Source: Chloroflexi bacterium OLB14
GTDB taxonomy: Bacteria; Chloroflexota; Anaerolineae; Anaerolineales; Villigracilaceae
DNA: 64,000 bases
Reading direction: 5' to 3'
Assembly: GCA_001567105.1 (NCBI GenBank)
Contig: LMZR01000072.1
Coordinates: forward strand, 25,576 to 89,575
Both the position numbers and the translations under genes were made by a program. A model generated the notes under the pieces. The model did no database searches and was not told where the DNA came from. It saw only the letters and a list, made by a program, of their open reading frames with translations. Positions 1 through 64,000 of the stretch are shown here, in pieces. The stretch's first letter is position 1, and each line of letters starts with the position of its first letter.

Positions 1-63
1 AATTGGATTTGCCCATTCTTAAAACGAGCCGCTTCAATAATGCCATCAATTTTCTTTGCCATA
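1..63 (-). CDS. hypothetical protein, N-terminal fragment (gene runs off window start)
   Basis: ATG at 61-63 on minus strand preceded by AAAGGA; reads MAKKIDGIIEAARFKNGQIQ and stays open to the edge. Confidence 0.3.
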
Positions 64-154
64 GTTTTTTCCTTTGCCTAATTTTAACACAAGCCTTAAA
101 CGAAAAAGACACAATCACGAAAATGCAATTTCATGAGGTGTGTCTTTAATTCAG

Positions 155-229
155 TCGGGGCGAAAGGATTCGAACCTTCGACCTCTTGCTCCCAAAGCAA
201 GCGCGCTAGCCGGACTGCGCCACGCCCCG
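155..229 (-). tRNA. tRNA-Pro (anticodon UGG)
   Basis: Minus-strand read CGGGGCGTGGCGCAGTCCGGCTAGCGCGCTTGCTTTGGGAGCAAGAGGTCGAAGGTTCGAATCCTTTCGCCCCGA. 7-bp acceptor stem CGGGGCG/CGCCCCG, anticodon stem CTTGC/GCAAG with loop TTTGGGA, T-loop GGTTCGAATCC. No encoded CCA. Confidence 0.9.
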
Positions 230-257
230 ATATTTCACTTCTAGCCCGCCGAGTATA

Positions 258-1148
258 ATGCGAAGCATGAATATACGTCAAGCCATTTTTTCACTGATAT
301 TTCTTACGCCTCTACTCTTAACCTCTGCTTGTTCCTCTCCATCAGCAGCGACATTACCCCCAACTGCTACTTCACCAGCTCCTACAGCCACTGCTACATT
401 TACGCCTAGCCCAATTCCACCAACGCCAACTGCCACTTCATTAACTTGCTTAACACAAGCTGGCGAAATAAAACAAGACGTTGTTTCAACAACCAACCCG
501 CCACAAGAGTTTTTAATTTATCTTCCCCCTTGTTATCATGAATTAACTGAACATAAGTACCCAGTTTTATATTTACTGCATGGGCAAACCTACACACAAG
601 ACCAATGGGTGAAATTAGGCATACCTCAAATTGCCGATACATTAATTCACTCAAACCAAAGCATCCCATTTATCATCGTCTTCCCTGATGATAGATTTTG
701 GAATTTGCCGTCGGGTGCGAGCTTTGGGGATAGATTAATCAACTCATTAATTCCATATATTGATGCAACATATCGAACACTAACAGATAAGCAATATCGC
801 TCGTTAGGTGGTTTATCTCGTGGTGGCGGCTGGACAATTCAACTCGGCTTGCAATACCCAAACCTATTTGGCTCATTAGGTTTACATTCCCCTGCTATTT
901 TCAAAGAAAACGCATCCTCATTAGAAAAACTGATCAACAATATCCCCGAAGCGTTCCGCCCGCGCTTGTGGTTAGATGCAGGTGATAATGACAGAGAATT
1001 AGAAAGTATTTTAGTATTTGAAGAAATTTTAACGCGCAACAATTATTTACATGAATCTCATTTTTATACAGGCGACCATTCTGAATCTTATTGGTCTGCT
1101 CATTTAGAAGAATATTTAAGATGGTATATAAGCATTTGGAATCCATAA
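258..1148 (+). CDS. putative esterase family lipoprotein (enterochelin-esterase-like alpha/beta hydrolase)
   Basis: Lipobox LLTSAC, Pro/Thr-rich linker, LYLLHGQ and GGLSRGGGW nucleophile-elbow motifs. Confidence 0.7.
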   Translation: MRSMNIRQAIFSLIFLTPLLLTSACSSPSAATLPPTATSPAPTATATFTPSPIPPTPTATSLTCLTQAGEIKQDVVSTTNPPQEFLIYLPPCYHELTEHKYPVLYLLHGQTYTQDQWVKLGIPQIADTLIHSNQSIPFIIVFPDDRFWNLPSGASFGDRLINSLIPYIDATYRTLTDKQYRSLGGLSRGGGWTIQLGLQYPNLFGSLGLHSPAIFKENASSLEKLINNIPEAFRPRLWLDAGDNDRELESILVFEEILTRNNYLHESHFYTGDHSESYWSAHLEEYLRWYISIWNP

Positions 1149-1234
1149 ATACATCTTTAATCTGACTTCGTTATAATAGACCTTACTTGTCACACCCTTA
1201 TGAGAGGGTGTGATATTAATGAATAGGAGATGTA

Positions 1235-2210
1235 ATGAATATTTTTTGTAACAGGCGGAGCAGGGTATATTGGCTCTGCCACAGCGGAAGCATTAATCAA
1301 TGCAGGGCATAAAGTAACAGTGTACGACTCGCTGGTGACAGGTCACCAACAGGCACTCCCTAAAGAAGCAGAATTTATTCACGCTTCGTTAGATGATAGC
1401 CACGCATTAGCAGAATCTTTAACCTCAAAAAAATATGATGCCATTATGCACTTTGCGGCATTTATTGAAGCAGGCGAAAGTATGAAAGAGCCTGGGAAAT
1501 TTTTCAGAAATAATTTTGTAAATTCATTAAGCCTAATTGAAACAGCAGTTAAAGCAGGCATAAAAAAATTTGTATTTTCATCTACAGCGGCTGTGTACCA
1601 ATCTAGTGATGAGCCATTAACAGAAGAAGCACCTCTTGGACCAACGAATGTTTATGGTCATACTAAATTAATGACTGAACAAACGTTAGAATGGTACCGA
1701 AGCATTCATGGTTTGCATTTTGCGGCACTGAGATATTTTAATGCTTGTGGCGCGTTGCCCGGTCGAGGGGAGGCGCATCAACCCGAATCGCATTTGATTC
1801 CGCGCATTTTGCAAATTGCATTAGGGCAAGCAGAATCGGCAACCATTTACGGCACAGATTACCCAACGCCTGATGGCACTTGCATTCGCGATTATATTCA
1901 CATTGCCGATTTAGTCTCTGCACATATATTGGCTTTGAATGCGTTAAATACGAAAGATAAATTAATATATAACGTGGGAAGTGGAAATGGCTTTTCGGTT
2001 CGAGATGTAATTGAAACTGCCCGCCGAATTACACAGCACCCTATCCCCAGCTTAGACGCTCCGCGCCGGCCGGGTGATTCTGCTCGTTTGGTGGCATCAC
2101 CAAAGAAGATTATGAGTGAATTGGGTTGGAATCCAAAATTTACAAATTTGGATGATATTCTTTCAAGCGCGTGGGAATGGCATAAAAATAACCCGAAAGG
2201 TTATGAGTAG
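1235..2210 (+). CDS. galE: UDP-glucose 4-epimerase, 5' end disrupted by a +1 frameshift in a T6 run
   Basis: AGGAGA RBS then ATG at 1235. The Rossmann motif FVTGGAGYIGS is read only after dropping one T from 1242-1247. The rest (YxxxK, GalE-like C-terminus) is intact. Confidence 0.85.
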
Positions 2211-2482
2211 AGCAAAATGATATTTTGCTCTACTCTATAATAGAGTGCTTCCATCTTTTCTACTTCTTCTTTTGCTTCTGCCAAGCCAACGTTGAAAATT
2301 TCACGGTAGATTCTTATGGCTTCAATTTTATTTCCTTTTTTTATTAAATCAATAATTTCTTTGTTTTTTGCTTCAGGTGTATTAGAGTATTCGATGTGCA
2401 AATGATCGTAGATGAATTTTAGACGATCTTCTAATTCTGCAACACGGGCGCGAAGTTGAATTAAATCAATTTCTGTAGACAT
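2201..2482 (-). CDS. small protein with ribosomal L7/L12 C-terminal-like domain
   Basis: KKGNKIEAIRIYREIFNVGLAEAKEEVE resembles the L7/L12 CTD; N-terminal coiled coil. Confidence 0.4.
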   Translation of the reverse strand: MSTEIDLIQLRARVAELEDRLKFIYDHLHIEYSNTPEAKNKEIIDLIKKGNKIEAIRIYREIFNVGLAEAKEEVEKMEALYYRVEQNIILLYS

Positions 2483-2546
2483 ATTGTTATCCTTTTGTTA
2501 TTTAATTTGAACTACACATTGTTGTATGTAGTTTATACACTGTAGA

Positions 2547-3176
2547 TTATTTTTCACATCTAAATCTGGCTAGTGCTTCATCAAATAAAGGGCGGGCAGA
2601 TTCGGTATTAGGTAGATAAACTTTCCAAGCAAAGACTCTGTCGCCACAAGTCCAAGCGGCGGCGCCACCAAAGGGTAAATTAGGGCTGGCAATTGTGGTG
2701 ATTGTGTCATACATGACGTTCATATCACGTACTAGGAATACATCTTCAGCGCCGGAGGCAGTATCCACTTGGTCGTCTAGGATGGTATCTAGTAGAAACT
2801 TGGGGTCTGAACTGCCTGGGGCAACTTGCCACATGGCTTGAATAAATAAATTTCCGTTGAAGGCGGCTAATACACCTTGTGTGTAGGTGTTTGGTGCGGC
2901 GGGGTTTTGTTGAGCAGAGACATCAAAAAATGAAACGTCAATAGGGTGACCAATGCAAAATTGATATTCGCAAAATAAACCTGCTAAATTAAATGGTGTG
3001 GGGGATGGGTAGGTTGTAGGTGTTGGTGGGGTGGTAGGTAGCGGTAGGGCGGCAATGGTTGCGGCAACTGCTTGTTGAATCTGTTGGTCGGGGCTGATGG
3101 TGGGTATCAGCGAGCAGGAGGTTAGTTGAAACAGAATCAGGCTGAAGGTCAGTAAAAGAGGCGTTTTGTTTTTCAT
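2547..3176 (-). CDS. hypothetical lipoprotein
   Basis: Signal peptide plus lipobox LTSC and a Pro/Thr linker; no family recognised. Confidence 0.5.
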   Translation of the reverse strand: MKNKTPLLLTFSLILFQLTSCSLIPTISPDQQIQQAVAATIAALPLPTTPPTPTTYPSPTPFNLAGLFCEYQFCIGHPIDVSFFDVSAQQNPAAPNTYTQGVLAAFNGNLFIQAMWQVAPGSSDPKFLLDTILDDQVDTASGAEDVFLVRDMNVMYDTITTIASPNLPFGGAAAWTCGDRVFAWKVYLPNTESARPLFDEALARFRCEK

Positions 3177-3183
3177 CTTGAAA

Positions 3184-4440
3184 TTATAGCAAATCTAGAA
3201 AAATAAAGGCTAATATTCCAGCAAATATGGACATGGACATGCCCCAGAGTAATAAGTGCCTAAAGATGATGGATTTGTTTATTGTGTTTGGTAGTGCGGC
3301 AAGGCATAATGCGCCAAGTGTGGAGAGTGGGCTGACATCTACTAAGTGTGAGCCGAGGTTAACTGCTACGACCATTTCGGCTAAATTGTTACTGCCAATT
3401 CTTTCCATTAGTTCTGGTAATAGTGGGATGAATGTTGGCATAACTACACCCGATGAACTGCTGTACATTGAGATGAGGCCAGTGGTGAAGGCTAGCATAC
3501 CGTTGATGGTTTGGGCGGATGAGTAGGAAGCTAGGATGTTTGTTGCTAAATCTAAACCGCCTGTGGTTTCTAGTAAGCCAACTAAAACGCTGATGCCTGC
3601 TACTAATGATATGATGCCCCAGGGGAGTTGCTGTAAGCCTTTATCTGCATTGCCAATTTTGAATAAGCCTAGTAAGCCTGCAATGACAAATGTGCCAACT
3701 GTGATGGAAACTTGGAAAATAATTACGCTGATGATTAATACAAAGATAGCAATTAAGGTGGTGATTTGCTGTGCGTTGAATTTTTCATTGGCGGGTTGTG
3801 TTTTTGTTTGGCTGGTAGGGTGTGTTTGTTTAATACGATAACCGCCAAATATAAAATAAGCTAATAATGCACTGATGGATTGTAGCCCTGCGACGAGGAA
3901 GAAGATTTGTAAGGTAACTTTTTGGTCTGTGATTCCAATTTCGTTCATTAGCCCGGTGTTGATGATGCCTGTTAATGCAAAGGGTGAAAATGTGCCTGCG
4001 TTGGCTCCGGTGCAAATCATTATTGCCATGACGAGAGGATTAAGGCCTGAATTAATTGCAACGATCATACCAATAGGGGCTATGAGGGCAACGGATGCGA
4101 TGTTGCCTGGTCCAATGGCAGAAAATATGAAAGTTAGTAAGAAGAAAAGGATGGGCAGAAATGTTGGGCGACCACGAACTAGGCGCATTGCTAAATTTGT
4201 GAGTTTATCGAGTGTGCCGTTTTCGTGGGCTATTTCAAATAGCAAGGTTACGCCGACAAGGGTTAATACAAGTTGCTCTGGTAGATATGTTGAAATTTCG
4301 CTGACACTTAAATTAGCAAAATATACGCCAATTACATAAGCAAATGCTATAGATAGTAAGCCAGTGTTCAGATCAGTACGGATAGCTGAGATGATAATAA
4401 CAATAATTAGTGCTAGAAGTGTGATGATATCTAAAGACAT
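3184..4440 (-). CDS. SLC13/CitMHS-type anion permease (ArsB/NhaD superfamily)
   Basis: 418 aa, about 10-12 TM helices, internal repeat topology typical of the family. Confidence 0.65.
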   Translation of the reverse strand: MSLDIITLLALIIVIIISAIRTDLNTGLLSIAFAYVIGVYFANLSVSEISTYLPEQLVLTLVGVTLLFEIAHENGTLDKLTNLAMRLVRGRPTFLPILFFLLTFIFSAIGPGNIASVALIAPIGMIVAINSGLNPLVMAIMICTGANAGTFSPFALTGIINTGLMNEIGITDQKVTLQIFFLVAGLQSISALLAYFIFGGYRIKQTHPTSQTKTQPANEKFNAQQITTLIAIFVLIISVIIFQVSITVGTFVIAGLLGLFKIGNADKGLQQLPWGIISLVAGISVLVGLLETTGGLDLATNILASYSSAQTINGMLAFTTGLISMYSSSSGVVMPTFIPLLPELMERIGSNNLAEMVVAVNLGSHLVDVSPLSTLGALCLAALPNTINKSIIFRHLLLWGMSMSIFAGILAFIFLDLL

Positions 4441-4475
4441 AAGTTGAAAAAATTATAACATTTTGACTATTTCTG

Positions 4476-4507
4476 AAAAAGGTTCACTCAATTGAGTGAA
4501 CCTTTTT
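4476..4507 (-). terminator. rho-independent terminator downstream of nirK
   Basis: AAAAAGGTTCACTCA/TGAGTGAACCTTTTT hairpin with flanking A and T runs. Confidence 0.65.
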
Positions 4508-4566
4508 GTTTCTGAGTTGGGAAGTTTACTTCCGTATTTTGCCAGTGGATGGGTTAATTCTTCTTC

Positions 4567-5787
4567 TTAGTGCCCGCCACCTGATTGAATGTCGCCGTTG
4601 TAAATTTCTAGGTCTGCTTCGCCTGTTACTTTTAGCACACCCCACGCGCCACGATCAACTCGGGCGAGGGCGTGGTCAACGAGGACGTAGTTACCTGGGT
4701 AATCTACTGTGAATTCAACCATTACTGCGCCACCAGCGGGGACTAATGTGGTTTGTAAACCTTCGGCAGGTGTGGTGACTAAATCGCCTTCACGATAGAC
4801 GCGGTCAAAAATTTCGCCGATGACGTGGAAACTTGAAACCAAATTCACGCCGCCATTACCAACATACATGCGCACGGTGTCGCCAACTTCGGCTTCCATA
4901 TTAGTTGTCAATGCGCCAGTTTTGCCATTGAAGATGACGTATTGTGGAATGCCGTCAAGATAGGCTTGTGTGTCGAAAAGTTGCAAGCCTTTTCTACCTA
5001 GTGCGCCTTCGGTGTAGTATTCGCCTTGCATAACATAAAATTCTTTATCAACAGGTGGCAAGCCGCCTTCAGGTTCAACGAGGATCAACCCGTACATGCC
5101 GTGTGTCATGTGTAAGCCTGGGTTACCAAAAGCACAGTGATAAACATATAAACCTGGGCTCAACAACTTAAAGGTCATTGATTTTGTTTCTCCAGGTGCC
5201 ACAATAGTTGCCGCCGCGCCTCCACCTGGACCTGTGACTGCGTGAAAATCTACGTTGTGTGGGTGCAGGCTGGTTGGGTCGTTGCTGATGTTCAAAAGAA
5301 CAGTATCACCAATTTTTCCACGAATAAATGGACCTGGAATAGTGTTATCAAACGTCCACACATTCATGGTTACACCTGGGGCAATTTCGGTAATTACTTC
5401 AGTCGTAGTCAAATTTAGTTCAATCATGCCGTCTTTGCCATACACTACGGATGCAGGCACATCATTTGGGTCACGTGAAATGTCATCTACGGTGGCGAAG
5501 TTCTTGAAATTTGTGAAGAAGTTGAAAACATTTTCAAACGGCAGATCTGGTTTTTCGCCTGGTCCGTAAGATGTCAATGAAGCGGGGTAAGCCAACGCAT
5601 TGGGCGTTCCATTGGGAATATAAAATGCAACCGAAACACCGATAAACATAATCATCAACGCGGCTGTGATTTTTTTGGAGTGAAATTGTCTCAACACCAA
5701 AAAGAGAAAGATTGCGGCAAATACATAAGCAATGGCTAAACCAAATACTTCTACAATGTATTGCCAGAGATATGAAAAGATTTCCAT
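4567..5787 (-). CDS. nirK: copper-containing nitrite reductase, membrane-anchored
   Basis: HNVDFHAVTGPGGGAA and YVYHCAFGNPGLHMTHGMYG (type 1 and type 2 Cu ligands); two N-terminal TM helices. Confidence 0.9.
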   Translation of the reverse strand: MEIFSYLWQYIVEVFGLAIAYVFAAIFLFLVLRQFHSKKITAALMIMFIGVSVAFYIPNGTPNALAYPASLTSYGPGEKPDLPFENVFNFFTNFKNFATVDDISRDPNDVPASVVYGKDGMIELNLTTTEVITEIAPGVTMNVWTFDNTIPGPFIRGKIGDTVLLNISNDPTSLHPHNVDFHAVTGPGGGAAATIVAPGETKSMTFKLLSPGLYVYHCAFGNPGLHMTHGMYGLILVEPEGGLPPVDKEFYVMQGEYYTEGALGRKGLQLFDTQAYLDGIPQYVIFNGKTGALTTNMEAEVGDTVRMYVGNGGVNLVSSFHVIGEIFDRVYREGDLVTTPAEGLQTTLVPAGGAVMVEFTVDYPGNYVLVDHALARVDRGAWGVLKVTGEADLEIYNGDIQSGGGH

Positions 5788-5805
5788 GATATTTTTTCCT
5801 TTTAT

Positions 5806-6024
5806 TTATTCTTGTTTTTTTGTTCCAACATCGTTTAATTTTTTTAGAAATTCATCTAAATTCAAGTGATAAATTTCTGCAACGTCACTTATTCTGCAAA
5901 ACTTTTGCAAATAGCATCCTACACATTGTGTATGATGTTTAATAAACACTAACGAAGTTCTTGGCTTTCGCTTCAGTGTTTCGTCAACCGTCCACTGGGT
6001 TTGAATTTCAATATCTTCATCCAT
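5806..6024 (-). CDS. DUF1858 / redox-disulfide domain protein (ScdA N-terminal-like)
   Basis: TVDETLKRKPRTSLVFIKHHTQCVGC motif. Start re-called to MDEDIEIQ (ATG at 6024) because the upstream extension covers the promoter and FNR-type box. Confidence 0.55.
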   Translation of the reverse strand: MDEDIEIQTQWTVDETLKRKPRTSLVFIKHHTQCVGCYLQKFCRISDVAEIYHLNLDEFLKKLNDVGTKKQE

Positions 6025-6058
6025 GCACAATATATACACAGAGATGGATTTCTTTTCT

Positions 6059-6072
6059 TTGCTTAAGCGCAA
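6059..6072 (-). promoter_or_regulatory. FNR/Dnr-type box TTGCGCTTAAGCAA upstream of the DUF1858-nirK operon
   Basis: TTGC-N6-GCAA dyad. Its centre lies about 29 nt upstream of a TATATA -10 hexamer, which is class II spacing of about -41.5. Confidence 0.4.
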
Positions 6073-6097
6073 ATAAAGACTGGATTTAATTATTTTT

Positions 6098-6793
6098 TTA
6101 AGATTGATCTATGCCTTCGGATATTTCTACTAACTTGTGCGGGTCGCGCATCACGATTCGCTCTCTGCCTGTTTCAATCCACCCCCGCCTTTCCCACTCT
6201 GACAATGTTCTGCTAACCGTGTAAATGGTGCTACCAGAGGCTTCAGCAATATCTTGTTGCGAGAGGGGCAGTTCAATGCTTCCGCCAGTTTTAATTCCAA
6301 TTTGAGAAGCCAAGCGTAAGATAGTTAAAGCGAGGCGCCGTTCTACTTTTTCAGTTGCCAATTCACGGTAGCGATTTTGCATTTCTTGAATGTAGTTCGT
6401 CATTAAGTGCATTAATCCCATATTCAAATACGGGCGAGTTGGTATCATTTCTTGAAGTAGTTTGCTTTCAATTGCCAGTGCTGAACTTGATTCTAAAGCC
6501 TGAGCGGCGACAGGGTAGGTGGCATCTGGGCGAACAGCACCTAATGCGGCGAACATTTCCCATTGCTTAATTGTGCGTAAATTAACTTGCTGTCCTGCGG
6601 GGTTCGATTGCATTAATTTCACTCTACCTGTAACCAGAACATACGCGTATCTTGCCGAGTCACCTTGAAAAAAGAAAAATCCATCCTCTTCAATAGAGCG
6701 CAGGATAGATTTTTCAACAATAAAGTTTAAATCGTCAAGCGGCGCATCTTTGAATACATCCACTTGATATAAATCTGCTGGGTTTATGACCAT
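6098..6793 (-). CDS. Crp/Fnr family transcriptional regulator
   Basis: cNMP-binding-like beta-barrel followed by a C-terminal HTH (ASGSTIYTVSRTLSEWE). Confidence 0.85.
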   Translation of the reverse strand: MVINPADLYQVDVFKDAPLDDLNFIVEKSILRSIEEDGFFFFQGDSARYAYVLVTGRVKLMQSNPAGQQVNLRTIKQWEMFAALGAVRPDATYPVAAQALESSSALAIESKLLQEMIPTRPYLNMGLMHLMTNYIQEMQNRYRELATEKVERRLALTILRLASQIGIKTGGSIELPLSQQDIAEASGSTIYTVSRTLSEWERRGWIETGRERIVMRDPHKLVEISEGIDQS

Positions 6794-6860
6794 ATAATAT
6801 ATTTTACCTTGAACAGAAATAACTGGCGAACATTAAAGTTCAGAGTTATTAATATCTTAC

Positions 6861-6889
6861 TTGACAAAGTAGGTGATATTGATTACTAT
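6861..6889 (+). promoter_or_regulatory. sigma70-type promoter of the csoR-cop operon
   Basis: TTGACA, 17 nt spacer, TACTAT. Confidence 0.55.
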
Positions 6890-6900
6890 CTCGTAATCCC

Positions 6901-6920
6901 TACCCCTATGGGGGGGGGTA
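6901..6920 (+). promoter_or_regulatory. CsoR-type operator TACCCCTAT(G9)TA
   Basis: C-tract/G-tract pseudo-palindrome TACCCC..GGGGTA immediately downstream of the -10 hexamer, of the type bound by CsoR repressors. Confidence 0.5.
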
Positions 6921-6961
6921 AGAGAATTGAAGATAACTTGCTCTAAACTCATGAGGTAAAG

Positions 6962-7231
6962 ATGGATAACCAAAACACACTCCGAAGACTGAAAACAGCC
7001 GAAGGTCATTTAAGAGGCGTAATTCGCATGGTAGAAGAAGACGCTTATTGCATTGACGTGATTCGCCAAATCCAAGCCATTGAGGCGGCGTTGAACAAGG
7101 TCAGCGCACAGATTTTGGAAAATCATTTGAATTCGTGTGTTATTACGGCTGTACAAGGGAACGACAAGAAAGAACGCCAGCGTGTGTTGAAAGAAATTAC
7201 CGAAGTGTTTGAAATGTCGAATAAGGTCTAA
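6962..7231 (+). CDS. csoR: copper-sensing repressor, CsoR/RcnR family
   Basis: AEGHLRGVIRMVEED, with the Cys-His-Cys ligand pattern (YCIDV ... HLNSC). Confidence 0.85.
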   Translation: MDNQNTLRRLKTAEGHLRGVIRMVEEDAYCIDVIRQIQAIEAALNKVSAQILENHLNSCVITAVQGNDKKERQRVLKEITEVFEMSNKV

Positions 7232-7238
7232 GTAGTTC

Positions 7239-7284
7239 GGTGGTCGAGTAGACATGAGCGAAGCGAATGGCGTATCGAGACCAC
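7239..7284. repeat. REP-like element, family GGTCTCGATAYGCC...GGCTACTCGACC (inverted copy)
   Basis: Related copies at 25521-25563 and 40521-40565. Confidence 0.6.
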
Positions 7285-7314
7285 GATTAATAAAAATCTT
7301 TTGGAGTTCAATTA

Positions 7315-7740
7315 ATGCTTTACAAGAAAATATTTTTAGCAATATCCCTTTTATTTCTTTCAGCATGTGGAGCCAGCAATACAGTCCCTGCTACTGAAAT
7401 CACAATAGACATGAACGAATTTTTGTACACACCTGCTGAGATTACAATTCCAGTCAACCAGCCTGTTGTTTTGACTTTAATTAACAGTGGCGCACAAGAA
7501 CATGATTTTGTAGTTGAAACAATCCCTGTGACAAATGTGCAAGCACAGCATGAATCATCTGGGCAACATCACATGACAGGTAACGCCGCAGAATATGATT
7601 TGCATGTTTCTGTTGGCGCAAATGGTACCAATACATTAAGTTTTATCGCCACACAAGCAGGTACTTATAAAATCTTTTGCTCGGTACAAGGTCACGAAGT
7701 AGCAGGCATGGTTGGGGAATTGGTGGTGACTTCACAATAA
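7315..7740 (+). CDS. cupredoxin-fold lipoprotein 1 (type 1 Cu site; His-rich loop)
   Basis: Lipobox LSAC; ligand set HDF ... C-x4-H-x4-M (FCSVQGHEVAGM); loop QHESSGQHHM. Confidence 0.75.
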   Translation: MLYKKIFLAISLLFLSACGASNTVPATEITIDMNEFLYTPAEITIPVNQPVVLTLINSGAQEHDFVVETIPVTNVQAQHESSGQHHMTGNAAEYDLHVSVGANGTNTLSFIATQAGTYKIFCSVQGHEVAGMVGELVVTSQ

Positions 7741-7764
7741 ATCAAAAAATAAGGAGATTGAAGA

Positions 7765-8190
7765 ATGCCATTAAAAAAAACACTTTTACTTATATCCATA
7801 TTAATGCTTTCGGCTTGTAGCACAAATAAAGCATCCCCTGTTAACCAAGCCACGATTGAGATTGTAGAATTTTCATATACACCTTCATCTATTACTATCC
7901 CAGTCAATCAGCCTGTGGATTTCACCATCATTAATCATGGCACACAGACTCATAACTTCGTCATTGAAAAAATTGCACTCGAAAATTTAGAAATTGGAGG
8001 AGACATTGCGAATCAGGAATACTTAACAGGTGACGTTTCAAAATATGACTTACAAGTTTCTACCATTGCTGGCGGAACAAGCACTTTACACTTCATGGCT
8101 ACTGAACCTGGTGAATATAAAATATTCTGCACTGTGCAAGGACATGAAACCGCAGGCATGGTTGGTAAATTGATTGTCGTATCACAATAA
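7765..8190 (+). CDS. cupredoxin-fold lipoprotein 2 (tandem paralogue)
   Basis: Lipobox LSAC; HNF ... FCTVQGHETAGM; about half the residues are identical to the upstream paralogue. Confidence 0.75.
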   Translation: MPLKKTLLLISILMLSACSTNKASPVNQATIEIVEFSYTPSSITIPVNQPVDFTIINHGTQTHNFVIEKIALENLEIGGDIANQEYLTGDVSKYDLQVSTIAGGTSTLHFMATEPGEYKIFCTVQGHETAGMVGKLIVVSQ

Positions 8191-8216
8191 ATATATATTC
8201 AAGGAGAAAAAATAAA

Positions 8217-8435
8217 ATGACTACCGTAACTTATACCGTCCCCGCAATTTCTTGCGGGCATTGCACCCACACCATCGAAACAGAAGTTGGTGAACTCGCA
8301 GGCGTGCAATCTGTAAAAGCAAATGCTGATACAAAGAAAGTAGAAATCACTTTCGATGCACCAGCCAGCGAACAATCTATCAAAGCCTTACTTGCGGAAA
8401 TTAATTACCCCGCCGAAGGTTTGATTACTTTATAA
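8217..8435 (+). CDS. copZ: copper chaperone CopZ (HMA domain)
   Basis: 72 aa with a CGHC metal-binding motif. Confidence 0.85.
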   Translation: MTTVTYTVPAISCGHCTHTIETEVGELAGVQSVKANADTKKVEITFDAPASEQSIKALLAEINYPAEGLITL

Positions 8436-8442
8436 AATTATT

Positions 8443-8665
8443 AAACACAAAGGACACGAAGTACACAAAGTTTTAATTATTTAACTTTAATTCAGCTACT
8501 TAGATTAAAAACTATTGTAAATAATGGTTAAAACTTTTTAGCCACGAATTACGCGGATTTTCGCTAATTGATTAAAAAATTCGCGTGCATTAGCGAAATT
8601 CGCGGCAATGCTCTTAATGTTAGCAATTTAAATTAACCTTAGTGACCTTTGTGTCCTTCGTGTTT
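8443..8665. mobile_element. MITE-like non-coding element between copZ and copA
   Basis: About 28-bp imperfect terminal inverted repeats (AAACACAAAGGACACGAAG... / ...CTTCGTGTCCTTTGTG-type). The internal CACGAATTACGCGGATTTTCGCTAATT ... ATTAGCGAAATTCGCG module recurs at 38948-39017 and 51091-51246. Confidence 0.5.
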
Positions 8666-8678
8666 GAAAAGGTTTTAA

Positions 8679-11130
8679 ATGAGCAATACCAAACAATTAA
8701 CTCTCCCCATTACAGGCATGACTTGTGCAAACTGTGTCGCTACTGTTGAACGCAATCTCAAAAAATTAGATGGCGTTGAAACTGCTGTTGTGAATCTTTC
8801 CTCCGAAAGAGCCACAGTAGATTTTGATTCTGCCAAACTTCAACTCACTGATTTTATTGCACGAGTCAATCGTGCTGGGTATGGAGTGGCAACTGGAGAT
8901 GCAGAATTAATCATCAAACGCATGTCTGATGATAACGATGCACGGCGTTTACAAAATGCTTTGTCAAAACTTGAAGGTGTTGTTGAAGCCAATGTTAGTT
9001 TCACCACTGAAAAAGCAAATATCAAATATGTGCCCACCATTATTTCACAAGCCGAGTTAAGACGCGCTGTTTCATCCGCAGGTTTTGAAACCATCGAACT
9101 TGGTGGTGATGCAGAAGATGCCGAAGCCAAAGCTCGCGAGCATGAAATTAAATATCAACTCAATATGTTGATACTTGGTTTAGTATTTACAGTGCCACTT
9201 TTCATTTATTCCATGTCAATGGATTTTGGTTTAATTCCATCTAATGCAGGCCATGCCTCATTCACTGCACAATTGTTCATGTGGTTTTTAGCAACACCTG
9301 TGCAATTCATTGTCGGTGGTCAATATTACGTCAGCGCGTTTAAGGCATTACGCAATGGCTCTGCCAATATGGATGTGTTAATTGCAATGGGTTCATCGGT
9401 TGCATATTTTTATTCCGTTATCATCACCTTTGCAGGGCTTCACTTGCATGTTTATTTTGAAACCGCCGCAGTCATCATCACTTTGATTCGGTTAGGAAAA
9501 TATTTGGAAGCAAAAGCCAAAGGTCGCACATCAGAAGCGATTAAAAAATTGATGGGACTCAAACCCAAAACTGCGCGCCTCATTCGTGACGGGGAAGAGG
9601 TTTCTGTTTCAATCGACTCTGTTCTTGTCGGAGACATTGTGCTAGTAAAACCTGGTGAAACTATTCCAGTTGATGGAGTCATCATCGAGGGACGCAGTAC
9701 AGTAGATGAATCTATGCTAACGGGTGAGTCATTGCCTGTTGAAAAGAAACAAGGCGATACAGTCATCGGCGCAACATTAAATAAAATCGGTTTGATTAAA
9801 TTTGAAGCCACCAAAGTTGGCAAAGAGACTGCTTTAGCCAGAATCATCAAGTTAGTAGAAGATGCTCAAGGAAGCAAAGCACCGATTCAAAAAATAGCGG
9901 ATCAAGTCTCTGCTATCTTTGTGCCTATCGTTATCGGAATTGCATTACTTACATTTGCGATTTGGTATTTCATTATTCCACTTACCAATTATCAATTTAC
10001 AAACTCGCCATTTACAACTGCATTGATTAACATGGTTGCTGTGTTAGTGATTGCTTGTCCATGTGCTATGGGGCTGGCAACTCCAACTGCTATTATGGTT
10101 GGAACTGGCAAAGGCGCAGAGCTTGGAATTTTGTTTAGAAATAGCGAAGCACTAGAACGTGCAGGCAATGTCAATGTTGTTGTGTTAGATAAAACCGGCA
10201 CGATTACAAAAGGTCAGCCAGCGGTAACAAATATAGTCACAAGTCACAAGTCACAAGTCTCTGAGAATGAATTACTTCGTTTTGCAGCGAGTGTTGAAAA
10301 AGGAAGTGAACATCCATTAGGTGAAGCGATTTGGGCAGAAGCCACAACGCGCGGATTAACGCTTGCGGAACCTGTCGGGTTTAAGGCAGTGCCTGGGTTC
10401 GGTGTGCAGGCTGAGGTCGAGTCACGAAGCGTTATGGTCGGGAATAAAAAAATGTTTGCAGATAGAGAAATCCAAATTGCGGATTTTGAATCTGAAATAT
10501 CTCGTTTGCAATCAGAAGCGAAGACTGCCATGTTGGTGGCGATTGATAATCAATTTGCTGGCATTATTGCGGTGGCGGATACGATAAAAGATTCATCGAA
10601 ATCTGCGATTGAAGATTTGCATAAAATGAATTTGAAAGTTGCTATGATGACGGGCGATAATCAAAAAACTGCCGAAGCCATTGCAAAACAAGTTAATGTT
10701 GATACTGTGCTTGCTGAAGTTTTGCCCGAGGGAAAATCAAGCGAAGTTAAAAAATTACAATCGTCAATCGTCAATCGTCAATCGTCCAATGTCGTTGCGA
10801 TGGTCGGTGATGGTGTAAACGATGCGCCCGCGCTTGCTCAAGCAGATGTTGGTTTGGCAATTGGCACGGGAACTGATGTTGCAATGGCGGCGGCGCCTGT
10901 TACGTTGATGAGTGGTGATTTGCGCGGCGTTGCTAAAGCAATTAACTTATCTCGCAAAACTTTTATCAACTATTAAACAAAATTTGTTTTGGGCGTTTTT
11001 CTATAATGTAGTTTTAATCCCTGCTGCCGCGCTTGGATATTTGAATCCAATGCTGGCGGCTGGCGCAATGGCTTTTAGTAGTGTCTTTGTGGTGACGAAT
11101 AGTTTAAGGTTGAGAAGTGTGAAGATATAA
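8679..11130 (+). CDS. copA: Cu(I)-translocating P1B-type ATPase, split by a frameshift in a T4 run
   Basis: First HMA domain has MTCANC; the second HMA domain has lost CxxC (RMSDDND). CPC, DKTGT and GDGVNDAP motifs are present. Dropping one T at 10961-10964 gives [14 protein letters not shown] and joins ORFs 8679-10976 and 10912-11130. Confidence 0.9.
10235..10258. repeat. heptamer tandem repeat (AGTCACA)x3 inside copA
   Basis: Direct read; encodes VTSHKSQVS. Confidence 0.8.
10758..10795. repeat. heptamer tandem repeat (CAATCGT)x4-5 inside copA
   Basis: Direct read; encodes [12 protein letters not shown] just before the GDGVNDAP motif. Confidence 0.8.
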
Positions 11131-11132
11131 GG

Positions 11133-11181
11133 GTAGAAAATAGAAAGTGGAAAGTAGACAAGTAGATAAGTAGGCAGGTGA
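11133..11181. repeat. heptamer array (GTAGAAA/GTAGACA/AGTAGAT ...)
   Basis: Seven units of period 7 downstream of copA. AGTAGACAAGTA ... TACTTGTCTACT also forms a hairpin. Confidence 0.7.
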
Positions 11182-11220
11182 ACATTTACTTGTCTACTTG
11201 TTTTCATGTATACTTTCTTT

Positions 11221-11604
11221 ATGACTAAATACTATACTCCTACCGAAGCCAATAACTTATTAGAAATCGTGCGCCCAATGGTAGGGGAGATGATGACGAT
11301 TGCTGAAAGAATTCAAGCCAGTCAACCAGCGTTATGGGACTTGGCGAAAAAATCTGCGGGGAATGGGGGGAACGCTACCTTAAGTAAATTGCTCCCTGAT
11401 TTTGATAGATTGCATGTTTTATTACATCAAATTCAAGATATGGATATTGAAATCAAAGACCCAATTAGTGGATTAATAGATTTTGTAGCATTGAAAGATG
11501 ATAGGGAAATTTATTTATGTTGGAAATACGGCGAAGAGCAGATACGGTTTTGGCACGAGATTGAAGCAGGTTTTATAGGACGTCAAATAATTGATTGGGA
11601 GTGA
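11221..11604 (+). CDS. DUF2203 family protein
   Basis: YYTPTEANNLL ... EIYLCWKYGEEQIRFWHE; start re-called to MTKYY. Confidence 0.7.
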   Translation: MTKYYTPTEANNLLEIVRPMVGEMMTIAERIQASQPALWDLAKKSAGNGGNATLSKLLPDFDRLHVLLHQIQDMDIEIKDPISGLIDFVALKDDREIYLCWKYGEEQIRFWHEIEAGFIGRQIIDWE

Positions 11605-11606
11605 GA

Positions 11607-11662
11607 AGGTGGACAGGTTTACTTATCTACTTATGTACTTGTTTACTTGTGTACTTGACTTT
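11607..11662. repeat. heptamer array (TACTTAT/CTACTTA/TGTACTT ...), the reverse-complement motif of 11133-11181
   Basis: Direct read, period 7. Confidence 0.7.
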
Positions 11663-11729
11663 CACATTTGCCATAAATTCAAAACTGTTCTATACTCACG
11701 TACATTCTAAACACAACGGTTAAACATAG

Positions 11730-12563
11730 ATGACGATTAAACAAATTGGACGTTATGAAGTAGAGCGCGAATTAGCACAAGGTGGCATGGGGCTTATTTT
11801 TTTAGCACGCGATCCTTATATGCACCGTCAAGTGATTATCAAAGTATTAATCTACAACCGCACAATGGAAGAATATAATCGTGAATTTTTTCAGCAAGAA
11901 GCGGAATTAATTGCCTCGTTAGAACATCCTGCTATTGTGCCTGTGTATGATTTTGGCTGGCATGGTCAACAACCGTATATCGTCATGCGTTATATGTCTG
12001 AAGGCACATTAGATGATTTGATTAAGAAAAAGGGAGAACTCAAACTCACTGAAATCGCACACATCATGAAGCGAGTCGCAGAAGCGTTAGATGCGGCTCA
12101 TGCAAAAAATATCATTCATCGAGATGTCAAACCATCCAATATCTTATTTGATAATACAGGTGAAGCATTTTTATCGGATTTCGGAATCGCAAAATCTCAA
12201 AAAATTGTAGATGATGAAGGTGAGTGGTTGGTTGGCACGCCTGCTTATATGAGCCCTGAACAAACCAAAGGTGATAATGTAGATGGTCGTTCAGACGTGT
12301 ATGCTTTGGGAGTTGTTTTATATCGTCTGCTGACAGGTCAATTACCATTTTCAAGTGATTCAACAACCGCTTTATTAAATGCTCATTCTACACTGCCCAT
12401 TCCAGATGTTCGCAAAGTTAAAGATAACATCCCCGCTGCTTGGCAAGAAGTGATTACCAAAGCGATGGCGAAAGATAGAAATGAAAGATATCAAACCGCT
12501 GGAGATTTCGCCCGTGATGTGCAAGAAGTTGCAACGGGCAAATGGTTTTTGAGAAAATTGTAA
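11730..12563 (+). CDS. serine/threonine protein kinase (kinase domain only)
   Basis: HRDVKPSNILF, DFGIAK and GTPAYMSPE motifs. Confidence 0.85.
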   Translation: MTIKQIGRYEVERELAQGGMGLIFLARDPYMHRQVIIKVLIYNRTMEEYNREFFQQEAELIASLEHPAIVPVYDFGWHGQQPYIVMRYMSEGTLDDLIKKKGELKLTEIAHIMKRVAEALDAAHAKNIIHRDVKPSNILFDNTGEAFLSDFGIAKSQKIVDDEGEWLVGTPAYMSPEQTKGDNVDGRSDVYALGVVLYRLLTGQLPFSSDSTTALLNAHSTLPIPDVRKVKDNIPAAWQEVITKAMAKDRNERYQTAGDFARDVQEVATGKWFLRKL

Positions 12564-12585
12564 GAACAATCATGCAGTCAGCATC

Positions 12586-12620
12586 AAAGACCTTGTCTAT
12601 CGGTGGCAAGGTCTTTTTAT
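12586..12620 (+). terminator. rho-independent terminator after the kinase gene
   Basis: AAAGACCTTG ... CAAGGTCTTT followed by TTAT. Confidence 0.55.
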
Positions 12621-12627
12621 TGAATAT

Positions 12628-12682
12628 ACCGTCCCGCAGGTTTAATCACATAACATCATCGTCTTAAGAAACCTGCAAGACG
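12628..12682. repeat. inverted-repeat element, family ACCGTCCCGCAGGTTT ... AAACCTGCRRGAC
   Basis: Related copies at 36085-36100 and 47074-47127. Confidence 0.55.
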
Positions 12683-12700
12683 TTTATTAATAGGAGAAAA

Positions 12701-13588
12701 ATGAATAAAGGTATTTTGTACGGAATCAGCGCGTATATTATGTGGGGTTTCTTCCCAATTTATTGGAAGTTATTAAAACATGTACCCGCATTAGAATTAT
12801 TAAGTCATCGCATTGCATGGTCATTTGTTTTTTTAATTGGCTTCATCTTAATCTCAAAACAATGGAAAGAACTTCAAGGCTTACTTAATAAACGCATCTT
12901 CGGAATTTATTTTATTGCATCCATACTCATCGGCGTCAACTGGTTCTTATACGTTTGGGCAGTCAACGCAGGTCACATTGTTGAAACAAGTTTAGGATAC
13001 TTCATCAATCCATTATTAAGCGTGCTGATGGGCGTCATCATCTTGCGCGAAAAATTAAGAATCACGCAATGGATTCCAATTGTGATTGCCTTCATCGGCG
13101 TTGCCTACTTGACGTTTAAGTATGGCAGACTCCCTTGGATTGCTTTGAGCTTAGCATTTTCATTCGGCTTTTATGGTCTGACGAAAAAACTCGCGCCTCT
13201 TTCATCTACCTTCGGCTTGACTCTTGAAACTGGAATTTTATTTTTACCTGCGGTCTTGTATCTCGGCTTTCAAGAATCCAATAGCACAGCCGCATTTTTA
13301 CATACAGGTTTGACATCTGATTTGTTAATGATTGGCGCAGGCATTGTGACCACGATTCCGTTATTGATGTTCGCCTCCGCCGCTAAGCAAATCCCATTGA
13401 CCATGGTTGGCATTCTACAATATCTTGCCCCCACCATTCAATTTTTCATCGGCATATTTATTTACAAAGAAGAATTTGATACAACTCGCTTAATCGGTTT
13501 CAGTATTGTCTGGTTAGCATTGATTATCTTCTGGGTAGAAAATTTCATGGCAAGTAGAGTCACATCTCAGCCTACAACAAAAAATTAG
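12701..13588 (+). CDS. rarD: EamA/RarD family transporter
   Basis: GILYGISAYIMWGFFPIYWKLL N-terminus and 10 TM helices. Confidence 0.75.
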   Translation: MNKGILYGISAYIMWGFFPIYWKLLKHVPALELLSHRIAWSFVFLIGFILISKQWKELQGLLNKRIFGIYFIASILIGVNWFLYVWAVNAGHIVETSLGYFINPLLSVLMGVIILREKLRITQWIPIVIAFIGVAYLTFKYGRLPWIALSLAFSFGFYGLTKKLAPLSSTFGLTLETGILFLPAVLYLGFQESNSTAAFLHTGLTSDLLMIGAGIVTTIPLLMFASAAKQIPLTMVGILQYLAPTIQFFIGIFIYKEEFDTTRLIGFSIVWLALIIFWVENFMASRVTSQPTTKN

Positions 13589-13706
13589 TGAAGCAAGTTG
13601 AAGATAAAAGATTAAGCTATAGGCCACACCGCAAACGTGACCAAATAGCCCTTTACAAAGTAGGGGATAAGTATTAGTATAGTGATAATTTTCACAAATA
13701 AAATAA

Positions 13707-13737
13707 GGTGACAGTCACTTTCAAAGTGACTGTCACC
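13707..13737 (+). promoter_or_regulatory. perfect 15-bp inverted repeat (1-nt spacer) between the ndh promoter and its start codon
   Basis: GGTGACAGTCACTTT c AAAGTGACTGTCACC. The upstream promoter is TTTACA, 17 nt spacer, TAGTAT. Confidence 0.5.
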
Positions 13738-13755
13738 TGTGAAAGCGAATTCACT

Positions 13756-15006
13756 ATGAACACAACTAATATTCCACACATCATCATCATCGGTGCAGGC
13801 TTTGGCGGTCTAGAAACTGCTCGTGGGTTGGCGAATGCCCCTGTTCGCATCACACTAATTGACAAAAACAATCATCACCTCTTTCAGCCGTTGTTATATC
13901 AAGTAGCCATTGCAGGTTTATTGCCTTCTCAAATTTCCAGCCCTGTGCGAACAATTTTTCGCAAACAAAAAAACCTCACTTTTCAAATGGGCGAAGTGAC
14001 AGAAATTAACCTCCAAGAAAAATTTATCAAACTGGAAGGCTCTGTTATTGGATATGATTATTTAGTCATTGCCGCAGGCGGGCGCACAAACTTTTTCGGC
14101 TTCAATACTTTAGAGGAATACGGCTTACAAATCAAAGACCTTGAAACCGCTGTAAAAACGCGCAATCACTTGCTTTCAATGTTTGAGCAAGCCAGCCACG
14201 AAGGTGACGCCGAAAAACGAAAAGCAATGTTAACTTTTGTCATTGTTGGCGGCGGACCAACAGGCGTTGAAGCCGCAGGCGCGTTGGCTGAATTAATTTC
14301 ACACGTCATGCGAAAAGATTATCCACGATTGGATTTTAAAGAAGCCAAAGTTATTTTAGTTGAGGCGGGCGCACATCTAATAAACCCTTATCCTGACGAA
14401 TTACGTCAAGCTACCAAAAAATTGTTAGAAAAGAAAAATGTTGAAATTCGTTTGAATACCAAAATGAAAAACTACAATGGTCAACGTGTTGATTTTGAAG
14501 ATGGCACAAGTATCGAAACCCAAACGTTGATTTGGACTGCTGGCGCGAAAATGGTTGAATTATTTGACTCGCTTGGTGTAGAACAAGCGAGCATGGGGCG
14601 TGTGCGCGTCACTGCGACCTTACAACTGCCTCTGTTTCCTTCAGCCTTCGTCATCGGGGATGCCGCTTTTCTCCTCAATGGTGATGGTCAACCCTTGCCA
14701 ATGCTTTCCACTGTGGCAATTCAGCAAGGCAAACACACTGCCAAAAATATTCTTCGCGCTATAAAAAATAAAGATCTACTCCCATTTCATTATAAAGACC
14801 CTGGACTTTTAGCCACTATTGGACGTAACGCCGCAGTTGCCAGAATCTTTGGCATTTCATTTAGCGGTTACATTGCATGGGCAATTTGGGTTTTCCTACA
14901 TATCTATCGCTTGATAGGTTTTCGCAATCGCATCATCGTCTTCTTCAACTGGGCATGGGATTATGTCTTTTATGATAATCAAGTGCGATTAATTACAAAA
15001 GAATAA
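13756..15006 (+). CDS. ndh: type II NADH dehydrogenase (NDH-2)
   Basis: IIIIGAGFGG and VIVGGGPTGVE dinucleotide folds. Start re-called to MNTTN, because the GTG at 13708 lies inside the palindrome. Confidence 0.85.
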   Translation: MNTTNIPHIIIIGAGFGGLETARGLANAPVRITLIDKNNHHLFQPLLYQVAIAGLLPSQISSPVRTIFRKQKNLTFQMGEVTEINLQEKFIKLEGSVIGYDYLVIAAGGRTNFFGFNTLEEYGLQIKDLETAVKTRNHLLSMFEQASHEGDAEKRKAMLTFVIVGGGPTGVEAAGALAELISHVMRKDYPRLDFKEAKVILVEAGAHLINPYPDELRQATKKLLEKKNVEIRLNTKMKNYNGQRVDFEDGTSIETQTLIWTAGAKMVELFDSLGVEQASMGRVRVTATLQLPLFPSAFVIGDAAFLLNGDGQPLPMLSTVAIQQGKHTAKNILRAIKNKDLLPFHYKDPGLLATIGRNAAVARIFGISFSGYIAWAIWVFLHIYRLIGFRNRIIVFFNWAWDYVFYDNQVRLITKE

Positions 15007-15012
15007 AACTAT

Positions 15013-15062
15013 GGAGTGCAGGAGCTTGCTCCTGCACTTGTGATAGCAAGCTATCACACTCC
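15013..15062. terminator. compound hairpin between convergent ndh and CPBP genes
   Basis: GGAGTG[GCAGGAGCTTGCTCCTGC]...[TGATAGCAAGCTATCA]CACTCC; a related element lies at 56205-56265. Confidence 0.5.
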
Positions 15063-15066
15063 AAAA

Positions 15067-15783
15067 TTATATTCCGCCATACTGATACGCCGCCAGTAAA
15101 CCACAAGTGCCAACGGAATTAACCAAAAAGTGTAATATCATGCTTGGCAAAATAGATTCTGTGCGTTGAACCATATACGCAAATAACGAGCCTAATAAAA
15201 AAGTGGGAATTAAAGTGGCAACTTGACCATGAAATAAGCTGAATATCAACGCACTGAGGAACAGGGCAATTTTCCAGCCGTATTTTTGACGAAAGCCTCT
15301 AAACAGAAAACCACGAAAGAAAATTTCTTCAAATATTGGGGCAATGAACATACTGGTTAGGATAAAAAAGGGAATGGATTCGATTTCATCCAATACCTCA
15401 AAAATAGTTTCGGCTTGGGTTACAACTCCTAAAACCATCATAAGCATATTGTTAATGATAGTAAGAAAGTAAACAAACAGAAGCAGTCCGCAACCGAGGG
15501 CGAGGTCTTGCCATTTGAAGGGGAAGAAGCCCAACTCTTTCCATGAAACTTTTCGCCATAGGAAAATGATGGCAATCGGAATCATCATCAAGAGTTGTGG
15601 CGCAGAGAGCAATAACGATGAGGCATCCGAATTCATTAAATCAAATTTTAGGGCAATGCCTAAAAATATGGCTATCAATATAAGTAGGATGATGAGCCCA
15701 ATCCATGTATCGGATGTTTTCCAAATATTTTTTTGGGGAATATTTTCGGTCTGTTCAAATATAGGAGTGTTTTCGGTTTGCAT
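15067..15783 (-). CDS. CPBP family intramembrane glutamic endopeptidase
   Basis: EEIFFRGFLF and FSLFHG motifs. Confidence 0.8.
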   Translation of the reverse strand: MQTENTPIFEQTENIPQKNIWKTSDTWIGLIILLILIAIFLGIALKFDLMNSDASSLLLSAPQLLMMIPIAIIFLWRKVSWKELGFFPFKWQDLALGCGLLLFVYFLTIINNMLMMVLGVVTQAETIFEVLDEIESIPFFILTSMFIAPIFEEIFFRGFLFRGFRQKYGWKIALFLSALIFSLFHGQVATLIPTFLLGSLFAYMVQRTESILPSMILHFLVNSVGTCGLLAAYQYGGI

Positions 15784-15895
15784 ATTTTTATTATCTCACG
15801 AAAATGCCGCCAATCATGGCGGCATAAGGGAATCGTCAGACAAAATAAATGTTGATGAAACAGAATCAACTATAAGTCAAAAATGAAGCGCGGGT

Positions 15896-16448
15896 TTACC
15901 AATCTAAAAATTCATTTCTGCGCCATGCACGAATCATAGCAAAGGTGAAAATAATTGATGTAATAATCATAGCGGGGATAACGATGACAGGCATGAGCCA
16001 ACGTTCACTGGCTTTGTTGATTTGGGCATTGTTTGGGTTTTCGGGGTTATATAAAATTTTTTACTTCTTCACCGATTTCATATTCGGGCGGGTAAGAGGC
16101 ATTGTCACTTTCAAATGTATAGGTTTGACCATTTGCTTGAAATTCAATAACAGGAGAGTAGGTACAACAATTGCCATCACTATCTGTGCCTTCTTCAAGT
16201 TTGGTGACGATGCCCGTGGTGGTTTCACCGTTTTTGCCTAAATTAAATGAGTTGTAGGCGGCGTAAGCAGCCCATAAACAAAATGCCATGAAAAATAAAT
16301 TTCCAACGATTGTTGCGCAACCAATAAATAGTCGATTCAATCCACTGGCAACTTTTTCGGCAGTGTTGGCAATTTTGTTGATATTTTTATCTATGCCTTT
16401 TTCATATTTTTCTATGGCATCATCTAGCTTTTTATCGGGGCTGCTCAT
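15896..16448 (-). CDS. DUF3592 membrane protein, frameshifted in an A6/T6 run
   Basis: Removing one base at 16057-16062 continues EIGEEVKILYNPENPNNAQINKASERWLMPVIVIPAMIITSIIF..., which restores the C-terminal TM helix. Confidence 0.6.
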
Positions 16449-16460
16449 ACATGTCTCTTT

Positions 16461-16943
16461 TTATTTTGTAGCAATGCTGACAATTTGTGGATTAGCAATG
16501 CGAAAATAATCGTCTGTTTTCATGAAAATAGATTTTTCTAAACTGCCCGCATTGAAAACAACTTCATCATTTTCTTTGATGCGTGGGTCTGCTATTAAGC
16601 CAAGTTGTTCGTTAAAAGTAAAGGGAGGGATTGAGCCGATTACGCAATTTGTGAGTGCTTCAACTTTTTCTTTTTGGGCAAAACCAACGCTATCCGCTTT
16701 GAAATATTCTTTGATAGCGTTTAAGTCGACGCGACAGTCTCCAGGGATGTTTGCGAGTACATAGCGATTATCTTTTCGCGTTATGCGGATTTGTAGCACC
16801 ATAGATTTTATGGCTTGTTCTACTTTGTTGCCGCGAATCTGGCTGATAAGTTCTGTGCGCCCTTCGGCTTCATGCTCAATGATTCGGTAATCTGCTTTTT
16901 GTTGATCTAGTAATGTTTTGAGTTGTTCGTGAATGTTTGTCAT
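16461..16943 (-). CDS. YbaK/ProX-type aminoacyl-tRNA deacylase domain protein
   Basis: Family-typical length and a GSIPPF motif. Confidence 0.7.
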   Translation of the reverse strand: MTNIHEQLKTLLDQQKADYRIIEHEAEGRTELISQIRGNKVEQAIKSMVLQIRITRKDNRYVLANIPGDCRVDLNAIKEYFKADSVGFAQKEKVEALTNCVIGSIPPFTFNEQLGLIADPRIKENDEVVFNAGSLEKSIFMKTDDYFRIANPQIVSIATK

Positions 16944-17171
16944 AAGTATTTTTTTTATAACCTAATTCTATTTTTTTTGTTCCAAGTTATATGATGATTA
17001 ATGCGATGACTGTGTAAGAAGGAAATAGCCAAACATAGCAAGCCATATCCACGAGCGATTTTTTTAATCCATCAAATCTTTTTCAAATTTGGTGGAGGCA
17101 TAGGGCTTTTCCTTTATTAGAACCTCCTTATTGTAACGGTCTAAGTTTTAATTTGCATTCACCCAAAAGAC

Positions 17172-18521
17172 CTAATGTTTGGCATACACTACATATCCAC
17201 GCGGACCTGCAAAGAATTGACCTCGCCCTTCTGTGTTGGTAGATTGCTCTGTTGGGCGGGCTAGATCGTTTCTGCTCCACCAAGCCACAGGGTAGAAAGA
17301 AGCGTTGCTCCATTTTGTGTTGACCCACTCTCCGCGCCAGTCTTCTCCGCGATTATTTAAGACATAAATTAAGCCAGGTTGATTTTCATATCCGCCACGT
17401 TGCATGATGTATAAATCATCTGAAAGATATAAAACAGAAGTATCTCCGCCTGCAAATTTTTCATGCGCATTAACGAGCGCGTCAATGCCATTGGGTGAGT
17501 TTCGCAAAGCTAGGTTGTAATTGAAATAATCTTTCCAAAATACACAGGGGTAACCTTCATGCGTTAAGATGTAGGAATAGGCTAGTAATTTGTCGTTAGC
17601 AATTGGGCGACCTTCATCACGCAAATCATGATTCTCCACAAATGTAACGGTAGTTTGTGGTTGCGCTTTCAAAATCGTTTCACCATAGACGAGGCTTTTT
17701 AAACTAAAGCCATACGAATCGCATAAACTTTTTAATAATTCACGTAATGGAAAATCGAAAGCATCAACTGGGTTTGCATTTGCTTCATTCGCTTCGCCAA
17801 CCCAATGTAAAGTGTTGGTTGCGTTATCCCAATATTCTGCTACGCCAAAAGGTTTGTAATATTGACCGTTACGCATATACCGATATTCTTGAATGGCTGT
17901 AATGGTATTTGCCGCAAAGCCTTTTACAAAATCGTAACGAAAACCATCAAAGCCAACTTCTTCAATTAACCAACGGGCTAACTTTAGTAACTCACCATAA
18001 ACATAGGGATTGCGATGAGATAAATCTGGCATATCTCCAAAAGTCATCTGATCCCATGATTCATACATGCTTGGATGAAACGATTCCCAGTTGCGTAAAA
18101 ATTTTCCGCTTTTAGGGTTGAACTTTGTCCAGCGGGCTTGATTTGTGATTGGATTGACTTCTGGTTCATCTGCTCCGCTATTGTGATTCAAAACCATATC
18201 CGCCACGACACGTAATTTGTGCTGGTGTGCTGTTTCAATGAGTTGATTCAATTCCTGACGGCTACCAAACCAAGTAGGAACACTTCCTTTTTGGTCAAAC
18301 TCACCGAGGTCATAGTAATCATACGGGTCATAACCCATAGATGGACCAAATAAATTGGCGGCTTTATGTACTGGCGGAAGCCATAACGCAGTAAACCCCG
18401 CTTTTGCCAAAAGTGGAATTTCTTGGTTGATATAATTCCACCACTGAAATTCTTTATGATCTTCTCTGGGGCAATCCCAGTAAAAAGATTGTATCATCAC
18501 GCCCATAAGCTGATTCTCCAT
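17172..18521 (-). CDS. GH13 alpha-amylase
   Basis: MIQSFYWD, DMVLNHN, GFDGFRYDFVKG, EYW and FVENHD conserved regions. Confidence 0.85.
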   Translation of the reverse strand: MENQLMGVMIQSFYWDCPREDHKEFQWWNYINQEIPLLAKAGFTALWLPPVHKAANLFGPSMGYDPYDYYDLGEFDQKGSVPTWFGSRQELNQLIETAHQHKLRVVADMVLNHNSGADEPEVNPITNQARWTKFNPKSGKFLRNWESFHPSMYESWDQMTFGDMPDLSHRNPYVYGELLKLARWLIEEVGFDGFRYDFVKGFAANTITAIQEYRYMRNGQYYKPFGVAEYWDNATNTLHWVGEANEANANPVDAFDFPLRELLKSLCDSYGFSLKSLVYGETILKAQPQTTVTFVENHDLRDEGRPIANDKLLAYSYILTHEGYPCVFWKDYFNYNLALRNSPNGIDALVNAHEKFAGGDTSVLYLSDDLYIMQRGGYENQPGLIYVLNNRGEDWRGEWVNTKWSNASFYPVAWWSRNDLARPTEQSTNTEGRGQFFAGPRGYVVYAKH

Positions 18522-18524
18522 AAT

Positions 18525-19097
18525 TTAGGTATCATACTGATTTACGTCCATAATTTCATTGGATAAAAAGTATGTTTGTGCAGGTAATAAGATATGTTTT
18601 CTTTTTCCAGTGACATAAAGGGTGGTGCAACGGTCACGGGGTAATCTTTTGATTAATGATGAATCATATAACAGAATAGAGCGGTTGGTAATTTTTTCAA
18701 TTACAGTCCAATGGTCGTGGTAGCCCTGTAAACCTAAAATAATAGAGCGCCCTGGCGTGCCGTCTAAAAACCATTGCATATATTTCCAAAAGCGAGTTAG
18801 ATCTGGTGTTGCAACGCCACGAAAAGGAATGCCTAGATTAGAAATGCGTTTTTTCCCAACTACTCTTTTGAGGATGAAAAGCATCTCGGTATGATTAATG
18901 CCATTGATAAGAAATTTTGATAGGAGGCTACGTCTATCAAGATATTTGATGAGGCTATCAAATAGTTGTTGTGATTCAGCATCACTTGAGTGGTTGACAA
19001 AGCGCTCGGCGTTGATGATGCTGTATAAACCACAGAGTGAGTCTAAGCCGCCTTGTTGGAAGGGGGGAAATCCTGAAAGTGAACTGGTAGGTGACAT
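18525..19097 (-). CDS. hypothetical protein with a papain-like Cys/His arrangement
   Basis: QQGGLDSLCGLYS ... GYHDHWTVI ... YDSS; its stop lies 3 nt before the amylase start. Confidence 0.4.
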   Translation of the reverse strand: MSPTSSLSGFPPFQQGGLDSLCGLYSIINAERFVNHSSDAESQQLFDSLIKYLDRRSLLSKFLINGINHTEMLFILKRVVGKKRISNLGIPFRGVATPDLTRFWKYMQWFLDGTPGRSIILGLQGYHDHWTVIEKITNRSILLYDSSLIKRLPRDRCTTLYVTGKRKHILLPAQTYFLSNEIMDVNQYDT

Positions 19098-19118
19098 AAT
19101 TTAAACATACTGGATTAG

Positions 19119-20450
19119 TTATTCGGTTTTGCTTTTCTGTTGGGGTTTAGGAAAATACTTCAAGAAACAGTACCCAACTATACCCGAGATAAATGAGGCG
19201 AGTAGAATTCCAAGTTTGGCTGAGGTCAATAAATCATCTTGTTCAAAGGCAAGTTCGGCAATAAATAGTGACATGGTGAAGCCAATGCCAGATAAAATGC
19301 TGACGCCCCAAATTTGTTGCCATGAAGTGTTGGTAGGAAGTTCAGCCAAACCTGTTTTGACTGCTAGATAGGTGAATGAGAAGATGCCGATTTGTTTTCC
19401 GAGAAATAAGCCTAGAATAATTCCAAGTGTAACAGGGTTGAATAGTGATATGTGTGTGGTTAAACTTACGCCTGCGTTGGCAAAAGCGAAAATAGGCATG
19501 ATTAGAAAACTGACGTAGGGGTGTAGTGTGTGCTCTAGCCTTTGTGAAGGTGATTGTGCTTCTTCTACAGCGGTTTCGATGTTACCAATGATGGCTTGTT
19601 GTGTGATGTTTAATTCTTTACCCTGACTTTGAGTTTCAAATTTATCCAGCCAGTTTCTACTTTGTTGGATAAATTGCTCTTCATTAATTTTTGAACTAGT
19701 TGGAATAGTAAGTGCGAGTAAAACGCCTGCTATGGTAGCATGCACACCTGATTTTAGAAATGCAACCCACAAGCCGATGCCAATTAATGCATATAAAAGC
19801 GGGTGACGAAAGCCTAGTAGGTTTAAGGTTAACAAAAATACAAAAAAGAGGGCGGCTAAACCTAGCCATGCCCACATAATTTGAGATGTGTAAAAAATTG
19901 CAATGACGATGACTGCGCCGAGGTCATCTACGATGGCGAGTGCGGTTAGGAAAATTTTTAACGAAAGCGGAGCTCGCCGACCAATCAATGCCAATACACC
20001 TAAAGCAAAGGCAATATCTGTTGCCATTGGAACTCCCCAGCCATGCTTGCTTGTGTGATTAAAGTTGAAGAGTGTATAAATTAAGGCTGGTAAAATCATT
20101 CCACCTAAGGCGGCGGCGATGGGGATGATTGCTCGCTTGAGAGTACGTAGTTCTCCAATTAGTAATTCTCGTTTAATTTCTAAGCCAACTACGAAGAAGA
20201 AAATAGCCATTAAACCATCATTAATCCATAACAATAGCGATTTTGAGATGATTAGTTTTCCTTCAATGCCAATAGTTAGGATGGTATGCCATAAATTAAA
20301 ATAGCTATTGGCATAACTTGAGTTTGCCCATAACAATGCTAATATTGTAGATGCTAGTAAGATAACACCACTTGAAGTCTCTTGTTTAATAAATTCTTGA
20401 ATGGGGCTAAGTAGCCTATCAACTACTTGGCGGGGTTTATTTTTAGGCAT
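19119..20450 (-). CDS. nhaA: Na+/H+ antiporter NhaA
   Basis: WINDGLMAIFFFVVGLEIKREL and AIVDDLGAV motifs. Confidence 0.9.
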   Translation of the reverse strand: MPKNKPRQVVDRLLSPIQEFIKQETSSGVILLASTILALLWANSSYANSYFNLWHTILTIGIEGKLIISKSLLLWINDGLMAIFFFVVGLEIKRELLIGELRTLKRAIIPIAAALGGMILPALIYTLFNFNHTSKHGWGVPMATDIAFALGVLALIGRRAPLSLKIFLTALAIVDDLGAVIVIAIFYTSQIMWAWLGLAALFFVFLLTLNLLGFRHPLLYALIGIGLWVAFLKSGVHATIAGVLLALTIPTSSKINEEQFIQQSRNWLDKFETQSQGKELNITQQAIIGNIETAVEEAQSPSQRLEHTLHPYVSFLIMPIFAFANAGVSLTTHISLFNPVTLGIILGLFLGKQIGIFSFTYLAVKTGLAELPTNTSWQQIWGVSILSGIGFTMSLFIAELAFEQDDLLTSAKLGILLASFISGIVGYCFLKYFPKPQQKSKTE

Positions 20451-20609
20451 AATAATTTTTTTATATAATAGACTTTCTTTAGCATAAGCCTATAAATTAT
20501 TTTAAGCAGGCATTAGAGAACGCCTGCTATACGCGAAAAATTAATATTTTGTTTGTGTAGAGTGCGTTTTCTAGCGCGCTTGTGCAAGAAGCCTATTATC
20601 AAACAAATC

Positions 20610-21440
20610 TTATTTTTCAGTTATCTGTCGCAACAAAGCTCGCAAATTTCTGCGGTGCAACATTTCTGCTAAACCACCCAAATAGACTCGATTCTTTCCG
20701 CTTTCCTCAATTGAAATTTCTTCAATTAGTTCTTGTGCATTTTTGCGTTTGGCAATAGCTTTAACTGATTTCTTGATGTTATTCAAATAATTCAAATTCT
20801 CTTTAATAGCCGCATCAATTTCGCCGCGTAAAATAATATCACCATGCCCCTGAATGATATTTTCTAAGCCCATTTTTCCTGTTTTCTTAACCGAAGCAAT
20901 CATATCGTCAATATCACCATCTACAATATAGGGGAGGGGCATAAAAGCATCACCAGCAAAAAGCACACGATCTTCTTCAACTAAAACCGAAATGCCGTCG
21001 TTGCTATGACCAAATGAAGGAAACAGAATCAAGTTTTTCTTCCCGACTCGAAGCGTCATTTCTCCATCAGAAAAAGTTTGCTGTGGGGGCACAATCTTCA
21101 CATGACGTAAAGCCTGATTCTGTTTTTGTGCAGATTCTAATGATGGAATCCCATCTTCAATTAAATATTCACGACATTTAGAATGTCCTACAATGGTTGC
21201 ACCAGGGAAAAAACAATTTCCCCAACAATGATCGGCATGATAGTGGGTGTTAATCACATAACGAACTTGCACGCCCAATTCATGCTCAATAAATTCGCGC
21301 ATTGCCATTGTTTCATCGGGCAGGGCAAGCGTATCAATCACCACAGCCCATTGCGGACCCACAATCACGCCCGCCGTCACCTGCGCATATACTTCACTTT
21401 GAAACCAATATACATTTTCTGAAACTCGTTCTCGATGCAT
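20610..21440 (-). CDS. MBL-fold metallo-hydrolase
   Basis: THYHADHCWGN motif. Confidence 0.8.
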   Translation of the reverse strand: MHRERVSENVYWFQSEVYAQVTAGVIVGPQWAVVIDTLALPDETMAMREFIEHELGVQVRYVINTHYHADHCWGNCFFPGATIVGHSKCREYLIEDGIPSLESAQKQNQALRHVKIVPPQQTFSDGEMTLRVGKKNLILFPSFGHSNDGISVLVEEDRVLFAGDAFMPLPYIVDGDIDDMIASVKKTGKMGLENIIQGHGDIILRGEIDAAIKENLNYLNNIKKSVKAIAKRKNAQELIEEISIEESGKNRVYLGGLAEMLHRRNLRALLRQITEK

Positions 21441-21594
21441 TTGCTTAACCTTTGTTTAGATTTGTGCCTTTAATAGCATAGAACTTCAGAAATATCAAGT
21501 TGATTAGACAAATCTTGCTTTGGATAAAAACCCGCCTCGCTTCTTGTTTCTAGTTGATTCTGCTATTCAAATTTTTGCTTAACCCCAACCTATA

Positions 21595-21631
21595 AAAGAA
21601 CTCCGAGATTTTCAAAATCTTGGAGTTCTTT
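21595..21631 (-). terminator. terminator hairpin downstream of lpd
   Basis: AAAGAACTCCGAGATTTT / AAAATCTTGGAGTTCTTT. Confidence 0.55.
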
Positions 21632-21633
21632 AC

Positions 21634-21682
21634 TAATAACTATTCCCTATTTACTATTCCCTATTTACTATTCCCCTAAATA
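21634..21682. repeat. heptamer array (TATTCCC TATTTAC)x2.5 overlapping the lpd stop codon
   Basis: Direct read, period 7 and 14. Confidence 0.75.
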
Positions 21683-23064
21683 TGTATCGGCTGACCATCT
21701 GCTCCATGCGCCGCTTCCATCAATGTTTCTGATAATGTTGGATGAGCATGGACGTTTCTTGCAATTTCATGCGGAGTCAATTCCATCATTCTTGCTAACG
21801 TTAATTCAGGCAATAACTCTGTCACTTCTGGACCAATCATGTGCGCGCCGAGTATCTCGCCATATTTTTCATCCATGATAATTTTTACAAAGCCTGCATA
21901 ATCACCGAGTCCAAGCGCTTTACCATTGGCTTGGAAGGGGAAGCGACCAACTTTGATGTTGAATCCTTTTTCTTTTGCTTGAGCCTCTGTCAGCCCGAAT
22001 GAAGCGACCTGCGGATGACAATAAGTAGCACGAGGCATCATGTCATAATCCAACGTCACAGTTTCATGTCCGCCGATATGTTCTGCACACACAATGCCCA
22101 TTGCAGAACCAACGTGAGCCAACATTAATTTTCCTGTCACATCACCAATTGCCCAGATGTTTGGAACATTGGTTTGCATCTTTTCATTGATTTCGATGAA
22201 TCCGCGCTCGCTGACTTTAACTCCAGCCGCTTCAAGACCTAGCCCTTTGCTGTTCGGTGAAAACGAAGTTGCGATTAACGCCTGATCCACTTCCAGAGTT
22301 TCATCGGGCAATTTCACTTTGACAGTTTTTCCCGAAGCGACAATAGATTCAAACTTCACACCCGTTTTGATTTTGATTCCTGCTTTAGTTAATTCTTTAG
22401 TTAACTCTTTGCTAATTTCTTCATCTTCTCTCGGTAACACTCTTGGAAGTAATTCAACAATGGTTACATCTACGCCATACGAATTCCATATCGTTGCAAA
22501 TTCAACGCCGATAGCACCAGCACCCACAATCACCACTGATTTTGGAAGCGTATCTTGCATAATCGCTTCTGCATAAGTGACAATTTGTTTGCCGTCAATT
22601 TTTACATTCGGTAAAGTTGCCGCGCTTGCACCTGTGGCGATGATAATATTTTTTGCTTTGAGTTCTGTATTCTTGCCATCATTCCCCGCAACGGACAATG
22701 TATCTTTAGATTTGAAAGTTGCCGCGCCCATAAAAACGGTGATGTTATTTTTCTTCATCAAAAAGCCAATGCCTTTGACGAGTCTTTCAGAATTGGAACG
22801 TGAGCGTTTGAAAGCCACGCTGTAATCTAATTTGAGATTATCAAATGAAAAGCCAAAATCTTTTCCGCGTTCGCGTAAGGTATGAGCCACTTCCGCATTT
22901 TTAAGCAGTGACTTGGAAGGAATACAGCCGATGTTCAAACACACGCCACCCATCCATTGCTTATCTACAATTGCAACTTTTTGTTTTAGTTGCGCCGCAC
23001 GGATTGCGGCAACATATCCCGCAGGTCCCGCACCGATGACAACGACATCAAAATTTTCTGCCAT
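21676..23064 (-). CDS. lpdA: dihydrolipoyl dehydrogenase (E3)
   Basis: GGVCLNIGCIPSK redox disulfide, FAD and NAD folds, HAHPTLSE motif. Confidence 0.9.
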   Translation of the reverse strand: MAENFDVVVIGAGPAGYVAAIRAAQLKQKVAIVDKQWMGGVCLNIGCIPSKSLLKNAEVAHTLRERGKDFGFSFDNLKLDYSVAFKRSRSNSERLVKGIGFLMKKNNITVFMGAATFKSKDTLSVAGNDGKNTELKAKNIIIATGASAATLPNVKIDGKQIVTYAEAIMQDTLPKSVVIVGAGAIGVEFATIWNSYGVDVTIVELLPRVLPREDEEISKELTKELTKAGIKIKTGVKFESIVASGKTVKVKLPDETLEVDQALIATSFSPNSKGLGLEAAGVKVSERGFIEINEKMQTNVPNIWAIGDVTGKLMLAHVGSAMGIVCAEHIGGHETVTLDYDMMPRATYCHPQVASFGLTEAQAKEKGFNIKVGRFPFQANGKALGLGDYAGFVKIIMDEKYGEILGAHMIGPEVTELLPELTLARMMELTPHEIARNVHAHPTLSETLMEAAHGADGQPIHI

Positions 23065-23212
23065 AGAGAATACTCCAGTTGATTTAAAAATATCTTACGC
23101 CCCATTGTACTATTAAAGAGAGTAGAGACATGGAAGTTGCCATGTCTCTACAAAATTTTTCTTGCTCTTTTGAGGGCTTAGCTCTCGAAAAGCATTTTGA
23201 ATTATAGTATCT

Positions 23213-24133
23213 TCAACTTACAAACGCTGGTTTCAAATAATGCTTTTTCAACTCAGAAGCATATTTTGTGCCAACTGTATCTTTGTTTTCCTCAAGCCAT
23301 TTTCGTAAACTGGTTTTGCATCTAGCAGGTTCTGAGGAAACTAACAAATTTGCCATCAAGCCATCTACTTCTTCAGGCGTTAATAAAACATCCCGCACGA
23401 ACAGACTCAAAAATTGAGCGGCAGTTAATGCAATGCGTGGATGAGTATGAATAATCATTGGGTTTTTATTGACAGTTTTTCCAATGGTTTTGACCAATTC
23501 ATCGAAAGTAAAAATATCTGTACCAACAGCATCCCAAATCAAATTGTCATTTCTTGAGGCGGCTTCAACAGCAAGGTCTGCCAAATCTTCAATATAAACG
23601 GGTTGAATTTTATATTTTCCATCTCCCATTTGTAAAAAGAAAGGGAAACGCCTTACTAAATAAGCAATGTTATTGATGAGAATATCTTCAATGCCAAATA
23701 GCACAGTAGGACGTAAGATGGCATAAGACATACCGCTCTCAATCACTGTTTTTTCATTTTCCGCTTTTCCCCAATAATAGGGGAGATGAGAATTTATATC
23801 TGGATTTGCAATGCTGATGTGAACGACTCGCTTCACGCCTGCCTTTTTAGCGGATGAAATTAACCTGCGAGTATTTTCCACTGCGGCGGGCTGAGTGTTT
23901 GTGCCTCGATCAAATCGTACCCAATAGGTATTGTAAAAAGTATCCACGCCTTCTAAAGCCTTTGTTGTTTCTGCTTCGTTGAAATTTAATGGATAAGCTT
24001 TTACTTTGTTATCAAAGATAGAACTTCTTTCAGGATGATTGGTCAATGTGACCACTTCATGTCCTTGAGCAAGCAAACGGCGGGTAATATATTTACCTGA
24101 ATAACTAAACGCGCCTGTAACTGCAATTTTCAT
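23213..24133 (-). CDS. NAD(P)-binding atypical SDR (NDUFA9/NmrA-like)
   Basis: MKIAVTGAFSYSG Rossmann start after an AAGGAG RBS; start re-called. Confidence 0.7.
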   Translation of the reverse strand: MKIAVTGAFSYSGKYITRRLLAQGHEVVTLTNHPERSSIFDNKVKAYPLNFNEAETTKALEGVDTFYNTYWVRFDRGTNTQPAAVENTRRLISSAKKAGVKRVVHISIANPDINSHLPYYWGKAENEKTVIESGMSYAILRPTVLFGIEDILINNIAYLVRRFPFFLQMGDGKYKIQPVYIEDLADLAVEAASRNDNLIWDAVGTDIFTFDELVKTIGKTVNKNPMIIHTHPRIALTAAQFLSLFVRDVLLTPEEVDGLMANLLVSSEPARCKTSLRKWLEENKDTVGTKYASELKKHYLKPAFVS

Positions 24134-24253
24134 ATCAATCTCCTTTTGTAAAATAGCAACATTAATCAAACCGCTCTAGAATCGGCTTGTTGTAAACAAT
24201 ATAAATTTCAATTCATACCTAAAAATTTTTTATTGCACTTCGCTAAATGCTTC

Positions 24254-24296
24254 CGCCGCAGTCCTCGGCGGCGGGGACGCCGCCTTGAGCTAGGCG
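24254..24296. repeat. GC-rich REP-like hairpin, family CGCCGCCGAGGACGGCGGCTTGAGC
   Basis: Related copies at 35993-36082, 37806-37893 and 52322-52365. Confidence 0.6.
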
Positions 24297-24306
24297 ACTT
24301 AATTTC

Positions 24307-24834
24307 TTACTTCAAAATTTTTATTACACTTTGAACTGTATTGATACCTAAACGATCTAATTTTGAAATTGCGCGAGTCATATTATCTATTGCATCAAAA
24401 AAATCTTGCAAAGCTTTTAATCGTTCAATCAAAAATGCGCGTTCTTTCTTGTCAAAAGAACCTTCGCCTGCTTCAAGTGACGCTAAAGATTCTTTGACAG
24501 AATTAATAGCACGATCAAATTCACTATTTTGACGACCTTTTAGAATCGTTTGAACAGATTTATAAAAATCCGTTTCTGCTTCGTAATAATCTTTTCGGTC
24601 AGCGACTTTGGTAACGGGATGAATCAAGCCCATGCGCGTCAATGTGCGCACGTTGGTACTGATTGCGCCTTTGGTCAGCCCTGTGCTTTCTACCAACTCA
24701 TCTAATGAAAGGGGAACGGCAGAAACATACAGCACGCCGAAAATTGCGCCCATCGCTTTTGGGAATCCCCAAAATTGGCTGATACCACTCATTCCCTGAA
24801 TAAAGTTTTGTTTAATTTGCGTATTTGTTGTCAT
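24307..24834 (-). CDS. GbsR/MarR-type transcriptional regulator
   Basis: FWGFPKAMGAIFGVLY ... LSLDELVESTGLTKGAISTNVRTL winged helix. Confidence 0.6.
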   Translation of the reverse strand: MTTNTQIKQNFIQGMSGISQFWGFPKAMGAIFGVLYVSAVPLSLDELVESTGLTKGAISTNVRTLTRMGLIHPVTKVADRKDYYEAETDFYKSVQTILKGRQNSEFDRAINSVKESLASLEAGEGSFDKKERAFLIERLKALQDFFDAIDNMTRAISKLDRLGINTVQSVIKILK

Positions 24835-24945
24835 CTCGCCTCGTTTAGAACGTTTAGTATTTACTAAACAAAGTATACACCAATCTCTAAAAGAGTCAAG
24901 GTCAAAAAATTCACGTTTTTAACGTAACTGCTTCAATTAATAAAA

Positions 24946-24970
24946 TAAGTCACTCTGCAAGAGTGACTTA
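24946..24970 (-). terminator. terminator hairpin downstream of the ICMT-family gene
   Basis: TAAGTCACTCT gca AGAGTGACTTA, T-rich on the minus strand. Confidence 0.55.
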
Positions 24971-25028
24971 CGAAGTTCAGATTAAAAATAGGAATACAGC
25001 GAATCGTTTATTGACCTACACTTGAAAA

Positions 25029-25500
25029 TTAAATCCAACGCTTCACACTTGACTTATAGTTGGTGTATTGTTCCCCAAACTTTTTTTTCTAAGTAGGCTT
25101 CTTCGTGTTTAATCACCAACTCGTTGAAACAAATTACCAAAACAGGGGACAGGATTAATCCCCACAAAGAATTTGAGAATAAAAGAAACCCAATGAGCAT
25201 GAATACAAAACCTAAATAAATTGGGTTGCGTGTGTAGCGATAAATCCCTGATGAAATAATATTTGTCACTGAACCGTGTGGGTTAACTGTTGTTCTTGCT
25301 TTTATAAATTCTCGAATTGCAATGAATGGTAATAACAAGCCAACGATTGCAAGACCCAAGCCGAAATATTTTACCCAACTTGCAGAAGAGACGAATTCAA
25401 TCGTAACAAACCAATTGGCTACATAAGCAAGGATGATAAAAATAAAAGTTAACACAGGTGGGTGGATTTTCACATCAGCATGGTCTTTGTTTTCACTCAT
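25029..25500 (-). CDS. isoprenylcysteine carboxyl / phospholipid methyltransferase family protein, frameshifted in an A8/T8 run
   Basis: GIYRYTRNPIYLGF motif. Removing one base at 25081-25088 restores the canonical tail EEAYLEKKFGEQYTNYKSSVKRWI. Confidence 0.75.
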
Positions 25501-25520
25501 AATTTAATCTCCAATGATTT

Positions 25521-25563
25521 GGTCTCGATACGCCACAAAACCAAGAGCGTGGCTACTCGACCA
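25521..25563. repeat. REP-like element GGTCTCGATACGCC...GGCTACTCGACC
   Basis: Same family as 7239-7284 and 40521-40565. Confidence 0.6.
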
Positions 25564-25570
25564 TCTTTTT

Positions 25571-26809
25571 TTAACTCCAATTCTCCAAGGTCTCTTTGAC
25601 TTTCGCCAAGAACCAATCAGCAGATGCGCCATCTAGAATGCGATGGTCAAATACAAATGACATATACACCATTGGACGAATCGCAATTGCATCGTCTATC
25701 ACCACAACTCGTTTTTGCATGGCACCGATTCCTAAAATCCCTGCTTGAGGTTGGTTGATGACAGGGAACGCCATCAGTGATCCGCTTGTGCCGTGATTCG
25801 TTAGTGTAAATGTTCCACCTTTGACATCATCAGGTTGTAACTTTTTTGTGCGAGCGCGATTCGCTAAATCATTTACGGCGCGTGCCATTGCTAATAGTGA
25901 TAAATCTTCTGCGTTTTTAATCACTGGCACAATCAAACCATCTTCACCTAATGAAACAGCCATGCCTAAATTGACGTTTTTATGAATAATGATTCCTTCA
26001 TCACTCCAAGATGAATTGGTCATTGGGTAGGCTTTTAATCCCGCTACAATAGCAGACATGAAATATGCCGTGAATGTTAAGTTAACTCCATCTCTTTCAA
26101 ATTGGGCTTTATGAGCCGAACGATGTTTGGCAACTTTGCTCATATCGGCTTCCATCACTGTCAACACATGTGGCGATGTATGCTTCGACTCAACCATGTG
26201 CTGTGCAATTGATTTCCGCATGACGGTGTGTTTGACTAAAGTTCCAAGTTGCATGTTGGTAGGTTGCAAAGTTGCGACTTGTGACCTTTGACCTTCAACT
26301 TTTGACTTTCCGCTTTCTACATAACTCAATACATCGTTTTTCGTAATTCGTCCATTTAATCCCGTGCCTTGCACTTGACTCAAATTGATTCCATGCTCTG
26401 CCGCGATTTTTGCCACAACAGGGGAGATGAAACCTAAATCAGTTGAAGGTTTAAGGTTTAAGGTTGCGGGTTGCAAGTTGAAGATTGCAGGTTGTGCTGA
26501 TGGCTGACTGCTGACTGCTTTTACTTTTTCAACATTGCTCACTGATGACTGAACACTGTCTACTGTTTCCCCCGCCACGCCGATAATTGCAAGTAACTCA
26601 CCAACTTTCCCAACTTGCCCTTCTTGCGCAATGATTTTCAACACCACACCCGAAGCAGGCGCAGGGATTTCAGTATCTACTTTATCCGTGTTAACTTCAA
26701 GCAACGGCTCTAACTCTTTAATCGAGTCACCTTCTTGCTTGAGCCATTTTGTAACTGTAACTTCATCCACGCCTTCGCCTAATCTTGGTACGAATACTTT
26801 TGTTGCCAT
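25571..26809 (-). CDS. dihydrolipoamide acyltransferase (E2) of a 2-oxoacid dehydrogenase complex
   Basis: Lipoyl domain (EVNTDKV), peripheral subunit-binding domain, catalytic DHRILDG. Confidence 0.9.
   Translation of the reverse strand: MATKVFVPRLGEGVDEVTVTKWLKQEGDSIKELEPLLEVNTDKVDTEIPAPASGVVLKIIAQEGQVGKVGELLAIIGVAGETVDSVQSSVSNVEKVKAVSSQPSAQPAIFNLQPATLNLKPSTDLGFISPVVAKIAAEHGINLSQVQGTGLNGRITKNDVLSYVESGKSKVEGQRSQVATLQPTNMQLGTLVKHTVMRKSIAQHMVESKHTSPHVLTVMEADMSKVAKHRSAHKAQFERDGVNLTFTAYFMSAIVAGLKAYPMTNSSWSDEGIIIHKNVNLGMAVSLGEDGLIVPVIKNAEDLSLLAMARAVNDLANRARTKKLQPDDVKGGTFTLTNHGTSGSLMAFPVINQPQAGILGIGAMQKRVVVIDDAIAIRPMVYMSFVFDHRILDGASADWFLAKVKETLENWS
26247..26316. repeat. heptamer array inside the second E2 linker
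   Basis: Period-7 units AGGTTGC / TGACCTT / TGACTTT; encodes SKVEGQRSQVATLQPTNMQL. Confidence 0.7.
26447..26516. repeat. heptamer array inside the first E2 linker
   Basis: AGGTTTA x2, AGGTTGC, GGGTTGC ... GCTGACT x2; encodes SSQPSAQPAIFNLQPATLNLKPS. Confidence 0.8.
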
Positions 26810-26827
26810 ACATGCTCCTTAATTTTC

Positions 26828-27301
26828 ACCGCAGAGACGCGGAGAACACAGAGTTTTTATTCTTTAAGTCCTAAAACCAATCTCTTTACACCTTTTACTA
26901 ATATTGGTACATTGAAATTAAGAATTAATCCAACTTTCCAATTACCAAGTTTCATATATGTTAGGGTTTGCGCTTCGTGAATTGGCATAATGGCTTCAAT
27001 GGATTTCAATTCAACGACAACTTCATTATTGGCGAGAATATCAATTCGATAGCCACAATCTAGTTTTGTTCCTTTGTAAACAACAGGTAAGGGGACTTGT
27101 CTTTGAAAGGGAATATTTCGCAAGTTTAGTTCATGGCAAAGACATTCTTCATAAGCAGATTCAAGTAAACCTGGACCTAAGTGCTTATGAACTTCAATCG
27201 CCGCACCAATAATTGACTCGGTCGTCTTATTAATTTCCTGAACAATTTTTATACCACTGCCATTCATTTGTTTTTCTCCGTGAACTCTGCGCCTCTGCGG
27301 T
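26828..27301. mobile_element. GxxExxY gene cassette bounded by 26-bp imperfect inverted repeats, inserted between E1 and E2
   Basis: ACCGCAGAGACGCGGAGAACACAGAG (26828-26853) matches the reverse complement of 27276-27301 (ACCGCAGAGGCGCAGAGTTCACGGAG) at 21 of 26 positions. Confidence 0.55.
26857..27267 (-). CDS. GxxExxY protein (PD-(D/E)XK-like)
   Basis: [13 protein letters not shown] matches the family signature; 136 aa. Confidence 0.85.
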
Positions 27302-29694
27302 TAAAAGATTTTTGGGTATAAAGCAGGGTCAACTTCATTCATCATTTCATACACCGCATCAAAAACAGATTCGGCGCTGGGCTTAGACCAGTAATCTCCG
27401 TCACTTCCATAAGCAGGGCGGTGAGCTTTAGCAGAGAGAGTCTTGGCAGGAGAATCTAAATGGAAATAGCCGCCTTGTTTCTCAATCACTTCTTGCATCA
27501 TATAAGCAGTGATACCGCCTGGCACATCTTCATCTACAAACAAAATGCGATTTGTTTTCTTCAAAGATTCAAGAATATGATGATGAACATCAAACGGCAT
27601 TAACGATTGCACGTCAATCACTTCAACGTCAATATTAAATTTAGATAATTTATTTGCCGCATCCATCACGATACGACAACACGCGCCATAAGTGACAACT
27701 GTTACATCTTTACCATTACGAATTATTTCTGGCACACCCAATGGCACAGTGATTTCACCAATATTATCTGGCAAACGTTCTTTAACTCGATAACCGTTTA
27801 ATACTTCAACAACAATGGCGGGTTCATCGGCTTGTAATAATGTATTATAAAAACCAGCGGCACGAGTCATATCACGCGGAACTAAAACATACATACCACG
27901 AGTCAAATTCATTAAGCCAGACATGGGAGAACCTGCGTGCCAAATTCCTTCAAGGCGATGACCACGCGTGCGCACAATCACTGGAGATTTTTGTCCGCCT
28001 GCTGTGCGCCAATATAATGTTGCTAAATCATCACTCATGGTTTGCAAAGCATACAACACATAATCTAAATATTGAATCTCAGCGATGGGTCTCAAGCCGC
28101 GCATACCCAAACCAATTGCTTGACCTAAAATTGTCGCTTCACGAATGCCTGTATCTGTCACGCGTAACTCGCCATATTTTTCTTGCATTCCTTTGAAGCC
28201 TTGATTCACATCACCAAGTTTTCCAACATCTTCACCAAATGCAACTAAACGCGGTTCACGTTCTAATGCTAAATCAAATGCGGCGTTGATTACTTCAAAG
28301 CCAAACATGGTTGGTGAATTATCTGAATAAATTGGTTTCACTTCACTCACATTCATCGCCGTACCAGAATATAAATGCGAGCCATATCTTTCAGCGTTGA
28401 TTTTGTCGTAATCAAATTTCCATGCGGATAAAATTTGTTTTGTTGGATGTGACTCATCGTATAGGATTCTCAATGCTTCGTGTGCAAAGATGTGAACATC
28501 GCGCCTCGTATATGACGGGAGGCTTGATAGCCGTTCCTTCAACATTTGCAACTCTGACGCATGGTTGGATGATGATGCTAGCTCGTCAAACATATCCATT
28601 AACTGATTGCGTTCTTCGGTGATGGGGGAGAGATATGCTTCCCAAGCCGCTTTGCGGAATCCTTCAACAGATTCGTAATCGGCTTTTTCAACAGAATCAA
28701 GCTCACCCGAAGTCACGAAGCGTTCTTTGATCATCCACTCACGCATCTTTTTGAGTCCATCAAATTCTTCTTCCCACTTGAGTCGCTCAGCTGATTTATA
28801 TCTTTCGTGACTGCCAGAGGTTGAATGACCTTGCGGTTGAGTTACATCAAAAACATGCACCAAAGCAGGGATATGATTTTCACGCGCGGCATCTGTTGCG
28901 TTTTGATATGTTTCAAGCAAAGCGGGATAATCCCACGCGGGCACGGAATATAAATTAAAACCCGAATCATTTTCGCGTTCAAAACCTTTGAGCAATTTGC
29001 CGATATTGCCTTTGGTCATTTGATAATCATTTGGAACTGAAATGCCATAGCCATCATCATAAATTGAAATAACGGCAGGCGCTTTGAGAACGCCAATGGC
29101 ATTGACCGATTCCCAAAATAAACCTTCGGCGGCAGAAGCATTGCCAATGGTTACAAATGTTACTTCATTGCCATTGATTGAAAAATCTTTTTCGTTTTGT
29201 AATTCTTTAATATTGCGATATAAAACTGAAGCATAAGCCAACCCAACACTGCGTGGCATTTGTCCGCCTGTTGGTGAAATATCTGCTGATGTGTTGTAAA
29301 GTTGGGTTTGTGACTTCCATGTGCCATTAGGATATAAATGTCGCGTGGCGAAGTGCGCATTCATTTGTCTGCCCATGCTGGCTGGGTCATAGGTTGTATC
29401 AGCATGTGCATAAAGTTGTGCAAAAAATTCTTGGATGCTCATTGCGTTTAACATGAACATCCAAGTTTGGTCACGATAATAGCCTGAACGCCAATCCCCT
29501 TTTTGAAAGGCGTGTGCTATGGCAAGTTGCGGAATTTCTTTTCCATCACCGAAAATTCCAAATTTTGCTTTGCCACTTAAAACTTCTCTTCTACCGATAA
29601 GTGAAGCCTGCCTGCTTTGATAAGCAAGGCGATAATCTTTAAGTATTTCTTCTTTTTCAAGGGGAAGTGCAATCGAACCCTTTTTCTTGGGCAT
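27301..29694 (-). CDS. 2-oxoacid dehydrogenase E1 component, fused alpha/beta subunits
   Basis: 797 aa; TPP-binding alpha part followed by a transketolase-like beta part. Confidence 0.88.
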   Translation of the reverse strand: MPKKKGSIALPLEKEEILKDYRLAYQSRQASLIGRREVLSGKAKFGIFGDGKEIPQLAIAHAFQKGDWRSGYYRDQTWMFMLNAMSIQEFFAQLYAHADTTYDPASMGRQMNAHFATRHLYPNGTWKSQTQLYNTSADISPTGGQMPRSVGLAYASVLYRNIKELQNEKDFSINGNEVTFVTIGNASAAEGLFWESVNAIGVLKAPAVISIYDDGYGISVPNDYQMTKGNIGKLLKGFERENDSGFNLYSVPAWDYPALLETYQNATDAARENHIPALVHVFDVTQPQGHSTSGSHERYKSAERLKWEEEFDGLKKMREWMIKERFVTSGELDSVEKADYESVEGFRKAAWEAYLSPITEERNQLMDMFDELASSSNHASELQMLKERLSSLPSYTRRDVHIFAHEALRILYDESHPTKQILSAWKFDYDKINAERYGSHLYSGTAMNVSEVKPIYSDNSPTMFGFEVINAAFDLALEREPRLVAFGEDVGKLGDVNQGFKGMQEKYGELRVTDTGIREATILGQAIGLGMRGLRPIAEIQYLDYVLYALQTMSDDLATLYWRTAGGQKSPVIVRTRGHRLEGIWHAGSPMSGLMNLTRGMYVLVPRDMTRAAGFYNTLLQADEPAIVVEVLNGYRVKERLPDNIGEITVPLGVPEIIRNGKDVTVVTYGACCRIVMDAANKLSKFNIDVEVIDVQSLMPFDVHHHILESLKKTNRILFVDEDVPGGITAYMMQEVIEKQGGYFHLDSPAKTLSAKAHRPAYGSDGDYWSKPSAESVFDAVYEMMNEVDPALYPKIF

Positions 29695-29759
29695 GGATTT
29701 TCTCTCCTGATGGTTTTTGATTTGTATAGAGATTATAACAAAGGATGGATGTGGAAAGA

Positions 29760-29788
29760 AAAACTCCGAAGATTTACTTCGGAGTTTT
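29760..29788 (-). terminator. terminator hairpin downstream of the DUF2283 gene
   Basis: AAAACTCCGAAG attta CTTCGGAGTTTT. Confidence 0.6.
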
Positions 29789-29792
29789 GTAC

Positions 29793-30005
29793 TTATGTTG
29801 CAACCGTTTCAAATGCTACTCGAACTGCATCTGCCGATTGGTTTGTGAAGTTTAACTTTTCAAAACCAATAACTTTCCCGTCACGGTTTTTCATTAATAT
29901 TATTTCTTCACCAGTTTCTTCGGCTACATATTCTTCTGCTGGATTATCAAACCAAACGGTGAGAGTATTTCCCTCATGGTCAAAATAAACTTTTACTTGT
30001 GCCAT
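29793..30005 (-). CDS. DUF2283 domain protein (antitoxin-like partner)
   Basis: VYFDHEGNTLTVWF ... GKVIGFE pattern. Confidence 0.7.
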   Translation of the reverse strand: MAQVKVYFDHEGNTLTVWFDNPAEEYVAEETGEEIILMKNRDGKVIGFEKLNFTNQSADAVRVAFETVAT

Positions 30006-30230
30006 ACTTGAACTCCTTCTTTAATTGCATCTGTTGGATATGTTGTGATGAGAAAACCTTCATCACTTATCTGCTTTGAAACCGCACATAGTCATTTTGA
30101 CGTCCTCTTCTCGACCAGCCATAATGGGATGTTTAACCGTAACAATTAACTCCCAATAATCTTTGGTGACTCGAACTCGAAAACCAAGAGGTGTCATTAC
30201 TTCAAAAAGAATATCTTTCTCTTTAGTCAT
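29993..30230 (-). pseudogene. degraded small toxin-like gene upstream of DUF2283
   Basis: N-terminal part MTKEKDILFEVMTPLGFRVRVTKDYWELIVTVKHPIMAGREEDVKMT stops at 30063. The C-terminal part LCAVSKQISDEGFLITTYPTDAIKEGVQVWHK is in another frame and ends with TAA overlapping the DUF2283 ATG. The middle appears deleted. Confidence 0.5.
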
Positions 30231-30306
30231 AATTTATATTCTTATTTTACCTTTCTTTTGGTGGGCTTACATTGAAATTTCCTTCCACATCGGTTATAAA
30301 CTTGAC

Positions 30307-31431
30307 ATGAAATTACAAACCGCCCAAATCCAAGTTCCAGAAAATTTTATTGACCTCGGCAGAGGCGACCCAGATTTAGATTTATTGCCATTAAACTTTC
30401 TTCAGCAAGCCGCGCAGAATCGTTTGAGCCAAAGTGACAATGAATTTTTACAATATGGCACAGAAAAAGGTGATGGATATTTTCGGTCTGCTTTTGCGAA
30501 ATTTTTATCAAACAAATATAACTTCACAGTAGATATTGAATCGCTGTTAGTCACTTCGGGCATTTCAGCAGGGTTAGATTTACTGTGTACGCGCTTCACC
30601 AATCCAAACGATATTATTTTTGTAGAAGAGCCGACTTACTTTTTGGCATTAGAAATTTTTGCAGACCATGGACTTAAAGTCGTTTCTATTCAGACCGATG
30701 AGCATGGTTTGGTGATAGATGATTTGATGCTTAAATTGAAAGAGGCAAAACCCAAATTTGTGTATGTGATTCCAACATTTCAAAACCCAGGTGGGCGGAC
30801 GTTGAGTCAAATACGGCGTGAGCAATTGGTTTCATTAGCCAAAGAACATAATTTTTTAATTTTTGCAGATGAAGTTTATCAATTTTTGAATTACACCGAA
30901 ACACCACCGAATACATTAGCATCATTTGATTCGGAACAAGTCATATCACTTGGTTCATTCTCAAAGATTCTTGCTCCAGGGTTACGACTTGGTTGGTTGC
31001 AGACTCATCAATCGCTTATGCAAAGAATTACATCCGCTGGTATGTTGAGTAGCGGTGGTGGGATGAATCCATTTACCTCTGCTGTTGTGCGCGATGTGAT
31101 TGAATCTGGAAATTTGGAAAAAAAAATATTGTATCGCTCAAACAAATATTTACTCAACGCATAAAAAAGCATGGATGAATGTCTGCGGAAAAATATCCCC
31201 TCTGCTGAATTTACAACACCACATGGCGGATATTTTTTCTGGGTGCGAATCCCAAACGTGGATATGACTGAATTAAGAAAGAAAGCAAAAGAAAATTTTG
31301 TTGATCTTCGTCAAGGTGTTTTGTTTTCAAGCCAAAATGGATTGAAAGATTACATGCGTTTGAGCATCTCGTATTATGCTGAGAGTAAATTAGAAGAAGG
31401 CATTTTGAGATTGAAGAAATGTATTAGGTAA
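30307..31431 (+). CDS. class I/II PLP-dependent aminotransferase, interrupted by an in-frame TAA at 31162-31164
   Basis: DLGRGDPD, SFSKILAPGLRLGW (PLP Lys) and PHGGYFFW motifs. Start re-called to MKLQTAQ. The stop lies between A9 (31118-31126) and A6 (31163-31168) runs. Confidence 0.8.
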
Positions 31432-31554
31432 ATTTCGTACAGATCACAGAGATTTTTGAGTTTTTACCTAGAAGGCATGAGTTTAGGTGGAGTATAATGC
31501 TGTATATAAGTACTTAGACAGTCTGTATGCTATCTAACCATCCAATTTGGGTTA

Positions 31555-31577
31555 TTATACAGCCGTTGGCTGTATAA
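31555..31577 (+). promoter_or_regulatory. perfect 10-bp inverted repeat TTATACAGCC gtt GGCTGTATAA, 38 nt upstream of the motif-pair operon
   Basis: Direct read; further CTGTAT copies at 31499-31530. Confidence 0.4.
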
Positions 31578-31614
31578 ATCATAGTTAGCCCCTTCCTTTA
31601 GGAGAAAGTAATTT

Positions 31615-32034
31615 ATGGATCCGATAACATCTGCAATAATCGCCGCCCTAGCCGCAGGAGTCACTGCGGGATTAACTGATACAGCAAAAAAATTGATTTC
31701 GGATTTGTACAATACGATAAAGGAAAAAATAGGAAAAAAACACGGAAAAGATAGCAAAGCCATAAAGGCTATAAATGATTTAGAAAGTGAGCCTGATTTT
31801 GCGCCATATCAATCTGGTTTACAACAGCGAGTCAATGAACTGAAACTTGATAAAGACTCTGAATTAATAAGCCTAGCCACGAAGTTACTTTCAATAATTC
31901 AGGAATCCCAAAGTAAAGCAAATTTGCAAACAATCCAGAATGTTTATGGAAACGGAAATGCTGTGGCTGGGACTGGCGGAACTGCGACCATAAATGTTCA
32001 ACAAACCAAACCACGAAGGAGAAAAACACGATGA
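31615..32034 (+). CDS. small protein with an N-terminal Gly/Ala-rich hydrophobic helix and a C-terminal G/N-rich motif (Bell/HeLo-like effector candidate)
   Basis: AGGAGA RBS. MDPITSAIIAALAAGVTAGLTDTAKKL, helical middle, IQNVYGNGNAVAGTGGTATINVQQ, basic tail. Confidence 0.7.
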   Translation: MDPITSAIIAALAAGVTAGLTDTAKKLISDLYNTIKEKIGKKHGKDSKAIKAINDLESEPDFAPYQSGLQQRVNELKLDKDSELISLATKLLSIIQESQSKANLQTIQNVYGNGNAVAGTGGTATINVQQTKPRRRKTR

Positions 32035-32945
32035 ACGCACCTGTCCAACAAAAGGCATTTAGTCGGGATTTTTTTGACAGGCAAGACCCAACTGAAGGCA
32101 TCGGGGAATTAATTATTCCCTTTAGTTTCTCCAGTATTTATGATGAAATTGATAAAGACAGCAAATTATCAGAAATTTGCGCCGAACTCTATGATAAGGT
32201 TTTGGCGAAATTGAAATCTGGTGATTTGGGAAAAGACGTTCAAGTTGATGTTATTGACTACAAGGACGCAAAACAAGGTGGAAAGGAAAGTTCAAGAAAG
32301 TATTTGGCAATTACAAGAGAGACTAACCGAAAAACACGAATTACTATTTTGGCTCGTTTTCTGCCCTACGGGAACAAGTTATATGTGGGCGTTGATTCGT
32401 TTGTTTTGGGTAATACAAATTGGCTCAAAATCATAGGAACTATTGCTCTAACTCTCTCCCCATTTGTTTGTTATCTATTCACAGTTTTACCTGCCATAAT
32501 ACAAGGTATGGTTGCCAGCCTTAATCCTTTTGGCGGTGGCGGATACCAAAGCGATACTTTTGGACAAACCTTTTTATTAATCTTACAATATACATGCTGT
32601 TGTATTTTCCCCTGGCTAATTTTTGCGGTTATGTTTCTTTGGTTGAATACGGTCAGAAATTCCAGACATGAAGGCAATTTGCTTCTTGGTTTACGCCAGA
32701 GTTTCAACCAAATTCTTAACACTCGCTCGTTTAATATTGATGATATTTTGATGACATTGAAAAGTGTGTTGCCTCTGATTTTGAGTTCAATTAGAGAAGT
32801 CTTTGAAAAACATGATTTACCTGTAAAATCACTGGACGAATTCACTGCAACCATCCAAACCATAAATAATATCCAAAATGTTTATGGGTCAGGTAATGCG
32901 GTAGCAGGTGCTGGTGGTAAGGCAAGCGTGAGTCGTCCCAAATAA
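32031..32945 (+). CDS. membrane protein carrying the same C-terminal motif
   Basis: ATGA overlap with the upstream stop. Soluble N-domain, 3-4 TM helices, and C-terminal IQNVYGSGNAVAGAGGKASV. Confidence 0.7.
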   Translation: MNAPVQQKAFSRDFFDRQDPTEGIGELIIPFSFSSIYDEIDKDSKLSEICAELYDKVLAKLKSGDLGKDVQVDVIDYKDAKQGGKESSRKYLAITRETNRKTRITILARFLPYGNKLYVGVDSFVLGNTNWLKIIGTIALTLSPFVCYLFTVLPAIIQGMVASLNPFGGGGYQSDTFGQTFLLILQYTCCCIFPWLIFAVMFLWLNTVRNSRHEGNLLLGLRQSFNQILNTRSFNIDDILMTLKSVLPLILSSIREVFEKHDLPVKSLDEFTATIQTINNIQNVYGSGNAVAGAGGKASVSRPK

Positions 32946-33339
32946 AACGGGGCTAACAAAGCGTCCTCAGAAACAGCTAAGTCGGGGTGAGTTGGAAGCC
33001 TAATTTGGCGGCTTTCTTGTGTAAATATTTGAGTTGTCCCTAGCGATAACGCTTTTCATACTCACTGACACTCAACGGTTCGTATTCCACTGCTTTTGTT
33101 CGGCTTCATATCTGCCTATTTGCAGTATACTTCGTCTATCTCTCCTGTTTCTGCTTCCTTACAGGAAAATTTTTTTTCTTGCTTGGGTGCACCTGACGTG
33201 TGGGGACTCGGCGCACATCCCAAGCAGTTCTCGCCCTTTAGCCTTTTTCTGCTCGGACGGCTTCGCCGTCCTCGCCCAGCGCAGGTAACGCAAACCGTTG
33301 GGCGCTTCGCCAGAAATGATTTCAAGGAGAATTAAAATC

Positions 33340-33908
33340 ATGGGTTTTTTGATGGTTGGAGTGATTTTAAGACAACACCCGATAGCAAAATTATTTATTA
33401 TCCAAATAGTTTTTTGGGAAAAGGTTTTATCGTACCTAATCAAAAAAAGAAACAAGAAATTCAAAAATCTGCCAATCGGTTAAGTGCTATCTTTGTCGCT
33501 ATAACTGGTGTTATTCTTGCGGGAACATGGGTCAGTACATATCTATTTATTAATATAGGACGATGGCTTACTTTTTCATTTTTCATAGCATTCATGACGG
33601 GAAATTTAATTTGGTATCGTTACTCACTTACTAACTTAACAAAAGAACTTGTTGAAAGCAGCATAAGACTTTCGATATTTGAAAAATATTCAAATCTGCC
33701 CTTTTCTTCAAGCTTTGCTTCCCTGTTATTTTCAGAAATAGCCTATTTGTTTTTTGTTTATTATGGCTTTAAAATAATGAATGAAGTTATAAACTATGCT
33801 TGGTATGTTAGACCTGTAGGAATAGGTGTTTTTGCTTTTGGTATTCTAGGAAGCATTGTGTCTGGATATATGATTATATTAAGAGCAAAGGCACACTTTT
33901 CAAAATAA
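33340..33908 (+). CDS. hypothetical multi-pass membrane protein (probable -1 error in a T run near the 5' end)
   Basis: AAGGAG plus ATG at 33340 opens MGFLMVGVILRQHPIAKLFIIQIVF. Adding one T to the T6 run at 33410-33415 joins the 33414-33908 ORF, which otherwise has only a TTG start and no RBS. Confidence 0.45.
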
Positions 33909-33980
33909 TCACGCCCAACAAAGCGTGTAGCAGATGTTGGAGGCTCTTCTGCAATCCCAAGCATCTCCTTTTCTTTAGGT

Positions 33981-35972
33981 TTATACAGTTTTCAACCTCT
34001 CAGCCACAATCTCCGCCACATCTTTCACTTGAATAGTTCCACCATCGGCTTTAGAAGCATCAGTCATCATCGCCAAACAAAATGGACAACCCACAGCCAC
34101 TGTATCTGCCCCAGTAGATTTGGCTTCAGCAAAACGCGTTTTGTTGATACTGGCTGTGCCTGCTTCTTCTTCCTTCCACATTTGAGCGCCACCTGCACCA
34201 CAACAAAATGATTTTGCTCCATTGCGTGGCATTTCAACAAAATCTACACCAGCAGATTTCAAATCATCTCGCGGCGCATCTGTGATTTTGTTATGCCTAC
34301 CTAAATAACAGGGGTCATGGAAAGTGACTTTCATATTGTCACCTTCTAAGTTCATCGAAATTTTCCCTGCCCCAACTAATTCATTGATTAATTGCGTGTG
34401 ATGAATCACTTGATAATTTCCGCCGAAAGCAGGATATTCATTTTTGATGGTATGTAAACAATGTGGGCAAGTGGTCACGATTCGTTTCGGCGCAACCTCA
34501 TTTAAGATTTCAACATTTTGTGTTGCTAGCCCAAAGAAAATATCTTCACGCCCAGCACGGCGAGCCGAATCACCTGTGCAGGATTCGTTTTTTCCAAGCA
34601 CAGCATAATTGACTCCAGCCGTGTTCAAAATTTTTGCAAAAGCCTGAGCAGTTTTTTGTGCGCGTGAATCAGTAGCAGGCGCACAACCGACCCACCATAA
34701 AATTTCTGGCTCGGCATTTTGTTCAATGGTTGGCACGTTGATTCCTTCTGCCCATTTCATTCTGTCACCTTGCGAAACATTCCACGGATTTTGATTCCGC
34801 TCCATGCCTTTGAAAGCATTCTCCAATTGTTTTGGAAAACTACTTTCCATCATCGAAAGATTTCTGCGAATATCTAAAATATCGCGCATCGGTTCATTAC
34901 CAACAGGGCAAATATCCACACATGCGCCACAACTGGTACAAGCCCACACTGCTTCTTCCGAAATTAAATTTGTCATTGGTAAATCAATTGCGCCACCATA
35001 ATTCAAATGATAGCGTTTGTTAATTTCTAAAGCCGCAGGCGATAAAATTTTTCCAGTGTTATAAGCAGGGCAAACTTCTTGACAGCGAAAACATTGGATG
35101 CAAGCATAACTATCCATAATTTGTTCCCAGCCCAAATCTTTCATCTTTGCCGCGCCAAATTGTTCAATAGATGTATCATCCAAATTTATATAATTTAATT
35201 GACCAATAGATTTTCTTTCGGGCTTCAAGCCAAAATTTAATGGCGCGATAAATAAATGAATATGTTTTGAATATGGGAAATATGGAAGGAACGCCACAAC
35301 TGCCCCAAGCGATATCCACCAGGCGATATGTTCAAACGTGACTAACTGATTCGCTTCAATCCCTGACCATAAGCCTGATACTGCTGAGATAACTGGTTGC
35401 CAACTGTCAGTTTTTGCATGCTCCGCTAAATAAAACGATTCTTCCAACATACGCATAAAGTTATGTGTAAAGAATGTCGCAGTCACAATGGCTGAATCTC
35501 TTAAAATACCTGTGCGTGCTTTGGGATTTAATAAAGTTGTATCTCGTGTGGTTAATGTTGCAGGCTTTAAGATATATCGTCTAAATGACAATGCCAACAT
35601 GCCGAACATAATGCCAACGCCTGTCATATCTGCTAACAGGCGATATACATCACCGAATAAGCCAGTGTTATAAAAAAGTTTCCAACCTGTGAAACCATAA
35701 ATTAAATCGGATAGGTTAACCAATAAGAAGGAGAAAAATCCCCAGCCGATTAATCCATGTAACAAGCTGACGCCAAATCTGAAGCGGAAGACGGGCTTGA
35801 ACAAGCCGATTTTCAGAATCAAATCGCCTAGCCGTTTCCATAATAAAGACCAATCAATTTTTCCCTGCCCACTGGAAATATGATTCACAATTCGCATCAC
35901 ACCGCGATAGGTGTAATATAAAGAGGTGATGGTGAAGATGATAAAGATAATTTTTTCTACAAGACTGAGCAT
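33981..35972 (-). CDS. membrane-anchored (Fe-S)-binding oxidoreductase, HdrD/DsrK/GlpC-like
   Basis: N-terminal ~6 TM domain, two CxxCxxCxxxCP clusters, two CCG-type Cys-rich domains (FCCGAGG). Confidence 0.75.
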   Translation of the reverse strand: MLSLVEKIIFIIFTITSLYYTYRGVMRIVNHISSGQGKIDWSLLWKRLGDLILKIGLFKPVFRFRFGVSLLHGLIGWGFFSFLLVNLSDLIYGFTGWKLFYNTGLFGDVYRLLADMTGVGIMFGMLALSFRRYILKPATLTTRDTTLLNPKARTGILRDSAIVTATFFTHNFMRMLEESFYLAEHAKTDSWQPVISAVSGLWSGIEANQLVTFEHIAWWISLGAVVAFLPYFPYSKHIHLFIAPLNFGLKPERKSIGQLNYINLDDTSIEQFGAAKMKDLGWEQIMDSYACIQCFRCQEVCPAYNTGKILSPAALEINKRYHLNYGGAIDLPMTNLISEEAVWACTSCGACVDICPVGNEPMRDILDIRRNLSMMESSFPKQLENAFKGMERNQNPWNVSQGDRMKWAEGINVPTIEQNAEPEILWWVGCAPATDSRAQKTAQAFAKILNTAGVNYAVLGKNESCTGDSARRAGREDIFFGLATQNVEILNEVAPKRIVTTCPHCLHTIKNEYPAFGGNYQVIHHTQLINELVGAGKISMNLEGDNMKVTFHDPCYLGRHNKITDAPRDDLKSAGVDFVEMPRNGAKSFCCGAGGAQMWKEEEAGTASINKTRFAEAKSTGADTVAVGCPFCLAMMTDASKADGGTIQVKDVAEIVAERLKTV

Positions 35973-35992
35973 GAAGACTCCTAAATTTTACT

Positions 35993-36082
35993 TTGCTCTC
36001 TGCGCCGTACCCATGTCTGGGCATACATCCTCGGCGCAGAATAAGTTATAAATCGCCGCCGAGGACGGCGGCTTGAGCGTTT
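35993..36082. repeat. GC-rich double-hairpin REP element with a 23-nt insert in hairpin 1
   Basis: TGCTCTCTGCGCCG[TACCCATGTCTGGGCATACATCC]TCGGCGC ... CGCCGCCGAGGACGGCGGCTTGAGC. Confidence 0.6.
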
Positions 36083-36101
36083 TTAAACCTGCGGGACGGT
36101 T

Positions 36102-37772
36102 TTATTCATCTGACGTAATCGTTCCCGAAATATCGTTCACATAATCCACTGCATTAGCGCAAATACCAAGCAGATTTGGTGAAACATTTTCCCATGTAAG
36201 TGGCAAGCCAGATGTTCCTTGAGCTAATGTAATCGCTTCTGCTAAACAGCCACCACCTGCATTGTAATTGACTAAGGTGAATTTCCACAAATCCTCATAC
36301 GAGGCTACTTCACCAGCAGATTTGCCAGTATAGTTTTTTATTACTTGTCCTGTTTGTTCACAGTTAGCTGTTAGGCTATGAGCAAACACGCCTACAGAAA
36401 AATTAGCTTGTGATAAATCAAAACCTAATGGGCATTCTTCACAAGTTAGATTTACACTCCCTACTAATGCACGGCGTAATTCTGTTTGTAATTCTTCGTC
36501 TAAATTTGCATAACCAAGCCCACAAGTTTCTGAATCCATCACCAATGGACAAAATTGATTAAAGAAAGATGGATTCCAAAATAAAGTTGTATCTGCTCCA
36601 TTTTCTGTGAGTTGCCCCAAGCCAACATCATTGCTAGCATAAAAAATTCCAGGCCAGAACTGACTTTCACGCGCAAATAAACTTTTCAATAAACGAGCAG
36701 GCACGCTGGTTTCTTGTGCTGTTGTTAAAATTAATTCATCAAATTGATTTTGCCATTCAGTCACGGCATCTTGTGCTTTTTCCATACCACATTGATTAAC
36801 AACATTGCCATTTGCTAAACCACCATCAGTACAAGCACTGGCATCTACAACGCCTTGTAAAATTAAATTTGCGGCTAAATATGTATATGGAATGTCACTG
36901 CTTAAATCTTCGCTTTCGGTTGGGGTGCTAATCCATTCTGGTGAACCACCAACAGGTGGGAATGCTCCCCACGCTTCGGAACACGTGGCAGATTGACCTT
37001 GAAATTGTGATGACAAAATATCTACATAATAATAAAGTTGGTCTGGGTCGCCTTCATCTACAACTTGCACACGCACTTGCGCTTTGAAAACCTCACTGCT
37101 ATCTCCATAACTTGAATAAGACCAAAACTCAACAGGCACGCCTTCTTCAACAGTTTCAGGAATGCGGAATTTGCACACGTCACTTTCATCACAGGCAAAT
37201 TCTTGTCCATCGTATGTGCCTTCTACTTTAATAATGCTTTCGTTTGGCAATGGTTCTTGACCTGTAATCACTAATGTTGGTTTTGTTTCGCAAATATTTG
37301 TTGATGTGCTGAATACAGGTTCGCAATCTTCAAGTGAAATCCATGCGCTGGCGGCGGGGAGTTCTAAAGCAATTTCTTTTTCTTTATCTTCACTGCCAAT
37401 CAACAAAGCGTAATAACCTTTGCAAGTGCCAACTTCATTTAAGTTACATGGGGGTTGTGTCATCCATGTGTCGTAAATTTTTTGTCCGCAATCACGATAG
37501 ACTTCTTCAGGCAATGGCGTTTTATCATGCTCTGAAAAAATTTTGCAGACGAATTTTTTATCTTTCCAATTTTTAAGATGAAATTCGTACTGAGTATATT
37601 CAACGGCGATGATAGAAAAACGGTCGGGACCAGGCGGTAGTTGGTTTTCAGCACCCAAGTCTGAGGTCTGGCTGGAAGCGGACGTACTTCCAGACGAGAT
37701 TGCTAAATTGCATAGAGCAATCAAAATTAGGAAAAGGCGTTTAATCAAAATCCTTTTTTGCATGAGAATCAA
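36102..37772 (-). CDS. secreted Cys-rich protein with a C-terminal lytic transglycosylase (SLT) domain
   Basis: Signal peptide; ARESQFWP ... DVGLGQLTENG motifs. Confidence 0.6.
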   Translation of the reverse strand: MILMQKRILIKRLFLILIALCNLAISSGSTSASSQTSDLGAENQLPPGPDRFSIIAVEYTQYEFHLKNWKDKKFVCKIFSEHDKTPLPEEVYRDCGQKIYDTWMTQPPCNLNEVGTCKGYYALLIGSEDKEKEIALELPAASAWISLEDCEPVFSTSTNICETKPTLVITGQEPLPNESIIKVEGTYDGQEFACDESDVCKFRIPETVEEGVPVEFWSYSSYGDSSEVFKAQVRVQVVDEGDPDQLYYYVDILSSQFQGQSATCSEAWGAFPPVGGSPEWISTPTESEDLSSDIPYTYLAANLILQGVVDASACTDGGLANGNVVNQCGMEKAQDAVTEWQNQFDELILTTAQETSVPARLLKSLFARESQFWPGIFYASNDVGLGQLTENGADTTLFWNPSFFNQFCPLVMDSETCGLGYANLDEELQTELRRALVGSVNLTCEECPLGFDLSQANFSVGVFAHSLTANCEQTGQVIKNYTGKSAGEVASYEDLWKFTLVNYNAGGGCLAEAITLAQGTSGLPLTWENVSPNLLGICANAVDYVNDISGTITSDE

Positions 37773-37805
37773 AAGAGTCCGCTATATTATAACGGACTCT
37801 TACTG

Positions 37806-37893
37806 CCCTATTGCTCTTTGCGCCGTCTCGGCGCAAACTTATTTATACGCCGCCGAGGATTTATGCCCAGATTATGGGTACGGCGGCTTTAGC
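37806..37893. repeat. GC-rich double-hairpin REP element with a 21-nt insert in hairpin 2
   Basis: TGCTCTTTGCGCCGTCTCGGCGC ... CGCCGCCGAGGA[TTTATGCCCAGATTATGGGTA]CGGCGGCTTTAGC. Confidence 0.6.
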
Positions 37894-37898
37894 AAATG

Positions 37899-38042
37899 TT
37901 ATTCTAATGATTCTAAAACCTCTAGCTCGGCTTTGAGATTTTTTGCGCGGATGTATATACTGAAAACGTAAATGCCCATGATGAGAAAGGCGATGACGTA
38001 ACCTGCAATCATATATGCGGATGTATCGGGAGTGGTTTCCAT
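37899..38042 (-). CDS. ccmD: heme exporter protein D (small single-TM protein, absent from the ORF track)
   Basis: 47 aa METTPDTSAYMIAGYVIAFLIMGIYVFSIYIRAKNLKAELEVLESLE. AAGGA RBS, and position directly after ccmC. Confidence 0.6.
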   Translation of the reverse strand: METTPDTSAYMIAGYVIAFLIMGIYVFSIYIRAKNLKAELEVLESLE

Positions 38043-38126
38043 ATTTTTCCTTTTTTATTTGTACTGCAACATTTATGTTGCCTTTAACACGCAAGATGAA
38101 TCTTGCGGTACTTTGCGGAACGGTGA

Positions 38127-38825
38127 TTAACTAATTTTTTCTAATTTCAATTCTTCAACTTTTTCTTGCAAAGCACCAAGCCGAACACGATGCCAAATAA
38201 AATCTATAAATAAAATTGTGAAGGCGATTAAGGCAATGAATAATGTGTTACGCATGTCAACAGACATATCAAAGCCACCTTGTGCTTCGGCACTGGGGTT
38301 GCCAACTACAACGGGGTGAATGCTACGAAATAAACGAATGACCATAAATGTTATCGGTGCGGAAAGCCCACCAAGAATTGTATAAATGGCACCAAAACGA
38401 GCGCGCTTTTCGGGATCTTCAATACCTGCACGGAGCATGAAATAAGCAATGAAAATTAATTCAGTGATAGCGGCTGTCGTTAATCTGACATCCCATGTCC
38501 ACCATGTGTTCCAAGCAGGGCGCGCCCAAACGGAGCCGAGAATAATGGTGATGATGAAAAACATACAACTGACTTCTACTGCGGCGAAACCGAAGCGATC
38601 CCAAATCATTTTTTTGTTGATGAGATACAGGATGCCTGCAATTGAAGCAATGATGAAACCTAGCAATGCTACCCAACCTGTGCCAACGTGAAAATAAAAT
38701 ACACGTTGTACTTCGCCCATCACCAATTCAGTAGGGGCGATGAATAAGGCTGAATAAGTGGCGTAGCCAATAACAATAATTGAGAGGACATCTAATATAG
38801 TGAGTAGAGTTGGTTTTTGTTGCAT
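38127..38825 (-). CDS. ccmC: heme exporter protein C
   Basis: W-rich WWD motif NTWWTWDVRLT with flanking His residues. Confidence 0.88.
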   Translation of the reverse strand: MQQKPTLLTILDVLSIIVIGYATYSALFIAPTELVMGEVQRVFYFHVGTGWVALLGFIIASIAGILYLINKKMIWDRFGFAAVEVSCMFFIITIILGSVWARPAWNTWWTWDVRLTTAAITELIFIAYFMLRAGIEDPEKRARFGAIYTILGGLSAPITFMVIRLFRSIHPVVVGNPSAEAQGGFDMSVDMRNTLFIALIAFTILFIDFIWHRVRLGALQEKVEELKLEKIS

Positions 38826-38947
38826 GAAAATCCTTTTGGTAACTGCGTAATTAGTAATTGATAATTTAACTTGTTTGGTATAGTGTCAGATGAGAATGAG
38901 GTAATTATTTTTTTAGAATTTGTAGGTTTTTATTTTTTGTAATAAAA

Positions 38948-39017
38948 ACCTTTGTCACGAATTATGCGGATTTCGCTGATTTTTTAACAGTTGACGTCAA
39001 TTAGCGAAATTAGCGAC
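38948..39017. repeat. interspersed element CACGAATTATGCGGATTTCGCTGATT ... ATTAGCGAAATTAGCG
   Basis: Same module as inside 8443-8665 and 51091-51246. Confidence 0.55.
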
Positions 39018-39031
39018 TGTTCTTTTGTTTT

Positions 39032-39712
39032 CTACTCTTCTACAATAAAATCAAAGAACATGAAAGAAACGGCGATAAAAATCACATCGTAAACAATTAA
39101 CAAATTTAATGGTGACATAATTTGTGGCAATGTCATGTCGTTGATAATGGCTCCACTGGCTAAGACAGATGCAATCAAAACAGGCACAACGACTGGAAAT
39201 AATAAAATGGGCAATAAAATTTCTCTTGTGCGAGTTTGAATTGTCATAGCAGATAACAATGTGCCGACTGCAATATATCCAATGGAACCAAGCAACAGCA
39301 CAGCAATAAATTCCCATTGGAAGATGCGCGTTTCATTATAAAAGAAAGCATACAGCGGAAGTACAATGGCTTCGACAATTAACATAAAGGCTAAATTGCT
39401 GATGGCTTTACCAAAAAAAATTGCTGACCGATCTACTGGCGCAAGCAAGAGACCATCCATACAGCCTCTATCTTTTTCCACAGCCATTGACCTGTTAAGC
39501 CCCAGTGTGCCTGCAAATGCAAATGTTGTCCACAACACGCCAGCAGTAACAGTTTGACGCACATCGGGATTCAAATCTAAGGCGAAGTTGAAAATCAAAA
39601 TCACTAGCACAGAAAAACTCAACATGGCTGTTAGTAATTCGCGTGAACGAAATTCAGCGGCTAAGTCTTTGTGGATGATGGCGAGGGTGGCTTTGAGGAA
39701 GGAAGGGTTCAT
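39032..39712 (-). CDS. ccmB: heme exporter protein B
   Basis: 226 aa, 6 TM helices; position between ccmA and ccmC. Confidence 0.85.
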   Translation of the reverse strand: MNPSFLKATLAIIHKDLAAEFRSRELLTAMLSFSVLVILIFNFALDLNPDVRQTVTAGVLWTTFAFAGTLGLNRSMAVEKDRGCMDGLLLAPVDRSAIFFGKAISNLAFMLIVEAIVLPLYAFFYNETRIFQWEFIAVLLLGSIGYIAVGTLLSAMTIQTRTREILLPILLFPVVVPVLIASVLASGAIINDMTLPQIMSPLNLLIVYDVIFIAVSFMFFDFIVEE

Positions 39713-39789
39713 GGTGATTGGTAAATGGTAATTGGTAATTCGTGATGCGTGATACGTAATGCGTAATTCGTAACTTGTAACGCTTAACT
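39713..39789. repeat. 11-unit heptamer tandem array (GGTAATT to CGTGATG to CGTAATG)
   Basis: GGTGATT GGTAAAT GGTAATT GGTAATT CGTGATG CGTGATA CGTAATG CGTAATT CGTAACT TGTAACG CTTAACT. Confidence 0.9.
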
Positions 39790-40482
39790 TTCTAGTGCTT
39801 GTTTATAAAAATCTAAAACATTATTTTGTCTCAAATCATTTTTATTGATTGAAGCAGTAATCATTCCACGCGATAAAACATCGAAGCGAGTGGCTAAACT
39901 TTCAGCACGGATTAAGTCATGGGAGGTCATCACAACTGTCCGCCCGTGTGAAGCGATTGAACGAAGCAAATCATCAAGCATAGATGAAGCATCTTGGTCT
40001 AAGCCTGTGTAGGGTTCATCAAATAAAATAATTTCGGGCTGATGCAAAATAGCACGTCCAATTGAAAGCCGTTGTTGCATACCACGTGAAAAGGTGCGGA
40101 CTAAATCTTTGCGGCGAGGTTCAAGACCAATTAATTGAAGAACATCCGTAATGCGTGATGCGTAATGCGTAAGCCCATACATGCGGGCATAGAATTGTAA
40201 ATTTTCTTCGGCAGTTAAATCTGGATACAACAATGGCAAATGTGACACTACACCTAACTTAGCACGCACTTTAGCAGATTCATTTGGTAACGAATGCCCT
40301 GCCACTTTTACAGTCCCATACGATGGTTTTGATAGCGAAGATAAGATGCGTAGAAAAGTTGTTTTGCCTGCCCCATTTGGACCTAGCAATGCTACAAATT
40401 CTCCGCGAGCAACTTGAAAATCCAAATTGCGCAGGATTGTTTTTAATCCAAAACGTTTGGTGAGTTTGGTGACTGAGATCAT
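39784..40482 (-). CDS. ccmA: heme ABC exporter ATP-binding protein
   Basis: Walker A GPNGAGKTT, signature SRGMQQRL, Walker B ILFDEP. Start re-called to MISVTKL because the upstream 33 codons run through repeats. Confidence 0.88.
   Translation of the reverse strand: MISVTKLTKRFGLKTILRNLDFQVARGEFVALLGPNGAGKTTFLRILSSLSKPSYGTVKVAGHSLPNESAKVRAKLGVVSHLPLLYPDLTAEENLQFYARMYGLTHYASRITDVLQLIGLEPRRKDLVRTFSRGMQQRLSIGRAILHQPEIILFDEPYTGLDQDASSMLDDLLRSIASHGRTVVMTSHDLIRAESLATRFDVLSRGMITASINKNDLRQNNVLDFYKQALES
40147..40174. repeat. 4-unit heptamer array inside ccmA
   Basis: CGTAATG CGTGATG CGTAATG CGTAAGC; encodes THYASRITD. Confidence 0.8.
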
Positions 40483-40524
40483 GGTAAATGGTAAGTGGTA
40501 ATTCGTAATTCGTGATGCGTGGTC
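40483..40524. repeat. 6-unit heptamer array upstream of ccmA
   Basis: GGTAAAT GGTAAGT GGTAATT CGTAATT CGTGATG CGTGGTC. Confidence 0.85.
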
Positions 40525-40565
40525 TCGATATGCCGCAAAAACAAAAGCGCGGCTACTCGACCACC
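40521..40565. repeat. REP-like element GGTCTCGATATGCC...GGCTACTCGACC
   Basis: Same family as 7239-7284 and 25521-25563. Confidence 0.6.
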
Positions 40566-40570
40566 ATATT

Positions 40571-42334
40571 TCACGATTCACGTTTCAACTTATTCTTCAA
40601 CTCATTTCGTCTTGCATGATAGGCTTCGTCTGAAATCTTTTTATCTTTATGCAAATCATCTAAAGCGATGATGGCATCTAGTGTAGAGTCATTACCATCA
40701 TCTTCATAATCAATTTCAACCTTGCTTCTATCTTTTAGATACATCCAAATTCCCACACAGATCAATACTACACCTAACGTGCCAATTCCTAATAACACAT
40801 TTTGATTTTCCAATAAATTAGTATTTTCAGTTGTACCTTTTGGTGTGCCCGAAATTGTAAACTCTAAGTAACCGCCTTTAGGGGTTTTTCCAGCCGAATA
40901 AATTTGAAAATTTGTATCTTGAAATGCTTGAACACCCTCATCAACTAACACATCCCCTTTAGCAGTGACGCCTTCAGGTAGTAGCACCGTTGCTTGGCTA
41001 ATATCTAAAACTGCGGGCATTGAAAATTGAATTCGTTTGGTACGTGGAATAGAGGCAAAAGCAATTAACCCATAAGGTGTTTCACTTGGTGGAATTGCAA
41101 ATCCATTTTCACTTGGAATAAAAATAGCACTATCTTGAGCGGCTTCATAGCCTAATCCGCTAGCACCACTGGGAAAAGATATAAAAGGTACTGTTTCATT
41201 TTCTAAATTAATCAGTATCGTTTTATCTGTTCTATTTGTAAATGTGTACACTGAAAAAAGCTGAACTTCCGTTTGGCTGGTCAAGTCAAAAAATATTTCT
41301 ACCGAATCAATTTGTAAGGTACTGAAATTATCTGTTGTTTCGTATACAACTAATGTAGGAATATTTAATTTATTTGTATCAGCAGGCACCACCGCCACCT
41401 GGCTTTGATAATTCAAGCCATCTAACGTGAATTGAATTAAATAAATTTGACCTTCGCTTAATTCATGAGTGAAACTATAAGTGCCATCTGTATTTAATGG
41501 CTTTGTTTCATTAACAAATTCGTCAGTACCAGCATTTGGGTCAGAGCTATGTTGAAAACCACGTAGTGTGATTTGTAAATCAGTTGGGAATGATTCATTA
41601 CTACGATTTTCGATTTGCCCCGTGATGTTTCCCGCTTCCGCACTAGCTTCAGCTTGGTCACTCACTTCAAGCGTAGATTCGGCTGATGGAGTTGAATCAA
41701 CTATCGGCGCGGATTCTGAAGCGAAGGTGAGGGTGCGGATATAACTCGCCGTGGCTGATAATTCTTCATCGCTGAAATTTTTTCCAAACGAATCTTTAAT
41801 CTGCTTGATTAATTCAACATTTGAAATAGCAGACATGTTTTCGAGATTCGTAAATTGCGAATCACAATTTGCACAATTTGATTCAAAAAGATTTTTACCG
41901 AGTTCAATTTGTTCGGGCGTGGTGTGCAAGGTGAAAGCATAAGTGATGACATCCCATTTTTCTTGCTCGCTTAAACTTGCAAACGGTGGCATGAAATTAT
42001 CAATATTACCTTGCGTGACGATGCTATACCATTTTGCAGGCGAGGCTTGGTTTGCAACTTCGGGCAAACCAATTGGCTTTACTGTAACAGGAAGTTGTTT
42101 GCCTTGTTCACCATCACCCAAACCAGAATCGCCATGACAGGGTGCGCATTTTTCTTGAAAAATTATTTTTCCATTTTCAATGTTTGGTTTATTGCTTGGA
42201 TACACCGCACCTATTGTTGGCACAGCAGTTGGGGCGACATAATTTGCAGGTGGTGTGACATCGCGTGCAAGCGTCATGTTACATGCTGAAAGTGCAAGTG
42301 TAATGATTGATAAAAAAATAAATTTTTGTTTCAT
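40571..42334 (-). CDS. c-type cytochrome lipoprotein with a large extracytoplasmic domain and a C-terminal TM anchor
   Basis: Lipobox LSAC. CAPCH heme site (42134-42148). A second cytochrome-like start, GKNLFESNCANCD, has Asp in place of His (41861-41875). Start re-called to MKQKF. Confidence 0.75.
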   Translation of the reverse strand: MKQKFIFLSIITLALSACNMTLARDVTPPANYVAPTAVPTIGAVYPSNKPNIENGKIIFQEKCAPCHGDSGLGDGEQGKQLPVTVKPIGLPEVANQASPAKWYSIVTQGNIDNFMPPFASLSEQEKWDVITYAFTLHTTPEQIELGKNLFESNCANCDSQFTNLENMSAISNVELIKQIKDSFGKNFSDEELSATASYIRTLTFASESAPIVDSTPSAESTLEVSDQAEASAEAGNITGQIENRSNESFPTDLQITLRGFQHSSDPNAGTDEFVNETKPLNTDGTYSFTHELSEGQIYLIQFTLDGLNYQSQVAVVPADTNKLNIPTLVVYETTDNFSTLQIDSVEIFFDLTSQTEVQLFSVYTFTNRTDKTILINLENETVPFISFPSGASGLGYEAAQDSAIFIPSENGFAIPPSETPYGLIAFASIPRTKRIQFSMPAVLDISQATVLLPEGVTAKGDVLVDEGVQAFQDTNFQIYSAGKTPKGGYLEFTISGTPKGTTENTNLLENQNVLLGIGTLGVVLICVGIWMYLKDRSKVEIDYEDDGNDSTLDAIIALDDLHKDKKISDEAYHARRNELKNKLKRES

Positions 42335-42345
42335 AAAATCCTTAA

Positions 42346-42410
42346 CGTGATTCGTAATGCGTAATGCGTGATTCGTAAAATGCTCTTTACGCATCACGTA
42401 TTACGCATTA
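42346..42410. repeat. inverted heptamer arrays forming a long hairpin
   Basis: CGTGATT CGTAATG CGTAATG CGTGATT CGTAAAA ... TTACGCA TCACGTA TTACGCA. Confidence 0.85.
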
Positions 42411-42857
42411 TTTTAAGTTTGCTCCACAGGCTGGGCAAAACTTATCTGTTACCAAAACAGGCTTGCCGCACTTGGGGCAAAAACCAGCAGATTTACTTTT
42501 AATTTCTTTGCGCCGTGCCTTAATCATCATTTCAATTTTTTCATCATCTATTTCAGATTTGCTAATAGGGGGCATGTTAACATTCACTTCATCTAACTTA
42601 CGTAAAATATCTGCACCTTTTTGCAATAGATTGGCGCGTTGTTCAGGGTAATCTTCTGCTGGTACTTTACCAAGTTTGAAATCAAAATCTAACTCTTGCA
42701 AAGAATTAATCACACGTTCACGCTCTGCTTGTAATGCTGAACTTTCATGTGATTCTTTAATATCAACAGATTGCACACGCTCTGCAAGTGGTGCATATAA
42801 GTAAATGCCCACAGCAATTAATACAGCCAAAATGAGAAAGATAGACCCTAATTCCAT
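42408..42857 (-). CDS. single-TM protein with a C-terminal zinc ribbon (possible CcmI-like accessory factor)
   Basis: N-terminal TM helix, LQELDFDFKLGKVPAEDY helix, CPKCG ... CPACG. Confidence 0.45.
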   Translation of the reverse strand: MELGSIFLILAVLIAVGIYLYAPLAERVQSVDIKESHESSALQAERERVINSLQELDFDFKLGKVPAEDYPEQRANLLQKGADILRKLDEVNVNMPPISKSEIDDEKIEMMIKARRKEIKSKSAGFCPKCGKPVLVTDKFCPACGANLK

Positions 42858-42945
42858 GCGTTACCTTTGTTAGCCACAATATACAAAGCTACCTGAGATA
42901 TTTATAGCTTTTCTCAATACGCTCTGCGCTTTTTGTGACTTAAAA

Positions 42946-43503
42946 TTATTTTAATTTCTGTTCAATAATATTTTTTATTTCATCCAACGAAATAAACGGT
43001 CCAACCTTTACATAATACACCACGCCTTGTTGGTCAATGAAATATGTTTCAGGCACACCTGTAATACGAAACATTTGTGAAATTTTCGTACCCATATCAG
43101 GTCCATTAGGATATGTGATTTGAAATTTTTTCAAATACGTTCTGGCTTCGGGTTCAGTATCCACATAATCTGCGCCAAGAAAAATCACATCACCATTATA
43201 AAATGCATAGGCTTCTTGCAATTCACTGGCTTCTTGTTCACAAGGTTTGCACCACGATGCCCAAAAATTTAACACTACAATTTTTCCAGAAAAATCTGAA
43301 AATTGGATTTCGTTTTTTCCTTCAAATTCATAGCCATTAAATAACGTCATCGAAAAATCTGGAACAGCATCCCCAGTTTTTAAAGCACCTTGTTGCCGTT
43401 TACTTAAAATACTTGCAACTAAAACTAACAAACCTGCCAAGCATACCCAAACTATAATTTGAATCCACAACGGCACACTTTTTTTTTGATTCAATTCCGA
43501 CAT
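42946..43503 (-). CDS. ccmG: thiol:disulfide oxidoreductase, CcmG/DsbE/ResA-like
   Basis: TM anchor and thioredoxin fold WASWCKPCEQE. Confidence 0.85.
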   Translation of the reverse strand: MSELNQKKSVPLWIQIIVWVCLAGLLVLVASILSKRQQGALKTGDAVPDFSMTLFNGYEFEGKNEIQFSDFSGKIVVLNFWASWCKPCEQEASELQEAYAFYNGDVIFLGADYVDTEPEARTYLKKFQITYPNGPDMGTKISQMFRITGVPETYFIDQQGVVYYVKVGPFISLDEIKNIIEQKLK

Positions 43504-43542
43504 TACGATTCATTCCTCTTTTTCAATTCTTCTTCCATACGT

Positions 43543-44025
43543 TTAATATATTCTGATGAAACTCCGCTTCTTATCTCGCTTGTAGTTGATTCTGTTTTCT
43601 GCGGCTTTGTCCATACCTGAAAATTTTTGAAGAGCCAAAATTGCTGCTAATAAAATAATGGCAGGCGGCAAAATATAGACTAACCAATTCAAACCAGTAC
43701 GCGGAGGTTCCGCCAAAACACGATCGCCATAGTTGTCTACAAAATATTGTTTAATTTCTTCTTCCGTCATACCTTGCGCCAATTGTGTGCGAATCAATTC
43801 TCGCCATTGATGACAAGCCTGTGTAGGGCAGGTATCTAACGGGCGATTTTCACACACAGGGCAATATAACTGACTAGCCACTTCATTCACTTCATCATCC
43901 GTAGGGGTATCTTCTTGCGCGTAGGCAAATTGAAACGAGATAGCGGTAAATAAAATGGTTAAAAGTAATGCGTAATGTGCGATGCGTAATAAATGATGCG
44001 TGATGCGTGATGCGTAATTTTTCAT
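43543..44025 (-). CDS. ccmH: cytochrome c-type biogenesis protein CcmH
   Basis: LYCPVCENRPL ... YGDRVLAEPP aligns with the CcmH LRCxxC ... YGDFV..PP region; C-terminal TM helix. Confidence 0.8.
   Translation of the reverse strand: MKNYASRITHHLLRIAHYALLLTILFTAISFQFAYAQEDTPTDDEVNEVASQLYCPVCENRPLDTCPTQACHQWRELIRTQLAQGMTEEEIKQYFVDNYGDRVLAEPPRTGLNWLVYILPPAIILLAAILALQKFSGMDKAAENRINYKRDKKRSFIRIY
43964..44019. repeat. 8-unit heptamer array inside the ccmH 5' end
   Basis: AGTAATG CGTAATG TGCGATG CGTAATA AATGATG CGTGATG CGTGATG CGTAATT; encodes NYASRITHHLLRIAHYAL. Confidence 0.85.
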
Positions 44026-44223
44026 TTCTATATTCCGTTTGAACTCTGTAAGGGTGTGATGATTATAGATGGTAGATTGTTAATTTCCAAATCCCGTAGG
44101 GATGATATAGCTTTGAAAACCTGTGACACCCATTTCGACAGGCTCAATGCAACGCCTACGGGGTTTATCAGCGAATCTTTTTTATCTATAATCCTTTCAC
44201 TCCTTCGGAGTTGTATGCTGTAA

Positions 44224-46293
44224 TCAATCTGCTGCAGAAGTTTGTTTGGCTGAGGATTTGACTCGTACAGGTTCCATTTCTTTATCGGGCCAGGCGGCGA
44301 AGATGATGCCCACTAAAAACACTAATGAACCAATCCATAACCAATTGACTAATGGGTTGACATAAATTTTGAATGTGGCACCTGAATTGGAAACAGATTT
44401 CCAATCTACTAGTAAGATGTATAAATCATCTCTAAAAGTTGAGCGTTGACCAGGAATCGTCATAGTTTGTTCGGCATCGAAGAAATAATCAATGCGTGGG
44501 TATAGTTGACCAAGATAAATTCCGTTTTCATAAACGTCAACAACAGCGCGAGTGTAATTGACTCCATCGCTACGCACATCCCACGAAGCCAGTTCACGAT
44601 ATTCCACGCGATATTCGCCAATGTTTAATGATTCACCTTGTGCTACTGTGCCTTGAGTCTCTTGCTGGAAAAGTTCAATACCGAGAATACCAATTGCCAT
44701 CAACGCCATGCTGATGTGGATAATATATCCGCCATAGCGCCTTCTATTTCTCCGCATGAGATTAGATAAAGCAGAGAAGAAATTTTCATTTTTCGTTTTT
44801 TGCCTTGCCAGTGCACCACGATAAAATTCTTGTAAGGTTGCAAAGATAACCAAAGAAATTAAGAAGAAACCAGTTAGGGCGTAGAGGTTAGTTGAATAAA
44901 CAAAAAACAGGCTGACGGTCAAAACAAAAGAAGCGAGGATTGATTTCCATAAAGCTTTGCCGAGAGTTTGCATAGTTGAATGTCCCCAAGCAGAGAAGGG
45001 GGCAATTGCCATCAAAAATAATAAGGCAGAAAATAATGGGGCAGTGGCGCGTTCATAGTATGGTGGACCAACTGTCACTTTGAAGCCTGTTACCAATTCT
45101 GAAACGAGTGGGTAAATGACGCCCCAAAAACAAACTACTAGAATGCTGATGAAGATTAAATTGTTTAATAAAAATAAGGCTTCGCGTGAAAGTATAGATT
45201 TCATTTCTGTTTCACTACGGAGCAGGGGCCAGCGCCAAATTAATAGAGCAATTGATGCGATGAAGGTGGCACTGACGAAGCCCATAAAATATGGACCAAT
45301 GGGGCTGTTTGCAAAAGCATGTACTGATGATAAAACACCAGAACGTGTTAGGAATGTGCCGAAGATGACCAGTGCATAAGTGAGGATGATTAACACCATG
45401 TTCCATTGTTTTAACATGCCGCGTTTTTCTTGAATCATGACGGAGTGTAAAAAGGCTGTGCCTGTGAGCCACGGCATAAATGCCGCAATTTCAACAGGGT
45501 CCCAACCCCAATAGCCACCCCAACCTAAAACATCATAAGCCCAACGACCGCCTAGCACCAAGCCAAAAGATAAAAATAACCAAGCCCATAATGTCCAACG
45601 GCGGGTGATGCGTGTCCATCGGTCATCTGTTCGTCCTGTAATTAATGCGGCTATTGCAAATGCATACGGAATGACAAAGGAGACAAAACCTAGATAAAGC
45701 ATAGGCGGGTGAATAATCATGCCTGGATGGCGAAGCAAGGGGTTTAATCCGCGACCATTTTCTGGTGTGAAGATGGTTGCTGTTGTAGTAGGTTTGAACA
45801 TGCTTTCAACAACATTTCCTGATACGAGCCAATATCTTGAAAATGGATTTTCAAAGAAGATAATCATAAACAGGAAGAACGCCAGTGTGATAGCAGATAC
45901 CACAATAACCCATGGCAAAAACTCAATATCTCTATCCCATTTTCGTAAGGTGACTAATGATGTAAATGAAGCTAATAACCAAGACCAAAATAACATCGAC
46001 CCTGCTTGTCCGCCCCACCATGCAGTAATTTTCAAATAAGTAGGCATACTAAGGCTGGTAACTTCATAAACAAAGGTTACTTCGAAATGGTTATTAACTA
46101 GCAAAAATATTAAAGTTAATGATGAAATTGAAATCAAAGGAAAGGAAAGTAATTGCGCCCGCCTAGCACTTTCAATTAAAGATGTTGATTTTTTTCTAAC
46201 CCCTAAAAAAGCGGTAATGCCGCTATATAAAGTAACTATTAAACTTACAACTAAAACGCCATATCCGAATTCTACAAACATATTTTTATCCAC
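44224..46293 (-). CDS. ccmF: cytochrome c heme lyase subunit CcmF
   Basis: 689 aa, polytopic, WGGYWGWDPVE W-rich motif. Confidence 0.9.
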   Translation of the reverse strand: MDKNMFVEFGYGVLVVSLIVTLYSGITAFLGVRKKSTSLIESARRAQLLSFPLISISSLTLIFLLVNNHFEVTFVYEVTSLSMPTYLKITAWWGGQAGSMLFWSWLLASFTSLVTLRKWDRDIEFLPWVIVVSAITLAFFLFMIIFFENPFSRYWLVSGNVVESMFKPTTTATIFTPENGRGLNPLLRHPGMIIHPPMLYLGFVSFVIPYAFAIAALITGRTDDRWTRITRRWTLWAWLFLSFGLVLGGRWAYDVLGWGGYWGWDPVEIAAFMPWLTGTAFLHSVMIQEKRGMLKQWNMVLIILTYALVIFGTFLTRSGVLSSVHAFANSPIGPYFMGFVSATFIASIALLIWRWPLLRSETEMKSILSREALFLLNNLIFISILVVCFWGVIYPLVSELVTGFKVTVGPPYYERATAPLFSALLFLMAIAPFSAWGHSTMQTLGKALWKSILASFVLTVSLFFVYSTNLYALTGFFLISLVIFATLQEFYRGALARQKTKNENFFSALSNLMRRNRRRYGGYIIHISMALMAIGILGIELFQQETQGTVAQGESLNIGEYRVEYRELASWDVRSDGVNYTRAVVDVYENGIYLGQLYPRIDYFFDAEQTMTIPGQRSTFRDDLYILLVDWKSVSNSGATFKIYVNPLVNWLWIGSLVFLVGIIFAAWPDKEMEPVRVKSSAKQTSAAD

Positions 46294-46358
46294 CGATTTT
46301 TTCTAATTTTCACTACCCTATAAATTCTTATAAAGTAGTGAAAATTGACGGATTATTT

Positions 46359-46850
46359 TTAAGGGTGAGCACTTTGCTCTGGCATTGCCTCTTCGTAACG
46401 AGTGGGGCATTTTAACAATAATTCGGTGGCATGGAAAACGCCATCAGCATCCAATGTGCCCGTCATAATAGCTTGTGCTTCGCCACGTAACAAATCTGGT
46501 TTTACGCCAATATAAATCACCTTCACCCGCGCTCGTGTGGGGTCCATCACGGCTTGATATAAAACCTCAGCCAAACCGCCTTGCTCTTCAATTTCTTGAA
46601 AATCGGCAGGGGCATGAGCAATTTCAAATGTTAAGGTTAATGTATTGGGGTCATATTGAATGGTATCTCCTACCACAGCCCCCGTAATTCGCAAACTATC
46701 TCCCACAATTGCAGGTCCTTCTGCCAACATTTCATCTACTGTCATAAACCGTTCAGCACTGGCAGATGTGGCTGAAAAAATAAGATATGCCACAGCGGCT
46801 AAAATCATCACGCCGCCGATTATAAATTTAGGTTTCATGTATTTCTCCAA
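46359..46850 (-). CDS. ccmE: heme chaperone CcmE, Cys-type (CxxxY) variant
   Basis: LRITGAVVGDTIQYDPNTLTLTFEI and ATELLLKCPTRYEE align with E. coli LRVGGMV..RDPNSLKVTFTI and AKEVLAKHDENY. Cys (46407-46409) replaces the heme-binding His. Confidence 0.85.
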   Translation of the reverse strand: MEKYMKPKFIIGGVMILAAVAYLIFSATSASAERFMTVDEMLAEGPAIVGDSLRITGAVVGDTIQYDPNTLTLTFEIAHAPADFQEIEEQGGLAEVLYQAVMDPTRARVKVIYIGVKPDLLRGEAQAIMTGTLDADGVFHATELLLKCPTRYEEAMPEQSAHP

Positions 46851-46924
46851 GAAAATATTTCATCTTCTATTTTACACAGAGAGATTAATTACGGGTGAGT
46901 GTTCCATTATGGTATATTACATAC

Positions 46925-47071
46925 ATGATCGAACAAACTGGTCCCCCAATTGAACTTACTATTATCTTAGTTTGCTTTTGTGGTTTATTTGTCTTAGTGC
47001 TTGGCGTTGTTGTTTTAGGATTTATCGTCCGCAAAGATGCAGGGAAAAATAATAAAGAAGATAAATTGTAG
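46925..47071 (+). CDS. possible 48-aa single-TM protein
   Basis: MIEQTGPPIELTIILVCFCGLFVLVLGVVVLGFIVRKDAGKNNKEDKL; no clear RBS. Confidence 0.3.
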   Translation: MIEQTGPPIELTIILVCFCGLFVLVLGVVVLGFIVRKDAGKNNKEDKL

Positions 47072-47073
47072 GC

Positions 47074-47127
47074 ACCGTCCCGCAGGTTTTGTTAAACGAG
47101 AAAATTCTGATTAAAAACCTGCGGGAC
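47074..47127. repeat. inverted repeat ACCGTCCCGCAGGTTT ... AAACCTGCGGGAC (REP/terminator)
   Basis: Same family as 12628-12682 and 36085-36100. Confidence 0.6.
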
Positions 47128-47130
47128 ATT

Positions 47131-48030
47131 TTATTTGGCTTGGATGAAAAATTCAAGCGCCTCTATATCCGCACCGACAGAGGATACTGAAAAACGAAAC
47201 TGAGTCAACACCCCAGCCTGAGTCGCTGCGCGGCTTTCCCAACGTTTGACTCCGTTGACAGTTCCGTTTTTGTCATAAGCCACAGCCACAATCCACACTT
47301 GATTTGCAGATGCTGAAAGGATGTATTGCCCGTTCACGTTTGCAAAATTTCCGTCAATTTCAGTGACGCTGTTGTTAATAGTCGCTGACACATAATTACT
47401 TACATTTCCTTGATATGCACTCAACAACTGCACTTGTGGATTAACTTTCTGATTCACATTTGAAAAATAAACATACACAGGTAAAGATGAATTAGCAGGG
47501 ATAATATCTAAAATGGTGAAGGCTTCATCACTTGCGATTACATTATTCGCTTCATCTAATAAATTAAATTTTACGGAAACATTCTCAAGCATATTTGCCG
47601 AGTTATTTTGAATCAAAGCGAAACAATGCAAGCCAGAGGAATTGTCAGCATGGCAAACGGTTTGGGTAATTGGAACAGGCAGAGGCGTGGGTGTCGAAGC
47701 GGCGGCGAAAATAGCAGATGGGTCTGGGATGATGAGGCTTTGTCCAACAGGCATAGCGTTGGGGCTGACATCTGGATTCGCCGCTCTTAAATCCGAAATT
47801 GAAACCTTAAATTTTTCGGCAACCTCGCTGAAAGTATCACCTTGCTCAACGATATAAATATGTGGCGTGTTGGTAGGAATGGGCGTTGTTTCAACAATTA
47901 AAACATTTGGCGTGTTTGTATTTTGTGGCGTGTTGGTAAGATAAGGTTGTAAAGAAATATTTGTAGTGGGCTGATTTGGTGAAGCACACGAGGCTAGAAG
48001 CAAAACACAAAATAATAATTTTTTTTGCAT
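47131..48030 (-). CDS. LysM domain lipoprotein
   Basis: Lipobox LASC; YIVEQGDTFSEVAEKFKVSISDLRAANP LysM motif. Confidence 0.75.
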   Translation of the reverse strand: MQKKLLFCVLLLASCASPNQPTTNISLQPYLTNTPQNTNTPNVLIVETTPIPTNTPHIYIVEQGDTFSEVAEKFKVSISDLRAANPDVSPNAMPVGQSLIIPDPSAIFAAASTPTPLPVPITQTVCHADNSSGLHCFALIQNNSANMLENVSVKFNLLDEANNVIASDEAFTILDIIPANSSLPVYVYFSNVNQKVNPQVQLLSAYQGNVSNYVSATINNSVTEIDGNFANVNGQYILSASANQVWIVAVAYDKNGTVNGVKRWESRAATQAGVLTQFRFSVSSVGADIEALEFFIQAK

Positions 48031-48126
48031 GAGGGGATTATAATGGAGTAAATGTACCGCAAGATTTATCTTGCGTTTTTACGCGCGACATAAATGTCGC
48101 GGTACTTATAAAAAATTGGAGGTAAC

Positions 48127-49104
48127 ATGCAATATCGTCATTTAGGTAAAACAGGAATTCAAGTTAGTGAATTATCGTTTGGCTCGTGGGTCACATTTCA
48201 TAATCAAGTGGATGTAAAGCCCGCAGTGGATATGATGGCGGCGGCGTATGAACACGGCGTAAATTTTTTTGATAACGCTGAAGTGTATGCCAGTGGAAAA
48301 TCTGAAGAGGTGATGGGGAAAGCCTTGAAAGAATTAAAATGGCGCAGAAGTAGTTATTTGGTTTCAACAAAAATTTATTGGGGCTTGCATGATAATGTTA
48401 ATGAAAAAGATACATTGAATCGCAAACGATTAATTGAAGGTATCAATGGTTCGCTTGAAAGATTGCAATTGGATTATGTAGATTTGCTATATTGTCACCG
48501 CCCTGATAAAACTACACCGATAGAAGAAACTGTTTGGGCAATGCACAATATTATCGAATGGGGCAAAGCCCTGTATTGGGGAACATCGGAATGGGCGGCT
48601 TCGGAAATTGTGGAAGCGATTCATATTGCTGAAAAACATCATTTGCATAAACCTGTGGTGGAACAACCTCAATACAACATGTTTGAAAGAAAACGGCTTG
48701 AAGGTGATTACGTCCGCTTTTATAAAGAATATGGCTATGGCACAACTACTTGGAGTCCTTTAGCATCGGGTTTGCTTTCAGGAAAATATAAAGATGGCAT
48801 TCCAAGTGATAGCCGCGCTTCTTTGAAAAACTATAGCTGGCTGAAAAAGCATATGACAGATAAAAGCAAACTTGATAAAGTCAATGCACTTGAACCCATT
48901 GCTAAAGATTTAGGTTGCACACTTTCACAATTGGCATTGGCTTGGTGTTTGAAAAATCCATTTGTTAGCACGGTCATCACAGGTGCTAGCCGTGTTGAGC
49001 AAGTGCATGAAAATATGAAAGCATCAGAAGTTAAATTGACGCAAGAAGTTATGGATAAGATTGATGTGATTTTTGAAATTAAAAAAGAAGAGGAAGAAGA
49101 TTAA
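48127..49104 (+). CDS. aldo/keto reductase (Kv-beta-like)
   Basis: GxxxxxxSxGxW N-terminus, [15 protein letters not shown]. Confidence 0.85.
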
Positions 49105-49110
49105 GAATAT

Positions 49111-49144
49111 AAAACTCCGAGGTCTTTAAGACCTCGGAGTTTTT
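49111..49144. terminator. bidirectional terminator between the AKR and thyX genes
   Basis: AAAACTCCGAGGTC ttta AGACCTCGGAGTTTT. Confidence 0.8.
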
Positions 49145-49150
49145 GTTTAA

Positions 49151-50559
49151 CTATATTTTCACAAAATGATTTTCTTCCACACTTTGCCACGTCTCATCAT
49201 GTCGCTTCATGTATTTTGCTAACAGCGGATGCACACTCGAAATTTCTTCGTAAATTTTTTGCGCCACACGTCGAATTGAAAAATGAGCATTCGCCGCACT
49301 GCGCAACTGACAAAATGCAAACGCTTCTCTCAAATTGAATTGTGCTAACACACGGCGATTAAATCCATTGGGGACGATATATTGCGCCACATCTGGATTA
49401 AATTGATATAACTTTTCATACATTTGAATTGCTGATTCCATCACCGCTTCATATTGTGACCCGAAACCTGCTTCTGTTATCAAACGCGGAGTTGTGAATC
49501 CCAGCCTTGTGGTTAATCGTTGTGCAGTCTGTGACATCATGCGGTGACGTTTAAATTCAGCATAGGCACCTTGATCCATGATTAAGTCAAATGTGTAATT
49601 GCAATATTCCAATTCTCGTAATGGAACGTCAAATTTATCAAGTTTGCCAAGTAATGTTTGGGCGAGATATTCTTTATCATTCAGTGACTTAACATAATCC
49701 AAAGCATTTTCATAACTCATTTCGCCAAATCTATACAACGCCGCAGCTAAGACTTTATTTTCGCCATCTTTGTCATATTCAATCAATGAACACCACTTAC
49801 CACTTTCCACTTTCCAATCTCCAGTCTCTAATTCCTCAATTTCTTTCATGGTCTCAACCATATACGCATTCACATCAGCATACTTAACCAACGTAGGAGT
49901 CTCCGCTTTAGAAACTTCTTTTACTCGCTCACCAATCTGCCTCACTTCTGCTAGTGGATGTGAAAGCATTTTGCGAATCGTATTTTCGATTACACGCGCG
50001 TTGGCGGTCATACCTACATTTGCATTGGCGGCGGCTGGCAAAATAAAAACGACATCTATCTACATATTGAGAACGGATGCGCCGATCAAATGCTTCATCG
50101 GATTCGTTTTCTTTGCGAGTCACTCGCTGCACGACAAGATTCTTTACAGGTTGCAATGAGTCAGCATAAGTCGAAAAAAGGAGGCGGACGGTTTTCGTAA
50201 ATTCATCAAGTAGGGGATGATTATCAAGTTCGGGCGGAATCGTAAAATCATCTTGTCCCCATTTTTGATAACGCGTTGATTTTTCGGTGTAAGATGCTAA
50301 ACGATTTCCTTCAATGGCTTCGATGGCGATGCGCGAAACATTTTCAAAAGCGATGTGCAAGACGGCATGTTCCGCAACCGAAGCGTGACCATAACCAACA
50401 ACCCATTTTTCATGAAACTGCGCAGATTTTTTCGTCACTGAGTTCATTTGCAATTTCACGAAATGATTCAGGCGCACGTGATGTTTTTGCAAATGCAACC
50501 GCGATTGTTTCAGGGCTGAGTGCGCGTGGTGATAATAAATAAATTTCTCGTTCAGGCAT
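49151..50559 (-). CDS. thyX: long-form ThyX-like FAD-dependent thymidylate synthase, split by two homopolymer frameshifts
   Basis: RHRMMSQ ThyX motif. Junction 1 at T6 50427-50432 reads SDEKSAQFHEKWVVGYGH after correction. Junction 2 at A5 50045-50049 reads VDRCRFILPAAANANVGMTANAR after correction. Start re-called to MPEREIY after AAGGAG. Confidence 0.7.
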
Positions 50560-50577
50560 GGTTTCTCCTTGTAATAT

Positions 50578-50672
50578 GTCATTGCGAGTCACGCACTTGT
50601 TCTTTGTGGCGAAGCAATCTCCAATTTAATAATAAGATGCTTTGTCGGGAAATGCACCCTCCTCGCAATGAC
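50578..50672. repeat. element bounded by GTCATTGCGAG / CTCGCAATGAC inverted repeats
   Basis: Direct read; 11-bp perfect inverted repeat spaced about 73 nt. Confidence 0.55.
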
Positions 50673-50727
50673 ATAAATTTTTTATAAAAAAGCCATCAAC
50701 AAATTTTATGCTGATGGCTTTTATGTT

Positions 50728-51069
50728 TTATCCAAAACCTTTCATTTGTCTGCCGCCGAGCAAATGCAAATGAATGTGAAATACAGTCTGCCCGCCTTCT
50801 TGATTGGTATTCATCGTCAAACGATAACCACTTTCGGCAATGCCTTCTTTTTCCGCTAAATTTTTTGCAACCATAAATAAATGACCAATCAATTGTTCAT
50901 CATCTGTTGTTAAAAAATTAACAGAGTCAATGTGTTTATTTGGCACAATCAAAATATGAGTTGGCGCTGCGGGGTTTATATCACGAAATGCGGTTGCTTG
51001 CTCATCTTTATACACATTCGTGCTAGGAATTTCACCTGCAATGATTTTACAAAAAATACAATCAGTCAT
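50728..51069 (-). CDS. HIT family protein
   Basis: HIHLHLLGG histidine triad. Confidence 0.88.
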   Translation of the reverse strand: MTDCIFCKIIAGEIPSTNVYKDEQATAFRDINPAAPTHILIVPNKHIDSVNFLTTDDEQLIGHLFMVAKNLAEKEGIAESGYRLTMNTNQEGGQTVFHIHLHLLGGRQMKGFG

Positions 51070-51090
51070 CTTGTGTCTCCTGCTTTTTTT

Positions 51091-51246
51091 GCGTTATTCG
51101 CCCATTAGCGAAATTCGCGTTAAATCTTTATCTAAAATCTTAATGCGAAATCCGCGAAAAAGCGAAAAGCGCGAATTTTTGATTTTACTTTCGTGTTATT
51201 CGCCCATTAGCGATATTCGCGTTAAATCTTTAACCTTTGTGTTTAA
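51091..51246. repeat. non-coding element with a 40-bp direct repeat (38 of 40 identical)
   Basis: GCGTTATTCGCCCATTAGCGAAATTCGCGTTAAATCTTTA at 51091-51130 against GTGTTATTCGCCCATTAGCGATATTCGCGTTAAATCTTTA at 51193-51232. Confidence 0.75.
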
Positions 51247-52320
51247 TTAAGGACTTGGTATCGGTGAATATTCTGGTTCACAAACTGTTTCATAATATTG
51301 ATATTCTACTTCTTTATTAGCTTGAGCATACCTACTATATTCTTTTCCAATACTTCTGGCAATATCAATTGCCATTAACGCTTCTTGAGGGGAATATGTT
51401 GGCAATGTCATCAACGGGTCATCAATTACACCTTCAGGAATCAAATTAGGTCTTTGCGGGTCAACGTCATCAGCCAATGGAACCCAATTGTACATGATAG
51501 GACCGCGTGCATTCATTGTAAAGCCCATTTTGAAGCGCAATTGACGTGCGGCTTCAACGGGTCGAAAACCAAATCCACCATTGGGCCAAATAATTGCCAA
51601 AGGATTTTTTCCATAAATATTTGCAAAACCAGCCCACGAACCTTGCAACTCACGCGCAATCACATTCTTAGCAGAATCATCTGATAACTTTGTATTTGCA
51701 AACACACCTTGTGCTTGATGGTCAACCAAGCCTTCACGCTCAAGCGAAATATTTTGGTCAATCAATTCATTGGGCGTATCGGGGTCGCTTACCCAACCAT
51801 TAACGACAGACCACTTCCAATTTGTCCAATAATCACCAAAGACAATATTAAAATATTCTTCATCATGGTTTCCATCTTGGATTAAATATACCGAGCGTTG
51901 GGGGATGGCTGCATTTCTTTCAACAAACCCTTGTAACTGCTCTGTGTTAATCGCCTCAAACCCCTGACTTTTAAGTTGGTTCATTAACCCTCGAACTTCA
52001 TTTAACGGGATGCTATTTGGAAGTTCTGCTGTTCCACGATTAATATTTTGGAATCGAATTACTAAGACTACAGTGCCAATAGTTGCATTTAGCGGATTCC
52101 ATTTGTTGCGTAAATATCTGCAAGTCTCTTCTATATAAGTGTGTGGAATATCTAATGGATTAAGCAATGTTGTTTGAAACGTCTCAGGTAAATAGGGCAG
52201 TGTGGCTATGGGAGTAATCTCTTGTGTAGGAGACGTGGATTGGCAAGAAATTAAAATAGCCACAATCATAAACAAAGTAAGAAAGCGCAAAAGAATTTGT
52301 TGAAGAGGAATTTGTTTCAT
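51247..52320 (-). CDS. polysaccharide deacetylase-like lipoprotein (divergent)
   Basis: Lipobox ISC; paralogous to 52385-53557; IWPNGGFGFRPVEAARQLRFKMGFT resembles a NodB-type C-terminal half. Confidence 0.45.
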   Translation of the reverse strand: MKQIPLQQILLRFLTLFMIVAILISCQSTSPTQEITPIATLPYLPETFQTTLLNPLDIPHTYIEETCRYLRNKWNPLNATIGTVVLVIRFQNINRGTAELPNSIPLNEVRGLMNQLKSQGFEAINTEQLQGFVERNAAIPQRSVYLIQDGNHDEEYFNIVFGDYWTNWKWSVVNGWVSDPDTPNELIDQNISLEREGLVDHQAQGVFANTKLSDDSAKNVIARELQGSWAGFANIYGKNPLAIIWPNGGFGFRPVEAARQLRFKMGFTMNARGPIMYNWVPLADDVDPQRPNLIPEGVIDDPLMTLPTYSPQEALMAIDIARSIGKEYSRYAQANKEVEYQYYETVCEPEYSPIPSP

Positions 52321-52321
52321 T

Positions 52322-52365
52322 ATATTATTTGCTTTTCGCGCCGAGGGCGGCGACTTGAGCGAATA
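52322..52365. repeat. GC-rich REP-like hairpin (CGCGCCGAGGGCGGCGACTTGAGC)
   Basis: Same family as 24254-24296. Confidence 0.5.
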
Positions 52366-52384
52366 GTTAGGTTAAAAACGCGAC

Positions 52385-53557
52385 CTACGGAATTGCTCCA
52401 TACGTTGGCGCACAGACGATATCATAATATTCAAGTTCAATGGCTTTGTTTTGTTGGGCGTAGGCTTTGGCTTCTTCACCAATTGCGCGGACAGAGTCGA
52501 TGTTTTCGCGAGCACTTGTGCTCCAATAACGAGGTATGGTCATTAGCGGGTTACCTGCTGGTACTTCAGGAATTGCTAATGGATTTGATTGGCTAACTGC
52601 CTCTGCTTGTGGAATCCAGTTATACATTATAGGTCCACGTTGGTTAACGGTGAAGCCAAGTTTGTAACCAAGTTGTGTGCCAATTTCTACAGCACGTTTA
52701 CTAAATCCACCGCCAGGCCAAATATAACCAACTGGTGTTTTGTTCATATATTTTTGTAAAGTTGTAATCACACCTTGCATTTCACTGGTGATAAATTCAT
52801 CGGTTGAAGAATCGCCGATGGGAATATTATGAATATATCCATGTGCTTGATAATCTACCCAACCTTCGGCAGATAAAGCTGCGTTTTCTGCCCATAAATC
52901 TGTACGTTCATCAATACCAATATAAGCATTGATAACGGGCCAACCCCAATCTTCATAATAACCCCGAAAATGGTCGTTGAAGTATTCTGCAAAATGACGG
53001 TCATCAACAATCATCAAAACAGAACGCTCAGGGATTTTGGCATTATCGTACATAAAATCTACCATTTGTTGCATGGTGATAGATTGAAAGCCGAATTCGT
53101 GCAAATCGTTCATAATTTTTTTATGTTCTTCAACTGTGATGTCGTTGCCACTGGCTTCACCTTTGTTAATGCCATGATGCATAATCACCATACTACTGTG
53201 CCAGGCGTGGATTTAGTTGAGTCCCATTTATTTTTTAAGTATTGACAAGTATCAGCAACATAAGTTCTTGGCAAATTTTCTGGGTTCAAAATTGCAGTTT
53301 GAAATGTGTTTGGTAATGCAGGTGGTGTTCTTGGCACAGTTGCTGTTGGAATGGGTGTGTCAGTTGGTGCTGGCGTTTTGAGTCGGTTGGCTGAGTTCTG
53401 CTATGGCGGTTTCAATGGCTTGGGTCATTACAAAGTTTGGAGTTTCAGTGGCTGGAGATTGACAAGAGGTTAATAGTACAGCAACCAAGCACAGGCTAAG
53501 TATGAAGCGGAGTCGTAAATCGTAAATCGTAATTGGTAATTGGTAATTATTTTGCAT
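52385..53557 (-). CDS. polysaccharide deacetylase-like lipoprotein paralogue, split by two 1-nt indels
   Basis: Three pieces join: MQNNYQ...LTSCQSP...QPT, then KTPAPTDTPIPT...TCQYLKNKWDSTKSTPGTVV, then MVIMHHGINKG. They are colinear with the 51247-52320 paralogue. Indels at 53376-53379 and about 53191. Confidence 0.55.
53514..53548. repeat. 5-unit heptamer array at the 5' end of the deacetylase paralogue
   Basis: CGTAAAT CGTAAAT CGTAATT GGTAATT GGTAATT. Confidence 0.85.
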
Positions 53558-53580
53558 AAAATTTATTCTACACTAAAAAA

Positions 53581-53609
53581 TGAGACATCTGCATTTTGCA
53601 AATGTCTCA
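53581..53609 (-). terminator. terminator downstream of ino1
   Basis: TGAGACATCTGCA ttt TGCAAATGTCTCA with a T-run on the minus strand. Confidence 0.7.
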
Positions 53610-53642
53610 TTAATATCTGTTTACTGTTCACTGATTACTGTT

Positions 53643-54731
53643 TTACTCATCACTTTTTCCTGAAATAAAATCTTCAACTTTTTGATGAGCGATTTCATCT
53701 TTGAATTGTTTAGGTGGCGTTTTGAAAAAGTAAGATGATGGACCAATGATGGGACCTGCAAGTTCTCTATCCAGCGCGATTTTTGCACAACGCACGGCAT
53801 CCATCATCACGCCAGCAGAATTAGGACTATCCCACACTTCAAGTTTTAATTCGAGATTCAATGGTACATTTCCAAACGTTGTGCCTTCCATGCGGATGTA
53901 ACACCACTTGCGATCAGTGAGCCACGGCACATGATCACTTGGGCCAACATGCACATCATTGGGATTCATTTCATACGGAATCATGCTGGTGACTGCATTT
54001 GTTTTTGAAATCTTTTTTGATTCAAGACGTTCACGTTCAAGCATGTTTAAGAAATCGGTATTGCCACCAAAATTTAATTGATAGGTGCGGTCAATTTTCA
54101 CGCCTCGATCTACAAACAAGCTGGTCAATACTCGATGTACAATCGTTGCGCCAACTTGACTTTTAATATCATCACCAAGAATCGGCAAGCCTGCATCTGC
54201 AAAACGTTTGCCCCAATATTCAGATGAGGCAATGAAAACAGGAATGCCATTGACAAATGCACAACCCGCTTCAATCACTTGTTCAACATACCATTTGGTT
54301 GCCATCTCTGAACCAACGGGTAAGAAGTTAATCACTACATCGGTGTGTGTATCTTTTAACAATTGAGCAATGTTAGCAGTGGAGCCTGGTGCTTTTTGAA
54401 TCATGCCACTTAGGTATTTTCCTAAGCCGTCGTGAGTCATACCACGCACTACGGGTACATTTAATTTTGGAACATCTGCAAATTTATAGGTGTTGTTGGG
54501 TTCGGCAAAAATCGCTTCGGATAAATCTTTGCCAACTTTGGTGGCGTTGACATCAATGCCTAAGGTGAATTCAATATCTTTGATGTGATAGTCTCCAATT
54601 TTGGCGTGCATAATGCCAGGGATGACATCGTCATTTTTTTGCGTTTTTTGTAAAATTGCACGCCTTGTACTAATGAAGAAGCGCAATTTCCAACGCCAAT
54701 AATTGCCACACGAACTTTTTTTACTTGCCAT
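53643..54731 (-). CDS. ino1: myo-inositol-1-phosphate synthase, N-terminus scrambled by two compensating homopolymer indels
   Basis: Correcting T7 54716-54722 restores [29 protein letters not shown]. The frame returns at the runs 54634-54649. Start re-called after the GGAG RBS. Confidence 0.85.
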
Positions 54732-54757
54732 AAAATACTCTCCTTGAGATTGAGTTT

Positions 54758-54846
54758 TTAAACACAAAGGCAAAAATCATGAAGGCATAATTAATAAAAT
54801 AATAATTTTTGCCTTCCTTTGTGACCTTAGTACCAATTGTGTTTAA
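54758..54846. repeat. hairpin element TTAAACACAAAGGCAAAAAT ... ATTTTTGCCTTCCTTTGTG ... TTGTGTTTAA
   Basis: Shares AAACACAAAGG and CCTTAGT blocks with the ends of 8443-8665 and 51233-51250. Confidence 0.55.
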
Positions 54847-54949
54847 TTATTTTGTTATTGCACTGTAAGGTTAATTACAATTTCCTTACCTCGCGTTTGT
54901 GAATCAAATTTCAGACACAACCATAAAGTATAATCTTACTTAAATAATT

Positions 54950-56206
54950 ATGATACCTGCCCGTATAAACTTACCTGTCCGAATACTAGAATTGATGCGC
55001 AACCTCAGCTCTATCAATGAGCTAGAATTATATTTACATTCTATCCTTTCTGTCGCAGCTGAGTCCACAAATAGCGCCAGTGCTTCACTTTTAGAATATG
55101 ATGAAGTTACTAAAGATTTTTATTTCAAATCTATGCTCTGGTTTCAAGGTGACCAAGTCCGCTCGGCGCATGTACCCGTACAGGGCAGTGTGGCAGGGGC
55201 TGTATTTTTATACAACAAACCTGTTGCAATTGACGATGTTTCGAAAGATAATCGTCATTATAAAAAAATAGATGAACTAGCTGGCTTCGTCACAAAATCT
55301 ATTTTAGGTGTACCAGTGGTTTATAACGAAAAAACTGTGGCTGTGTTAGAAGTATTCAACAAAAAGGAAAAGTACACAGAGGAAGATATTTTTATAGTGG
55401 AGGTATTAGCATCATTAGCGGGTGCCGCCTTGCACAACGAAACTCTCGAGAAAAAGATTCAAGCCACACAAGAAGAAGCTCGCGAATTAGAACAGCTCAA
55501 AAATGAATTTATTGCCATTGCTTCACATGAATTACGTACACCGTTGGGTTTAATTTTGGGGCATGCCACATTTTTGAAAGAATTAATCAATAGCCCAGAT
55601 TATGAAGAACAAATTGACACCATCATTCGTAACGCCACCCGTTTAAAAGAAATTATCGAAAACCTAACCCGTGTAGATAATTACGAAACAGGTAGCGCCT
55701 TGCTACACTCAACAAAAGCCTCAGTTTCAAGAATTATTGAAGATGTTGCCATCTCATTTAACGATATGGCAAAAAAGAAAAACATTACCCTCAAAACCGA
55801 AACACCTCCAGGTCAGGATTTATTAGTAGATATTGATGGCACAAAAATAGCAATAGTATTAAGCAATATATTAAAGAATGCTATCGCATTTACAAATGAA
55901 AATGGCTTGGTCATTATGCGTGCCGAACAACATCCCGATTACATCAAAGTTAGTGTGCAAGATAATGGCATTGGTATCCCAGCCAAAGATATCAATCACA
56001 TCTTCGATCGTTTTTATCAAGTCGAGTCACATCTCACGCGCAAACATGGCGGCATGGGGCTTGGGCTTTCCGTTTCAAAAGTGATGATTGAAATGCACGG
56101 CGGGCGCATTTGGGCTGAAAGCGAAGAAGGCACAGGAAGCGTATTTTCCTTCCTCTTACCCGTACGAAAAACACAACCACTTCCGCAAACTCCTTTCAAA
56201 AGTTAA
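54950..56206 (+). CDS. GAF domain sensor histidine kinase
   Basis: GAF domain, H-box SHELRTPL, N/G1/G2 boxes. Confidence 0.85.
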   Translation: MIPARINLPVRILELMRNLSSINELELYLHSILSVAAESTNSASASLLEYDEVTKDFYFKSMLWFQGDQVRSAHVPVQGSVAGAVFLYNKPVAIDDVSKDNRHYKKIDELAGFVTKSILGVPVVYNEKTVAVLEVFNKKEKYTEEDIFIVEVLASLAGAALHNETLEKKIQATQEEARELEQLKNEFIAIASHELRTPLGLILGHATFLKELINSPDYEEQIDTIIRNATRLKEIIENLTRVDNYETGSALLHSTKASVSRIIEDVAISFNDMAKKKNITLKTETPPGQDLLVDIDGTKIAIVLSNILKNAIAFTNENGLVIMRAEQHPDYIKVSVQDNGIGIPAKDINHIFDRFYQVESHLTRKHGGMGLGLSVSKVMIEMHGGRIWAESEEGTGSVFSFLLPVRKTQPLPQTPFKS

Positions 56207-56320
56207 ATATGGAGTCAGCCAGCTCGCTGGCGAAATACGGGAGCAAGCTCCCTGACTCCATAATTTTATTTCAAGCGGGAAATTTTTTGATAAACTAATC
56301 CTCAAAGGAATCCTAATCTG

Positions 56321-57502
56321 ATGCAACGCCTCAACCTACAATTCGAGTTGATTCGACAATCCCCAACCGTATCAATGGGTGACAGAATCATGGCGCTCCA
56401 AGCCAGTGGTAAAAATATTGTCGCCTTACAAATGGGCGACCCTGACTTTGGCACACCACCTGCTGTATTAGATGTTGCTTTCAAAGCCATGCAATCTGGA
56501 TTAACCCATTATGCTCCCTCACGCGGATTTTTAGAATTACGAAAAGCAGTAGCGACAAAATTATTGCGTGATGAAGGCGTTGAATACAATCCTGAAACAG
56601 AAATTTTAATTACACATGGTGGCATCCATGCTTATTACCTTGCTATGCAATCTATTTTGAATCCTGATGATGATGTATTAATCCCAGACCCGTCATGGGC
56701 GACGCATGCCAACATGGCAACCATGTTAAGAGGAAATGTAATTCGCGTGCCTGCTCCTGCCGAAAATAATTTCATCCCATATTTTGAAGCATGGCAAAAA
56801 GCATTAACTGCCAAAACAAAAATTATCGTTTTGAATTATCCATCGAATCCAACGGGTATGTTTCCGTCCAAAGAATATTTACAAAAGTTACAAGATTTTG
56901 CCAAAGAAAATAATTTATGGATTGTTGCAGACGAAGTGTATGGCAGTTTATTTTTTGATGAAAAGCCAACATCCGTTGCGGCATTTGATGGTGCAAAAGA
57001 AAGAACATTGTTGGTAAATAGTTTGTCAAAATCGTATGCTATGACGGGTTGGCGAGTTGGTTATTTAGCCGCGCCACAAGCCGTGATTGAAAACGCCATC
57101 AAAGCAGGACAAAATTCAATCACCTGTGTTGCCCCGTTTATTCAAAAAGCCGCCGCATTTGCATTAACCGATTCTGCTATTCAAGAAGAAACTGCAAAAA
57201 TGCGTGCAGGTTATAAAAGGCGAAGAGATTTAGTCATTCGTTTATCTCATGAGCTTGAAAGTGAAAAAGTAAAAATCATTGAACCCAAAGGTGCTTTTTA
57301 TTTTTTTCTTGATTTACGTTCATTGAACATGCCTTCTGTTGAAATGTGCGAAAAAATTTTAGAAGAATATGGCGTTGGGCTTGTGCCTGGCTCCGCTTTT
57401 GGAAAAGAAGGCGAAGGTTTTATTCGTCTGTGCATCGCCGCTTCGGATGAAGATGTGGAATCTGGTTTTAGAAAAATTGTGGCATGGGCAGAAAAACAAT
57501 AA
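56321..57502 (+). CDS. PLP-dependent aminotransferase (aspartate/aromatic type)
   Basis: NYPSNPTG and SLSKSYAMTGWRVGY motifs. Confidence 0.85.
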   Translation: MQRLNLQFELIRQSPTVSMGDRIMALQASGKNIVALQMGDPDFGTPPAVLDVAFKAMQSGLTHYAPSRGFLELRKAVATKLLRDEGVEYNPETEILITHGGIHAYYLAMQSILNPDDDVLIPDPSWATHANMATMLRGNVIRVPAPAENNFIPYFEAWQKALTAKTKIIVLNYPSNPTGMFPSKEYLQKLQDFAKENNLWIVADEVYGSLFFDEKPTSVAAFDGAKERTLLVNSLSKSYAMTGWRVGYLAAPQAVIENAIKAGQNSITCVAPFIQKAAAFALTDSAIQEETAKMRAGYKRRRDLVIRLSHELESEKVKIIEPKGAFYFFLDLRSLNMPSVEMCEKILEEYGVGLVPGSAFGKEGEGFIRLCIAASDEDVESGFRKIVAWAEKQ

Positions 57503-57504
57503 TA

Positions 57505-57552
57505 CGTGATTCGTAATGCGTAAGAAATACTTTACGAGTTACGCATTACGCT
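57505..57552. repeat. inverted heptamer arrays forming a hairpin between the aminotransferase and pheA
   Basis: CGTGATT CGTAATG CGTAAGA ... TTACGAG TTACGCA TTACGCT. Confidence 0.8.
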
Positions 57553-57582
57553 TTGCGAAATAATTTTTAATCGGAGATAATT

Positions 57583-58395
57583 ATGAAAGTCGCATTTCAA
57601 GGTGAGCATGGCGCATATAGCGAGCAAGCCATATTTGAATATTTCGGCAAAGGTGTAGACACGCTTCCATGTGAATCATTTGATGCTTTGTTTGATGCAG
57701 TTGCTTCTAACAAGGTGGATGCAGGCTTTGCTCCGATTGAAAATTCACTGGCGGGGAGTATTCATGCAAATTATGATTTGCTACTTCAACATAACTTACA
57801 CATTGTCGCTGAATATGTTTTGCGCGTGAGACATTGTTTGATTGCAATGCCGAATGTCAAAAAAGAAGAGGTAAAAAAAGCAATTAGTCATCCGCAGGCG
57901 TTAGGTCAATGTGCAAGTTATTTAAGAAATTTAAATATCAAACCCGAAGCAGTGTATGACACAGCTGGCAGTGTTAAGCTGTTGAAAGAATCTGGCGCAA
58001 AAGATACAGCCGCAATTGCATCTAAACGAGCAGCTGAGTTATATGAGATGCAAATTCTGGAAGAAGGCATTGAAGATAATGCAGAAAACTTCACGCGATT
58101 CCTATGTATCAGTGCAGAACCAACTGTCCCTAAGCCTGAAGCGAAAACGTCAATTGTGTTTACGTTAAAAAATCAAGCAGGCGCTTTGTATAAAGCATTA
58201 TCCGTTTTTGCTTTGCGCGATATTGATTTAACAAAAATTGAATCACGCCCGTTGCAAGGCAAGCCGTGGGAATATCTTTTTTATATTGATTTTATCGGCT
58301 CGCTTGATGATGAGGTTTGTAAAAAGGCATTAGAAAATTTAGGGGAACATGCACTCATGTTACGAGTGTTGGGTTCGTATCCAAGATTTAAGTAG
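57583..58395 (+). CDS. pheA: prephenate dehydratase
   Basis: PDT domain plus ACT domain; TKIESRPL motif. Confidence 0.88.
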   Translation: MKVAFQGEHGAYSEQAIFEYFGKGVDTLPCESFDALFDAVASNKVDAGFAPIENSLAGSIHANYDLLLQHNLHIVAEYVLRVRHCLIAMPNVKKEEVKKAISHPQALGQCASYLRNLNIKPEAVYDTAGSVKLLKESGAKDTAAIASKRAAELYEMQILEEGIEDNAENFTRFLCISAEPTVPKPEAKTSIVFTLKNQAGALYKALSVFALRDIDLTKIESRPLQGKPWEYLFYIDFIGSLDDEVCKKALENLGEHALMLRVLGSYPRFK

Positions 58396-58461
58396 ATTCA
58401 ATTTGCCACTTGACAAGTCAGAATTTTTGTTCTATAATATGTAACAGATTGGTTACATATT

Positions 58462-58878
58462 ATGAGACGTGATGTTTTTCAAGCCATTGCAGACCCGAAT
58501 CGCAGAGCCATCTTAAGTTTGTTGGCAAAAAATGAAAGGCTAAACTTAAATGGTGTTGCTCAAAATTTTCGCATCAGCCGACCTGCTGTTTCGCGCCATA
58601 TCAAAATTTTGAAAGAATGTGGTTTGGTGATTGTGATTCAAGAAGGGCGTGAACGATATTGCGAAGCCAAGTTTGATAAGTTGGATGAAGTGACCGATTG
58701 GATAGAAAAATATCGTCAGTTTTGGGAAGAACGCTTTAGTCGTTTAGATAAAGTTTTAGCAGAGTTGAAAAAACAGGAGAAGAAAAAAAAATGTCAAAAA
58801 ATAAAACAAACATTGTTGTTGAACCAAACAAGCAAGAACTTTTTATCACCCGCGAATTTGATGCGCCACGCGAGTTAG
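58462..58878 (+). CDS. ArsR/SmtB family transcriptional regulator (3' end uncertain)
   Basis: [19 protein letters not shown]. The 29-aa tail after the A9 run 58783-58791 overlaps the next gene by 88 nt and looks like read-through. Confidence 0.75.
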
Positions 58879-59273
58879 TTTTCAAAGCACATACTGATGC
58901 AAAACTTTATGTGCAATGGTTAGGACCACATGGCTATGAGATGATTTTAGAAGAATTTGAACCTGTCAGTGGTGGTAAGTATCGTTACCTTCACAAAGAT
59001 AAAGAAGGCAATGCTTATGCTTTTCGTGGCACATTCCATACCATGACTGAAGAGTTGATGATTCAAACTTTTGAGTTTGAAGGGATGCCTGAATCTGGTC
59101 ATGTGGCGTTGGATACGATGAAGCTCGAGAAATTACCAAATAATCGTACACGAATCACGATTCATTCTGTCTATCAATCTGTTGCAGACCGCGATGGCAT
59201 GGTGCAAAGTGGAATGGAATCTGGTGTGGTTGAAGGCTATGAGCGACTCGATGATCTTTTGAAGAAGATGTAA
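58791..59273 (+). CDS. SRPBCC/AHSA1 domain protein
   Basis: Typical ArsR-adjacent family; [14 protein letters not shown]. Confidence 0.75.
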
Positions 59274-59332
59274 CTATGGCTAATAACCCTCACCTAAAAG
59301 GAGAGGAGACTCAAACTTAAAGGAAAAACAAA

Positions 59333-59773
59333 ATGAATAGAATTACTCCGTTTTTATGGTTCGATACCCAAGCAGAAGAGGCAATGAATTACTACGTTTC
59401 CATCTTCAAGAATTCAAAAGTGTTGAGTTCAAATCCACAAATGGTAAATTTCATTTTGGATGGACAAGAATTTATTGGGCTGAACGCAGGTCCGCAACAT
59501 AAATTCAATGAAGCAGTTTCGTTCTTCGTTCAATGCGAGAACCAAACAGAAGTAGATTATTACTGGAATAAATTAATTGCTGATGGTGGCGAAGAAGGTC
59601 CATGCGGCTGGTGTAAAGATAAGTTTGGTTTGTGGTGGCAGGTTATTCCTAATCAATTAGGTGAATTAATGGGCGATCCCAACCCTGAAAAAGCACAGCG
59701 CGTTGTGCAAGCCATGTTGCAAATGCAAAAGATTGTCGTTGCTGATTTGGAAAAGGCATATAATCAGAAATAA
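59333..59773 (+). CDS. VOC family protein (PhnB / 3-demethylubiquinone methyltransferase-like)
   Basis: ITPFLWFDTQAEEAMNYY and CGWCKDKFGLWWQV. Confidence 0.8.
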   Translation: MNRITPFLWFDTQAEEAMNYYVSIFKNSKVLSSNPQMVNFILDGQEFIGLNAGPQHKFNEAVSFFVQCENQTEVDYYWNKLIADGGEEGPCGWCKDKFGLWWQVIPNQLGELMGDPNPEKAQRVVQAMLQMQKIVVADLEKAYNQK

Positions 59774-59794
59774 ATTTATTTACAGGAGCAAACC

Positions 59795-60082
59795 ATGTCA
59801 TTTCAAGCATATTTAGATAATATAGAAGCAAAAACAGGTAAAGCACCAAAGCATTTTGTTGCCGAGGCGAAGAAGAAAAAGTTAACCGAATTTAAAGATT
59901 TGCTGGCATGGTTGAAGAAGGATTATGGTCTCGGCACGGGTCATGCTAGAGCCATTATTTACGTCATCCAACATGGTGATACGATCACACTCAAGCACAC
60001 CACTGGCACACATCGAGATGCCTCTGCCAAGTTGAAGTTGGATGGTAAGAAGAAACCTGTAAAGAAGAAAGCCAAAGAGTAA
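59795..60082 (+). CDS. DUF4287 domain protein
   Basis: SFQAYLDNIEAKTGK ... GHARAIIYV. Confidence 0.7.
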   Translation: MSFQAYLDNIEAKTGKAPKHFVAEAKKKKLTEFKDLLAWLKKDYGLGTGHARAIIYVIQHGDTITLKHTTGTHRDASAKLKLDGKKKPVKKKAKE

Positions 60083-60083
60083 A

Positions 60084-60123
60084 TAACAAAGGCGCAGAGC
60101 AAAACTCTGCGCCTTTGTTATTT
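60084..60123 (+). terminator. strong terminator hairpin at the compositional boundary
   Basis: AATAACAAAGGCGCAGAG caaaa CTCTGCGCCTTTGTTATT then T. Confidence 0.8.
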
Positions 60124-60146
60124 ACTCAATGAATTGCGAAAACCTT

Positions 60147-61859
60147 CTACAACGTCCTCACGTACCGAAACTGCTTATAGCCTGGCGGGTCGGCGTTGAT
60201 GGCGGGATCAACTGTCACGTGCAGGACGGCGGGTTTGCCCGAATCAACCGCCCGTTGGAGCGCGGCGGGCAGGTCTTCCACCAGATCAACTTTTTCGCCG
60301 TAACAGCCCAAGCCTTGCGCGAGGATGTCGTAGCGCATCGCGGTTGAGATGTCCACGCCTTGCTGATGCTCAGGCGCGATGCCGCCGAAGTTGTGCGCGC
60401 TGCGTTCCATGCCCCAGCCGTCGTCCACCGCCACCAGCACAACGATGTTCGCGTTCTCGCGCAGAGCCGTTTCCATTTCCATGATGTTGAAGCCCGCCGC
60501 GCCGTCGCCCGTGATGCAATACACGGGTCGTTCGGGCGCCGCCAATTTCGCGCCGATGGCAAACGGGATGCCCGTGCCGAGAAAACCCATTTTGACCGAA
60601 TACAAAAAACTGCGCGGTTCATAAATTTGGTTGAACGCCACGCCCCACAACGTGGTGTTGCCGCCGTCCAATACGGTGACCGCGTTGCGCGGGAAAAAAC
60701 TGCGCGCGTTGAAAACCATCTGCCCGGGGTTGAGTCCGCGCGTGGGTTGCGCCATCAAAAATTGAAAACCGTTCGCCACTGTTTGTTGCGTCAACTCGCG
60801 GTAACGCGCCAGATCGGGCATTTCACTGCGGGCTTGCGTCTTTTCTTTTACTTTGGATAAGATCGCCTTGAGCGCGGATTTCGCGTCGGCGACGATGCCC
60901 ACGTCTACGGGGCGATTCAACCCGATGGAATTCGCATCGGAATCGATTTGAATTGTCTTCTGTTTTCCCGGCATTCCCCACGCTGGATGAGTCCCCCAGC
61001 CGTCATATTCGCCGAGCCGCGAGCCGACCACAAGGACAACGTCCGCTTCGTTGCGCGCCAGCGAGGTTGCCTGCATGTCGAACAGGAAAAAATAATGCGG
61101 ATGATCTTCGGGAACGACTCCGCGCGCGCCCATGCTGGAGCCCATGCCTGCGGCGAGATAATTTCCCAACTCCAAAAATTCAGCGGATGCATCCGCCCAC
61201 AACACGCCCTTGCCCGCGTGCAGATACGGCTTCTTTGAATTCGCCAGCAATTCGGCGGCTTGCTCGATCCAATCCGCATCGCCTGCGCCCATCTCGGTCA
61301 TGCGATATTGCGATGACGGATAGACTGGCACACTCTCCGCTTCGATCTTTGTCCCCAGCAATTCATCGGGGATGGCGATGAAAACGGGACCTGGTCTGCC
61401 CGTCAACGCGGCGCGGAAAGCGGAACGCATCATCTCGGGCAGTCGCTCTGGCTGACGGACAAGCGCGCTGTATTTGGTGATCGGTTTTGCCATCGCCACG
61501 AGATCAGTCGTTTGCCACGCGCCGCCACGTTCGGGGTCGGTGGTGAGGCGGCGGCGGGTGCAGGCGATCGCGATGATGGGATGTCCCCCCGCATACGCAG
61601 ATGAAAGTCCCGCCAGCATGTTCGCGCCGCCAGGTCCAGGCGAACCGATGACCACGCTCGGCTTGCCGTTGGTGCGCGTGTAGCCTTCCGCCAAATGGAC
61701 GGCGCCTTCTTCGTGCCTGCAATTGATGTGACGGATGCCGTATTCGCCCGCGCGTGAGGAAAAGGGGATGTGCGCCCCGTCAATGATGCCGAACATCATC
61801 TCGATGCCTTCGGCTTGTAAACATCTTGCCAGTAATTCTCCAACTGTAATTTCGGTCAT
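60147..61859 (-). CDS. thiamine pyrophosphate-binding enzyme (acetolactate synthase large subunit-like)
   Basis: 570 aa with N-terminal Pyr, central and C-terminal PP domains; GDGAAGFN TPP motif. Confidence 0.8.
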   Translation of the reverse strand: MTEITVGELLARCLQAEGIEMMFGIIDGAHIPFSSRAGEYGIRHINCRHEEGAVHLAEGYTRTNGKPSVVIGSPGPGGANMLAGLSSAYAGGHPIIAIACTRRRLTTDPERGGAWQTTDLVAMAKPITKYSALVRQPERLPEMMRSAFRAALTGRPGPVFIAIPDELLGTKIEAESVPVYPSSQYRMTEMGAGDADWIEQAAELLANSKKPYLHAGKGVLWADASAEFLELGNYLAAGMGSSMGARGVVPEDHPHYFFLFDMQATSLARNEADVVLVVGSRLGEYDGWGTHPAWGMPGKQKTIQIDSDANSIGLNRPVDVGIVADAKSALKAILSKVKEKTQARSEMPDLARYRELTQQTVANGFQFLMAQPTRGLNPGQMVFNARSFFPRNAVTVLDGGNTTLWGVAFNQIYEPRSFLYSVKMGFLGTGIPFAIGAKLAAPERPVYCITGDGAAGFNIMEMETALRENANIVVLVAVDDGWGMERSAHNFGGIAPEHQQGVDISTAMRYDILAQGLGCYGEKVDLVEDLPAALQRAVDSGKPAVLHVTVDPAINADPPGYKQFRYVRTL

Positions 61860-61882
61860 GTATTGCTCCTTGAAAAATTGTT

Positions 61883-63570
61883 CTAGGGTAGTTTTCCAAT
61901 TGGGCGGATTTTTCCGCCAGCGATGTGTTTGGCGGCGATGTAGCCAAATGTCATGGCAGGACCGATGGTACTGCCGGCTCCGGGATAGGTGTTGCCCATC
62001 ACCGAGGCGGAGGTGTTGCCCGCCGCGTAAAGTCCTGAGATCGGCGAACCGTCTGCGCTCAGGACGCGGGCGAATTCGTCAATCACTAACCCGCCTTTTG
62101 TGCCGAGATCGCCCGGCACCATTTGCACCGCATAGAAAGGCGGTTTCTCGATCGGCGCGAGGCAGGGATTGGGCTTGACGGTCGGGTCGCCGTAGTAGCG
62201 ATCATAGGCGCTGGCGCCGCGTTGGAAATCTTCGTCCACGCCATTGCGTGCAAATTGGTTGAAGCGCGTTATCGTCTCAGTGAGATTCTTTGGGTCGAGT
62301 CCGCAGGCTTGCGCCAGTTCTTCCAGTGTGTCGCCGCGTTTGAAATATCCGCTTTCAAAATAGGATTTGGGAATCGGTTGCATGGGGAAAAGTGTGCCGA
62401 AAATATATTTGTTGCGAAAGCGGCTGTCCATGATGAAGGTAGCGGGAACGTGCTTGTTTTCGGCGCTGTCTTTCTCGTACATGGCGTGAACGACTTCCAC
62501 GTACGAGGCGGCTTCGTTGGTGAAGCGTTTGCCTGCCGCGTTGACGATAATCGCACCGGGGTACGAGCGTTCGCCGACGTGGAACATGACCGGCATGTGC
62601 GGCGGCATACTTGAAGGACCCCACCACGCGTCTTCCATCAGGTCTATCTTCGCGCCGATCTTTATCCCCGCTTGAATTGCGTCGCCGGTGTTGCCGGGAC
62701 TGCCCGAACTCCACAAATGATTGACGGGTCCCTTTTGGAATTCTTCGCGCATCGCCTGATTGTGATCGAATCCGCCCGCCGCGAGAATCACGCCTTTGTT
62801 GGCGCGAATCCGAAACGGTTTGCCGTCTTTCTCTGCCAAAACTCCGGCAACTGCCCCGTCTTCGACGATCAATTCTTTTAATGGAGTGTTGAGCCAAATG
62901 GGGATTTTCTCGTCTTTGAGCGAAAGCCGTAAGCGTGCGATTAACGCCTGACCAAGCGCCAGATATTTCACTCCGGTTAGCAGGTTGAAGACCGTGCGTA
63001 GACCGACTTTGAACGCGACCCATTTTCCCGCCCAAGTGGAGGAGATCATCCCCAGTTTGTTGTATTCGCTGGCAGTGAACGCCATGCCTGCAGGGATTTT
63101 GATGCTCATGGGACGCAGTTGTTTGAAATCTTCACCGAGTTTGCTCCCGTCAAAGGGGAACCTTCGATGGCGCGTCCGTCTGCCATGCCGCCGGGGCGTT
63201 CGGGATAGTAATCGGCGTAGCCGACCGAGCGATGAAAGCGGACATGAGAATTGCTCGATAAATATTTCACCATCTCTGGGGCGTTTTCAAGATAGGCTTC
63301 TTGTAAGGCTTGCGGAGTGCGATCTCCGACCGTGTTTTTTAAATATGTGCGCGCTTTTTCAAGCGAGTCATCCAAGCCATCTCTTTGCAAAAGATAATTG
63401 TTCGGAATCCACAACCCTCCGCCTGAAAGAGCCGTCGAGCCGCCGTAGTATTCCGTCTTTTCGATTAGCAAAACATTTAATCCAGCTTGTTTCGCCACCA
63501 GCGCGGCAGTCATTGCTCCGCCACCCGTGCCGACAACAAGTACATCCGTTGTATGATCCCAATTTGTCAT
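61883..63570 (-). CDS. FAD-dependent dehydrogenase, 3-oxosteroid 1-dehydrogenase (KstD)/fumarate reductase family, split by a 1-nt deletion
   Basis: DVLVVGTGGGAMTAAL ... GGSTALSGGGLWIPNN. Adding one base at 63151-63157 reads AIEGSPFDGSKLGEDFKQLRPMSIKIP and joins both ORFs. Confidence 0.75.
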
Positions 63571-63603
63571 GTTTGTTTCCTTTGTAGATTGTCTGAAGTA
63601 TTT

Positions 63604-64000
63604 TTATAAAATGCCTTGTTCTCGTAACCAAATTTCTGTTCGTTGCATTCCTTCTTCCAAAGTCACCTGCTCATGCCAGCCGAGCAAGCGATGTGCTTTT
63701 TCGTTCGAGACGGTATTTTTCTTCGAGAGCATTTCCATCGCGCCGCGTCCAAGTTCGGTGGGTTTGCCGAGCAGTTTGAAGATGATGCGTCCGATCTCGG
63801 CGATTGCAATGGCTGTGGATGTGTCCATCACGCGCGGACTGCCCTTGCCCATCATCCGATAATAATGACCGAAGAAAGTTTCGCAGGTTAATTTCTTTTC
63901 TCCGCCAAGGATGAAAATCTGTCCGCTGGCTTCGTCTTTTTCGGCGGCGAGAATCACGCCGTTGATCAGGTCGTCAATGTAAATAGCGCGGAAGATTCCC
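63604..64000 (-). CDS. NAD-dependent epimerase/dehydratase family protein, C-terminal part (N-terminus beyond the window)
   Basis: Frame open to the window end; IYIDDLINGVILAAEKDEASGQIF typical of extended SDRs. Confidence 0.6.
   Translation of the reverse strand, partial: GIFRAIYIDDLINGVILAAEKDEASGQIFILGGEKKLTCETFFGHYYRMMGKGSPRVMDTSTAIAIAEIGRIIFKLLGKPTELGRGAMEMLSKKNTVSNEKAHRLLGWHEQVTLEEGMQRTEIWLREQGIL

Follow-up and report, generated by a model that had tools for sequence, protein, structure and literature searches.

Two adjacent genes on the plus strand, ORF1 (31615..32034, 139 aa) and ORF2 (32031..32945, 304 aa), likely constitute, as judged from their sequences, an NLR-independent two-gene amyloid-signalling module of the BASS type, built on a new family of membrane proteins. 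The same conserved G/N-rich tail is found on both products, and hence they are likely a prion-like signalling pair. In the reading that we prefer, with a probability of about one half, the module is mobile and NLR-free, and the core of ORF2 acts on the output side at the membrane, gated by amyloid, be it as an effector or as a platform. All coordinates refer to the window, that is, the whole 64-kb stretch of DNA that was analysed.

Amyloid (prion-like) signalling controls cell death in fungi and animals and, since 2024, has been known in one anti-phage system of E. coli. To our knowledge, the published bacterial screens have dealt with Bell/NLR pairs only, and a 2021 review, sharing some authors with those screens, asks whether signalling amyloids exist outside the NLR pathways. 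The ORF1/ORF2 locus and its relatives offer a concrete and compact NLR-free case. They feature a previously undescribed integral-membrane family that, to all appearances, always bears a C-terminal motif of the amyloid-signalling type, and they provide evidence that amyloid motifs and death-like/EAD adaptors are interchangeable coupling devices. If confirmed, the module would extend the known means of amyloid signalling by a component that resides in the membrane, in the form of a 1.4-kb two-gene system readily tested in E. coli or Podospora.

The gene pair and its common motif

31600..31604, plus strand: Shine-Dalgarno sequence AGGAG of ORF1, read from the sequence, 10 nt 5' of the ATG
31615..32034, plus strand: ORF1, Bell-type protein with the C-terminal motif, 139 aa; Pfam PF20701 (HetE-N)
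31615..31920, plus strand: Bell domain of ORF1, residues 1–102; five-helix bundle, MDPIT start
31927..32001, plus strand: ORF1 motif of the amyloid-signalling type, QTIQNVYGNGNAVAGTGGTATINVQ, residues 105–129; disordered in the AlphaFold model
32005..32031, plus strand: basic tail of ORF1, TKPRRRKTR, harbouring the Shine-Dalgarno sequence of ORF2
32016–32021, plus strand: Shine-Dalgarno sequence AAGGAG of ORF2, within the Arg codons of the basic tail
32031..32034, plus strand: ATGA start/stop overlap, the TGA of ORF1 (32032–34) over the ATG of ORF2 (32031–33)
32031..32945, plus strand: ORF2, membrane protein, 304 aa; 22 close homologue clusters
32031..32420, plus strand: soluble α/β N-domain of ORF2, residues 1–130 (folded core about 32–126); β-α-β4 in the AlphaFold model
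32424..32657, plus strand: membrane hairpin of ORF2, hydrophobic helices at about 132–164 and 180–209
32661..32858, plus strand: helical region of ORF2 3' of the hairpin, residues 211–276; pN/pS 0.17
32859..32930, plus strand: ORF2 motif of the amyloid-signalling type, TINNIQNVYGSGNAVAGAGGKASV, residues 277–300; disordered in the AlphaFold model
32950..32963, plus strand: 3' end tag of the conserved cassette, GGGCTAACAAAGCG, recurring in the related loci L037 and L008
33187..33307, plus strand: GC-rich structured element of about 120 nt, accompanying the cassette in some lineages

The ATGA overlap was noted in the original prediction and follows from the ORF coordinates. It indicates translational coupling, by which ORF1 and ORF2 would be produced together. 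The embedded Shine-Dalgarno sequence of ORF2 appears to shape the basic tail of ORF1 in part; the tail is kept on the Bell partner in L027, where the Shine-Dalgarno sequence lies outside the ORF, and likewise on the EAD7 partner in L011. The conserved cassette starts at about 31555–31584, and the nucleotide similarity to all related loci ends at about 32964. The end tag occurs once in the window. It is uncertain whether the GC-rich element is part of the cassette unit; it has no Rfam or tRNA match, and scans for Rfam families, tRNAs, promoters and terminators around the cassette yielded nothing exceeding background. The surrounding genes are housekeeping ones, with no obvious defence island or prophage context seen at the locus, and no STAND protein is encoded by the ten window ORFs scanned against Pfam, the two largest included.

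The ORF1 gene encodes, by its sequence features, a Bell-type protein. It matches PF20701 over residues 1–119 with 28.5 bits (cut-off 25, E = 1.9e-6), and the same family is found in all close ones among the 44 homologues. The features published for Bell proteins are present: a short protein, a hydrophobic N-terminal helix, an acidic residue at position 2 (MDPIT) and a five-helix bundle, modelled at residues 3–16, 22–43, 48–58, 63–75 and 82–102 with pLDDT 80–88. By the published definition, Bell proteins are about 120–140 aa long and have the acidic residue at position 2 or 3. The hydrophobic helix had been predicted earlier and is seen at residues 3–16, with a Kyte-Doolittle value of 1.62 (window 3–21). 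M1, T5, A11, L12 and G15 are invariant across the homologues. A signal peptide is absent, the N-terminus being acidic. One homologue, P0047, is situated upstream of an EAD7-NB-ARC-TPR NLR and has a motif in common with it, as in a canonical Bell pair. The equivalence of PF20701 and Bell, of which no statement was found in the literature searched, is what we infer from the shared features. A Foldseek search of the model against PDB retrieved only helical bundles of a generic kind; Bab, HeLo and MLKL were not among the hits. Given its features, ORF1 would correspond, in bacteria, to the executioners of the HET-S/Bab type, which target membranes and cause cell death.

The predicted topology of ORF2 held in part: the soluble N-domain is retained, whereas the three to four transmembrane helices are replaced by two hydrophobic segments, modelled as a hairpin. 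The AlphaFold model, with a modest overall pLDDT of 59, comprises the α/β domain, the two-helix membrane hairpin, the helical region and the disordered motif. The N-domain (pLDDT 62–85) is highly conserved, with pN/pS 0.21, and has no significant structural neighbour. The hairpin, including a conserved CCC-x2-PW and a short variable G-rich loop between the helices, is the least constrained region, with pN/pS 0.41. The helical region, with the conserved residues R222, F234, D237, D238, M241 and K244, is tentatively placed in the cytoplasm on account of the K/R residues after helix 2. No match to ORF2 was found in Pfam, NCBIfam or PADLOC (Pfam and PADLOC at E ≤ 1), nor any NTPase or repeat domain. 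The best hit of the fold search (E = 5.6e-3, TM below 0.2) is a weak resemblance to SRPBCC or BamC-N. PDB sequence searches with the profiles of both the ORF1 and ORF2 families gave nothing meaningful, and no ORF2 relatives were found in the phage collection and IMG/VR. ORF2 hence appears to be the founding member of an undescribed membrane-protein family.

The motif cores, IQNVYGNGNAVAGTGGTA in ORF1 (31933–31986, followed by the basic tail) and IQNVYGSGNAVAGAGGKA near the C-terminus of ORF2 (32871–32924), lie where they had been reported. On recounting, 15 of the 18 residues are identical, the common pattern being IQNVYGxGNAVAGxGGxA, and 10 of these 15 use different codons; the nucleotide identity is 38/54. 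BLASTP of ORF1 against ORF2 yields E = 8e-9, far beyond chance. In a profile-profile comparison (hhalign), 23 motif columns align (E = 4e-6) and nothing else; therefore ORF1 and ORF2 are otherwise unrelated, as the original prediction had it. A wider homology, suggested by an 82-residue BLASTP alignment, was rejected since hhalign is confined to the 23 columns.

Both copies are under purifying selection equal in strength to that of the folded domains (pN/pS 0.20 in ORF1 and 0.21 in ORF2). The motif is retained in the orthologues of both proteins down to 43–49% overall identity, and synonymous sites are near saturation across the lineages in which both copies persist. In the ORF2 family it is nearly invariant and always C-terminal. 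The window contains two copies only, as demonstrated by a six-frame regular expression and by a sensitive local HMM (next-best hit 8 bits); related loci contain exactly two copies each and no third one. A search of 1.84 billion representative proteins finds the motif in the proteins of the cassette and in no others. In particular, no N-terminal copy on a long protein is found there, with matches above about 41 bits reported, and therefore a diverged sensor-side motif may escape detection. The strict core pattern in 185,579 species genomes yields the ORF1/ORF2 pair plus chance matches only, and a word-index protein search with the motif profile retrieves only ORF2 fragments.

The motifs of ORF1 and ORF2 are rich in Q, N, G, V and I, and K, P and L do not occur in them, which is the composition published for BASS; the ORF1 motif has no charged residues, Pro or Leu. 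The closest relatives are found in the Bell/NLR sets labelled 'class not assigned' in the Dyrka datasets, namely PLS85526/PLS85529 and the N-terminus of EYU71350, MTGSGNAVADNGGIAVSG. We assign the motif, on its sequence, to the amyloid-signalling type. The suggestion of a Bell/BASS-like pair with a membrane-protein partner is thereby supported from both sides, ORF1 being Bell-type and the motif resembling unclassified Bell/NLR motifs.

Spread of the cassette and exchange of partners

About nine lineages carry the ORF1/ORF2 pair as one conserved unit of 1.4 kb, and the flanking DNA is unrelated among them, so the co-inheritance expected for a functional pair is observed. The genes overlap by ATGA, GTGA, TAATG or 8 nt in other lineages, and in L027 they are separated by an 18-nt gap. 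No NLR is present within 10 kb in any ORF2-pair locus examined, and the comparison of unannotated flanking genes of related loci reveals no conserved third gene. A metagenome scan gave at least six loci. The cassette is mobile.

The constant member is ORF2, and the small partner varies. In the sister cassettes L004, L011 and L040 the upstream gene encodes an EAD7 adaptor (E = 5e-20) rather than a Bell protein, with the same motif; in some lineages, an EAD-like+Bell fusion, again with the same motif, substitutes for the Bell gene. No matching EAD7 sensor is found on the contigs of these three cassettes, and no EAD7 in our window; an EAD7-NB-ARC-TPR protein is present in the related locus L032. 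The large gene downstream of the L004 cassette was considered as a sensor and rejected, as by eye it encodes a secreted pullulanase-type glycosidase. Pairs of C-terminal motifs exist with death-like adaptors as well: in L034 a bDLD1 adaptor and a Bell protein have matching C-terminal motifs, and an LRR-Roc-bDLD1 sensor adjoins. Inside the close family, co-variation of the motifs in cognate pairs is not significant (p ~0.07) and at most suggestive.

Remote homologues of ORF2, with two hydrophobic segments each, are encoded on two cyanobacterial plasmids, of Phormidium and Gloeothece. Their C-terminal G/N-rich motifs differ from that of ORF2, and in each case a small protein encoded nearby has the matching sequence at its N-terminus (E = 1e-6, 8e-10 and 9e-14). 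The small partners of the two genomes are homologous to each other. The Phormidium one shares its operon with a protein of pentapeptide repeats, which shows a weak TRADD-N-like match below the Pfam cut-off and a weak motif match (E = 0.14). The Gloeothece homologue has an extra N-terminal FHA input domain, and a Ser/Thr kinase gene is adjacent. Further plasmid searches with these homologues as queries produced no additional relatives. In the ORF2 family, the motifs fall into three classes and the partners into four types (Bell, EAD7, EAD-like+Bell, and the small helical protein with the N-terminal motif), the last of these being a putative new type. These comparisons establish co-inheritance, partner swapping and motif co-variation at the family level; they also show that neither an NLR nor a third copy of the motif is present in cis.

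The role of ORF2

The amyloid fold and its templating, the direction in which the signal runs and the death of the cell are inferred, as follows. ORF1 and ORF2 would be functionally linked solely via their common unstructured C-terminal motif of about 25 residues, which would convert to a cross-β fold and template the partner. Once a seed has formed, ORF2 and the soluble Bell protein would co-polymerise through their motifs at the membrane; this would cluster the ORF2 hairpins and free the Bell N-terminal helix, leading to membrane damage and then to abortive cell death. The α/β domain of ORF2 would be situated in the cytoplasm. In the sister cassettes, the EAD7 adaptor replacing Bell would relay a signal from an unlinked EAD7-bearing sensor. 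At the locus considered here the trigger may be encoded elsewhere or be intrinsic to ORF2; since the cassette contains no recognisable sensor, an effector-only reading needs an unlinked trigger.

Several accounts of the tail other than amyloid signalling may be considered. The motif is short, of low complexity and rich in G, N and A, and one could suspect a functionless chance match or a remnant of a recent DNA duplication. This is refuted by the BLASTP E-value and by the codon differences; moreover, both copies are conserved where synonymous sites are near saturation, and two remote relatives repeat the principle with different motifs. Hence the match is kept at the protein level, as originally proposed. 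On ORF1 the layout of the motif, a G/A/T-rich stretch and an Arg/Lys cluster superficially resembles the C-terminal signals, such as PEP-CTERM or GlyGly-CTERM, by which cargo proteins are sorted, secreted or anchored. However, the stretch 3' of the motif is polar and forms no hydrophobic or transmembrane helix, the NCBIfam sorting-domain models do not match the motif, ORF1 has an acidic N-terminus and no signal peptide, and the basic cluster is absent from ORF2 and on ORF1 partly encodes a Shine-Dalgarno sequence. A signal of this kind, common to unrelated proteins, had been named as the outcome that would overturn the prediction; given the restriction of the motif to the cassette in the protein and genome searches, it is effectively refuted. 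A non-amyloid assembly motif, acting for instance by β-strand pairing in a stable hetero-complex outside cell death, e.g. in membrane stress or maintenance, would suit the housekeeping context without a defence island, the translational coupling, which is appropriate for a stoichiometric complex, and the AlphaFold models, which give no structure for either tail; the amyloid character of the motif is, after all, read from sequence. We regard it as improbable, because Bell relatives of ORF1 are paired in the canonical manner, by a common motif, with NLRs and with death-like adaptors, the motif is similar to published Bell/NLR amyloid-signalling motifs, EAD7 and Bell are both conflict-system domains, and near-identical tails are required for in-register cross-β templating and are unexpected for complementary docking.

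The main choice concerns the side of the pathway on which ORF2 acts, and here we favour the effector over the sensor. The ORF2 motif is invariably found at the C-terminus, where every amyloid-controlled effector described so far has it, whereas all known sensors carry it at or near the N-terminus. The EAD7-type partners are of a class of domains to which the recruitment of effectors to a sensor core is ascribed, and L034, with its bDLD1-motif adaptor and Bell-motif effector, offers a direct analogue. The cyanobacterial motifs match the N-termini of neighbouring proteins, with a repeat-type protein in one partner operon, and the FHA fusion with the adjacent kinase in Gloeothece suggests that the ORF2 core receives signals. 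The low constraint on the hairpin also favours an output role, and ORF2 lacks diversifying repeats and any other region typical of ligand sensing. On the other hand, ORF2 may be a membrane-embedded non-NTPase sensor or nucleator, with Bell as the sole executioner of a self-sufficient death switch: a membrane perturbation or a phage factor at the N-domain would cluster ORF2, and the motifs would then template Bell or EAD7. This is a tentative possibility, consistent with a self-contained, mobile cassette that lacks a sensor in cis throughout its approximately nine lineages, with the lack of other motif carriers among the 1.84 billion representative proteins (matches above about 41 bits), with the strong conservation of the N-domain and the helical domain, and with the established role of Bell-type proteins as executioners, as in Bab. 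Two observations run against the output role and fit a sensor equally: the ORF2 gene is downstream and overlapping, which is the usual position of the sensor, typical of NLRs in Bell/NLR pairs; and ORF2 is constant against a varying putative output (Bell, EAD7, EAD-like+Bell).

It is rather doubtful that ORF2 represents a novel type of immune receptor, free of NTPase and repeats and embedded in the membrane, which nucleates a prion-like fold at the inner face and activates Bell there. If it were, the 1.4-kb cassette would be the smallest self-sufficient amyloid death switch known, and the ORF2 core a modular membrane signalling domain coupled to at least three amyloid motif classes, and also to FHA/kinase input, in the Chloroflexi and Cyanobacteria.

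Comparison with known systems

The preferred reading, a BASS-type module with ORF2 as its amyloid-gated output, is best compared with the Bell/NLR BASS pairs (Dyrka, Saupe et al. 2020, bioRxiv 10.1101/2020.01.06.895854). Their Bell protein likewise measures some 140 aa and has a hydrophobic helix at the N-terminus, an acidic position 2, and a C-terminal G/N/Q-rich motif of about 25 residues common to the collinear overlapping neighbour, and they occur in the Chloroflexi. However, their partner is an NB-ARC/NACHT NLR with an N-terminal motif, whereas ORF2 is a two-helix membrane protein without an NTPase or repeats and with a C-terminal motif. The motif also differs from BASS1–10, as by string comparison none of the files of these datasets contains NAVAG, GGTAT or TATV.

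The Bab/Agp system of E. coli ECOR25 is NLR-independent, carries the BASS11 motif and has a partner with TPR, GreA/B-C and PIN domains; it is an experimentally demonstrated abortive-infection anti-phage system, and BASS11 is also reported on EAD7, TIR and CHAT proteins (Ibarlosa et al. 2024, bioRxiv 10.1101/2024.11.07.622273). Like the ORF1/ORF2 locus, it comprises two genes and no NLR, with a small Bell-like executioner bearing a C-terminal motif and an activating neighbour with the same motif. However, ORF2 belongs in the membrane, bears its motif C-terminally and has no TPR, GreA/B-C or PIN domain, and its locus has no visible defence-island or prophage context. The architecture had been considered undescribed. 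This stands for the membrane-protein partner of Bell, of which no description was found in the literature searched, but not for the pairing without an NLR, which is not unprecedented as such because Bab/Agp has a TPR-GreA/B-PIN sensor. GAPS6 of the Vibrio GMT islands, a TPR/PIN anti-phage system with GapS6a as the small partner, probably groups with Bab/Agp among the closest known systems; however, the full-length, co-linear match of ORF1 to the NCBIfam GapS6a model is weak and below the cut-off (E = 0.025, 14.9 bits, cut-off 90).

The EAD/death-like-domain adaptor systems (Kaur, Burroughs, Iyer, Aravind 2020, 2021; PMC7159879, PMC8195603) are similar in that EAD7 occurs in the sister cassettes and that homotypic adaptor modules couple effectors to sensors, as does the bDLD1 adaptor of L034. 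The available text of these papers, however, describes neither amyloid motifs as a coupling element nor the ORF2 membrane family; in the 2021 paper (PMC8195603), the word 'amyloid' appears in the title of one cited reference only. The NTPase or vWA-MoxR core of those systems is absent from the ORF1/ORF2 locus.

Abortive-infection effectors with two transmembrane helices (SLATT and the TM effectors of CBASS and Pycsar) combine a soluble regulatory domain with a membrane hairpin and are thought to act by signal-induced clustering. ORF2 shares this general design of a soluble domain and a short hairpin. However, no Pfam, PADLOC, PDB sequence or fold match links it to them, and their trigger is a nucleotide signal, whereas that proposed for ORF2 is the amyloid motif or the FHA/kinase input.

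In the fungal HET-S/NWD2 pair, a membrane-targeting executioner is likewise gated by a C-terminal prion-forming motif. The fungal three-gene clusters (HELLP/SBP/PNT1 and SesA/SesB/HET-eN) differ from ORF1/ORF2 in having an NLR with an N-terminal motif in cis and in the second effector, which is a soluble lipase or hydrolase and not an integral membrane protein, and they show no sequence homology to ORF1 or ORF2. However, they contain two different effectors, both with a C-terminal motif, and hence by analogy appear to be the closest precedent for a C-terminal/C-terminal motif pair.

The gene pair and its shared C-terminal motif

ORF1 and ORF2 encode a Bell-type protein and a membrane protein. 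Both genes lie on the plus strand and overlap in ATGA, as originally predicted. The database copies of the two proteins (UZ14_CFX002003155 and UZ14_CFX002003156) are 100% identical to them.

Features of the gene pair in the window
31600–31604, +, Shine–Dalgarno sequence of ORF1 (AGGAG), read from the sequence
31615–32034, +, ORF1, 139 aa, gene call
32016–32021, +, Shine–Dalgarno sequence of ORF2 (AAGGAG), inside Arg codons of the ORF1 basic tail
32031–32945, +, ORF2, 304 aa, gene call

The Arg/Lys tail codons of ORF1 (CGA AGG AGA AAA, 32016–32027) double as the Shine–Dalgarno sequence of ORF2; hence the "basic tail" may be conserved partly on account of translational coupling and not of protein function.

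Both proteins end in a G/N-rich motif, IQNVYGxGNAVAGxGGxA. The identity of 15 out of 18 motif residues, with differing codons at 10 of these 15, was reproduced (nucleotide identity 38/54). The BLASTP comparison of the two proteins yields E = 8e-9, and the profile–profile alignment covers 23 motif columns only, in agreement with the claim that the proteins are otherwise unrelated. Across lineages, both tails have pN/pS of 0.20–0.21 with synonymous sites near saturation, the purifying selection being as strong as on the folded domains. The differing codons and the purifying selection on both tails refute a chance match or a DNA duplication; thus the match is maintained at the protein level, as had been suggested. 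A regular expression and a sensitive six-frame local HMM search found no third copy of the motif in the 64-kb window.

The motif composition fits the published BASS description: Q, N, G, V and I make up 17 of the 25 residues at positions 105–129 of ORF1, where charged residues, Pro and Leu are absent. In ORF2 the corresponding stretch is 277–300, and within G-x-x-N-A-V the Asn (N115 of ORF1, N289 of ORF2) is invariant. Disorder is predicted for both tails. The exact motif strings are absent from the BASS1–10 datasets. Close relatives of the motif are found among the "class not assigned" Bell/NLR pairs (Dyrka et al. 2020), in PLS85526 (…QHVQSIIGNYNAQADRGSTAEVRVNQ), whose NLR partner is PLS85529, and at the N-terminus of the NLR EYU71350 (MTGSGNAVADNGGIAVSG, to be compared with GSGNAVAGAGGKASVS of ORF2).

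ORF1 scores above the Pfam threshold for PF20701 (HetE-N) and agrees with the published description of Bell proteins (about 140 aa, an M-D-P-I-T start with an acidic residue 2; Dyrka et al. 2020); its first helix is hydrophobic, as in the published Bell domain. There is also a weak full-length match to the NCBIfam family GapS6a, the small subunit of the anti-phage pair GAPS6, whose large subunit is of the TPR+PIN type; this layout is the same as that of Bab/Agp. The confident AlphaFold model features a five-helix bundle followed by a disordered tail. Since there was no Bab or HeLo structure among the matches of the fold search, the assignment of ORF1 to the Bell proteins rests on sequence and architecture.

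Related cassettes and the ORF2 family

On contigs with ORF2 homologues, a small motif-bearing gene is always located directly upstream, usually overlapping ORF2, except where the contig itself starts at the beginning of ORF2 or inside it, as in L006. In most lineages this gene is of the Bell type; in six loci (L004, L005, L007, L011, L012, L040) it encodes an EAD7-domain protein (E 5e-20), and in L029–L031, a fusion of EAD-like and Bell domains (P0075). All three partner types terminate in the same motif. The nucleotide similarity between the loci is confined to about 31555–32964 of the window; as expected for a co-inherited pair, the upstream motif gene and ORF2 are kept together while the flanks are unrelated. 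Unannotated neighbour genes of the related loci show no homology to one another. No NLR or other sensor-type gene was found within reach of the related cassettes, most of which lie on short metagenomic fragments.

Scanning 185,579 species genomes with a degenerate DNA pattern yielded 10 motif matches, against a chance expectation of about 9 calculated from the pattern's information content. Only one match is real: L017 (JAFLBY010000285.1), a 3-kb contig in a MAG binned as Candidatus Kapaibacterium. Its pair is about 91% identical to the OLB14 pair at the nucleotide level, reflecting either mis-binning of the contig or recent horizontal transfer between phyla. Among 1.84 billion representative proteins, an exhaustive HMMER search produced ten at E ≤ 0.001, nine of them of the cassette types and one a repeat-protein artefact; as a match needs about 41 bits, a diverged sensor-side motif could escape. 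The motif, present in two copies in the window, is thus confined to cassettes and is not a known sorting signal of many proteins: it matches no NCBIfam model, and the large scans provide no non-cassette carriers.

ORF2 has no match in Pfam, NCBIfam or PADLOC models, nor among solved structures, either by sequence or by fold. The AlphaFold model is of modest confidence (pLDDT 59), with the following regions.

Predicted regions of ORF2
Residues 32–126, β-α-β4 domain
Residues 131–164 and 173–214, two long helices
Up to about residue 285, helical region
C-terminus, disordered tail

Instead of the three or four transmembrane helices originally predicted, there is a hairpin of two long hydrophobic helices. 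The close ORF2 family comprises only 22 clusters with identities of 43% or more, and NNIQN[VI]YGxxNAVAGxGG is nearly invariant across it. Here motif similarity is only marginally higher between cognate than between non-cognate partners (p about 0.07); the changes that cognate partners share are G/G, N/S and Y/Y, all at a single position, and I/I at a second one.

The tblastn search of plasmids revealed two remote ORF2 homologues (about 30% identity over residues 10–275), and thus the ORF2 core constitutes a wider family. The homologue from Phormidium yuhuli (WP_252665487.1, 283 aa; L043, plasmid NZ_CP098612.1, whole locus at 5625–8798) ends in a different motif, QTFTGSVGSVAAKVHGNVTNIN, which matches the N-terminus of the 122-aa WP_252665488.1, encoded in an adjacent operon of divergent orientation (15/24 identities, E 1e-6). 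The next gene encodes a pentapeptide-repeat protein, WP_252665489.1, with a sub-threshold TRADD-N-like match and a weakly similar N-terminal motif (E 0.14). An IS1634-family transposase adjoins this locus. The Gloeothece citriformis homologue (WP_012599391.1, 405 aa; L045, plasmid NC_011733.1) has an additional N-terminal FHA domain and adjoins a Ser/Thr kinase gene. Its C-terminal motif is SINIDTGGGGIIGSVISGLNNTINN, and an unannotated protein of about 139 aa has a match to this motif at its N-terminus (60% over 25 residues, E 8e-10). The latter ORF, with the length counted from Met18, spans the origin of the circular record on the minus strand (about 17651–18083 joined to 1–38); WP_012599391.1 is two genes upstream. 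The helical domains of the two small partners are homologous (E 9e-14), and these proteins appear to define a new family of small proteins. The C-terminal G/N-rich motif is always present in the ORF2-core family, is lineage-specific and each time matches a neighbour; co-variation at this wider level is clear, with three motif classes, each common to its own pair.

More distant ORF1 homologues end in other C-terminal G/N-rich motifs and occur in canonical arrangements. At locus L032 (5026–7298), a Bell gene is followed by the gene of an EAD7–NB-ARC–TPR protein, the motif being common to both (E 2e-6). In this NLR the amyloid-type motif (about residues 100–118) is internal, between EAD7 and NB-ARC, and not at the extreme N-terminus. 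Locus L034 (5002–8935; also L035 and L036) encodes an LRR/Roc/bDLD1 protein of 954 aa, followed by a Bell protein and a bDLD1 protein of 154 aa; these two have the C-terminal motif …IGDNAKIxGGIHFGxKK in common (E 4e-16). The arrangement implies a candidate relay from a sensor through a death-like adaptor and an amyloid motif to Bell; no description of such a combination was found in the available parts of the Bell/BASS, review and EAD literature.

Surroundings of the pair in the window

The pair has housekeeping surroundings, with genes for 2-oxoacid dehydrogenase, an Fe-S oxidoreductase and an aminotransferase (interrupted) as well as a small DUF2283 gene next to it. Just upstream, an in-frame TAA (31162–31164) splits the class I/II aminotransferase gene (30163–31431) into 30163–31164 and 31171–31431, both in the same frame; either the gene is a pseudogene, or the MAG contains an assembly or sequencing error here. 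The DUF2283 gene (29793–30005, minus strand), which is flanked by the dehydrogenase operon on one side and the aminotransferase on the other, adjoins a 55-aa ORF (30063–30230, minus strand), and the two may be the remnant of a toxin–antitoxin-like pair.

In three lineages the cassette is followed by a GC-rich element some 120 nt long and strongly structured (MFE about −45 kcal/mol), present once in the window and matching neither Rfam nor tRNA.

Elements downstream of the cassette
Window 32950–32963, cassette-end tag GGGCTAACAAAGCG
Window 33187–33307, GC-rich element
L037 1438–1559, GC-rich element, directly abutting the tag
L008 4584–4699, GC-rich element; it and the tag come after ORF2 and an inserted LTD-domain gene

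About 222 bp lie between tag and element in the window.

Function of the pair and comparison with known systems

The assignment of the pair to Bell-containing modules of the putative amyloid-signalling type is well supported, and so is the original prediction that it has a new membrane protein in place of an NLR, given the Bell identity of ORF1, the shared BASS-like motif and no NLR within reach. By analogy, the two tails would take up the same cross-β fold, each templating the other, as demonstrated experimentally for Bab/Agp and HET-S/NWD2 according to the available text of Ibarlosa et al. 2024 (bioRxiv 10.1101/2024.11.07.622273). That the shared tail is a docking motif of a non-amyloid kind seems improbable.

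We assign a probability of about one half to ORF2 being an amyloid-gated membrane output. This is favoured by the invariable C-terminal position of the motif, which all described effectors share; by the EAD7 partners, whose class is described in the available parts of Kaur et al. 2020, 2021 (PMC7159879, PMC8195603) as recruiting effectors to sensor cores; by locus L034, a direct adaptor-to-Bell analogue; by the cyanobacterial relatives, which pair with N-terminal-motif proteins, in one case with a repeat-type protein in the partner's operon; by the FHA input domain of one relative; and by the membrane hairpin being the least constrained region of ORF2. The main alternative, which we hold to be distinctly less probable, is that ORF2 is a membrane sensor or nucleator and Bell is the sole killer; it accounts better for the two genes travelling alone, for ORF2 occupying the usual gene position of the sensor and for ORF2 being the constant member. 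If ORF2 is an output, the OLB14 cassette would couple two membrane-acting proteins via one motif, the closest precedent being fungal clusters with two C-terminal-motif effectors, and the trigger would be unlinked or intrinsic.

The pair resembles the Bell/NLR BASS pairs, but its partner lacks NB-ARC and NACHT; it also resembles Bab/Agp, but the partner is not a TPR-GreA/B-PIN protein. The literature consulted, as far as available, contained no integral-membrane partner, consistent with this architecture having been taken as undescribed; similarly, neither the ORF2 family nor the small cyanobacterial partner family is described in the available parts of the Saupe/Dyrka studies, the 2021 review and the Aravind-lab papers. 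The same review, in its available part, notes that screens are biased towards NLR/executor pairs and asks whether NLR-independent signalling amyloids exist, a question since answered in principle by Bab/Agp. Hence the pair is not categorically new: the partner family, the C-terminal/C-terminal polarity and the set of partner swaps are new, on the known Bell/BASS logic.
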